Origin: an uncultured Collinsella sp.
GTDB lineage: Bacteria; Actinomycetota; Coriobacteriia; Coriobacteriales; Coriobacteriaceae
Direction: 5' to 3'
Length of the DNA stretch: 44,565 bases
Assembly (NCBI GenBank): GCA_900552185.1
Contig: URYT01000001.1
Location: 1 to 44,565 of the forward strand
In this document: positions 1 to 44,565 of the stretch, in pieces
How positions within the stretch are numbered: position 1 is the first letter of the stretch
How the letters are laid out: every line of letters begins with the position of its first letter
The notes under the pieces: model-generated
Database searches by the model: none
Told to the model about the DNA's origin: nothing
Seen by the model: only the letters and a program-made list of their open reading frames with translations
Program-made: the position numbers and the translations under genes

Positions 1-2
1 CG

Positions 3-140
3 GTGCGTGCGAGTCTCATCGGAACCGTGGAGCCCGTCTCGGCGACCATCACCAGCGCCGTTATGCTGGGCACGGTGTTTTTGCCGACCGACCTTATCGG
101 CTTTGCCATGATCATCGTGATGATGTTCCTCACGGTGTAG
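3..140 (+). CDS. 3' end of a probable EamA/DMT-family transporter (partial, begins before window)
   Basis: Manual translation from nt 3: VRASLIGTVEPVSATITSAVMLGTVFLPTDLIGFAMIIVMMFLTV*. Hydrophobic, with the EamA-like 'xxEPV...lG' pattern. Confidence 0.7.
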   Translation: MRASLIGTVEPVSATITSAVMLGTVFLPTDLIGFAMIIVMMFLTV

Positions 141-289
141 TTGACGCCGCCGCCAAGACAGAAAAGGTGTTGTGCCGCATTTTCGCCAATTGATGTCCGT
201 GTCTGGAGTTTAGCTGTCGATGCTCAAAATGCCATAAACTAGTAACGTTATGGACTTTTTCATTGCGACTCAATTGCGAGGATTTCTTT

Positions 290-2602
290 ATGGCTGGTAA
301 TCACTTTAAGGGCGGCGATAGCGGCCGTCCTGCAGTTCCGCCGCGTCCGAACGGGGCTGGTAAGGCCGGCACGCCGGGCGGCGCTGGACAGGGCGGTTCC
401 GGTAAGCGCGTGTCCCCGGGCGAGACGGCGATGTTTACCGCTCTGTACGAGCAGTCTCAAAAGGCAAAAAAGACCGGCCGTGCAAGAGGGAATGTCTTTG
501 CGGGCGGTGCAACCTCCACGTCGCAGCCGAGCGGGGCTCCTTCGATACCTGCGAACAACGCAGGTGCTGCCAACGCCGCGAATACCGCCGGCAACGTTAA
601 TGCCGGCAAGGCCGCCAACAATACTCCCTCTTCCGGTGGCGCGGGGCTTACAGGTAACCTTGGCACGATTTACACCGGCGCCTCCGAGACTGGCACGTTC
701 GCCCGCCTGGATGATAGCGGTGCCGAGTTTGCGGGCTCGGGTTCCAAGGAAGATTATTACGATTTTGGCTTGAACTACGGTAGCGACGCTTCGTCGAGTT
801 CGACCTCTGACGGTCTGGTCCGTCATCGCCATCGCAAGGGCGAGCGCAAAAAGCGTCACACTGGCGCCATTATTGCCGCTGTGGTCGTGGTGCTTCTCGT
901 TGCGCTTGGCGCAAGCGGCTTTATGCTGCTTAACTCGGCAAAGACCGTAAAGAGCGAAGCGAAGGAGGCTGTCGAGATTGTCGGTGGCCTTAAGGACAAG
1001 GTCACGTCGGGCGATTTTTCGACGCTGCCTGACGACGCGAAGAAGATCGATGAGCTCTGCGACAGCATGAAGGCGGAGACTTCGAGCCCGCTGTGGACGG
1101 CGGCATCGTTTATCCCGGTGTATGGCAGCGATATCAATGCGGCCCGCACCATGATTGACGCCCTGTCCGATGTCTCGAGCAATGCGCTGGTTCCCATGGC
1201 CGATAACCTTTCGCAGGCTACGCCCGGCAAGCTGTTCCAGGACGGCATGATTAACGTGTCCGCGCTGCAGGCGGTCGCCGATTCGCTTTCCAGCAGCTCG
1301 AAGGTGTTCAAGAGCGCCAACGAGAAGGTCCAGGGCATTGGCGATACTCATATTTCCCAGGTGACCGAGCTGGTCGATAAGGCCAAGGACGGCTTTGCCA
1401 CCCTCAACGGCGCGGTTGACGCGGCGGAGAAGGTCGCCCCCGTCCTTCCCCAGATGCTCGGCGCCAACGGCCAGACGCGCAACTACCTTGTGTACGCCAT
1501 GAACAACGTCGAGATTCGTGCTTGCGGCGGCTTTGGCGGTTCGCAGGGCCTGATTTCGGTCGCTGACGGCCAGATGTCGATTGGCGAGTTTGTTCCCCGC
1601 ATTGGACTCAGTGAGGATGAGGCAGTCGAGAGCGTCGACGAAGAGGATGAGGCGCTGTTCGGCAACCACAGTAACCTGTACAACTCGGGCAATACCTATT
1701 CGCCTGATTGGCCCCGCAACTCGCAGCGTGTCGCCGCGCTGTGGAAGTCCCAGTATGGACAGGACGTTGATGGCGTCATCGGTATCGACCCGGTGTTCCT
1801 GCAGTATCTGCTGGGCCTGGTCGGTAATGTCTCGCTGCCCGACGGAACGGTTGTCGACGGCACCAACGCCGCAAAGGTCCTCATGCACGATGTGTACTGG
1901 AACTATCCGGTCGAGGAGTCGGACGGCATCTTTGCATCCGTCGCCAGCGCTGCCTTCGACAAGATTCTTGGCGGTATCGGCGATGTCGATGTTGCGAAGC
2001 TTGTCAGCGCCGTTGAGCGCGGTGCCGAAGAGGGCCGCCTGATTGCTTGGATGAGAAACGATGATGAGCAGAATGCCATCAAAGAGACGGGCATTGACGC
2101 TTCGCTGCCCGATCCGGATGACCCGAGTGCCGATCCCGTTGCCGGCGTTTACTTTAACAACCTGAGCTTCTCCAAGCTCGACTGGTATCTGAACGCCGAC
2201 ACGCAGATTGGCCAGGGCGTGAAGAACGGCGACGGCACGTGCTCCTATCGCATCACCGTTACCCTGACGAACATCATGACGCAGGAGGAGGCTGGCAAGC
2301 TGCCCGACTACGTTGCGGCGAGCGCACCCGACGCCGCACGTGACGACGAGCGTCTGAATGTCTCGTTGTTTGCCCCGACGGGCGGCAACATTACTGATCT
2401 GACCGTCGAGGGCACCCAGTTTGGTCTTGGCGCCGCTACGTGGCATGGAATCCCCTTCTATTCGGGCACCGTTGACCTGCATGCTGGCGAGACGACGACG
2501 ATCACGTATACGCTGACCACGTCGGCCGAGGCGGGGGACAAGCCGCTTACGCTGCGTCAGACTCCTACATGCCAGGCGGCTCGCGACAGCGCGTCGGCGT
2601 AG
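290..2602 (+). CDS. DUF4012-domain membrane-anchored protein (LCP-related, cell-envelope associated)
   Basis: ATG at 290. Low-complexity G/A/S N-terminus, basic stretch then one TM helix (IIAAVVVVLLVALGA), helical region, and motifs NNVEIRACGG, NTYSPDWP, VDGVIGIDP, SKLDWYL typical of DUF4012. Confidence 0.75.
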   Translation: MAGNHFKGGDSGRPAVPPRPNGAGKAGTPGGAGQGGSGKRVSPGETAMFTALYEQSQKAKKTGRARGNVFAGGATSTSQPSGAPSIPANNAGAANAANTAGNVNAGKAANNTPSSGGAGLTGNLGTIYTGASETGTFARLDDSGAEFAGSGSKEDYYDFGLNYGSDASSSSTSDGLVRHRHRKGERKKRHTGAIIAAVVVVLLVALGASGFMLLNSAKTVKSEAKEAVEIVGGLKDKVTSGDFSTLPDDAKKIDELCDSMKAETSSPLWTAASFIPVYGSDINAARTMIDALSDVSSNALVPMADNLSQATPGKLFQDGMINVSALQAVADSLSSSSKVFKSANEKVQGIGDTHISQVTELVDKAKDGFATLNGAVDAAEKVAPVLPQMLGANGQTRNYLVYAMNNVEIRACGGFGGSQGLISVADGQMSIGEFVPRIGLSEDEAVESVDEEDEALFGNHSNLYNSGNTYSPDWPRNSQRVAALWKSQYGQDVDGVIGIDPVFLQYLLGLVGNVSLPDGTVVDGTNAAKVLMHDVYWNYPVEESDGIFASVASAAFDKILGGIGDVDVAKLVSAVERGAEEGRLIAWMRNDDEQNAIKETGIDASLPDPDDPSADPVAGVYFNNLSFSKLDWYLNADTQIGQGVKNGDGTCSYRITVTLTNIMTQEEAGKLPDYVAASAPDAARDDERLNVSLFAPTGGNITDLTVEGTQFGLGAATWHGIPFYSGTVDLHAGETTTITYTLTTSAEAGDKPLTLRQTPTCQAARDSASA

Positions 2603-2685
2603 GGTTTTTCTGGTAGCGCAGATAATCGAGTACCATTTTGGGGCGGACAGGCAATCTGTTCGCCCCTATTTTGTAAGGAGAGCGC

Positions 2686-4017
2686 ATGAAGTACTTTGGC
2701 ACCGACGGCTTTCGCGGTGAGGCCAACGTTGGGCTGACGGTAGAGCACGCTTATAAGATTGGCCGTTTTGTGGGCTGGTATTACGGTGCCAACCGCGAGC
2801 GCAAGGCACGCGTGATCGTGGGCAAGGACACGCGTCGTTCGAGCTACATGTTCGAGGCGGCGCTGGTGAGCGGCCTGGTCGCGAGCGGTGCGGACGCCTA
2901 TATACTGCACGTGATCCCCACGCCGGGCGTAGCGCATCAGACCGTGGAAGGCTGCTTCGATTGCGGCATCATGATCAGCGCGAGCCACAACCCGTTTTGC
3001 GATAACGGCATTAAGCTTGTCAACAGCGACGGCTTTAAGATGGACGAGGACGTACTGGAGCTCATCGAGGACTATATCGATGGCAAGAGTGAGGTGCCGC
3101 TGGCCACGGGCAACCACATCGGCGCCACGGTGGACTACATGCAGGGCCGCAACCGCTACATTGCTTCGCTCATCGCCAGCGCGAACTTTTCGTTGCAGGG
3201 CGTCAAGATCGGTATCGACTGCGCCAACGGTTCGGCTTCCTCGGTTGCCAAGCCGGTGTTCGACGCGCTGGGCGCCGACGTGCGCGTGATCAACGCCGCG
3301 CCCGATGGCTTTAACATCAACGTCGACTGCGGCTCCACGCATATGGAGCGCCTGCAGCGCCATGTGGTGGAGCAGGGCCTGGACGTGGGCTTTGCCTATG
3401 ACGGCGATGCCGATCGCTGCTTGGCCGTGGACGAGCGCGGTCGCGTGGTAGACGGCGACCAGATCCTGTACGTGTGCGGCGTGTATCTGAACAAGCACGG
3501 GCGACTCTCGGGCGGTACCGTGGTGCCGACGATTGCCAGCAACTTTGGCCTGGTCAAGTCGCTGGAGCTTGCCGGTCTGAGCGTCGTGACCAGCGGCGTG
3601 GGCGACCGTCACGTGTATGCCAAGATGCGCGAGGGCGGCTACAGCCTGGGCGGCGAGCAGACGGGCCATACGATCTTTGGCGATATCGAGCGCACGGGCG
3701 ACGGCATTATGACCTCGCTGCGCGTGATGGAAGTGATTCGTGCCGAGCGCGAGACACTCTCGCAGCTCACGGCTCCGTGCAAGCTGCTGCCGCAGGCGCA
3801 GGTGGCCGTGCACGTGGCGGACAAGGACGCCGCGCTCGAGAACATGGGTGTGCAGAACGCCATCGCCGAGGCCGAGGCCGCGCTCGCAGGCGAGGGCCGC
3901 GTGCTCGTACGCAAGAGCGGAACCGAGTCGGTTATCCGCGTGCTGGCCGAGGCGCCCGACCAAGCATCCGCCGATGCCGCCATGAAGCGCATCGCCGCCG
4001 CGCTGGAAGCTCTGTAA
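2686..4017 (+). CDS. glmM: Phosphoglucosamine mutase
   Basis: MKYFGTDGFRG start, phosphoserine motif MISASHNP, metal loop DGDADR, GGEQTGH, RKSGTE. RBS AAGGAG. Confidence 0.92.
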   Translation: MKYFGTDGFRGEANVGLTVEHAYKIGRFVGWYYGANRERKARVIVGKDTRRSSYMFEAALVSGLVASGADAYILHVIPTPGVAHQTVEGCFDCGIMISASHNPFCDNGIKLVNSDGFKMDEDVLELIEDYIDGKSEVPLATGNHIGATVDYMQGRNRYIASLIASANFSLQGVKIGIDCANGSASSVAKPVFDALGADVRVINAAPDGFNINVDCGSTHMERLQRHVVEQGLDVGFAYDGDADRCLAVDERGRVVDGDQILYVCGVYLNKHGRLSGGTVVPTIASNFGLVKSLELAGLSVVTSGVGDRHVYAKMREGGYSLGGEQTGHTIFGDIERTGDGIMTSLRVMEVIRAERETLSQLTAPCKLLPQAQVAVHVADKDAALENMGVQNAIAEAEAALAGEGRVLVRKSGTESVIRVLAEAPDQASADAAMKRIAAALEAL

Positions 4018-4019
4018 GG

Positions 4020-4048
4020 TAGTCATTGGGGACGTTCTTAAACGACTA
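4020..4048. repeat. REP-like hairpin (TAGTC-attggggacgttcttaaac-GACTA)
   Basis: Short stem enclosing a GGGGAC-containing loop directly after the glmM stop. Same architecture as the hairpin at 38937-38973. Confidence 0.45.
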
Positions 4049-4052
4049 GGTG

Positions 4053-4094
4053 AAAAGGGGGGGCGCTGCGGATTGGTTCCGCGGCGTCCCCTTT
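4053..4094. terminator. Bidirectional intrinsic terminator between convergent glmM and carboxypeptidase
   Basis: AAAAGGGGGGGCGCTGCGGA...TCCGCGGCGTCCCCTTT: GC-rich stem with A- and T-tracts on either side. Confidence 0.75.
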
Positions 4095-4116
4095 GCGTTG
4101 GCGCGTCGGTTATGCC

Positions 4117-5700
4117 TTACAGCTCGTAGAGCGTGGTGAACTTGTCCTGCAGGTAGCTGCAGTAGTAGCGGGCATCGAACGCCATGCCGCACGCGCCCTT
4201 GATGAGCTCCGGCGCGTCCTTGGCGCGGCCCCACTGCCAAATGTGCTCGCCCAGCCAGGCGCGGACAGGTGTCAGGTCGCCGCTCGCGCAGGCGCCGTTA
4301 AGGTCGACACCGTCGCGGCACATGGCCGGCACAAACATGGCATCGTAGGCACTGCCCAGCGCATACGTGGGGAAGTAGCCAAACGAGCCGCCGCTCCAAT
4401 GCGTATCCTGTAGGCAGCCGTGCGTGTCGTCGGGAACGGGAATGCCCAGGTACTCATCCATAAAGCGATTCCAAAGCGCGGGGATGTCCTTGGCCGTGGC
4501 CTCGTCGGCAAACAGCATGCGCTCGATCTCGTAGCGCACCATAACGTGCAGCGGATAGGTGAGCTCGTCGGCCTCGGTGCGGATCAGCGAAGGCTGCGCG
4601 ATGTTCACGGCGTGGTAGAGCGTGTCCTCGTCGACGTCGCCGTAGACCTCGGGTGCGTGGCGGCGCAGCACCTCGAGCAGCGGTCCCATAAAGGCACGGC
4701 TGCGGCCCACGGTGTTCTCGAAAAAGCGGCTCTGGCTCTCGTGGATGCCCATGGAGGTGCCACCCTCAAGACAGGTGCGCGCATAGGCAGGATTGACGCC
4801 CAGCTCGTACATGGTGTGCCCCGCCTCGTGGATGATGCTGTAGACGTTGGAGATGCAATCGTCCTCGTAGATGTGTGTTGCGATGCGCGCGTCACCCACG
4901 GCAAAGCCCTCGCTAAACGGGTGCTCGGTAAAGGCAAGCGTGGTGTCGTCCAGGTTCAGGCCGACGAGCTTCATCAGGTCGAAGCTCATGGCGCGCTGGG
5001 CGGCCTCGGGCACGCGGGCGTGCAAAAAGTCGGCATCGGGCTGCTGGCCGCGCTCGCCGATGGCGTGCACGAGCGGCACGACCGTCGCCTTGACCTCATC
5101 GCAAAACGCATCGAAGCTCTTTGCGGAAAGGCCGCGCTCGTACTGGTCGAGCCAAACGTCGTATGGGTCGCGCTGGGGGTCCATGAGCTCGGCCTGATGC
5201 TTAAGTTGGGCGACGATTCTATCCACATAGGGCTCAAAGCTCGCCCAGTCATTGGCCGTCTTGGCCTTGTGCCACACGGCATCGGCCTCGCAGGTGAGCC
5301 TGGTCCAGGCCTCGGCCTCCTCGGTGGGGATGACGCTTGCCTCGCGCTGGTCGCGGCCGAGCACACGGATCTCGTCGAGCAGCTGCGGGTCGTCTACGTG
5401 TCCGCCTGCAACCGTCTCGCGCGCTAACGAGCGTACGAGCTCAACGGACTTCTCGCTGGTCAGCAGCTTGTGATGCTCGCCGGCAAGCGTGCCCATGGCG
5501 TCGGCACGGGCGGTAGCGCCGTTGACAGGAGCGATCGTCGCTCCATCGAACTCGGCAATCTTGAGCAGGTACTCACGAGTCCACAGCTTGCCCTCGAGTT
5601 TGCGGAACTTTTTGACGGCCTTGTCGACTTTAGCGGCCTTGACGCCCTTGGCGGCCTTTGCCACGGCGGCCTTGGCCTTCTTATCGAGTTTCTTTCCCAT
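4117..5700 (-). CDS. Carboxypeptidase Taq (peptidase M32)
   Basis: HPF, HEAGH (HExxH), HESQSRFFE, IRTEADE, GCLQDTHW and GYFPTYALG are all M32 signature motifs. Confidence 0.93.
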   Translation of the reverse strand: MGKKLDKKAKAAVAKAAKGVKAAKVDKAVKKFRKLEGKLWTREYLLKIAEFDGATIAPVNGATARADAMGTLAGEHHKLLTSEKSVELVRSLARETVAGGHVDDPQLLDEIRVLGRDQREASVIPTEEAEAWTRLTCEADAVWHKAKTANDWASFEPYVDRIVAQLKHQAELMDPQRDPYDVWLDQYERGLSAKSFDAFCDEVKATVVPLVHAIGERGQQPDADFLHARVPEAAQRAMSFDLMKLVGLNLDDTTLAFTEHPFSEGFAVGDARIATHIYEDDCISNVYSIIHEAGHTMYELGVNPAYARTCLEGGTSMGIHESQSRFFENTVGRSRAFMGPLLEVLRRHAPEVYGDVDEDTLYHAVNIAQPSLIRTEADELTYPLHVMVRYEIERMLFADEATAKDIPALWNRFMDEYLGIPVPDDTHGCLQDTHWSGGSFGYFPTYALGSAYDAMFVPAMCRDGVDLNGACASGDLTPVRAWLGEHIWQWGRAKDAPELIKGACGMAFDARYYCSYLQDKFTTLYEL

Positions 5701-5834
5701 ACCGTATCCTTAATCTCGCAGGCCGAGCGCCGCAGGCGGGTGCGCGGCCAGTTTGCACAGCTACCTGCCTTGTACCCAGCGCGAACAAAACGGAACGCGG
5801 CGATGCGCTCGCGAAATGTGTTATCCTATAGCCC

Positions 5835-6120
5835 AATGCGTTGACGGAGAGGGTTTTGCCCGCCGCGTCGCCGGCAAGAGAGGGAAGGTCATGGGCTGCA
5901 AGCCTTCCTGCGGTGGCAAGGGCCAAGCGTTCACTCCCGAGCAGCGACCTCAACGGGCACGCGGCCAGTGGCAGCAAAGTCCCAGTAGGGAAGCCGTGAG
6001 CCTCGCGACAAGAGGCACAGAGTGGGCGCGGCGGGCCAGACATCCGCCGGGTCAAACAAGGTGGTACCGCGGAATTCAACCGTCCTTGGGCAATGTACAT
6101 GCCCGAGGGCGGTTTTTTTG
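5835..6120 (+). ncRNA. T-box riboswitch (Phe) controlling pheS-pheT
   Basis: Stem I with AGAGAG/GGGCTGCAAG motifs and UUC specifier (5930-5932), AGTA box, T-box AAGGTGGTACCGCGG (6058-6072), and terminator ACCGTCCTTGGGCA..TGCCCGAGGGCGGT+T7 (6079-6119). Putative -10 TATCCT at 5822. Confidence 0.93.
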
Positions 6121-6204
6121 TTACCGAACCGGGCCGCGCATCCGCAACATCGGGCGGCGTCAGCCGTCCCGGAGCGCGGATGTGCGAGAGACGAAAGGGA
6201 AGAC

Positions 6205-7281
6205 ATGAGTCTGATTGATGATCTGGTCAAACTCGAGGAAGAGGCCAAGGAGCTCGTCACTAGCGCTGACGACGCCGCCAAGCTCGAGGCCGCGCGCGTT
6301 GAGCTGCTCGGCCGCAAGGGCCGTATCACCGGCCTGATGCGCATGATGGGCAAGCTCGCTCCCGAGGATCGTCCCATGATGGGCAAACGCGCCAACGAGA
6401 TGCGCCAGCTGATCGAGGGCATGCTCGACGAGCGCACCACCGAGATGAAGGCCGCCGCCCTCAAGCACGCACTCGAGCACGAGGCCGTCGACATCACGCT
6501 GCCGGGCATCCGTCCGCAGATCGGTCACCAGCACCTGATCAAGCAGATCATCGAGGAGGCCGAGGACATCTTCTGCGGCATCGGCTACACCGTCGAGTCC
6601 GGCCCCATGGTCGATACCTCCTACTACAACTTCACCGCGCTCAACGCGCCCATGGATCACCCGAGCCGCTCGGCTCGCGACACGTTCTATGTGGTCGACA
6701 ACAACCCCGGCAGCGTCGCGCATCCCGAGGCTCACGCTCACGGCGAGTCCGACGTGCTGCTGCGCACCCAGACCTCGGGCGTGCAGATCCACACCATGGA
6801 GTCGCAGAAGCCGCCCATCTACATGATCTGCCCGGGCACCGTCTACCGTCCCGACACGGCCGACGCCTGCCACCTGCCGCAGTTCAACCAGATCGAGGGC
6901 CTGGTCGTCGACGAGGGTATCACCTTTGGCGATCTTAAGGGCACGCTCGACTACTTTGTTAAGTGCATGTTTGGCGAGGATCGCAAGACGCGCTATCGCC
7001 CGCATTTCTTCCCCTTCACCGAGCCTTCCTGCGAGGTGGACGTGAGCTGCCACGTCTGCGGCGGCAAGGGTTGCAACTTCTGCAAGCACAGCGGCTGGAT
7101 CGAGATTCTGGGCTGCGGCATGGTCGACCCCAACGTCCTGATCAACTGCGGCATCGACCCCGAGAAGTACACCGGCTTCGCCTTTGGTATTGGCGCCGAG
7201 CGCGTCGCGGCACTGCGCTACGACTTGCCTGACCTTAGAACTCTCATGACTGGCGATATGCGCTTCTTGAATCAGTTCTAG
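6205..7281 (+). CDS. pheS: Phenylalanine--tRNA ligase alpha subunit
   Basis: ATG 6205 after AAAGGGA. Motifs HPSRSARDTFY, LLRTQTS, HLPQFNQIEG, RPHFFPFTEPS, WIEILGCG, GFAFGIGAER. Confidence 0.97.
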   Translation: MSLIDDLVKLEEEAKELVTSADDAAKLEAARVELLGRKGRITGLMRMMGKLAPEDRPMMGKRANEMRQLIEGMLDERTTEMKAAALKHALEHEAVDITLPGIRPQIGHQHLIKQIIEEAEDIFCGIGYTVESGPMVDTSYYNFTALNAPMDHPSRSARDTFYVVDNNPGSVAHPEAHAHGESDVLLRTQTSGVQIHTMESQKPPIYMICPGTVYRPDTADACHLPQFNQIEGLVVDEGITFGDLKGTLDYFVKCMFGEDRKTRYRPHFFPFTEPSCEVDVSCHVCGGKGCNFCKHSGWIEILGCGMVDPNVLINCGIDPEKYTGFAFGIGAERVAALRYDLPDLRTLMTGDMRFLNQF

Positions 7282-7288
7282 GCTGCGG

Positions 7289-7382
7289 CTTGCCCAAGCA
7301 CGGCACCTCGGCGCTCATTCGTCGCTTGCGTACCAAAGTACGCGGCGCTCCTCTTTCGGGCCGATCTGCCGCACTTGGACAA
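7289..7382. repeat. ~94 bp imperfect hairpin (ERIC/MITE-like intergenic element) between pheS and pheT
   Basis: TTGCCCAAG..CGGCA..TCGGC / GCCGA..TGCCG..CTTGGACAA arms around a central GCGTAC-CAAA-GTACGC hairpin. Confidence 0.55.
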
Positions 7383-7465
7383 CCCTCGCTTTGTAAGGAA
7401 TGTTCACAAAGTTGAAGTTTCCACCTGCATCTCTTCGCAGGCTTTCAGTATGAAAGGAGAGCTAG

Positions 7466-9919
7466 ATGCGTGTTTCTTACGACTGGCTCAAGACCATGAT
7501 CGATATTCCGGAGGATCCCAAGACCCTTTCGGACGAATATATCCGTACCGGCACCGAGGTCGAGGCGATCGACACCGTGGGCGAGTCCTTCGACCACGTG
7601 GTGACCGCCCAGGTGCTCACCAAGACCCCGCACCCCGATAGCGACCACATGTATGTGTGCTCGGTCGACGTGGGTGACAAGAACCTCGACGCCGACGGCA
7701 ACCCCGCCCCGCTGCAGATCGTCTGTGGCGCGCAGAACTTCGAGGCCGGCGACCACATCGTCACGGCAATGATCGGCGCTGTGCTTCCCGGCGACGTCAA
7801 GATCAAGAAGAGCAAGCTTCGCGGCGTCGTGTCCATGGGCATGAACTGCTCTGCGCGCGAGCTCGGCCTGGGCGGCGACCACTCCGGCATCATGATTCTG
7901 CCCGAGGACACGCCCTGCGGTATGCCGTTTGCCGAGTACGTGGGCTCGAGCGACACCGTGCTCGACTGTGAGATCACGCCCAACCGTCCCGACTGCCTGT
8001 CCATGATCGGCATGGCCCGCGAGACCGGCGCCATCTTCGATCGCGATTTCCACGTTGAGCTGCCCGCCATTAAGGCCGAGGCCGGCCGCGCGACCGACGA
8101 CGAGCTTTCCGTCGAGATCGCTGACGAGGGCCTGTGCGACCGCTACGTTGCCCGCATCGTGCGCAACGTCAAGGTCGGCCCGTCGCCCGACTGGATGGTC
8201 AAGCGCCTCAACGCCCTGGGCGTGCGTCCGCACAACAACATCGTCGACATCACCAACTATGTGATGATGCTCACCGGTCAGCCGCTGCACGCCTTTGACC
8301 TGGACACCTTTGCCGAGCGCGATGGCCATCGTCGCGTGGTGGTTCGCGCCGCCCAACAGGACGAGAAGTTTACGACCCTCGATGGCGAGGAGCGCACGCT
8401 CGACGCCGGCATGGGCCTCATCACCGACGGCGAGCGTCCCGTGGCGCTGGCCGGCGTAATGGGCGGCATGGATTCCGAGATCGAGGACGACACCGTCGAC
8501 GTGATGGTCGAGAGCGCCTGCTTCAACGCCGGTCGCACCTCGCACACCAGCCGCGATCTGTCGCTGATCTCCGACGCCTCCATTCGCTTTGAGCGCCAGG
8601 TCGACGAGACCGGCTGCGTGGATGTCGCCAACGTTACCTGCGCGCTGATCGAGGAGATCGCCGGCGGCGAGGTTGCTCCCGGCTATGTGGACGTGTTCCC
8701 CGCGCCCAAGACCATCGACAGCATTAAGCTGCGCCTGGCCCGCGTGCGTGCCATCTGCGGTGCCGACATCGAGCCCGACTTTATCGAGCGTTCGCTCACC
8801 CGCCTGGGTTGCACCGTCGAGCGCGACGGCGAGGACTTTATGGTCACGCCGCCGAGCTTCCGTCCCGACCTGCCGCGTGAGATCGACCTGATCGAGGAGG
8901 TCTTGCGCCTATGGGGCATGGGCCGCGTGACGGCGACCATTCCGGCTGCCAAGAACCACATCGGCGGTCTGACCCGCGAGCAGAAGCTCACTCGTAAGGT
9001 CGGCGAGATCCTGCGCGCCTGCGGCCTCAACGAGACCACGACCTTTGGCTTTGCCGCCCCGGGCGACCTGGAGAAGATTGGTATGTCCACCGAGGGCCGC
9101 GGCTGCCCCGTGGTTCTCATGAACCCGCTGGTGGCCGAGCAGACCGAGATGCGCCGCTCGCTGCTGCCGGGTCTGCTGCAGTCTGTGGCCTACAACGAGG
9201 CCCACGGTACGCCCAACGTGCATCTGTACGAGGTCGGCAGCTTGTTCCACGGTCGCGAGAACGCCAGCCTGCCCAAGGAGACCAAGTCCGTGGCGGGCGT
9301 GCTCTCGGGCCAGTGGAGCGAGCGGTCTTGGAACATGAAGTACCGCAAGCTGCGTTTCTTCTTTGGCAAGGGCATCGTTGAGGAGCTGCTTGCCCAGCTG
9401 CGCATCGAGAAGGTTCGCTTCCGTCCCGTCGAGGGCGAGAGCTATGCCTTCCTGCAACCGGGTCGTGCTGCCGAGGTACTCTCGGGCGGTACCGTGCTGG
9501 GCTGGGTTGGCGAGATCCACCCCGAGGCGCGCGAGACTATGGGCATTGACGAGGTCGTCGTTGCCTTTGAGCTCGACCTGGACAAGCTGATCAAGGGCGC
9601 CCGCAACCAGGAGAACTACCGTGAGTTCTCGCAGTACCCGGCCGTTGAGCACGACCTTGCTATCGTAGTCGACAACACTGTGACCTGCGAGGATCTTGAG
9701 CGTCGTATTACGAGTGCCGGCGGCAAGCTGCTCGAGGGCGTGCGCCTGTTCGATGTCTACCGCGATCCCATCCGTATCGGTGCGGGCAAGAAGTCCATGG
9801 CCTTTGCGCTTACGTATCGCTCCGACGACCATACGCTCACCAGCGAAGAGGTCGAAAAAGCGCACCAGAAGATCGTCACCAAGGTGTGCAAGGGCGTAAA
9901 CGGCGAGGTCCGCGGCTAG
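7466..9919 (+). CDS. pheT: Phenylalanine--tRNA ligase beta subunit
   Basis: MRVSYDWL start, OB fold (IVCGA, KLRGVVSMGM), ITPNRPDCLS, RPDLPREIDLIEEV, and C-terminal FDX-ACB domain (LFDVY, KSMAF). Confidence 0.97.
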   Translation: MRVSYDWLKTMIDIPEDPKTLSDEYIRTGTEVEAIDTVGESFDHVVTAQVLTKTPHPDSDHMYVCSVDVGDKNLDADGNPAPLQIVCGAQNFEAGDHIVTAMIGAVLPGDVKIKKSKLRGVVSMGMNCSARELGLGGDHSGIMILPEDTPCGMPFAEYVGSSDTVLDCEITPNRPDCLSMIGMARETGAIFDRDFHVELPAIKAEAGRATDDELSVEIADEGLCDRYVARIVRNVKVGPSPDWMVKRLNALGVRPHNNIVDITNYVMMLTGQPLHAFDLDTFAERDGHRRVVVRAAQQDEKFTTLDGEERTLDAGMGLITDGERPVALAGVMGGMDSEIEDDTVDVMVESACFNAGRTSHTSRDLSLISDASIRFERQVDETGCVDVANVTCALIEEIAGGEVAPGYVDVFPAPKTIDSIKLRLARVRAICGADIEPDFIERSLTRLGCTVERDGEDFMVTPPSFRPDLPREIDLIEEVLRLWGMGRVTATIPAAKNHIGGLTREQKLTRKVGEILRACGLNETTTFGFAAPGDLEKIGMSTEGRGCPVVLMNPLVAEQTEMRRSLLPGLLQSVAYNEAHGTPNVHLYEVGSLFHGRENASLPKETKSVAGVLSGQWSERSWNMKYRKLRFFFGKGIVEELLAQLRIEKVRFRPVEGESYAFLQPGRAAEVLSGGTVLGWVGEIHPEARETMGIDEVVVAFELDLDKLIKGARNQENYREFSQYPAVEHDLAIVVDNTVTCEDLERRITSAGGKLLEGVRLFDVYRDPIRIGAGKKSMAFALTYRSDDHTLTSEEVEKAHQKIVTKVCKGVNGEVRG

Positions 9920-10041
9920 GTCCTGCGCTGGGGTATGGGTCAGCGGTGGCTGCTGCCGAGTCCTACGTGACTGCTGTTTTCGGTATAAGGCACCGTTGAG
10001 CCTGCATATATGACACGCGCATTACATAACGGCGTGCTGCT

Positions 10042-10070
10042 TTGTCGGCAGTGCGCCGTTTTGCTATGAT
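10042..10070 (+). promoter_or_regulatory. Putative sigma-70 promoter of the nik operon
   Basis: TTGTCG-N17-TATGAT with TG extension. It overlaps a hairpin (10028-10060) that probably terminates pheT. Confidence 0.55.
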
Positions 10071-10080
10071 AGCCCGCGGC

Positions 10081-10108
10081 GTGTTACGAATCTGACATTA
10101 CGTAACAC
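10081..10108. promoter_or_regulatory. NikR-type operator
   Basis: Perfect inverted repeat GTGTTACG-N12-CGTAACAC (GTGTTA-N16-TAACAC) just downstream of the -10 and upstream of nikM. The N16 spacing is that of NikR operators. Confidence 0.8.
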
Positions 10109-10165
10109 TGGAAAGGTGATTCAAGCGGCGTTGCAATTCCGTGCGCCGATAACCGGGAGGCGTAC

Positions 10166-11251
10166 ATGCACATTCCAGATAATTATCTGTCCCCGCAGAC
10201 CGATGCCGTCATGGCGGTGGCGATGGTGCCCGTCTGGGCTCACTGTATCAAGAAGGTGCGCGCCACGCTCGATCGCGAGCACATGGCTTTCCTAGGCATC
10301 TGCGCCGCATTTTCCTTCTTGCTTATGATGTTCAACGTGCCGCTGCCCGGCGGCACCACTGGCCACGCCGTTGGTGGCGCACTCATCGCGCTGCTGCTGG
10401 GCCCCGAGGCCGCGGCTATCGCGGTTTCGGTCGCGCTGGCGCTGCAAGCGCTGCTGTTTGGCGACGGCGGCATCCTGTCCTTTGGCGCTAACTGCTTTAA
10501 CATGGCCTTCGTGTTGCCGTTTGCCGCAGCCATCGTGTTCCGCGCGCTTAACAGCCGTTTGCACGACAAGAGCTGGGGCACCTCGGTTTCGGCCATCGTA
10601 AGCGGCTGGGTCGGCCTGTGCCTGGCGGCCCTGTGCGCAGCAATCGAGTTTGGTATTCAGCCGATGCTTTTCACGAGTGCTTCGGGCGCTCCGCTGTACT
10701 GTCCCTTCCCGCTGTCCATTGCCATTCCGGCCATGATGATCCCGCATATGTTGGTAGCCGGCGTGGTCGAGGGCGTGGCGACTGCCGCGATCTACGGCTT
10801 TATCAAGAAGACGGCGCCGGGCGTTATCGTCGGCCCCGAAGCCGCCGATGGACAGCTTGCTGCCGAGGGCGCTGCTGCAAAGAAGACCTCGCTGGTCCCC
10901 ACGCTCATCTTGGTTGCCGTGCTTGTCGTGGCCACGCCGCTGGGCCTGCTGGCCACGGGTGACGCCTGGGGTGAGTGGGACGCCGAGGGCGCCGCGACCG
11001 CCGTTCAGGAGGCTGGCGACGACAGCCTGCAGGCTTCGGTCGGTCTCGACACCCCGACCTTTGCCGACGCTCTGCCTACGGGTGATTACCTGCAGGCCTA
11101 TTCCGAGGAGCAGGGTCTCGGCTTTGCCGGTCAGGCTGCCATGTATATCCTGTCCGGCGTGATTGGCGTGGCGGTGCTCACCATCGCATTCCGTCTGATC
11201 TCGCTGACGGTCAAGGAAAGCGGAGCCCATGGCGATGGTCGAGCTGCCTAG
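10166..11251 (+). CDS. nikMN: Nickel ECF transporter substrate component, NikM-NikN fusion (CbiM family)
   Basis: N-terminus MHIPDNYL (NikM-type rather than CbiM MHIMEG), GTTGHAVG, QALLFGDGG, and a C-terminal extra TM/extracellular part with AWGEW. Confidence 0.85.
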   Translation: MHIPDNYLSPQTDAVMAVAMVPVWAHCIKKVRATLDREHMAFLGICAAFSFLLMMFNVPLPGGTTGHAVGGALIALLLGPEAAAIAVSVALALQALLFGDGGILSFGANCFNMAFVLPFAAAIVFRALNSRLHDKSWGTSVSAIVSGWVGLCLAALCAAIEFGIQPMLFTSASGAPLYCPFPLSIAIPAMMIPHMLVAGVVEGVATAAIYGFIKKTAPGVIVGPEAADGQLAAEGAAAKKTSLVPTLILVAVLVVATPLGLLATGDAWGEWDAEGAATAVQEAGDDSLQASVGLDTPTFADALPTGDYLQAYSEEQGLGFAGQAAMYILSGVIGVAVLTIAFRLISLTVKESGAHGDGRAA

Positions 11252-12065
11252 CTGGCTTGCGGCCGAGGAGCGATACGAGCCCACGGGCGCTCGTCATCGC
11301 GTGATGCAAAAGAACGTCCTGCACCTGGCGAGCCTGCTTGAGCGGGTTCGCCTGGGTGGAGGCGCGCACGAGGGCGGGTCGATGGTCGACCGCGCCCTTT
11401 CTTGCGTTTCGGCTCCGGTGCGCCTGGTGGGGATATTCGTTTGCGTCCTGTGCGTGTGCCTGACACAAAGCCCGCTGTACCTCATGTTGATGGCGGCCAT
11501 TGCGCTGGTGCTCGTTGCCGTGCGTCCCGTACGCGGGCTGCGCGCGACCTTTGTGCCGGCGCTTGGCGCCGCGGGGCTCGCAGTGGTTTTGGCGCTGCCT
11601 GCCCTGCTGCTGGGTGCTTCCGCTACGGGCGCCATGCTCAAGATTGCGCTCAAGACCTTCATTAATGTGTCGCTGGTGCTGGGCGTTTCGTGGACCCTCA
11701 CGTGGAGCCGCATGTCGGCGGCGCTCAAGATGCTGCATCTACCCGACGAAGTTATCTTTACGTTTGATATGGCGCTCAAGCACATCGAGGTGCTGGGTCG
11801 TACGGCGCACGATCTGTGCGAATCGGTCATGCTGCGCAGCGTTGGCCGTGCGCCCGAGGGATTTTCGCGTACCGATTCGATCGCGGGTATCATGGGCATG
11901 ACCTTTATCAAGGCGATGAAATGCAGCCGCGCGATGGACGAGGCTATGCTTTGCCGCGGCTTTGCCGGTGCGTATCCGGCTCCCGCGCGCGCCAGGTTTG
12001 GCTGGCGCGATGCGGCCTATGCGGCCGGCGTGGCGCTGCTGACAGTGTTGTGCGCCGTGCTGTAG
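11229..12065 (+). CDS. nikQ: ECF transporter T component (NikQ/CbiQ)
   Basis: Multi-TM, with 'VMLRS' and 'AMLCRGF' coupling-helix motifs. Overlaps nikMN. Confidence 0.85.
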   Translation: MAMVELPSWLAAEERYEPTGARHRVMQKNVLHLASLLERVRLGGGAHEGGSMVDRALSCVSAPVRLVGIFVCVLCVCLTQSPLYLMLMAAIALVLVAVRPVRGLRATFVPALGAAGLAVVLALPALLLGASATGAMLKIALKTFINVSLVLGVSWTLTWSRMSAALKMLHLPDEVIFTFDMALKHIEVLGRTAHDLCESVMLRSVGRAPEGFSRTDSIAGIMGMTFIKAMKCSRAMDEAMLCRGFAGAYPAPARARFGWRDAAYAAGVALLTVLCAVL

Positions 12066-12093
12066 GCGCTGCTGGTTCCGACTGGGGATGTAA

Positions 12094-12882
12094 ATGGGGA
12101 AGGGCGACGTTTTGACGATCGATATGAATAGTGCGGCGGGCACGAACGGTGTGGGCGGCGCCGAGGTCGTTCCGCTCATCGAGCTGCGCGACGTGGTGTT
12201 CTCCTATGCGGGGCATACGGTTGTCGATGGCGTGTCGCTGCAGGTCGATCGTGGTGAACTCGTTGCCCTGCTCGGTCCCAACGGCTGCGGCAAGACGACG
12301 ATTATGCGTCTTATTAACGGCCTTGAACTCGCGGACGCAGGGGCATACCTGTTTGACGGGCACGTGGTCGATGCGGCGTATCTGAAGGATTCTGCTGCTG
12401 CTCAGAAGTTCCACCAGCGCGTGGGCTTCGTATTCCAAAACGCCGATGCCCAGCTGTTCTGCGCCACGGTGGGCGAGGAAGTTGCTTTTGGTCCCGCGCA
12501 GATGGGGCTGCCGGCAGACGAGCTCGAGCGCCGCGTGCGCGATGCCATGGGGCTGTTCCAGGTTGCCGACCTTGCCGACGCCTCTCCCTATCAGCTCTCG
12601 GGCGGGCAAAAGAAGTGTGTGGCGCTGGCGGCAGTTGTATCGATGAATCCCGAAATCCTAGTGCTCGATGAGCCCACCAATGGGCTCGACGAGGATTCAT
12701 GCGACATCGTGGTCAACTTCTTGCTGGCCTACGTCGCGGCGGGTAAGACGGTCTTGATGAGCACGCATCACCAGGATTTGGTGCGACGCCTGGGTGCCCG
12801 TGCAATCTATATCGATCGATATCACCATGTGGTCGAGACGCCTTCGCCGTCGTATGGAACCGAAAGCGGTACTACGGACTAG
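12094..12882 (+). CDS. nikO: ECF transporter ATPase (NikO/CbiO)
   Basis: Walker A GPNGCGKT, VFQNADAQLF, signature LSGGQKK, Walker B LVLDEP, STH. Confidence 0.9.
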   Translation: MGKGDVLTIDMNSAAGTNGVGGAEVVPLIELRDVVFSYAGHTVVDGVSLQVDRGELVALLGPNGCGKTTIMRLINGLELADAGAYLFDGHVVDAAYLKDSAAAQKFHQRVGFVFQNADAQLFCATVGEEVAFGPAQMGLPADELERRVRDAMGLFQVADLADASPYQLSGGQKKCVALAAVVSMNPEILVLDEPTNGLDEDSCDIVVNFLLAYVAAGKTVLMSTHHQDLVRRLGARAIYIDRYHHVVETPSPSYGTESGTTD

Positions 12883-12962
12883 TTGCTGCGTAGAGCGTGC
12901 GTAGCCGCCCGCGCGGCTTTGCCGTGATGGTATAGTTATCCAGGTTTTTTATGGGGGTGGCT

Positions 12963-13811
12963 ATGCCAAGTTGGAACATTCATATCGCTCAGACGGAGCG
13001 TTTGCTGGAGCGCACCGGTGCACTTGCCAATAGCGTGCGCGACCGCAATGCCTTTTTGTTTGGCTGCGTGGTTCCGGATATCTTCGTGGGCTATATGGTC
13101 CCTGGCATCGCCGATCCCATCCCGTACCGCATTACGCACTTTGCAAAGCCCGAGCCTATCCCTAAGCCTCGTGAGCATGAGTTCTGGGATACCTATGTGG
13201 CACCGTTGCTTAAAAGTTCGCCCACCGGTGCGCCAGCCGCGGCTACCTCGATTGTCGAGGAGCGCGAGCGACTGAATCGCGTGCACTATCCCCAGCGCTA
13301 CAGGGATGCCGAGCCGGTTGCCGGTCCCGGCGCCTGTGAGTTCTCGCTTGCATCCGAAGATGTGGCGCAGTCGTTGCTCGATTTGACACTGGGTGTCTGG
13401 TCGCATCTGGTGGCCGATACCGTATGGAATACGCGCGTGAATCAGTACCTGGAGGCGCACGGCGGCAAGCCGTGCGAGGAGTTCCGCATTAAAAAGCAAG
13501 GCGACTTTGACTGGTTTGGCAAGACGCTCGGCATTGTTTCGATTCCGCGCGCGACCGATCGCCTGTATACTGCGGCGACGCGTTTTGGGCAGTATCCCAT
13601 CCATAAGGAGTATGTGCTCAAGACCATCGGCGTTATGCACGAGATCGTGCGAGAAAACCCCGGTGAGCCCGACCATCCGCCATACCGCCTGCTGACCGAG
13701 GAGTTCTTCGACGCGACGTTTGCCGAGGTCATCGAGCTGACCGAGGCGGGCTTTGCGGCTCGCGTCGAATCGTCTGATGTGCCTGCGCTGCCCCTGATTG
13801 CTAGCTGCTAG
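12963..13811 (+). CDS. Zinc-dependent phospholipase C / HD-like metal-binding protein
   Basis: MPSWNIH N-terminus, FLFGCVVPD, THF and GVWSHLVAD fit the Zn_dep_PLPC-like pattern. Start placed at ATG 12963. Confidence 0.6.
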   Translation: MPSWNIHIAQTERLLERTGALANSVRDRNAFLFGCVVPDIFVGYMVPGIADPIPYRITHFAKPEPIPKPREHEFWDTYVAPLLKSSPTGAPAAATSIVEERERLNRVHYPQRYRDAEPVAGPGACEFSLASEDVAQSLLDLTLGVWSHLVADTVWNTRVNQYLEAHGGKPCEEFRIKKQGDFDWFGKTLGIVSIPRATDRLYTAATRFGQYPIHKEYVLKTIGVMHEIVRENPGEPDHPPYRLLTEEFFDATFAEVIELTEAGFAARVESSDVPALPLIASC

Positions 13812-13947
13812 CTGGCCGGCCCGGCAGTGAATAGCTCAACCCAATCGACCAACAGCTCCCGCCGAAGGGTATCTTCGGTGATGCGCTCGGCATCGGAGAG
13901 GCTTGCGACTGAACGCAAATCGATGAAGCGGCATATGAAGAAGGTCT

Positions 13948-13986
13948 TAAAAAAGGGCCCGGAAGGCAATGCCTTCCGGGCCCTTT
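13948..13986. terminator. Intrinsic terminator of pyk (probably bidirectional)
   Basis: AAAAAAGGGCCCGGAAGGCA-A-TGCCTTCCGGGCCCTTT, a perfect stem. Confidence 0.85.
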
Positions 13987-14014
13987 GCAATGCAAGTATG
14001 CTTGCAAGTGCGTT

Positions 14015-15475
14015 TTAGCGCACCTGAGCGACGTAAGCGACGTTGGTCGAGGAGACCTTGTCCTCGAGCTGGACGCTCATGCGGGGATCGCCGGCGGTAG
14101 CGACGGTCAGGTCGCCGGCCTCGACGTAGCCGAGCTCCTTAGCGGTCTCGATCGCCTTGACGATCGTGCCGTTGACGGTGCCCTGGGTAATCTCGGCCTG
14201 ATGCGGGATAACGCCCCAGTACATGATCATCTGCTGGACGGCCCACTCGTGGCGGGAGAACGCGCAGATCGGCATGTTGGGACGGAAGTGCGAAATCAGG
14301 CGAGCGGTACGACCGGTGGTCGTCGGCACGGTGATGCACTTGGCGCCAACGGTGGTGGCCATGTTCACAGCGGACATACCCACAACGTTGTTGACGACGC
14401 GGGTGCCATGAGCGTCGGCCGGAACCTCGAGCGGAGCGTGGGCCGGGAGGTACTTCTCGGTCTCGAGAGCAATGCTGGCCTGCATCTTGACGGCCTCGAC
14501 CGGGTACTTACCGGCAGCGGACTCGCCAGAGAGCATAACGGCGTCGGTGCCGTCGTAGATGGCGTTAGCAACGTCGGCAACCTCGGCGCGCGTCGGGCGC
14601 GGGTTCTGCTGCATGGAGTCGAGCATCTGCGTAGCGGTGATAACGGGCTTGTAGGCCGCGTTGCACTTGGCGATGATCTCCTTCTGGATGTGCGGAACGA
14701 GCTCGGGCTTGATCTCGATGCCCAGGTCGCCACGGGCGACCATGATGCCGTCGGAAGCCTCGAGGATCTCGTCGAAGTTCTCGACGCCCAGGGCGCACTC
14801 GATCTTCGGGAAGATCGTCACGTGCTCGCCGCCGTTCTCGCGGCAAAGCTCGCGGATGCCGCGGACGGACTCGCCGTCACGGATGAAGGAAGCGGCGATG
14901 TAGTCGATGTTCTCGGTCAGGCCAAAGAGGATGTCCTGACGATCGCGCTCGGTGATAGCGGGCAGCGAGATGTTGACGTTGGGCATGTTAACACCCTTGC
15001 GCTCGCCGATCAGGCCGTCGTTCTTGACGACGCAGGTCATGTCCTGGCCGTCGACGGACTCGACCTCGAGGGCAACCAGGCCGTCATCGATCAGGATGAG
15101 GGAGCCCTTCTCGACCTCGGAGGGCAGAGCCAGGTAGTCGAGGGAGATGTGCTCAGAGGTGCCGTGGAAATCCTCGGACGTGGGCTGAGCGGTGACGACG
15201 ATCTTGTCGCCGGTCTTGACGGCAACCTTCTTGCCATCGACCAGAAGGCCGGTGCGGACCTCGGGGCCCTTGGTGTCGAGCAGGATGCCGACGGGCAGAC
15301 CGAGCTCCTTGGAAATACGACGGACGCGCTCGATGCGACCGTGGTGCTCGTCGTAGGATCCGTGCGAGAAGTTAAAACGGGCGACGTTCATGCCCGCCTT
15401 GATCATCTCACGGATGGTCTCGTCGCTATCGCAGGCGGGACCCATGGTGCATACAATCTTGGTGCGCTTGTACAT
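14015..15475 (-). CDS. pyk: Pyruvate kinase
   Basis: RTKIVCTMGP, RFNFSHG, DTKGPEVR, MVARGDLG, TATQMLDSM, PTRAEVADVANA, MLSGES. Confidence 0.97.
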   Translation of the reverse strand: MYKRTKIVCTMGPACDSDETIREMIKAGMNVARFNFSHGSYDEHHGRIERVRRISKELGLPVGILLDTKGPEVRTGLLVDGKKVAVKTGDKIVVTAQPTSEDFHGTSEHISLDYLALPSEVEKGSLILIDDGLVALEVESVDGQDMTCVVKNDGLIGERKGVNMPNVNISLPAITERDRQDILFGLTENIDYIAASFIRDGESVRGIRELCRENGGEHVTIFPKIECALGVENFDEILEASDGIMVARGDLGIEIKPELVPHIQKEIIAKCNAAYKPVITATQMLDSMQQNPRPTRAEVADVANAIYDGTDAVMLSGESAAGKYPVEAVKMQASIALETEKYLPAHAPLEVPADAHGTRVVNNVVGMSAVNMATTVGAKCITVPTTTGRTARLISHFRPNMPICAFSRHEWAVQQMIMYWGVIPHQAEITQGTVNGTIVKAIETAKELGYVEAGDLTVATAGDPRMSVQLEDKVSSTNVAYVAQVR

Positions 15476-15804
15476 TCAGACCTCCATCTGACATCGTCTT
15501 GCGCTGATAGATAAACCATAAGAAATAAAACTGAGATGATTATAACGAAATGCCGACCGAATACCCCAAAAAATCGACCGTATGCCGAATTAGAAGTTCA
15601 TTTTTTGCGAATAAACGGTATATGCAAAAACTTTACCAACCGTTCTAACCGCTGCTATCTGGGCGATATTTCAGTTTGATGATGCACCGAAGAAAAAACG
15701 TTTTATCAATGTCGAACATCATACGGTCTGCATCGTTGCACTCGAGCCGTGTTTCCAATTGGAATGTTTTGGCTAGACGCGCCGCTTTGGGGTACCATAG
15801 CTCC

Positions 15805-15916
15805 ACTATCAACTGCCGCTCAGCACGGCAGCCTTGATGAGCCCTTGCCCTTCTCCTGGGAATTATGATCGGGCATCAATCTGCTGAGTGGCCCGAATCC
15901 CAGGAGGGGACTCTAT
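15805..15916 (+). promoter_or_regulatory. Structured 5' leader of the cation ATPase (candidate translational riboswitch)
   Basis: Two hairpins with complementary loops (CTCAGCA/TGCTGAG). The second hairpin sequesters the GGAGG RBS. Putative TTGGCT-N18-TACCAT promoter upstream. Confidence 0.55.
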
Positions 15917-18598
<2,682 letters not shown>

Positions 18599-18609
18599 CG
18601 CACTCGTCC

Positions 18610-18697
18610 GGGCCCGCCCCACGCCCTTTCTCCCTCACTGGTCCTCGCGCTTCGCGCTGTGGAATCGTTCGGGAGAAAGGGCTTCCGGGGCGGGCCC
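18610..18697. repeat. REP/MITE-like long hairpin downstream of the ATPase
   Basis: GGGCCCGCCCC..GCCCTTTCTCCC / GGGAGAAAGGGC..GGGGCGGGCCC arms with a central GCGC-TTC-GCGC. Confidence 0.6.
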
Positions 18698-18839
18698 TGC
18701 GGTATCCTTGCTGGCTTTTCTCCCGCGCGGATGATAAAGGGCTGAGGGAAAGTTTGTGAGCTGGTCGGGCTTTGCCCGGCCAGCTCTATTTGATTTAAAA
18801 TACCTGCTCAGTTGTGATTTATGGTGCTGGGAGGCGCTT

Positions 18840-20024
18840 GTGGGCAAGGCGAAGGCTAAGGCGAAGAAAAAGACGACGGGGGCGCGGGCTAAGCGCGATC
18901 GTCGTCGGAAGCTCGCGACCGAAGCCCCCGCGTCTGCCGAGGAGCTGCTGGCAAACGTGCCGGGACTTGACGCGCTGCAGGATGTTCCGGCGTTCGATGA
19001 CCTGCCGGTCGATGAAGCTCAGCAGGCGGCATTTGACGACTTTTGCGCACATACCGAGGAGCCCGAGCAGATGCAGCTTGGCGCCGTGGTGCGCCTGGAT
19101 CGCGGGTTTCCGCTGGTGGCCACTGCCGACGACACCTTTCGCGCCGAGCATGCCGTGGGGTTTGCCAAGTCGCGCGGCGAGGACGAGGTCCTGCTGCCTG
19201 CCGTGGGCGACCGTGTGGCGGTGCGCCGCGCTCCCGGGCACGATATGGGCGTGATTGAGTGCGTGCTGCCGCGCCGTACGAGCTTTGAGCGTTGGCGCGG
19301 CCGTGCCCGCGGAGAGCGCCAGGTGCTCTGCTCCAACGTGGATAGCGTGCTAATCGTGCAGGCGCTCGGTGCCGGCGAGGTACTGCTCGACCGCGTGGCG
19401 CGTTCGCTGGTGCTGGCGCTCGACTGCGATGCCGAGCCGGTGGTAGTGCTCACCAAAGCTGACCGTTGCGATGCCGAGGAGCTCGAGCGCGATCTGGACC
19501 GCGTGCGCTGCCTGGTGGGTCCGGACGTGCGCGTAATCGTGACGTCCTCTGCCGAGGGCCGCGGCCTGGACGAGGTTCGTTCCTGCGTGCCTGCCGGGAG
19601 CTGCGCCATGATTCTGGGCGAGTCGGGTGCCGGCAAGTCGACGCTGCTCAATGCGCTGCTGGGCCACGATACGTTGGCGACTGGCGGTGTGCGCGAACGC
19701 GACGACCAGGGCCGTCACACTACCGTCGCGCGCGTGATGGTGGCACTGCCGGGCGACGCCGGCGTGATCGCCGATGCCCCGGGCCTGCGCAGCTTACCGC
19801 TCGTGGGTCACGAGCGGGGTCTGGCGCGCGCCTTCCCCGAGATTGTCGAGGCATCGCGCGCGTGCCGGTTTGGCGATTGCACGCATACCCATGAGCCGGG
19901 TTGTGCCGTTCGCGAGGCCGAGGACGCCGGGCAGATCGACAGCCTGCGTTTGGAAACGTTCCAAAACCTGGCGTCATCCATGCGCGTGAGTGCTCAAATG
20001 CTCGATCCCGATGTCCACCTGTAA
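18840..20024 (+). CDS. rsgA: Ribosome small-subunit-dependent GTPase A
   Basis: Circularly permuted GTPase (TKAD, GESGAGKS, GRHTT, DAPG), Zn finger CRFGDCTHTHEPGC, OB-fold AVGD. GTG start after GGAGG. Confidence 0.92.
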   Translation: MGKAKAKAKKKTTGARAKRDRRRKLATEAPASAEELLANVPGLDALQDVPAFDDLPVDEAQQAAFDDFCAHTEEPEQMQLGAVVRLDRGFPLVATADDTFRAEHAVGFAKSRGEDEVLLPAVGDRVAVRRAPGHDMGVIECVLPRRTSFERWRGRARGERQVLCSNVDSVLIVQALGAGEVLLDRVARSLVLALDCDAEPVVVLTKADRCDAEELERDLDRVRCLVGPDVRVIVTSSAEGRGLDEVRSCVPAGSCAMILGESGAGKSTLLNALLGHDTLATGGVRERDDQGRHTTVARVMVALPGDAGVIADAPGLRSLPLVGHERGLARAFPEIVEASRACRFGDCTHTHEPGCAVREAEDAGQIDSLRLETFQNLASSMRVSAQMLDPDVHL

Positions 20025-20042
20025 TTGATTTTTCCTATGACA

Positions 20043-20076
20043 GCCGTCTTCCAACTGTTCGGGAGACGGCTTTTTT
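20043..20076 (+). terminator. Intrinsic terminator after rsgA
   Basis: GCCGTCTTCC-loop-GGGAGACGGC followed by T7. Confidence 0.85.
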
Positions 20077-20276
20077 GCTGCGAAAAAGCCTCGAAACATG
20101 CAGTTTGCTGACGTGCTGACCAAAACCTTGCCACGAGCTTGACGGGCTGGTTAGTTTTTGGTCAGCGATTGGTTTGACATCGAAAACCGAGATCGCGATT
20201 GCGCCGCTTTGCACTCTGACCACCCAGACAATGGTGGTACGGGCATTCGCCCGGCACTGCCATGAGAGGAGCGGCC

Positions 20277-20936
20277 GTGAACAAGAGCAAGCGCATCGCC
20301 ATCAGTCTGGTCGCGGGCGTGCTCGCTGCGCTGCTCTGCATGGTTTACGGCTCGTCGATTCGCTCGCAAGCCGAACAGGTCCAGGCTGAGACCTTGGCCA
20401 AGTACGGTGGCGATCGCGCCGAGGTATGCGTCGCGGCGCGCGATATCGATGTGGGCGAGACCCTCGATGAGACCAATGTCATAACCCAGGAATGGCTGAC
20501 GAGTCTGCTGCCGCGTGACGCGGCGACCGAGCTGCGCCAGGTGCGCGGCGACGTGACGACTTCGCGTATTCCCAAAAACGCCGTGATCTGCAATGTCTAC
20601 ACCAAGGCCGAGAGCCACAAGCTCGAGGTGCCTAAGGGCAAAGTCGCCGTTTCGGTGGCGGTCGATGCCGAGCACTCGGTCGGCGGCGCCACGGGCGTGG
20701 GCAGCTACGTGGATGTGTATGTGCAAAAAGACGGCGTAACCGATCGACTGTGCGGCGCGTACGTGATCGATACCAGTGAGGATTCCGGTGCCACGCGCGA
20801 GGGCAAGATCGAATGGGTGACGCTGGCGGCTGACCCCGAAGACGTCAAGGAACTGCTGGGAGCCTCGGGCAAGGGAACGGTCAGCTTGACGATTCCCGCC
20901 ACGGCGCGCGGCAAAAAGAGCGGAGGCGACAAGTGA
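20277..20936 (+). CDS. cpaB: Flp pilus assembly protein CpaB/RcpC (SAF domain)
   Basis: N-terminal TM, SAF motif VCVAARDIDVGETL, RcpC-like 'GKVAVSV..VGG...G.YVDV' and 'VTLA'. GTG start after GAGGAG. Confidence 0.8.
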   Translation: MNKSKRIAISLVAGVLAALLCMVYGSSIRSQAEQVQAETLAKYGGDRAEVCVAARDIDVGETLDETNVITQEWLTSLLPRDAATELRQVRGDVTTSRIPKNAVICNVYTKAESHKLEVPKGKVAVSVAVDAEHSVGGATGVGSYVDVYVQKDGVTDRLCGAYVIDTSEDSGATREGKIEWVTLAADPEDVKELLGASGKGTVSLTIPATARGKKSGGDK

Positions 20937-22585
20937 TGAAGGCGATCTGGCTTGCGTGCTGCGCGTGCGGCGATTACGGGCTGTTGCAGCGGGAAGTCGA
21001 GGGCCGTGATGCGGGTGCACAGGTGCTTCGCGTAGGTGACCTGGACGGGCTGGTTTCCATGGCTCGGGCGTTTCCGTCGCGCCGCGGGGCTGCCATCATC
21101 GCGGCGTCTCTGTTTGATGCCGAAGATGTGCGCAAGACTGTTGCGCGCCTGACGGCCGAAGGCCGCGTGAGTCGCGTGGTCGTGTTGATAGAAGCACTCG
21201 ATCCGTCGGATATCGAGGGGCTGTTTCGCGCAGGGGCGACCGAGGTCATCGCTGCGCACAGTATATGCGGCAACGGGTGCGCGGGCGAGGGAGCGGTTGA
21301 TTCCGATCGGCGCATGACGATTGAGCCCGATGCTTTTGTTGACAGGGAACCCGGGGCGCCTCGCGCTACAAGAGGCCCGCGTGTTGATGATTATGGAAAA
21401 GCGGAAGCCGAGCATGGTCGGCGCCCCCGGAACCCCCTTGTATACGATGACGCTGGAGGGCCGGCGCAGCATGCTGGCGATTCCCCGGCTGTAGATATGG
21501 GATACGTGCACGGCGTGAATCTGGCGGATGAACTCGACGAAGTTGAGGGCTTTGCCGGGTGCGGCGAGTTGTCGCTGATGCAGCATGAGCAGATTGCACA
21601 GAACGAGCCTGCCTCGCAGACCGAACAAGCTGCCATGCCGGCCTGGACGCAGCGTGTAGTTGCGGCGGGGGAGACGGGGACGCTGTCACCGACGCCCGCC
21701 CCGCCGCCTCCGATGCCGCCGGCAGACTCTGCCGCTCCGCCGCATCGAGCTCCGGTCATCTGCGCCATTTCGGGTTCGGGCGGTTGCGGCAAGTCGACGA
21801 TCGTTGCCACCATGGCACACACATCGTCGCTGTTGGGCTTGCGTGCCGCCGTGCTCGACCTGGACCTGATGTTTGGAAACCTTTACGACTTGTTAGGCGT
21901 CGATGCTCCGCACGATATGGCGGCACTTATCGAGCCGTCGGCGGCGGGCACGCTCACCGAGCCGGATATCGTGGCCGCATCGATGCGCGTCGCCCCGGGC
22001 GTTACGCTCTGGGGTCCCGTCGCGGCGCCCGAGCAAGCCGAGCTCATGGCACGTCCGGTGGAGCTACTGCTCGATGTCCTGCGTCGCGAATCCGACGTGG
22101 TCTTTATCGATACCTCGGTCTTTTGGGGCGATGCCGTGGCGGCTGCGGTGGCGGCGAGCGACCGTTGCCTGGTCGTTGGCGATGCGGCGGTGTCGTCCGC
22201 GACATCGGCATCGCGCGTCATTGAACTGGCAAGTCGAGTAGGTGTGCCGCGCACGCGCATGAGCGCCGTGTTCAACCGGTTCGGTGCGCGCGGGGCAGAC
22301 GAGGACGTCGCCATGCGCTTTGAGATCGCCTGTGCGTTGAGCTCCAAGATTCGTATCGCCGATGGCGGACAGGATCTCGCCGCGCTCATGGCGTTTGGGC
22401 GCGCCGACGAGGCAGTGGGTCAGACGAGCGCTTTTGCGACCAGCGTGCGCGAGGCCACGCGCGAGATGCTCGTGGAACTGGGGTGCGCCGTCGGCCCTTG
22501 GAGCGATATAGTCGCCGACCGTGCAACGCGTACCGAACGCCCGCGTATCCGCCTTCCCTGGTCGCGCGAGGGTGATCAGCGATGA
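20933..22585 (+). CDS. cpaE: TadZ/CpaE-like MinD/ParA ATPase with pseudo-receiver N-terminus
   Basis: Receiver-like 'LFRAGATEVI', long disordered linker, deviant Walker A SGSGGCGKS, LDLDLMFG, VFIDT, VFNR. Confidence 0.8.
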   Translation: MMKAIWLACCACGDYGLLQREVEGRDAGAQVLRVGDLDGLVSMARAFPSRRGAAIIAASLFDAEDVRKTVARLTAEGRVSRVVVLIEALDPSDIEGLFRAGATEVIAAHSICGNGCAGEGAVDSDRRMTIEPDAFVDREPGAPRATRGPRVDDYGKAEAEHGRRPRNPLVYDDAGGPAQHAGDSPAVDMGYVHGVNLADELDEVEGFAGCGELSLMQHEQIAQNEPASQTEQAAMPAWTQRVVAAGETGTLSPTPAPPPPMPPADSAAPPHRAPVICAISGSGGCGKSTIVATMAHTSSLLGLRAAVLDLDLMFGNLYDLLGVDAPHDMAALIEPSAAGTLTEPDIVAASMRVAPGVTLWGPVAAPEQAELMARPVELLLDVLRRESDVVFIDTSVFWGDAVAAAVAASDRCLVVGDAAVSSATSASRVIELASRVGVPRTRMSAVFNRFGARGADEDVAMRFEIACALSSKIRIADGGQDLAALMAFGRADEAVGQTSAFATSVREATREMLVELGCAVGPWSDIVADRATRTERPRIRLPWSREGDQR

Positions 22586-23910
22586 GCCTGCAAACGAGGA
22601 TTAAGGCTGCCGGCGCTGCAGCGGCGGCAGCTCCTGTAGATGCGGGGCGTCGCCGCGCGGTGAAACGACGCACCAAGCGCGCCGTGATGGACCGCATGGG
22701 TTACGACGAAGTGGCGCGTATCAGCGCCTATATCGACCCGGTACTTGCCCGCTCGGAATTGCGTCCCGCGGTGGAGGCGGCGCTCAATGTTGAGGAGCCG
22801 ACCGATCTCGCGACGCCCGAGCGCGAGACCATCATCGACGAGATTTTGGATGACGTGGTGGGCTTGGGGCCGTTGCAGCCGCTCATCGAGGACGACACCG
22901 TTACCGAGATCATGATTAACGGCTGCCGCTCGGCTTTCTTTGAACGCGGCGGCGTCTTGTACCCCATCGAGCATGCGTTTGAGGATGATGAGCAGATCCG
23001 TGTGCTTATCGACCGCATCATCTCGCCACTTGGTCGCCGTATCGACGAGCGCAGCCCCATCGTCAACGCCCGCCTCAAAACGGGCTATCGCGTCAACGCG
23101 GTGATTCCGCCTGTGGCGATTGACGGACCGATTCTTACCATCCGAAAGTTCTCGGACCGTATCTGCTCGCTGGACGAGCTTGTGGGGCTGGGGTCGCTGC
23201 CGCTTTGGTATGCGCAGCTGCTGTCGTGCGCGGTGTCGCTGCGACAGGACCTGGCGGTTGCGGGAGGCACGGGATCTGGTAAGACCACTCTGCTCAACGC
23301 GTTGTCATGCGAGATTTCCACCGGCGAGCGCATCGTGACGATCGAGGACTCTGCCGAGCTCAAGTTTGCGCATCATCCGCACGTGGTGCGCCTAGAGGCG
23401 CGCGAGGCTTCAATTGAGGGCGAGGGCGCGGTGACGATCCGCGACCTGGTGACCAATGCCCTGCGCATGCGCCCCGACCGCATCGTGGTGGGCGAGGTGC
23501 GCGGTGCCGAGTGCTGCGACATGTTGCAGGCCATGAACACGGGCCACGACGGGTCGCTCACCACACTTCATGCGGGCTCAGAACAGGAGACCGTGGTGCG
23601 TCTGACGTTGCTTGCACGTTATGGCATCGATCTGCCGAGCGAGCTCATCGAGGAGCAGATTGCCATGGCGCTCGACGGCATCGTGATGTCCGAGCGCCAC
23701 GCCGATGGCAGGCGCTTCGTCTCCTCGTATTCGGGGGTGCGTCGCGCCGCGTCGGGCGGCGTAGAGCTCGAGCGCTATGTGACTTTCGATGCCGCCGAGC
23801 GCACCTGGACGCTTGACCGCGAGCCGCCGTTTATCGCAGAAGGCCTGCGGTCGGGGACGCTCACACAAGAGGAGGTGGACGAATGGAGGTCGCTGTGCCC
23901 CTCGTCGTAG
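22582..23910 (+). CDS. cpaF: Tad pilus assembly ATPase TadA/CpaF
   Basis: [57 protein letters not shown]. Confidence 0.93.
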
Positions 23911-24809
23911 GGGGTTTGGCAGGGTTTTCTGTCGCGACGGCGTGCGGGGCGGAACCTCGTGTGCCGCAGGTGCCGCCGGCGGAGCTGGCGCGTCAGGCGC
24001 TCGAGACGGTGGCAGAGAAGCTGCCGCGTGAGCTGGTGGAAAACGATCTTCTGAAAAAGATCGCCCGTTCGTGGGCATCGCTGGCTCCGGCGCATCGCCT
24101 TGGCCTCGTGATCGAAGATGCTTCGGGGCGTTTGGCGTTTCTGCTGCTATCGAGCGGTGTCTGCTGCGTTTTGCTAACGATGGTGTCGTTATCGCCCCTC
24201 GGATTTGCCTTGGGACTTGTTGCTCCGTTTGCCGTTGGCGCCGCTCGGGATGGCTTTGAGAGCCGGCGCGAGCAACACGATGCAGAAGAGGCCATGCCCG
24301 AGGCGTTTACCGCACTTTCCATGTCGCTTGCCTCGGGACATTCGCTGGCCCAGGGCATGCGCTTTGTGGGCGCTCATGCGCAAGAACCGGTGCATACCGA
24401 GTTTTTGCGGGTGGCGGCGGCGATCGATTGCGGCATCTCGGCGACCGATGCGCTCGATGACTTGCTCGTGCGCATCGACGCCCCCGGTCTTTCGCTTGTG
24501 ACCTTGGCGCTTAAGGTGTCACAGCGCACTGGCGCTCCGCTTGCCGACTTACTGTCTGAGGCGTCGAGCATGGTAGGGGAGCGTATTGAGCTCAAGCGCC
24601 GCCTGGATGTCAAGACGTCGCAGGCTCGCATGTCGGCGCATATGGTCGCGGCGATGCCGGCGGGCATGTGCGCGGTGTTGGCGCTGCTTTCGGCAGATTT
24701 TCGTCGCGGTCTTGCGACGCCTGCCGGTGCGGGCGCTGTGGTGCTGGGTCTCGCCCTCAACGCCGTTGCCCTGGTGGTTATCCGGCGCATTATGAGGGTG
24801 GAGCTATGA
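23883..24809 (+). CDS. tadB: TadB (type II secretion F domain) platform protein
   Basis: TM helices plus 'SLASGHSL', 'QRTGAPLA', 'KTSQARMS' T2SSF pattern. Follows tadA. Confidence 0.85.
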   Translation: MEVAVPLVVGGLAGFSVATACGAEPRVPQVPPAELARQALETVAEKLPRELVENDLLKKIARSWASLAPAHRLGLVIEDASGRLAFLLLSSGVCCVLLTMVSLSPLGFALGLVAPFAVGAARDGFESRREQHDAEEAMPEAFTALSMSLASGHSLAQGMRFVGAHAQEPVHTEFLRVAAAIDCGISATDALDDLLVRIDAPGLSLVTLALKVSQRTGAPLADLLSEASSMVGERIELKRRLDVKTSQARMSAHMVAAMPAGMCAVLALLSADFRRGLATPAGAGAVVLGLALNAVALVVIRRIMRVEL

Positions 24810-25447
24810 GCGCCCCAGTTGTAGTTGCGGCTTGCCTGTGCGCCCTGAGTGTATTTGTCGCGACGGGTTTGGATCGGGCGGACGCGCGCAAGATCGCAGG
24901 GGCCTGCAAGCGCGAGGCGGTGCTGGTCGCTGCCGCGGGTCGCTCGGTGGTCGATGCCCTGACCGCGCGAGTGAAGGGCGCGGTTGGAGCGGGCGGCCCG
25001 GCGCGAGTTTCGCTCGGCGAAGTGTCCGAGATGATCGATGTTGTGCGCTTGGGTCTTTCGGCCGGTCTTTCGTTTGATGCGGCGCTTGAGATTTTCTGCG
25101 CCAACCGCCGGTCAGTGCTGGCTCTTCGACTTGAGCGGGCCTGCATGGCGTGGCAGGTGGGCGTGGGCACGCGTGAGGACGAGTTGTTGGCCGCCGCGCG
25201 CGACCTGGACGTGCGAGCGCTCGAGACCTTTGCCATCACGGTGGGACAGGCGCTCGCCCTGGGTGCCCCACTTGCCGAGACACTGGCCGCTCAAAGTCGC
25301 GAGATCCGTGCGGCTCATCGCGCCGCGGTCGAGCGCGAGATCGAGCGTGCGCCCGTCAAGCTGCTGATTCCCACCGGCACACTCATCTTGCCGGCGTTGC
25401 TTCTGTCCATATTGGGCCCGCTGTTGGGAGCAGGCGGGATGATGTAG
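24806..25447 (+). CDS. tadC: TadC (type II secretion F domain) platform protein
   Basis: ATG 24806 in an ATGA overlap. 'GLSAGLSF', 'LGAPLAETL', 'RAPVKLLIP..LILPA' TadC pattern. Confidence 0.85.
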   Translation: MSAPVVVAACLCALSVFVATGLDRADARKIAGACKREAVLVAAAGRSVVDALTARVKGAVGAGGPARVSLGEVSEMIDVVRLGLSAGLSFDAALEIFCANRRSVLALRLERACMAWQVGVGTREDELLAAARDLDVRALETFAITVGQALALGAPLAETLAAQSREIRAAHRAAVEREIERAPVKLLIPTGTLILPALLLSILGPLLGAGGMM

Positions 25448-25457
25448 GGAGGAATAC

Positions 25458-25691
25458 ATGAACACGATGACTGACGTTGCTGGCAAGGTCTGGAGCTGGG
25501 CTGTTTGCCAGTCAATTCGCGCTCGCCAGCATGCCGGGGAGCTACTGCAGGAGGAGAGTGCGCAGGGCACCACCGAATACGCCATCTTGGTCGGCGTGCT
25601 CGTGGTGATCGCCATCATTGCCATTGTCGCATTTAAGGGCAAGGTCCAAGATCTATGGAACGCTATCAGCGAGGGCATCAACAGCCTGTAG
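25458..25691 (+). CDS. flp: Flp major pilin
   Basis: Strong RBS GGGAGG. Leader followed by ESA|QGTTEYAILVGVLVVIAII (Flp E-Y motif) and a short amphipathic tail. Confidence 0.85.
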   Translation: MNTMTDVAGKVWSWAVCQSIRARQHAGELLQEESAQGTTEYAILVGVLVVIAIIAIVAFKGKVQDLWNAISEGINSL

Positions 25692-26218
25692 AGGGCGAGC
25701 GCCCCATCGGGGTGCTGCTGGTGTTTGCTTGCCTGACCGTGGCGATAGCGGCGGTGCTTTGGGGGCTTAACGCCGCGCGGCAGCAGCGTCCTGGGGCCGC
25801 CTTCGATTCGGGCTCAGATTCGGCGGTGGCGTCTCAAAAAGATGAGATGCGAGATGCGGACGATTCGGATGTCGCTGTCACGGCGCAAACCTTTCTGCGG
25901 ACGCTCGACAAGCGGTCTGGCACTGCGACGGATTCACCTGAGGACAACGCGATTGCGGTCCGGCTTGCATGGTCCGAGGACCGACCGATGACCGAGGCAG
26001 CGGCGGATATGTTACGCGCCTACCGCGAGGTGCCAACGGCCCAGCTCGCCCTGAGCGGCTATCTCGATATTAAGGGCAACGTATGGGGCGCCATCGTGCG
26101 CGATGGGCGCGGCTGGGTCGATATGGTGACGGTTGCCGCGGATGCTGGCGATGCTTCGTGTCGTCTGCGCGCCGTGCGTCTGGTCCCGCAAACAATAAGC
26201 TCAAAGGAGGGATCGTGA
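25655..26218 (+). CDS. Membrane-anchored hypothetical protein in the Tad locus (start uncertain)
   Basis: One TM segment (IGVLLVFACLTVAIAAVLWG) then a soluble domain. Fills the gap between flp and the next pilin. Confidence 0.6.
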   Translation: MERYQRGHQQPVEGERPIGVLLVFACLTVAIAAVLWGLNAARQQRPGAAFDSGSDSAVASQKDEMRDADDSDVAVTAQTFLRTLDKRSGTATDSPEDNAIAVRLAWSEDRPMTEAAADMLRAYREVPTAQLALSGYLDIKGNVWGAIVRDGRGWVDMVTVAADAGDASCRLRAVRLVPQTISSKEGS

Positions 26219-26219
26219 A

Positions 26220-26438
26220 ATGCATGGCATTCTGCGTGAGGAATCTGCCCAGGCGACGGTCGAATACGCCATCGTCACGGTGGCGCTGTTATCGATCGTG
26301 CTGGCGATTGTGGGACTTTGGCGTGCTGGCACCGATGGACGCTTGGCGGCGCTGGTTGAGCGGGCGGCATCCCATGGCGTTGCCTCGACGTCGGTTATCG
26401 ACGCCGCTGCGGGCGCTAAGGACATCGCGTTGTATTGA
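26220..26438 (+). CDS. Small Flp/TadE-like minor pilin
   Basis: RBS AAGGAGG. ESA|QATVEYAIVTVALLSIVL pilin motif. Confidence 0.8.
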   Translation: MHGILREESAQATVEYAIVTVALLSIVLAIVGLWRAGTDGRLAALVERAASHGVASTSVIDAAAGAKDIALY

Positions 26439-26910
26439 TATCGCGCGCGAGGACCGGGCGCAGTCTACGGTCGAGGCCGCTTTTTTGCTGCCGACGTTTC
26501 TGACGCTCATCCTTCTCGCACTGCAACCGGTGTGCCTGCTTTATACGCGCGCGGTCATGGAGTCTGCCGCCGCCGAGACCGCGCGGCTCATGACCACGAC
26601 GACGGCGGAGGACGACGATCTTAAGGAGTTCACCCTCCGCCGGCTTGCCGCAGTGCCCAACGTTTCGATCTTTCATGCCGGCGGGCCGTTGTCGTGGGAT
26701 GTCGAGCTTAGCCGGGCCGATGCGGGCGGCGTCTCGTCCGTGTCCGTTTCCGGCGAGGTCAAGCCGTTGCCTGTGATCGGTGCGTTTGCGCAGGTTATGG
26801 GTGGTACCGCCGAGGGCGGCTACGTTGAGCTCAAGGTCGATGTCTCGTATCAATCACGTCCCGAATGGCTGGAGGGAGATTATGATTCGTGGATTGCTGC
26901 ATGGGATTAA
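26374..26910 (+). CDS. tadE: TadE-like pseudopilin (start uncertain)
   Basis: DRA|QSTVEAAFLLPTFLTLILL...AAAETAR TadE motif. Nearest in-frame ATG is 26374. Confidence 0.75.
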   Translation: MALPRRRLSTPLRALRTSRCIDIAREDRAQSTVEAAFLLPTFLTLILLALQPVCLLYTRAVMESAAAETARLMTTTTAEDDDLKEFTLRRLAAVPNVSIFHAGGPLSWDVELSRADAGGVSSVSVSGEVKPLPVIGAFAQVMGGTAEGGYVELKVDVSYQSRPEWLEGDYDSWIAAWD

Positions 26911-26974
26911 GCGTTTCTGGTCTAGACGCGTTTTGACGCGCCGTCCGAGCTGCCATCGCAAGCGAGGCGGCTTT

Positions 26975-29035
26975 ATGGGTCGAGCCGGTATCGACCTGTT
27001 TATCGAAGACGGTGCCTACACCACGCTTTCCTCTGCGGTGGTCATCCTAGTGGTGCTCACGCTGCTGTTTTCGTCGACGGCGGCGATATGGAGCATGTCG
27101 CGCGCGGGGGACACCCAGGTGGCTGCCGATAGCGGCGCGCTGGCAGGCGCCAATGTGGTGTCGTCCTATCACACGGCTGCCACGGTGGTGGATGCGAGCA
27201 TTTTGAGTTTGGGCCTGGCGGGGTTTGCCACGATCGGGACGGGCCTGGTCGCCATCCTCATCCCGGGCGCCGAACCAGTTGCCGGCAATATGGTCGACAC
27301 CGGGATTGAGATTATTAAAACGCGCAACAAGTTTGCCAAAAGCGCATCGGAAGGCTTACAGAAAATCGAGACGGCTCTGCCGTATCTGATCGCCGCGCGT
27401 GCCACGCAGGCGGTCTCGGCGCAGGATACCGATAATGTGACCTATACCGGTACGGCGCTTGCCGTGCCCAGGACATCCGAGTCGGACTTCGCTGCGCTCG
27501 AGGGGTCCGAGATCTCGACCGATGCCATTAAAGACACATCGGATGATTTAGAGCGTGCGGCCGAGGAGCTGCGGAAGGCTTCTGAGGACACGGCGAAGGC
27601 TAAAGAGCGCGCTTGGCTGGCGGATTGTGGCGGGTCGGACGAGAGTTCGATTGGCAAGTACTCGTGTATGTGGGAGCGTGCGAAAAAACTAGCAGAACTA
27701 TCTGACAGCCAGAACCGTCATGAAAAGTCGAGCATCACATGGGAGCCGCAAATAGCGCTCGATCGCGCGAAAACCTATTACCGACAGCGCTTGGCGAATG
27801 AAAAACCTCAGGGATCGAGCGTCGAGATGAAAGCGCAGTCAGCCGCTCGAAAAGCGTTCTATGCCTATGCGATTGAAGAGGTCGATCGAGCATACATAAA
27901 AGATGATGGCGAACGGTTTTCTGCCTATATCCCACTATTGCCGCGTGTCCCAAACGAGGTGCGGCCGACCGAACTTTACACCGATGCCGCATGGCCTGTA
28001 AGCAACAACGACGGCAGAACATACCTGCATTATGGAGTCGAATGCCCCGTCTATCAGAAAGGGACTCCGAGTGGGCTGGCATCTGTTGCTGATTATGATG
28101 GTCGTGATACATGCGAAGCGTGCGGCTTCGGCGTGGTTACGCTTGGAAGCGCCCTCATGCCGCCATCGTTCATCGAAAACGGCTTCGAGTACCACTTTGA
28201 CAAGTTCAAAGAGGCTCTGGAAGACTACGTCGAATGCCGCAACAAAGAGCTCGAGCTCGAGCGTCAGACCGAAGACGAGGCCGATCGTGCGGGCAATACG
28301 TTTGACCAGGCCATCAAGGAGCTTTCGGGCGAGCGTCCGCGTATCGCTCCGCCCGGTCGCAACGGCGTGGTCGCCTTTGCGGTTACGGGTGCCATCTCGA
28401 GCCCCGACGAGCTCAACTCTTCGTTTAACACGGCAGTCAGGCTTGGCAATCGCGGTGCTATCTCTGGCGCGGTGCTGGCACCCGATGACGCGACGGCGCA
28501 AAACAACGTGCTTTCGCGATTTTTCTCGACATTGAAGGAACGCTCGGGCGGCGTTGCCGGCGTGCTCGACGGCGTCATGGATGTTTGGGGACGGCTGCTC
28601 GTAGGGTACGGTGATATCCAAGGTTCGGCCGACGAACTTATGGACGAGATGATTAAAGGCCTAGAAGGGGGCAGCGGCGCGTTGGGTTCCATCGCATCGT
28701 GGCTCGGCGATACCGTTTCGGCGTCCATGGCGGCGTTGGGTCTGGAACCGTGCGACTTGCGCCTGCGAAAGCCAGTGCTGACCGATTCCGCCAACGTCAT
28801 TAAGAGTCCGGGGTCTGACATCGCTGGTCTCTCTCAAGCGCAAGACAAGCTGCGAAGTATTCCGTTGGGCGTGACCGATCCCAAGGCGCTTTGCGAGGCG
28901 TTGGAATATCAAGTCGAACGCACCATTAGCGGTACGGTGTTCACGCTTGCGGAGATTCCTCTGCCCGGCGGCGGCTCCATCCCACTCACCGTCGATGTCG
29001 CCACGCTGGTTGGCGCTCTGGGCGGTGGGTCGTAA
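26975..29035 (+). CDS. Large TadG-like pilus-associated protein (alternative start 26882)
   Basis: N-terminal pilin-like TM followed by the Tad motif 'QVAADSGALAGA'. Coiled coils and a Cys/His cluster (HYGVEC...CEAC). Confidence 0.7.
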   Translation: MGRAGIDLFIEDGAYTTLSSAVVILVVLTLLFSSTAAIWSMSRAGDTQVAADSGALAGANVVSSYHTAATVVDASILSLGLAGFATIGTGLVAILIPGAEPVAGNMVDTGIEIIKTRNKFAKSASEGLQKIETALPYLIAARATQAVSAQDTDNVTYTGTALAVPRTSESDFAALEGSEISTDAIKDTSDDLERAAEELRKASEDTAKAKERAWLADCGGSDESSIGKYSCMWERAKKLAELSDSQNRHEKSSITWEPQIALDRAKTYYRQRLANEKPQGSSVEMKAQSAARKAFYAYAIEEVDRAYIKDDGERFSAYIPLLPRVPNEVRPTELYTDAAWPVSNNDGRTYLHYGVECPVYQKGTPSGLASVADYDGRDTCEACGFGVVTLGSALMPPSFIENGFEYHFDKFKEALEDYVECRNKELELERQTEDEADRAGNTFDQAIKELSGERPRIAPPGRNGVVAFAVTGAISSPDELNSSFNTAVRLGNRGAISGAVLAPDDATAQNNVLSRFFSTLKERSGGVAGVLDGVMDVWGRLLVGYGDIQGSADELMDEMIKGLEGGSGALGSIASWLGDTVSASMAALGLEPCDLRLRKPVLTDSANVIKSPGSDIAGLSQAQDKLRSIPLGVTDPKALCEALEYQVERTISGTVFTLAEIPLPGGGSIPLTVDVATLVGALGGGS

Positions 29036-29511
29036 TGAGTATTCGCATGCGTCTGCGCGAGGAGCGCGCCCAGGCGACGGTGGAGATGGCAGCGGTTACG
29101 CCCGTTTTGCTGGTGCTGGCACTCATCGTGTACAACGTCATGATCTTTGCCAGCGCTGTCGCGCGCTTCGACCGCGTGGTGCCCGACATCGTGTTGGCGC
29201 ATGCCGTGGCGTCGGAGGGGGAGGGCGACGAAAGCTCTGCCGATGCCTCGGCGACGGTCCAGACTCAAATTCTGAATGCCATGGAAGGCTATGACTTACA
29301 GATCGAAGTGTCGAGCGAGCAAGGCGCGGAGGCATCGGATGGTGGCCTGCTCTCCCTATCCGGTACGTTTAGGACCTACACCTGCACCATGCACTATGAG
29401 CCGTGGCCGACTTCTCTCAGCATCGCTGGCGTTCCGCTGGGGGCGCCGACAACGTTGTCGCACGAGCGCGCGGTGACGGTCGATCCATGGCGCCCGGGGG
29501 TGGTCATGTGA
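29035..29511 (+). CDS. TadE-like pseudopilin
   Basis: ERA|QATVEMAAVTPVLLVLALIV motif. Confidence 0.75.
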   Translation: MSIRMRLREERAQATVEMAAVTPVLLVLALIVYNVMIFASAVARFDRVVPDIVLAHAVASEGEGDESSADASATVQTQILNAMEGYDLQIEVSSEQGAEASDGGLLSLSGTFRTYTCTMHYEPWPTSLSIAGVPLGAPTTLSHERAVTVDPWRPGVVM

Positions 29512-29867
29512 CCGCGGTCTCGTCCTACATCGCCTACGCGCGGGCACTCAATAGGCTGGGTTGGACGCCGGCCGAGTTTGTGGTAGCGGAGTCGTTTTTC
29601 ATGCGCCTGCGCGGCATGCTGGGACGGCGTCCGGTTGCCGCCAACGGCCTGCCGCTCGTCATGGCGTTTCCACGCTGCTCTTCGGTCCATACGTGTTTTA
29701 TGGCCTATCCCATCGACATCGCCTTCATCGATCGCGACGGCAATATCCTCGCGCGCTACGAAAACGTACGTCCCTGGCGTATGTGCTCCTGCCCCGGCGC
29801 CTGGGCCGTACTAGAGCGTCCTTCAATCATTGTTTCGACCCCTGCTCTCCAACGCGTGCCAGCTTAA
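29508..29867 (+). CDS. DUF192-family protein
   Basis: GTG overlapping the upstream stop. A.SF..RLRGMLGR, CSSVHTCFMAYPIDIAFID, VRPWR, VLE. Confidence 0.85.
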   Translation: MTAVSSYIAYARALNRLGWTPAEFVVAESFFMRLRGMLGRRPVAANGLPLVMAFPRCSSVHTCFMAYPIDIAFIDRDGNILARYENVRPWRMCSCPGAWAVLERPSIIVSTPALQRVPA

Positions 29868-29925
29868 GAATTGGCGACAGTGGACTTTCGTCATACGAAA
29901 TTGGGTAAGATGGAGGAGAAGATGC

Positions 29926-30006
29926 ATGGATGTTGAGATTCATCCCAACGCTAAAAAGCACCTGACGGAAGGGGTCGATGATGGACAAGACGTATACGGC
30001 CGCTAA
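29926..30006 (+). pseudogene. Internally deleted toxin gene remnant (type II TA)
   Basis: RBS GGAGGA, then MDVEIHPNAKKHLTE, which resembles the 'xxIHPxAxKH' start of actinobacterial BrnT/RelE-like toxins. It runs directly into the antitoxin RBS and gives only 26 codons. Confidence 0.55.
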
Positions 30007-30265
30007 TGGTCAGGTTGTAACGGATGAAATGATTGACGCGTGGTGCGAGTCGTACGAGCGCGGAGAGTTTCCGGATGGCGAACACACCGTTGGTGGGATC
30101 GTGCATGGACGGCCCCCGCTCTCAGGTGAGGGGACGGCAACGCTGTCGGTCAAGATTCCTCTGGGAATGAAGGAGGCCATTCGTCGACGGGCGGCTGCCG
30201 AGGGGATGACGCCAAGTGAGTTTGCCCGTGCGGCTCTGAGTGAAAAACTTCTTGCTGCCGGCTGA
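29978..30265 (+). CDS. Ribbon-helix-helix (CopG-like) antitoxin
   Basis: Acidic N-terminus, GRPPL, then RHH 'TLSVKIPLGMKEAIRRRAAAEGMTPSEFARAAL'. Confidence 0.8.
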   Translation: MMDKTYTAANGQVVTDEMIDAWCESYERGEFPDGEHTVGGIVHGRPPLSGEGTATLSVKIPLGMKEAIRRRAAAEGMTPSEFARAALSEKLLAAG

Positions 30266-30388
30266 TGCCTCTGACGTGCCGATTTATAGAACCGAGGCTG
30301 TGCTCAAAAACTTTTTTAAAATTCTCGGTTGACCGGAACGCGTCCTTGGTTATACTAATCAAGCCTTGAAACAAGGCACACCTCAAAT

Positions 30389-30461
<73 letters not shown>

Positions 30462-30474
30462 CCTTGAATTGACT

Positions 30475-30501
30475 AGGACCTCTGCAAAGGGGTCCTTTTT
30501 T
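30475..30501 (+). terminator. Terminator after tRNA-Phe
   Basis: AGGACCTCT-GCAA-AGGGGTCCT+T tract. Confidence 0.8.
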
Positions 30502-30514
30502 ATCGAGGGCTCTG

Positions 30515-30747
30515 CGGAAATTGCGTCCCGGAATTTGGCTTCAGAGTGGGATGCGTTTTCCGCTTTGAGGCCGCTTGGGAAAGCGCGACCCGGAATCCGG
30601 CGTCAGAATGGGATGTGCTTTCCTTTTGCGGTCTTTGGCGGAAACTGCGTCCCAGATCCCGCGCTCAGAACGGGATGCATTTTCCGGTTGAGGCCTCGAA
30701 CGGAAAATGCATCCCAGTCTTTTGCGAAAAACGGGATGCGCTTTTCG
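30515..30747. repeat. Tandem array of four 62-bp palindromic (REP-pair) units
   Basis: Left arms (C/G)GGAAAxxGCxxCCC start at 30515, 30577, 30639 and 30701. Right arms GGGATGxxxTTTxC start at 30548, 30610, 30672 and 30733. Confidence 0.85.
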
Positions 30748-30935
30748 GCCGCCTACTTCCGGCGCATATGTACATCTCGGCGCGCCATCTCGGGCCCGCC
30801 CAGACATTCCTTCCGCTTTTGCGCCACTTTACAGACCGTTCGGTCGTCTGTCCGCACGCGCGGGTATACTCAAAAAGATACTTTTCCTATGCAATACGAT
30901 GCAGGCTCGGCCTGCACGATCCGAAGGGGGCAGTG

Positions 30936-31997
30936 ATGGAGAGGATACTCGGCGTTAATCTCTCTGGCTGGTTTATTCCCGAGCCTTGGGTGACCCCGTC
31001 GCTATACGCGGCGACCGGTGCATCCAACGCGGCCGAGCTGCAGGAGGCCATGGGCACCGCCGCCTATAACGAGCGCATGCGCCGTCATTACGAGACGTTT
31101 GTGAGTGAGGACGATTTCCGTCGCATGGCGCAGATCGGTCTCAATGCCGTGCGTCTGCCGGTGCCCTGGTATGCCTTTGGCTCGCAGGAGTCCGATGCCT
31201 CCTACATCTCGGTTGTCGATTACATCGACCGCGCGATTGAGTGGGCTGCCAAGTACGACATCCGCGTGCTGCTCGATCTGGCGACGGTGCCCGGTGGCCA
31301 GGGCGATTCCAACGATTCGCCCGCCACGCCGGAGGCTGTTGCCGAGTGGCATTCGTCCACTAACGGCCGTCATGTCGCGCTCGACGTGCTCGAGCGCTTG
31401 GCCGAGCGTTACGGCGAGGCCGAGAGCCTGCTGGGCATTGAGCTGCTGGATACGCCGCAGATGAGTGTCCGCAAGAGTCTCTTTGCCATGACGGATGGCA
31501 TTCCGGCCCACTACCTGCGCAATTTCTATCGCGATGCCTACGAGCTCGTTCGTTCGTATATGCCCGAGGATAAGATCGTCGTCTTCTCGTCGTCGGGGCA
31601 TCCCAGCGAGTGGAAGCATTTTATGCGCGGCGCCAAGTACAAGAACGTCTACATGGACCTTCACCTGTACCATTACCGTGACGAGTATGCGCTCGATATC
31701 ACGAGCCCCCGCGGGCTGACGACGGCGATTTCGCGCAACAAGCGCGAGCTCAAAGAAGCGATTTCGACTGGGTTCCCCGTGCTGGTGGGCGAATGGTCGG
31801 GCGCGGCGATCTTTGCCAACTCGTCGGTTACGCCCGAGGGCCGCGATGCCTACGAGCGCGTGTTTATCGCCAATCAGCTGGCTTCGTTTGCGCCGGCTGC
31901 CGGTTGGTTCTTCCAAACGTGGAAGACCGAGAAGCGCATTGCAGCATGGGACGCCCGCGCGGCGCTCGGTACGCTCGAGCGCGGCATGATTGAATAG
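30936..31997 (+). CDS. Glycoside hydrolase family 5 (exo-beta-1,3-glucanase-like) homologue with degenerate active site
   Basis: GVNLSGWFIPEPW, GLNAVRLPVPW, DLHLY and nucleophile VGEWS are present. The acid/base motif reads ELLDTP instead of ELxNEP. Confidence 0.8.
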   Translation: MERILGVNLSGWFIPEPWVTPSLYAATGASNAAELQEAMGTAAYNERMRRHYETFVSEDDFRRMAQIGLNAVRLPVPWYAFGSQESDASYISVVDYIDRAIEWAAKYDIRVLLDLATVPGGQGDSNDSPATPEAVAEWHSSTNGRHVALDVLERLAERYGEAESLLGIELLDTPQMSVRKSLFAMTDGIPAHYLRNFYRDAYELVRSYMPEDKIVVFSSSGHPSEWKHFMRGAKYKNVYMDLHLYHYRDEYALDITSPRGLTTAISRNKRELKEAISTGFPVLVGEWSGAAIFANSSVTPEGRDAYERVFIANQLASFAPAAGWFFQTWKTEKRIAAWDARAALGTLERGMIE

Positions 31998-32003
31998 GTT
32001 GAT

Positions 32004-32882
32004 ATGACGCAAAACAGCGCCCATACGGGCAAACTCTATGTGGTCGGCACGCCCATCGGCAACCTGGGCGACCTGTCCCCGCGCGTTGGCGAGGCGTTTG
32101 CCGCCGCCGATGCCATCTGCTGCGAAGACACGCGTGTGACGTCAAAGCTGCTGATGCACCTGGGCATTTCCAAGCCGCTTGTCCGTTGCGACGAGAATGT
32201 GATCGCCAGCCGCGCCGCCGGCCTAGTCGACCGTCTGCTGGCGGGGGAGACCCTCGCCTTTGCCTCGGACGCCGGCATGCCGAGCGTGTCCGATCCCGGC
32301 CAGGCGCTGGTCGAGGCGGCACGTGAGGCCGATGTACCCGTAGAAGTTATTCCCGGGCCCTCTGCTTGCGTCACGGCGCTCGTTTCGTCCGGCATTCCCT
32401 GCGAGCATTTTTTCTTCGAGGGCTTTTTGGGCCGAAAGCATGGCGACCGCGTGCGTCGTTTGCAGCGCCTTGCCGTGGTGCCTGGCGCGCTCATCTTCTA
32501 CGAGTCTCCACATCGCATCGTGGCGACGCTCGAGGCCGTGGTGGAGGTCTTTCCCCAGCGTGAGGTTGCCGTCTGCCGCGAGCTCACCAAGCTGCACGAG
32601 GAAGTCTTGCGCGGGCCCGCTGCCCAGCTTGCCGAGGAGCTGCGTGCTCGCGGCGAGGTAAAGGGCGAGATTGCGCTGGTCATCGCGCCGCCGAGCGAGG
32701 ATGAGGAGGCCGGTATCGTGCCGGTTGGCGCCGCGGCAGCGGATCCCGACGAGGCCCTGCGCGAGGATATCCGCGCCGCGCTCGAGGAGGGGGAGCCCGC
32801 GTCTGCGGTGGCCAAGCGCCTGTCTCAGAAGTATTCGCGCCGCAAGCGCGATGTCTATGCCATGGTGCTCGATATGCAATAG
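32004..32882 (+). CDS. rsmI: 16S rRNA C1402 2'-O-methyltransferase
   Basis: LYVVGTPIGNLGD, CEDTR, SDAGMP.VSDPG, IPGPSA, FYESPHR, RELTKLHEE. Confidence 0.95.
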   Translation: MTQNSAHTGKLYVVGTPIGNLGDLSPRVGEAFAAADAICCEDTRVTSKLLMHLGISKPLVRCDENVIASRAAGLVDRLLAGETLAFASDAGMPSVSDPGQALVEAAREADVPVEVIPGPSACVTALVSSGIPCEHFFFEGFLGRKHGDRVRRLQRLAVVPGALIFYESPHRIVATLEAVVEVFPQREVAVCRELTKLHEEVLRGPAAQLAEELRARGEVKGEIALVIAPPSEDEEAGIVPVGAAAADPDEALREDIRAALEEGEPASAVAKRLSQKYSRRKRDVYAMVLDMQ

Positions 32883-32951
32883 ATGGAGGATATCCAGCCC
32901 TTGCGCTAGAATCATCCTCTGTATGCAACGTTTTTCTGGAGGACAAACCCC

Positions 32952-34553
32952 ATGGATCAAAGCAAGCCTTCGTTCTTTATCACGACGCCCATCTACTACG
33001 TCAACGCCGATCCGCACCTGGGCACGGCTTATTCCACCATCATCGCCGACGTTCAGGCTCGCTATCGCCGCTCCGCCGGCTATAACGTCAAGTTCCTGAC
33101 CGGCATGGACGAGCACGGCGAGAAGGTCGCCGAGGCCGCAGCCAAGCACAACATGACGCCTCAGGAGTGGACCGACAGCCAGGCTCCGCACTTCAAGGAG
33201 CTTTGGAACAAGCTCGAGATCTCCAACGACGACTTCATCCGCACCACCGAGCCGCGCCAGCATCATGCCGTGCAGTACCTGTGGGAGCGCATGAAGGAGT
33301 CCGGTTACCTGTATAAGGGCAGCTACGACGGCTGGTATTGCGTGCCTGATGAGACCTACTTCACCGATACACAGGTCCAGAAGGGCGACGAGGAGTACGG
33401 CAGCGTCGGCCAGCACCTGTGCCCCGACTGCCACCGTCCGCTTGAGCGCGTGCAGGAGGAGTCCTACTTCTTCAAGCTTTCCGCTTTCCAGGACAAGCTG
33501 CTCAAGCTCTATGACGAGCACCCCGACTTTGTCGAGCCTGCGTTCCGCATGAACGAGGTTCGCAGCTTTGTCGAGGGCGGCCTTAATGACCTTTCCGTGA
33601 GCCGTACGAGCTTCGACTGGGGCATCCAGGTTCCGTTTGACGAGGGCCATGTGACCTATGTATGGTTCGACGCGCTGCTCAACTATATGACGGCCGTCGG
33701 CTACGGTGTCGACACCGACGAGGCGCGTGCCGAGCTGGCCTATCGCTGGCCCGCGCAGTTCCACATCGTGGGTAAGGACATCATTCGCTTCCACTGCGTC
33801 ATTTGGCCCGCCATGCTCATGGCCATCGGCGAGGCCCTGCCCGAGCACGTCTTTGCCCACGGCTTCCTGACCGTGCGCAATGCCGAGACCGGCAAGGCCG
33901 AGAAGATGTCCAAGAGCCGCGGCAACGCCATCGCTCCGCAGGACGTTATCGACATGTTGGGCGTCGAGGGCTATCGCTACTACTTCATGACCGACGTCGT
34001 CCCCGGCACCGACGGTGCCATCAGCTTCGATCGCATGGAGCAGGTCTACAACGCCGACCTGGCCAACAGCTGGGGCAACCTTATCTCGCGTTCGCTCAAC
34101 ATGAGCGGCAAGTACTTTGATGGTTGCGCGCCCGCCAAGCCCGCATCGTTCGATGCGTTCGACAACCCGCTGGCAAAGATCGCCGATGGTCTGGTCGAGC
34201 GCTACATGGCCAAGATGGACGTGCTCGATTACGGCGGAGCCAAGGACGAGGTCATGGAGCTCATCCATGCCGCCAACCACTACATCGAGGACTCTGAGCC
34301 TTGGGCACTTGCCAAGGACGAGGCCAAGGCTGACGAGCTGGCGTTTGTGATCTACAACCTGCTCGAGGCCATCCGCATTGCCGCCCACCTGCTGATGCCG
34401 CTCATGCCTCAGACCTCTGCCGAGGCCCTGCGCCGCCTGTCCTGCGAGGACGAGGCCGCGACCGACGACCTCAAGGGCATTTGCGCTTGGGGCCTGCTTG
34501 CCGGCGGTCAGCCTGTCGAGAAGGGCGAGCCGCTGTTCCCGCGTCTGGGCTAA
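32952..34553 (+). CDS. metG: Methionine--tRNA ligase (short form, no C-terminal tRNA-binding domain)
   Basis: ITTPIYYVN, HLGT (HIGH-like), GMDEHG, YVWFDAL, GKDI, KMSKS. Confidence 0.96.
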   Translation: MDQSKPSFFITTPIYYVNADPHLGTAYSTIIADVQARYRRSAGYNVKFLTGMDEHGEKVAEAAAKHNMTPQEWTDSQAPHFKELWNKLEISNDDFIRTTEPRQHHAVQYLWERMKESGYLYKGSYDGWYCVPDETYFTDTQVQKGDEEYGSVGQHLCPDCHRPLERVQEESYFFKLSAFQDKLLKLYDEHPDFVEPAFRMNEVRSFVEGGLNDLSVSRTSFDWGIQVPFDEGHVTYVWFDALLNYMTAVGYGVDTDEARAELAYRWPAQFHIVGKDIIRFHCVIWPAMLMAIGEALPEHVFAHGFLTVRNAETGKAEKMSKSRGNAIAPQDVIDMLGVEGYRYYFMTDVVPGTDGAISFDRMEQVYNADLANSWGNLISRSLNMSGKYFDGCAPAKPASFDAFDNPLAKIADGLVERYMAKMDVLDYGGAKDEVMELIHAANHYIEDSEPWALAKDEAKADELAFVIYNLLEAIRIAAHLLMPLMPQTSAEALRRLSCEDEAATDDLKGICAWGLLAGGQPVEKGEPLFPRLG

Positions 34554-34592
34554 GACGCGGCGCGCCATATCGGCAATTTGCTGTTTAGATGT

Positions 34593-34623
34593 AAGGGCAT
34601 GGCCGCCACGGTCCATGCCCTTT
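34593..34623 (+). terminator. Probable terminator after metG
   Basis: AAGGGCATGG..CCATGCCCTTT hairpin. Confidence 0.6.
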
Positions 34624-34660
34624 CGTTTCAAGACGCCGCCATCATGCTAAGGAGGCAACT

Positions 34661-35521
34661 ATGACAACTTCGCCTTTGGCAAACCCCACGGCAACAAGGG
34701 AGCTGCTGGAGGAGTTTGGCCTTGCGACCAAGCATCGCCTGGGCCAGAACTTCCTGATCGACAGCCATGTGATCGAGCGCATTTGTGAGCTTGCCGAGCT
34801 TGCGGGCGATGAGCGCGTGCTCGAGGTTGGTCCGGGCGTTGGCACGCTCACGCTTGCGCTGTTGCAGGAGGCGGCGTGCGTCACGTCGATCGAAGCAGAT
34901 CCCGAGCTCGAACCGGTGCTCGACGCCCATGCCGCCGACTATGCCAACTTCCGCTTTATCATGGGCGACGCGCTTAAGGTGGGCCCGGAGCAGATTGAGC
35001 AGGCCGCCGGCGGCGAGCCCACGGTATTTGTCGCGAACTTGCCCTATAACGTGGCGGCGACGATCATTTTGCAATTTTTCCAGACGATGCCGGCGCTCAA
35101 GCGTGCCGTCGTCATGGTGCAAAAGGAGGTTGCCGATCGCATTGCCGCAGTGCCGGGCAACAAGACCTATGGCGGCTATACGGCAAAGCTCGGCCTGTAT
35201 GCGCAGGTGACGGGTCGCTTTGAGGTGCCGCCGCGTTGCTTTATGCCAGCGCCGCACGTGGACTCGGCCGTCGTGCGTATCGACCGTGTTGACGGCGTGG
35301 TGCCCGAGGGGCTCGATCGCGAGTTCGTGGCTCGTGTGATCGACGCTGCATTTGCTCAGCGGCGCAAGACCATCCGAAATTCCATGAGCGCCAACGGTTT
35401 TGCCAAGGACGTGCTCGATGCCGCTTTTGAGGTTTGCGGTATCGCACCCACCACGCGCGCCGAGACGCTCGATGTTGCCGACTTTGTCCGTCTGGCCCGG
35501 GAGCTAATCCATGACGCTTAA
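34661..35521 (+). CDS. rsmA: 16S rRNA adenine dimethyltransferase KsgA
   Basis: LGQNFL, VLEVGPGVG, ANLPYN, MVQKEVADR, F.P.P.VDS, FAQRRKT. Confidence 0.96.
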   Translation: MTTSPLANPTATRELLEEFGLATKHRLGQNFLIDSHVIERICELAELAGDERVLEVGPGVGTLTLALLQEAACVTSIEADPELEPVLDAHAADYANFRFIMGDALKVGPEQIEQAAGGEPTVFVANLPYNVAATIILQFFQTMPALKRAVVMVQKEVADRIAAVPGNKTYGGYTAKLGLYAQVTGRFEVPPRCFMPAPHVDSAVVRIDRVDGVVPEGLDREFVARVIDAAFAQRRKTIRNSMSANGFAKDVLDAAFEVCGIAPTTRAETLDVADFVRLARELIHDA

Positions 35522-36428
35522 TGCCGAACGCGTGACGTTTACCAAGAAAAAGAAGACGGTTGCTTGTCCCGTGCCCTTGGCGCCGCTTGCCGACACGCAT
35601 GCGCATCTGCTTTCGTTTTGGGGCAAAGAAGTGCCCGAGACGCTCGTGCGCGCCAAAGCCGCGGGCGTCGACCTGTTGGTGACGATGTTCGACCCCATCG
35701 CTGACAAACGCAGCGTGACGGACTATAGCGACTGGCTGGTTCGCGAGATCCTGCCGATGCGGGATATCCCGCAGATCAAGTATCTCGTCGGTGTGCACCC
35801 CTATGGCGCGCCGGATTATACCGACGAAATTCACGCACAGGTCATTGCCTCGCTCGATGACTCTTTGTGCGTCGGTATCGGCGAGATCGGTCTGGACTAC
35901 CACATGGATTACGACGACGATATTGCGCCGGCGCCCCACGACGTGCAGATCGACTGTATGGCGCGCCAACTCGAGGTCGCCGTACGCCGCAATGTGCCGG
36001 TAGAGCTGCATCTGCGTCATGAGGATACGGACGAGGAGCGCACCTCGCATGTGGACGCCTACAACGTGTTGCGCGAGGTCGGCGTGCCCCAGGCCGGTTG
36101 CGTACTGCACTGCTTTGGCGAGGACCGAGCCACGATGGAGCGCTTTGTGGATTTGGGTTGTTACATCGCCTATGGCGGCGCGGCTACCTTTAAGCGCAAC
36201 GACGACGTGCGCGAGGCATTTGCGGCGACCCCGCTCGACCGTATTTTGTTCGAGACGGATTGTCCCTATATGGCGCCGGAGCCCATTCGCGGTCTTGAAT
36301 GCGAGCCTGCAATGATTTCCATCACAGCAAACGCGCTGGTCAACGACCGCGTCGATCGTACCGGCGAGGACGCTGAAGCAGTTGCTCGAGCCGCCTGGGA
36401 AAATGCCTGCAAACTTTTTCAAAAATAG
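35511..36428 (+). CDS. tatD: TatD-family hydrolase/DNase
   Basis: DTHAH, GVHP, IGEIGLDY, LHCF, ETDCPY. Confidence 0.9.
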   Translation: MTLNAERVTFTKKKKTVACPVPLAPLADTHAHLLSFWGKEVPETLVRAKAAGVDLLVTMFDPIADKRSVTDYSDWLVREILPMRDIPQIKYLVGVHPYGAPDYTDEIHAQVIASLDDSLCVGIGEIGLDYHMDYDDDIAPAPHDVQIDCMARQLEVAVRRNVPVELHLRHEDTDEERTSHVDAYNVLREVGVPQAGCVLHCFGEDRATMERFVDLGCYIAYGGAATFKRNDDVREAFAATPLDRILFETDCPYMAPEPIRGLECEPAMISITANALVNDRVDRTGEDAEAVARAAWENACKLFQK

Positions 36429-36471
36429 TTCTTGCGTTCGCGGTGGCGCTCCGTTATTCTAATTCCTGCAC

Positions 36472-36558
36472 GCGGGCGTGGCGGAATTGGCAGACGCGTA
36501 CGGTTCAGGTCCGTATGGGGGCAACCCCATGAAGGTTCAAGTCCTTTCGCCCGCACCA
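36472..36558 (+). tRNA. tRNA-Leu (CAG)
   Basis: GCGGGCG acceptor, anticodon arm TACGG-TTCAGGT-CCGTA, long variable arm, CCA end. Promoter TTGCGT-N17-TATTCT and terminator at 36566-36594. Confidence 0.96.
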
Positions 36559-36675
36559 TTAAATGAAAGAGCTCCCAGCAATGGGAGCTTTTTTGTTATG
36601 GGCCTCTTGTTGGTGTCACACAGCTGCTTCGTGCGGGTATCCTAGTCCCAACGCGTGCCTATCAGAGGAGAAACC

Positions 36676-37614
36676 ATGCTGTTGTCCGGTATCATCGCTA
36701 CCCTTACGAGTCTTCTGCTTCCCATCATCATTTTGTTGCTACTGCTCCCCAACGCCTGCTATGTCGTTGAACAGCAGCATGCTGTGATCATCGAGCGTCT
36801 GGGCAAGTTTAACCGCATCGTCAACGCGGGCTTCCACATGAAGGTGCCCGTGATCGACCGCAAGGCCGCCACGGTGAGTCTGCGCACCATGAAAAACGGT
36901 TTTGGCATCGACGTTAAGACCCAGGACAACGTGACCATCGGCCTTGAGGTCTCTGCTCAGTACCACGTGAGCTATGACATGGGCGCCGGCCCGGCAGATT
37001 CGGGTATCTACAAGAGCTACTACATGCTGCAGGAGCCCGTCGACCAGATGCGCGATTTTATCACCGATGCCCTGCGCTCTTCGATTCCCGTCTACACACT
37101 CGATGAGGTCTTTGCCAAGAAGGATGACATCGCCAAGGATGTCAACGCTACCGTTTCCGAGCAGATGGCCGCCTACGGCTTCACCCTCGTGTCGACGCTC
37201 ATCACCAAAATCGCACTGCCGACCGAGGTCGAGAACTCCATGAACGACATCAACGCCGCCCAGCGCAAGCGCGCTGCGGCACAGGAGCTCGCTGAGGCAG
37301 ACCGCATCAAGCGCGTCACCGAGGCGACCGCCGAGGCCGAGGCTATGGAAAAGGCGGGCGAGGGCATCGCCAACCAGCGCAAGGCCATCGCGCTGGGTAT
37401 CAAAGATTCGCTCGAGATCATCCAAGAGACGGGTGTCGGCAATGACGAGGCCAACCAACTGTTCATGTTTACGCAGTGGTCCGAGATGATGACGGAGTTC
37501 GCTCGCACGGGTAAAACCTCGACGGTCGTGCTGCCGAGCGACTTTTCGCAGTCGGCCTCTATGTTCGAGCAGATGCTGACCGCCGGCAAAGTTCAAAACG
37601 ATTCGAAGGAGTAA
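36676..37614 (+). CDS. SPFH / band-7 domain protein
   Basis: N-terminal TM, IIERLGKF, VKTQDNV, ALRS, AEADRI coiled coil. RBS GAGGAG. Confidence 0.9.
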   Translation: MLLSGIIATLTSLLLPIIILLLLLPNACYVVEQQHAVIIERLGKFNRIVNAGFHMKVPVIDRKAATVSLRTMKNGFGIDVKTQDNVTIGLEVSAQYHVSYDMGAGPADSGIYKSYYMLQEPVDQMRDFITDALRSSIPVYTLDEVFAKKDDIAKDVNATVSEQMAAYGFTLVSTLITKIALPTEVENSMNDINAAQRKRAAAQELAEADRIKRVTEATAEAEAMEKAGEGIANQRKAIALGIKDSLEIIQETGVGNDEANQLFMFTQWSEMMTEFARTGKTSTVVLPSDFSQSASMFEQMLTAGKVQNDSKE

Positions 37615-37620
37615 ACGCGC

Positions 37621-38091
37621 GTGAAATACACCGTCGTTTGCGTCGGTAAGCTCAAGGAGCGCTTTTGGAAGGACGCGTGCGCTGAGTACACCAAGCGCCT
37701 AGGTGCCTATGCCAAGGTTGATATCCGCGAGGTGGCCGATATCGACCCGGCTAAGGCGGGCGGCGTGGATGCCGCGCGCGACAAGGAGGGGGCGGCAATT
37801 CTTGCTGCCCTGCCGTCTCGAGCGCATGTGATCCTGCTGGCCATTGAGGGCAAAGAGCGCTCGAGCGAGGAGTTTTCGGCGAGGCTCGACGATCTTATGC
37901 TGCGAGGCAGCAGCGACATCGTCTTTGTGATTGGCGGATCGGACGGCGTGAGCGATGACGTGCGCGCACGAGCCGACGAGATGCTCAGCTTTGGACGCAT
38001 TACCTTGCCGCATAACCTGGCGCGTGTGGTGCTGCTAGAGCAGATTTACCGTGCCTGCAAGATCAGTCGTGGCGAGCCGTATCACAAATAG
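37621..38091 (+). CDS. rlmH: 23S rRNA pseudouridine-1915 N3-methyltransferase
   Basis: VGKLKE, FVIGGSDG, TLPHNLARVVLLEQIYRA, YHK C-terminus. Confidence 0.96.
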   Translation: MKYTVVCVGKLKERFWKDACAEYTKRLGAYAKVDIREVADIDPAKAGGVDAARDKEGAAILAALPSRAHVILLAIEGKERSSEEFSARLDDLMLRGSSDIVFVIGGSDGVSDDVRARADEMLSFGRITLPHNLARVVLLEQIYRACKISRGEPYHK

Positions 38092-38165
38092 GTCGGCAAT
38101 ACGAAACAATGGCGTGGGACAATAGCTTTCGTTTTTGAAGAGCGTGTCTGAGAGGACTATGAGAT

Positions 38166-38936
38166 ATGAAGATTGGGTTTGTCGGTTTTGGCAATATGGC
38201 GAGCGCTATGGCCGATGGCTGGATCGCTGCCGGTGTAGCTGCGAGCGACATGTGCGCCTGTGCGGGTCGCTACGACGCACTGGTTGAGCGCTGCGAGGCG
38301 CGCGGCATGGCCGCCTGCCACGATGCCGCCGAGGTTGTCGCCGCATCCGATATCGTGGTCGCTGCGGTCAAACCGTACATGATCGAGAAGGTATTCGCCC
38401 CGCTCAAGGATGCTCTTGCCAAAAAGGTCGTTCTGTCGGTTGCCTGGACCTGGGACAGTGTCAAGTGGGAGCAGGTCCTGCCGGGCGTCGCGCATATCTC
38501 GACGGTGCCCAACACGCCGGTTTCGGTGGGCGAGGGCGTCATCGCTTGCGAGAAGGCTTCCACGCTTAGTGATGAGCAGAGCGCAGTGGTGCTTGATCTG
38601 CTTGGCAAGCTCGGTGCGGTGGTCGAGCTCGATACGAGCCTGCTGTTTGTGGGCGGCACGGTGGGTGGTTGCGCTCCGGCATTTGTCGCCATGGCAATCG
38701 AGGCCCTGGGCGATGCAGCGGTCAAGCACGGTATCCCGCGTGCCGATGCCTATCGCATTGTGAGCCAGATGGTGCTGGGTACGGCAAAGCTGCAGCTTGC
38801 AACGGGCCAGCATCCTGCGGCGATGAAGGATGCCGTATGCTCGCCCGGTGGTGCCACCATCAAGGGCGTCGTTGCGCTCGAGGACGCCGGCATGCGTAGT
38901 GCCCTGGTCAAGGCAATCGACGCAACTCTCCAGTAA
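38166..38936 (+). CDS. proC: Pyrroline-5-carboxylate reductase
   Basis: IGFVGFGNMA, AVKP, PNTP, GCAPAF, VCSPGGATI. Confidence 0.93.
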   Translation: MKIGFVGFGNMASAMADGWIAAGVAASDMCACAGRYDALVERCEARGMAACHDAAEVVAASDIVVAAVKPYMIEKVFAPLKDALAKKVVLSVAWTWDSVKWEQVLPGVAHISTVPNTPVSVGEGVIACEKASTLSDEQSAVVLDLLGKLGAVVELDTSLLFVGGTVGGCAPAFVAMAIEALGDAAVKHGIPRADAYRIVSQMVLGTAKLQLATGQHPAAMKDAVCSPGGATIKGVVALEDAGMRSALVKAIDATLQ

Positions 38937-39095
38937 AACCTGCCATTTAGGGACAGGTTTATTTTGGCAGGTTTTTCCTGCGGTTTTGTCGTATGTGCGA
39001 AAAGCGCCCCGCAACTGGCTCAATTCCAGTTGCGGGGCGCTTACGTTTGCCCAGATAAAACCGACCAAAATAAACCTGTCCCTTTTTGGCAGGTT
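38937..39095. repeat. REPIN/MITE-like element: inverted ~31-bp REP copies enclosing a perfect hairpin
   Basis: AACCTGCCA-TTT-AGGGACAGGTTTATTTTGG ... CCAAAATAAACCTGTCCCT-TTT-TGGCAGGTT, with an inner 17-bp stem AAGCGCCCCGCAACTGG/CCAGTTGCGGGGCGCTT (39002-39042). Confidence 0.75.
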
Positions 39096-39378
39096 AGTCC
39101 CAGAAGCTGTCTTCCTCATCCTCGGACTTGGGTCCGCGGTCGACGTACATCTTATGGGTACGCTTCTCCATTACAAAGGCAAGAATCGCAAATAACAGGA
39201 TGCCGCCGGCGAAAAGGATGGCAAAACCGGTGCGGGTGCCAAACAAAAAGGAAAAAACTGCGTCCATTGGGTGCCTTCTTGCGTAGTTGAGTTGGGTCGT
39301 AAACGCTCATAAGTATATACTTGCCCATACATGTACAAGGTTGCAACCTAAATGGAATGTATATCGCCGGAGGATCTA

Positions 39379-40662
39379 ATGCTTGATATCAAGTTTGTTC
39401 GCGAGAACCCCGATGCCATCGATGTCGCCATGGCTAACCGCCAGACGTCTTGGGATCGCGAGAAGTTCTTTGAGCTCGACGACGAGCGCCGTGCCGTCAT
39501 CACCGAGGTCGAGGAGCTCCAGGCTACGCGCAATGCCGAGTCCAAGAAGATCGGCGCCCTGATGAAGGAGGGCAAGAAGGACGAGGCCGAGGCCGCCAAG
39601 GAGGCCGTGCGCGCCGTCAACGAGAAGATTGACGGTCTGGCCGAGCGCCGTACTGCTCTCGAGCAGGAGCAGTACGACTTCATGGCTCACCTGCCCAACA
39701 TTCCTTGCGAGGCCACGCCGTACGGCAAGGACGAGGACGAGAACATTGAGCGCCGTCGTTGGGGCACCCCGCGCGAGTTCGACTTCGACTTTAAGCCGCA
39801 CTGGGATCTGGGCACCGATCTGGACATCCTCGACTTCGAGCGCGGCAACAAGCTCTCCGGCAGCCGCTTCACCGTTCTCGGTGGCGCCGGCGCCCGTCTT
39901 GAGCGCGCCCTCATCAACTTCTTCCTCGATACGCACACCAGCCGTGGCTTTAAGGAGTGGTGGCCGCCTATCGTCGTCAAGCGTCAGACCATGTTTGGCA
40001 CGGGCCAGCTGCCCAAGTTCGAGGACGACGCCTACCACGTCTCGGGCGACAACTTCCTGATCCCCACCGCCGAGGTCGTGCTCACCAACCTGCACGCCGG
40101 CGAGGTCCTCGACGCCGACACCCTGCCGCGCCGCTACACCGCCTTCACCCCCTGCTTCCGCGAGGAGGCCGGTTCCGCCGGTCGCGACACCCGCGGCATC
40201 ATCCGTCAGCACGAGTTCGACAAGGTCGAGATGGTCAAGTTCGCTAAGCCGGAGGAGTCCGACGAGGAGCTCGAGAGCATGACCGCCGAGGCTGAGTACC
40301 TGCTGCAGCAGCTGGGCCTGCCGTATCGCGTGATTAGCCTGTGCACCGGCGACCTGGGCTTCTCTGCCCGTCAGACCTACGACATCGAGGTTTGGCTGCC
40401 GAGCTACAACGCCTACAAGGAGATCAGCTCCTGCTCCAATTGCGGCGACTTCCAGGCCCGTCGCGCCAACATCAAGTATCGCGACCCCGAGAACTTCAAG
40501 GGCTCGCGCTACCTGCACACCCTTAACGGTTCCGGCCTGCCGGCTGGTCGTACCATGGCTGCCATTCTGGAGAACTACCAGAACGCCGACGGCACCATCA
40601 CGATCCCCGAGGTTCTGCGTCCCTACATGGGCGGCCTCGAGAAGATCGAGCCGGTCGCGTAA
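39379..40662 (+). CDS. serS: Serine--tRNA ligase
   Basis: MLDIKFVR start after [56 protein letters not shown]. Confidence 0.97.
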
Positions 40663-40685
40663 GCTAGCTGCATAGGCGATTTGCG

Positions 40686-40714
40686 AGGGCGCTCCTTTTA
40701 GGGGCGCCCTATTT
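40686..40714 (+). terminator. Terminator after serS
   Basis: AGGGCGCTCC-TTTTA-GGGGCGCCCT-ATTT. Confidence 0.7.
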
Positions 40715-40763
40715 CGTGCGTAGGTCCATACCATGCCGTGCGGACAGTTCAATAGAAAACACA

Positions 40764-40777
40764 CGAACAACTGTTCT
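40764..40777. promoter_or_regulatory. Putative LexA (SOS) box
   Basis: CGAAC-AACT-GTTCT matches the Gram-positive GAAC-N4-GTTC consensus. It lies next to the -35 region of an extended -10 (TGCTATGCT, 40795-40803). Confidence 0.65.
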
Positions 40778-40836
40778 GTATACAGCCATCTACCTGCTAT
40801 GCTTTTGCTAAATAAGAGCGAGAGAAAGGGGACGCG

Positions 40837-41214
40837 ATGGAGCTGTTTGATGATCGGGTGGTTTTGTTTGAGAGCGACGAGGGCGGGGAGTACCTGCTTG
40901 TAACGTGTGAGCCGTCTGGCATGGGCGGCCTGGTGGTTCGGCAGACGAGTGAGGGTCCGTTGACACAATGGTGCTTTGAGGAGTCGCCGCATGTGGTCGA
41001 GACCTTTGTGACGCACGAGGGGCTTGTGGCGCTGGAGCACTTCTATGGAGTTGGGACTTCCAACCAGGTCGCGCGCATGCTGAGCATCTCGTTTGCCGAT
41101 TATGACTGTGCCCAGCGGGTGAGATCGCTCCTGAGGGAACTTGATGCCAAGTTTGACGTGATCGAAAAGCCAATCGATCGTACGGGGAACGGCGGTATAC
41201 GCGGAGCAGCATGA
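40837..41214 (+). CDS. Hypothetical protein (125 aa, acidic)
   Basis: ORF with RBS AAAGGGG and its own promoter. No family recognised. Confidence 0.7.
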   Translation: MELFDDRVVLFESDEGGEYLLVTCEPSGMGGLVVRQTSEGPLTQWCFEESPHVVETFVTHEGLVALEHFYGVGTSNQVARMLSISFADYDCAQRVRSLLRELDAKFDVIEKPIDRTGNGGIRGAA

Positions 41215-41291
41215 CAAAACTGCGTTCCACAAAAAAGTTTGAGATTGTGCTTGACTCCAATAAGCTAAAGTGGTTTTATATGTTTTGCGCT

Positions 41292-41368
41292 GCGGCGTTA
41301 CCTCAGCTGGATAGAGGGTCTGACTACGAATCAGAACGTCATAGGTTCGAATCCTATACGCCGCACCA
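41292..41368 (+). tRNA. tRNA-Arg (ACG)
   Basis: GCGGCGT acceptor, anticodon arm TCTGA-CTACGAA-TCAGA, GGTTCGAATCC, CCA. Terminator at 41379-41409. Confidence 0.96.
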
Positions 41369-41554
41369 ATTGAAATTGAAAGCCTCCGGCAACGGGGGCT
41401 TTTCTTTTATGCCGCCGCTGCATGGATTCGAACCTCGGTCGAGGCGCAGGCGTAAAGCGGACTATTTCCTGTCGACTCGTGTAAGATTTCGAGTAGGTGT
41501 CGCGGCCCATCCGTGACCACTCCTTCTTCAAGCGACCGATCAGGGTGATACTTC

Positions 41555-43996
41555 GTGGCAGAGCGTCCGACATACAAGCTCAGGTTTCTCGATCCCAAGA
41601 AGCGCTTTCCGGCGATGCCCGAGCAGCCTGCGGGGCGCTCATATGGCGTGGTCTGGAAACTCTTTGGCGAGGACCAGCATGAATCTTGTTATGTCGTCGA
41701 ATTCGTTGGCAAAAGCCATGTGTCGCTTTTGGGCTACGTAAGCGTTTCGGGTGAGGTGTACAAGGTGGACCGCCCCGTTAGCGAGGCTCCGCTGCCCAAC
41801 GATCCCGACATGGAGCTGGTCCTTGACGAGTCGGATTCCAGTATTGGTGAGATTATGGTAAGGGAAGCCAACGGTGCAATGCGTACGTGTGCGCAAACTG
41901 CCGGCTCTCCCGAAGGCCCCATGCGCGAGCAGTCCGACCACGAGACATGGAATTCGACCCGCGCCCTTCCTTACGGCGAGTTCATGGCCTCGATGTTCTT
42001 GCGCTACGTGATATTTGCCAACTCCGAAAGCGCTATTGCGAACACGGCGGGCGTCGACGGTCTCGATGCGGACATGCAAAACGTTGTCGACAAAATAAAG
42101 CTCGTAAAGTTGCCCGAGCCGGTCGAGGTGTTTTTGGGCTTTAACACGGCACCGCTACCTGACGCTATCGAGACGCTGCTCTACCGTGTCGACCATGCCG
42201 AGAATCCGAGCGGTATCGAGCGTTATGCGGCCGCCCTTATGAGCGAGGTCGACTTGCCCCGACTGCGCACCATCGCCGCCAAGTCCGAGATGAGCCTGGC
42301 TCGCATCGATCGCTCAAAGCTTTTCTATCTCAATTTTGATCGTAGCCTGCTGGACCAGGACGAGATTGACATGCTGCTTGCCATCGAGTGCCGTCTCAAC
42401 CGCCTCTCTGGCATCCTCGAGCGCATCGGGGCCGGATTGGCCCCTGCGGCATCCTCGCCGAGCCTTGAGGGCTGCGCGCTCTTTGATTCGTGGCATATCG
42501 CCAAGACGACCAACGATGTTCCCCGACTGCTCGATACGGCCTCGAGCGATAACCCGTGGGGCAAACCGGGTACGGTGGCTTGCCAGCCGGGCGGTGAGTG
42601 GGATGTGCGTACCCGCTTCGCGCGTATTGTCGAGGCGCTTAACGTGGTCACACGGCTCGACTATACCTATCGGGCAAACGTTGCCGAGGGGATTATGCTC
42701 GTTCGGTTTGGGCGGTCTGTCGTTGATGCCATGCCGCAACGTGAATACGACGCTCAGGATGACGCCTGGCGCGAGCTGGACGAGGACATGCGCGCGATCT
42801 GGGCCGCGGAGCACGATGCGCGCGTGGCACTTACGCTTGCGGCAGCGTGTTTTGCCGCGGGCACCTGCATCACGCGCTGCTATGTGCAGATTGCTGCTCC
42901 CGACAGTGAGCAGGGCGAGCGCGTTGTCGCAACGTATTTCTTTGGGCGCGCGGCCTATCTGGCCGATTGCGTGCCTGTCGCCAAGGATCTTGAGAGCATG
43001 GACATGGACGATATGCCGTGCAAGCGTGTGCTTGAGGCGTATGAGTCAACCGCTCCGGAGACGATTGAGCCTGCGGAGGTTCATGCTCGTCCGCGTGATG
43101 ACCATCGCACACTGCCGCCGGCGCTGCGCGATCTGCTGCTTGCCGATACGGCTGACGAGTTGGAGGTCATGGAAGAGGACGACGACCCATACGTGGCCCG
43201 CGTTGTTGAATTGCGCGAGCAGGCAAAAGTCGACCGTACAGGTGCCTTTGAAGGCTTTTCCCGTCTTGTCGAGGAGTTGGAGGCTAAGTGCGCCGTCGCC
43301 GAGCTTTTGGCGACAGGTCCGGTTCAAACGCAGTTTTGCGATAACCAGCTGGTACGCATGGTGCTACCGGTGTTGGAAGAAGACCGCTCTGTGCGAATCC
43401 TTCGTGCGCCCGATGCGCTGTACTTTGCCCAGCACGAGATCTGCAGCTTTTACGCCGAGCAAGAGGACTTTGAACGAGCACTGCCCGAGGTGCGCCATCT
43501 TTACGATCTGGCACGCTCGTCCATGCAATCGCACTTTGCGCTCATCAACGTGCTTGCGCGTCTGGAGCGCTTTGACGAGATTATCGAGGTGGCGCGCCAC
43601 GGCCTACGTATTGCCAGCGATCGTTCTGCAATCGGCTACCTGTTCTATCGCTTGGCGTTTGCCTATTGGAATTGCGATCAGCTCGACCTGGCGCTGGCTT
43701 GTTACCGTCTGGTGCCGCGCGGCGAGGAGTCGGGCAGTAGCGCGCTGGAAGAAATGCAGGGCCTTATGAATGAGATGGGCGTCAGCGAGCCTCCGACGTT
43801 CGAGGAGGCGGTCGAGACCATCCGCAAGGCTGGACTCGAGCTGCCGCCAGTGTCCGCCGTGACGAATCAGCTGGCAGATGCCGCTGTGCAACTGGTCGAC
43901 AACGGCTTCTTTTTCCTGGCACGCGGTTGCATCTTCCAAATGTGGCGCACCATGGGCAACGACGAGCTCGGCTCCCTCAACCGCTCGCTGGGGTAG
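41555..43996 (+). CDS. Large hypothetical protein with C-terminal TPR-like repeats
   Basis: 813-aa ORF with typical codon bias. TPR-like helices (SHFALINVLARLERFDEII, LFYRLAFAYWNCDQLDLALACY). Confidence 0.75.
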   Translation: MAERPTYKLRFLDPKKRFPAMPEQPAGRSYGVVWKLFGEDQHESCYVVEFVGKSHVSLLGYVSVSGEVYKVDRPVSEAPLPNDPDMELVLDESDSSIGEIMVREANGAMRTCAQTAGSPEGPMREQSDHETWNSTRALPYGEFMASMFLRYVIFANSESAIANTAGVDGLDADMQNVVDKIKLVKLPEPVEVFLGFNTAPLPDAIETLLYRVDHAENPSGIERYAAALMSEVDLPRLRTIAAKSEMSLARIDRSKLFYLNFDRSLLDQDEIDMLLAIECRLNRLSGILERIGAGLAPAASSPSLEGCALFDSWHIAKTTNDVPRLLDTASSDNPWGKPGTVACQPGGEWDVRTRFARIVEALNVVTRLDYTYRANVAEGIMLVRFGRSVVDAMPQREYDAQDDAWRELDEDMRAIWAAEHDARVALTLAAACFAAGTCITRCYVQIAAPDSEQGERVVATYFFGRAAYLADCVPVAKDLESMDMDDMPCKRVLEAYESTAPETIEPAEVHARPRDDHRTLPPALRDLLLADTADELEVMEEDDDPYVARVVELREQAKVDRTGAFEGFSRLVEELEAKCAVAELLATGPVQTQFCDNQLVRMVLPVLEEDRSVRILRAPDALYFAQHEICSFYAEQEDFERALPEVRHLYDLARSSMQSHFALINVLARLERFDEIIEVARHGLRIASDRSAIGYLFYRLAFAYWNCDQLDLALACYRLVPRGEESGSSALEEMQGLMNEMGVSEPPTFEEAVETIRKAGLELPPVSAVTNQLADAAVQLVDNGFFFLARGCIFQMWRTMGNDELGSLNRSLG

Positions 43997-44088
43997 GCGA
44001 AGCCTCCAAGGAGGAAAGGATGCTAGGCAATTAGAAAATTTCCTCTTGCCCATCCTTGGCTGTTTGGTTACTATAGAACAGCTGTTAC

Positions 44089-44179
44089 GGAGAGCTGACC
44101 GAGAGGCCGAAGGTGCTCGCCTGCTAAGCGAGTATGCCCCAAAAGGGCATCTGGGGTTCGAATCCCCAGCTCTCCGCCA
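44089..44179 (+). tRNA. tRNA-Ser (GCT)
   Basis: GGAGAGC acceptor, anticodon arm CTCGC-CTGCTAA-GCGAG, long variable arm, GCCA end. Promoter TTGCCC-N17-TACTAT. Confidence 0.96.
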
Positions 44180-44442
44180 GTAAGACTTTAAAGAAGGGTT
44201 CCGAAAGGGGCCCTTTTTTAGTTGAACCACGTTAGCTGGGGATTCGAACCCGAGAGGGCACGGGCGTTAAGCAAACGCGAAAGCGTTTGTAGCCCGTGGG
44301 CGAAAAGCCGCCAGGCTTTGAAGCCGGAGGGCACGCGCAGCATGCCCGGACATCCCCAGCTCTCCGCCAGTTTAACTTTAAAGAAGGGTCCCATTGGGGG
44401 CCCTTTTTTATTATCGAGAAAGGGCGCTGGGGATTCGAACCC
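44162..44442. repeat. tRNA-Ser 3'-end-associated ~190-bp tandem repeat with antisense T-arm copies
   Basis: ATCCCCAGCTCTCCGCCAGT plus terminator occurs at 44162 and 44352. GCTGGGGATTCGAACCC (reverse complement of tRNA 44154-44170) occurs at 44235 and 44426. Confidence 0.85.
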
Positions 44443-44445
44443 TCA

Positions 44446-44477
44446 AAAAGGAGGCATCCTTTCGGACGCCTCCTTTC
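44446..44477. terminator. Terminator, probably of a minus-strand gene extending beyond the window
   Basis: AAAAAGGAGGCATCC-TTTC-GGACGCCTCCTTT. Confidence 0.65.
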
Positions 44478-44565
44478 AGTGGACTTATTATTCTTGCGCC
44501 CTACATCTCAGGCTTATAGGACAAAATGTGTGTCTACTTTAGGGGTATCGGCGCAGGTCGATGCC

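Follow-up and report, generated by a model that had tools for sequence, protein, structure and literature searches.

A P2A-type ATPase gene in an uncultured Collinsella sp. is preceded by a conserved leader RNA that, on balance, probably represents a new class of translational ON riboswitch for a divalent cation, Ca2+ or Mn2+. The window analysed is the whole 44,565-nt stretch, in which the leader and the gene have the following elements.

15793..15798, + strand: -10 box (TACCAT); TAnnnT stands at equal distance in most homologues
15805..15916, + strand: 5' leader of about 112 nt, its start placed near 15805 from -10 spacing, RNA depth and an RNA contig end
15808..15838, + strand: hairpin 1, the predicted first-folding helix of the OFF state; its loop (15819-25) is the predicted P1 toehold
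15815..15825, + strand: P1 5' strand, pairing with 15882-15892; 11 of 11 pairs have changes on both sides
15826..15833, + strand: P1/P2 internal loop (YGGCARCC), 72-87% conserved, doubling as the 3' arm of hairpin 1
15834..15839, + strand: P2 5' strand, pairing with 15874-15879
15840..15850, + strand: core 5' strand (AG bulge, P3 CCC, UUG, P4 CCC); G-CCC-UUG-CC is 100% conserved in 134 unique leaders, a figure partly built in by the search patterns
15850..15861, + strand: apical loop and P4 3' strand, the anti-Shine-Dalgarno (anti-SD) that pairs with the RBS arm
15858..15873, + strand: core 3' strand (GGG-ARUUAYRAUC-GGG), almost invariant, the likely candidate ligand pocket
15869-74/15891-96, + strand: inner stem of hairpin 2, its loop holding the complement 15882-88
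15874..15879, + strand: P2 3' strand, covarying with the P2 5' strand
15882..15892, + strand: P1 3' strand, including the 'kiss' segment 15882-88 of a first-pass annotation
15898..15909, + strand: RBS arm, with a conserved CCC before AGGAG; can displace the P4 5' strand
15917..18598, + strand: P2A-type ATPase gene, 893 aa

The best NCBIfam matches of the 893-aa ATPase are Ca2+ pumps, at scores below their cut-offs, and its best solved relative is Listeria LMCA1. At two positions, where LMCA1 has Ala (TM5) and Arg (TM8), the window protein has Glu; we take these to be the SERCA site-I and site-II Ca2+ ligands, giving a two-site SERCA pattern. A strongly transcribed pyruvate kinase gene (14015-15475, - strand; RNA contig end at 15530, in the region 15476-15800) runs divergently from the ATPase gene. 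On the + strand, a 286-aa ORF (12951-13811) has no NCBIfam match, and three ORFs (10166-12882) presumably encode a CbiM/CbiQ/CbiO-type cobalt or nickel uptake system, judged by eye. Downstream of the ATPase lie an RsgA-like GTPase gene (18756-20024, + strand) and ORFs that, again by eye, we assume to be Flp/Tad pilus assembly genes (20262-22585, + strand). An Rfam search of the whole window returned tRNAs only: Phe (30389-30463), Leu (36472-36558), Arg (41292-41368) and Ser (44089-44179).

The leader is transcribed directly ahead of the gene, as a riboswitch must be. In all three stranded raw runs, which come from one study, sense RNA depth is about 20 upstream, 110-127 in 15810-50 and about 500 in the gene, and one RNA contig from another study ends at 15805. 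A start near 15805 would fit the -10 box at 15793-98. A consensus promoter scan found no sigma-70 promoter; a -10-like box is listed in 77 of 79 leaders, a few of them assigned to an incorrect position too far upstream. The 5' ends of reads accumulate at 15823-26, within hairpin 1, where only about a third of molecules end, and the divergent gene likewise has read-end pile-ups 25-40 nt inside its RNA contig end. ATPase mRNA was plentiful in the one condition sampled, which bears on transcription and not on translation. The three raw runs show no fall in coverage between leader and gene and a scan of the + strand found no terminator-like site, so that we rejected transcription attenuation.

The first-pass annotation had described two hairpins that kiss through complementary loops and an alternative fold that melts both and could free the RBS. 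Every element it named is present in the sequence, and its two-hairpin fold is indeed the predicted minimum free energy (MFE) structure (-49.3 kcal/mol, z -2.34; 3 of 200 shuffles equally stable). The leader holds two helices of at least 11 bp within 112 nt, as does none of 500 dinucleotide shuffles. The alternative fold is real and mutually exclusive with the hairpins, but in its original form C15874 was used twice, in TTGATG/CATCAA and in GCCC/GGGC; the homologues agree with a register of UUGAUG/CAUCAA followed by an AG bulge and CCC/GGG.

DNA searches of relatives gave matches that begin inside the leader and run onward, in a second family, and 77 divergent regions were collected from them. 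A core-pattern scan of named genomes, with a pattern that leaves out the window's own 3-G form, yielded at least 119 loci; the same two-site P2A ATPase lies directly downstream in 119 of 119 among the pattern matches listed. Combining 79 leaders with 117 of the at least 119 pattern loci gave 196 leaders, 134 of them unique. Given 62 leaders, an alignment that leaves out short forms and near-duplicates, RNAalifold arrived unaided at one long unbranched hairpin with four helices, P1 to P4: an internal loop separates P1 from P2, an AG bulge P2 from P3 and a 3-by-10 internal loop P3 from P4, which is capped by a variable apical loop. In this fold 92.0% of cells are paired, a level that none of 500 shuffles reaches, and double-sided changes occur in 15 of 23 pairs. 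On a tree of the first 255 coding bases, counting 91 canonical leaders among the 122 placed on it, the 15 P1/P2 pairs have at least 64 co-changes (mean 4.3; control mean 1.24 per pair, sd 1.55). One P2 pair alone has at least nine (U-A, C-G, A-U), and 121 of 134 leaders keep five or six of the six P2 pairs. G-U wobbles exchange with A-U and G-C pairs, which points to RNA.

Besides the covarying P1 and P2, the leader has the highly conserved loop nucleotides typical of a riboswitch. P3, P4 and the loop between them, CCC-UUG-CCC against GGG-ARUUAYRAUC-GGG, are invariant or nearly so, and sequence outside P1 is near random; the core 5' strand is also invariant in an alignment (A1) gathered without the pattern. 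The core pairs never vary, and P3, P4 and a UUG/YRA pairing therefore have no covariation support: UUG/YRA could form in the core, with all three pairs kept in 121 of 134 leaders, and no covariation was found for it. We rejected a leader peptide or leader-peptide attenuator as the source of this conservation: 130 of 134 leaders have a start-like codon ahead of the core, but the frames split 39/41/54, lengths are scattered and third codon positions are invariant.

The invariant bases could instead be DNA signals, with a TAnnAT box in ARUUAYRAUC serving as a second promoter or operator and the RNA pairing as a mere translational brake. The T, A, A and T at -10-like positions are 99-100% conserved and an invariant TTG lies upstream of the box, which is what such a signal calls for. 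The spacer between TTG and box, however, is 12-14 nt in 112 of 134 leaders and ranges from 8 to 27 nt (loop length + 6); RNA coverage starts 60 nt upstream of the box, no pile-up stands downstream of it among the read ends listed, and P1/P2 covariation would be left unexplained. We regard this reading as very improbable.

Set against the same alignment, the two-hairpin fold is 69.2% paired column by column. The first-pass annotation had looked to covariation of both stems and of the loop pair; the kiss pairs do covary (93.8% paired), but hairpin 1 and the inner stem are paired in only 53% and 56%. As the defining feature the kissing loop did not hold up, since its seven pairs are part of the 11-pair helix P1, and evolution keeps the supposed alternative fold rather than the kissing hairpin pair. 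The invariant nucleotides sit in the P3-P4 internal loop, which the annotation had counted within that alternative fold. It is quite improbable that hairpins 1 and 2 dock through an ion-stabilised loop-loop kiss that nucleates the switch. The duplex would be worth -9.6 kcal/mol, folding predicts an equivalent of hairpin 1 for 74 of 96 canonical leaders and an inner stem of some kind for 81, and at least five nucleotides of the P1 5' strand are predicted free in 63 of the 96; the window has four contiguous pairs free on both sides, and the folding program cannot score kisses, which leaves room for refolding of the finished mRNA in some lineages. Yet only 10 of 96 canonical leaders, the window's among them, have at least 4 nt of both kiss strands free in their predicted OFF ensembles, and the loop bases are among the least conserved (50-75%) and missing from 9 of 134 leaders. 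We therefore rejected the kiss as a general conserved core. Most plausibly, the complementarity of the hairpin 1 loop would act as a toehold between that loop and the nascent single strand.

The comparative leader set bears out the proposal of a conserved, RBS-sequestering cis-RNA for this P2-type ATPase. An anti-SD helix of at least 8 bp with the RBS region can form in 119 of 134 leaders, with U-A to C-G compensation in four, and it uses up P4 and thereby destroys the core; by prediction, then, the expression platform and the aptamer are mutually exclusive. For 109 of 134 leaders OFF is predicted to be the default state, and forcing P3 and P4 (the ON state) costs a median of 5.6 kcal/mol. The predicted ON fold leaves four or five of the five SD nucleotides free in only 73 of 134 leaders. 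No pairing between the SD and the P4 loop is predicted for 18 of the 134, some of which use another anti-SD. In L183, L200 and L201 (Atopobium fossor, Atopobium sp. and Atopobium minutum) the apical loop is not an anti-SD, and the sequence before the RBS is complementary to the core 3' strand, a second route to the same OFF state.

In the window itself, ON lies above OFF by 7 kcal/mol (constrained MFE) to 12 kcal/mol (named helices only), a gap so large that kinetic control would be needed. A folding series over growing window transcripts forms hairpin 1 first and the P3-P4 arm at 15874; P1 replaces hairpin 1 from 15890 and the anti-SD helix appears from 15906. Between 15890 and 15902, RNAfold favours another register over P2/P3 (probability 0.11-0.18). 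What the data show is conservation, covariation, the position of the motif, its transcription and the anti-SD helix; the order of folding, the direction of switching, direct binding of a ligand and its identity are our inference. Hairpin 1 would fold first during transcription, followed by the P3-P4 arm; the emerging P1 3' strand would pair into the hairpin 1 loop and unzip that hairpin, so that the long hairpin would be complete about 15-30 nt before the RBS emerges. In the ligand-free state the RBS arm would pair into the apical loop and invade P4, hairpin 1 would re-form, and translation would be off. Ligand bound in the invariant P3-P4 internal loop would keep the long hairpin intact, leaving the RBS available and letting the pump be made. 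A default OFF state, an invariant pocket broken by the RBS arm and an exporter-type gene together give the anatomy of a translational ON riboswitch.

The same two folds would also serve if a protein or a trans-acting RNA bound the invariant loop and held the leader ON or OFF, the RNA itself being no ion sensor. A protein-binding site could well look like this loop, which is small, invariant and limited to one lineage and one gene family; all the comparative results are compatible with one, and the ON-OFF gap is large for a single ion. Each ATPase copy, however, has only one site, the genome of the window has no further one, and the pump's nearest relatives have a riboswitch-like leader at the same place; we consider such a bound factor unlikely.

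Among the genomes searched, the motif is confined to a narrow group of hosts. A covariance model found it in 43 of 43 genomes of two families and in none of 105 other genomes of the class (strict filters, 25 candidates scored per genome), and the exact pattern occurs across the phylum in 15 of 15 genomes of the two families and in none of 386 others. The families are likely Coriobacteriaceae and Atopobiaceae, judging from the named records: hosts among the best 80 of the at least 119 pattern loci are Collinsella, Olsenella, Atopobium, Lancefieldella and kin, or unclassified bins. In other phyla the covariance model found no motif in 80 ATPase loci, the scan there covering the matches listed; a viral scan gave two ATPase loci, both without it. 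The genome of the window has a single copy by covariance-model search, and where the ATPase is duplicated each copy keeps its own motif. The motif was not found at mntP-like genes, with three of eight such loci displayed and the single covariance-model match in the window's own genome excluding its mntP.

Some genomes have two neighbouring ATPase copies (L392, L393 and L396; also L111, L120, L121 and L134), the leader of the second having a degenerate P2, a AAUUAAGAUC loop and a changed anti-SD. The window's pump clusters with the second copy in a protein tree, and such copies may have altered specificity. Nine of 134 leaders begin at P2 and have neither P1 nor hairpin 1, so that the minimal unit is P2-P3-P4. 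In the short forms (L034, L114, L118, L131, L133, L136, L166, L227, L251, L397 and L398) transcription apparently begins right at P2, and most of them have an unrelated GC-rich hairpin between core and RBS.

The nearest relatives of the pump outside these families are 57-68% identical to a clostridial query and, where named, belong to Eubacteriales, Clostridia or Oscillospiraceae. Tokens of the yybP-ykoY type occur in 60 of 79 leaders of these relatives (four leaders that were too short were dropped). None of 40 clostridial loci reaches the RF00080 threshold; among 13 clostridial loci, three match SSRC10 and one matches RF00080 weakly. The clostridial leaders thus seem to be yybP-ykoY-like, to judge from weak Rfam matches, likeness to RF00080 matches and the consensus of the class. 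Many such RNAs (L301-L383) score below the RF00080 threshold, and some fit 'Streptococcus sRNA 10' (RF02617) better, possibly a riboswitch of this kind itself. A hairpin sequence of 18 nt is common to the yybP-like P2 stem of clostridial L353 and hairpin 1 of L079, L104 and kin, a sharing at chance level by rough estimate. In a quick tree of 61 proteins, which used SH-aLRT support alone and a looser token pattern, the 13 motif-led pumps form one branch (SH-aLRT 100) inside the yybP-like-led group. The simplest reading would be that the pump gene came from Clostridia and its leader was then replaced. The idea that yybP-ykoY RNAs are absent from the two families (0 of 39 genomes by RF00080) was dropped: the window's own genome has a yybP-ykoY-like leader before an mntP-like gene (G000:C93:2958-3056, E 4e-11), with a terminator-like hairpin, which the RF00080 search missed. 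Two of eight other mntP loci have a yybP-like leader as well (L387 and L388), and a third (L384) has a 5' remnant.

Given this ancestry, the motif could be a yybP-ykoY riboswitch that came with the pump gene and was then rearranged (circularly permuted) or degenerated. The gene slot is that of the yybP-like leaders, short tokens are alike in cyclic order (YGG, GAYGAG, GGGARUUA, RUCAAY), and the lack of an Rfam hit is a weak test, since many apparently genuine members escape Rfam's Mn2+ model. A profile built from the clostridial leaders nevertheless scores at shuffle level on the 134 leaders at 16 of 16 cut points (median about 11, shuffles 12, self 69), whether linear or permuted; nhmmer yields no match at E 10, the motif's covariance model finds nothing in 80 ATPase loci of this kind, and the RUCAA stretch is paired and covarying in motif leaders. 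Circular permutation is thereby largely refuted at the sequence level, and we rate any such derivation as the most improbable of the alternatives. Nor do the membership features of the class appear in the motif leader: the ordered tokens GGGAGUA, UCAACA, YUGG and GAGAC of the fetched yybP-like leaders are missing, as is a three- or four-way junction, the consensus here being an unbranched hairpin. RF00080 gave no match in the window at its gathering score, none in 15400-16100 at E 10 and none in 12 homologous loci at E 5, with a model that misses clostridial members too.

M-box (Mg2+) and NiCo riboswitches are metal-sensing transporter leaders with larger, multi-way folds. The motif is likewise a candidate metal-sensing transporter leader, but it matches no Rfam family: the search by which the first-pass annotation would have excluded known classes found nothing under E 3 on the leader and generic hairpin matches only on 12 further homologous loci, and the M-box, NiCo, guanidine-IV, Na+-I, Li+-I, Li+-II and Na+-II models have no match on the leader or its homologues. 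The streptococcal three-way-junction form of yybP-ykoY on mgtA/caxP likewise stands before a PII-type ATPase and turns the pump on, according to the available text of PMC6649816. The two share no sequence, and a single unbranched hairpin here replaces the junction there; the anti-SD lies in the apical loop here, whereas clostridial yybP-like leaders are followed by a terminator-like hairpin with a U-run. The terC motif is likewise an orphan before genes normally under Mn2+ riboswitches, but on other genes and, in the portion of the report seen, with no cation response found (Weinberg 2017, PMC5737381). Na+-I (DUF1646), Li+-I/Na+-II (nhaA-I) and Li+-II are also small ion-sensing ON switches before transporters, and most Li+ switches are thought to act on the RBS; as described in the available text, they differ by their separate P1 and P2 stems with conserved bases at the P1 base and P2 loop, and Na+-I is reported there from other phyla than the motif's (PMC9337991, PMC9646797). 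Guanidine-IV and the Gd4v motifs comprise two hairpins joined by a loop pseudoknot, much like the kissing picture, but in the accessible descriptions conservation clusters around the pseudoknot and the second hairpin serves as a terminator (PMC9788692, PMC7736828), while in our leaders the pairing bases vary freely and the conserved core lies elsewhere. The motif would work like known ion-sensing leaders and fails the membership tests of each, and is therefore a candidate for a new riboswitch class. A literature search, from which the supplements of PMC5737381 and PMC11109978 fell outside, found no prior description of it. The available article and supplement text of PMC8632094 holds no relevant term, and the tables seen of PMC8040213 (its files 7 and 8 lying outside the search) have no Coriobacteriia-specific row among five prokaryotic Ca-type P-ATPase rows and none in the upstream-gene table.

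With one gene context in two families, the ligand has to be guessed from one protein. If the motif is a divalent-cation riboswitch, Ca2+ is slightly favoured as its ligand, Mn2+ is a strong contender and another cation is the least expected. Mn2+ is suggested by the gene slot that was inherited. Three observations speak for a different signal, with Ca2+ as the first candidate: the type of pump, the lack of the motif at mntP-like genes, and the presence of a Mn2+-type leader in the same genome. The yybP-ykoY RNA of S. pneumoniae binds both Ca2+ and Mn2+ and activates a PII-type Mn2+/Ca2+ pump mainly with Mn2+, as far as the text consulted goes (PMC6649816). A search for a calcium riboswitch found none in the literature, and a 2022 review of riboswitch ligands counts classes for Na+, Mg2+, Mn2+, Li+, F- and Ni2+/Co2+ and, in the part available, never mentions calcium (PMC9971707).

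The mntP leader in the same genome could equally mean that the pump RNA reads something else, namely pH, temperature or a small metabolite. Some yybP-ykoY RNAs are under alkaline-pH control in the available account (PMC10197570), and the terC motif, in a similar gene slot, is a precedent without cation response (PMC5737381). The invariant loop bases suggest a binding pocket, however, and the ion-site residues of the pump equal those of its yybP-led relatives; for a thermometer, the 12-bp OFF helix is stable, by a comparison from general knowledge. Sensing of this kind strikes us as distinctly unlikely. Within the reading of the leader as a divalent-cation riboswitch, a more specific scenario can be drawn, which we hold only tentatively as a possibility. 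The motif would be the first Ca2+-dedicated riboswitch class, a compact hairpin that arose in the ancestor of the two families, replaced a Mn2+ riboswitch on a pump gene derived from Clostridia, and reads Ca2+ in its P3-P4 loop, with the yybP-ykoY RNA at mntP handling Mn2+ in the same cell.

If the ligand is Mn2+, the motif would provide a second, unrelated Mn2+ aptamer and a clear case of riboswitch class replacement on the same gene. The natural forms consisting of P2-P3-P4 alone point to a minimal aptamer. The motif's hosts are common in the gut and mouth. Little is known of how bacteria sense cytoplasmic Ca2+ or of which substrates P2A pumps export, and a construct of 50-90 nt makes the question testable.
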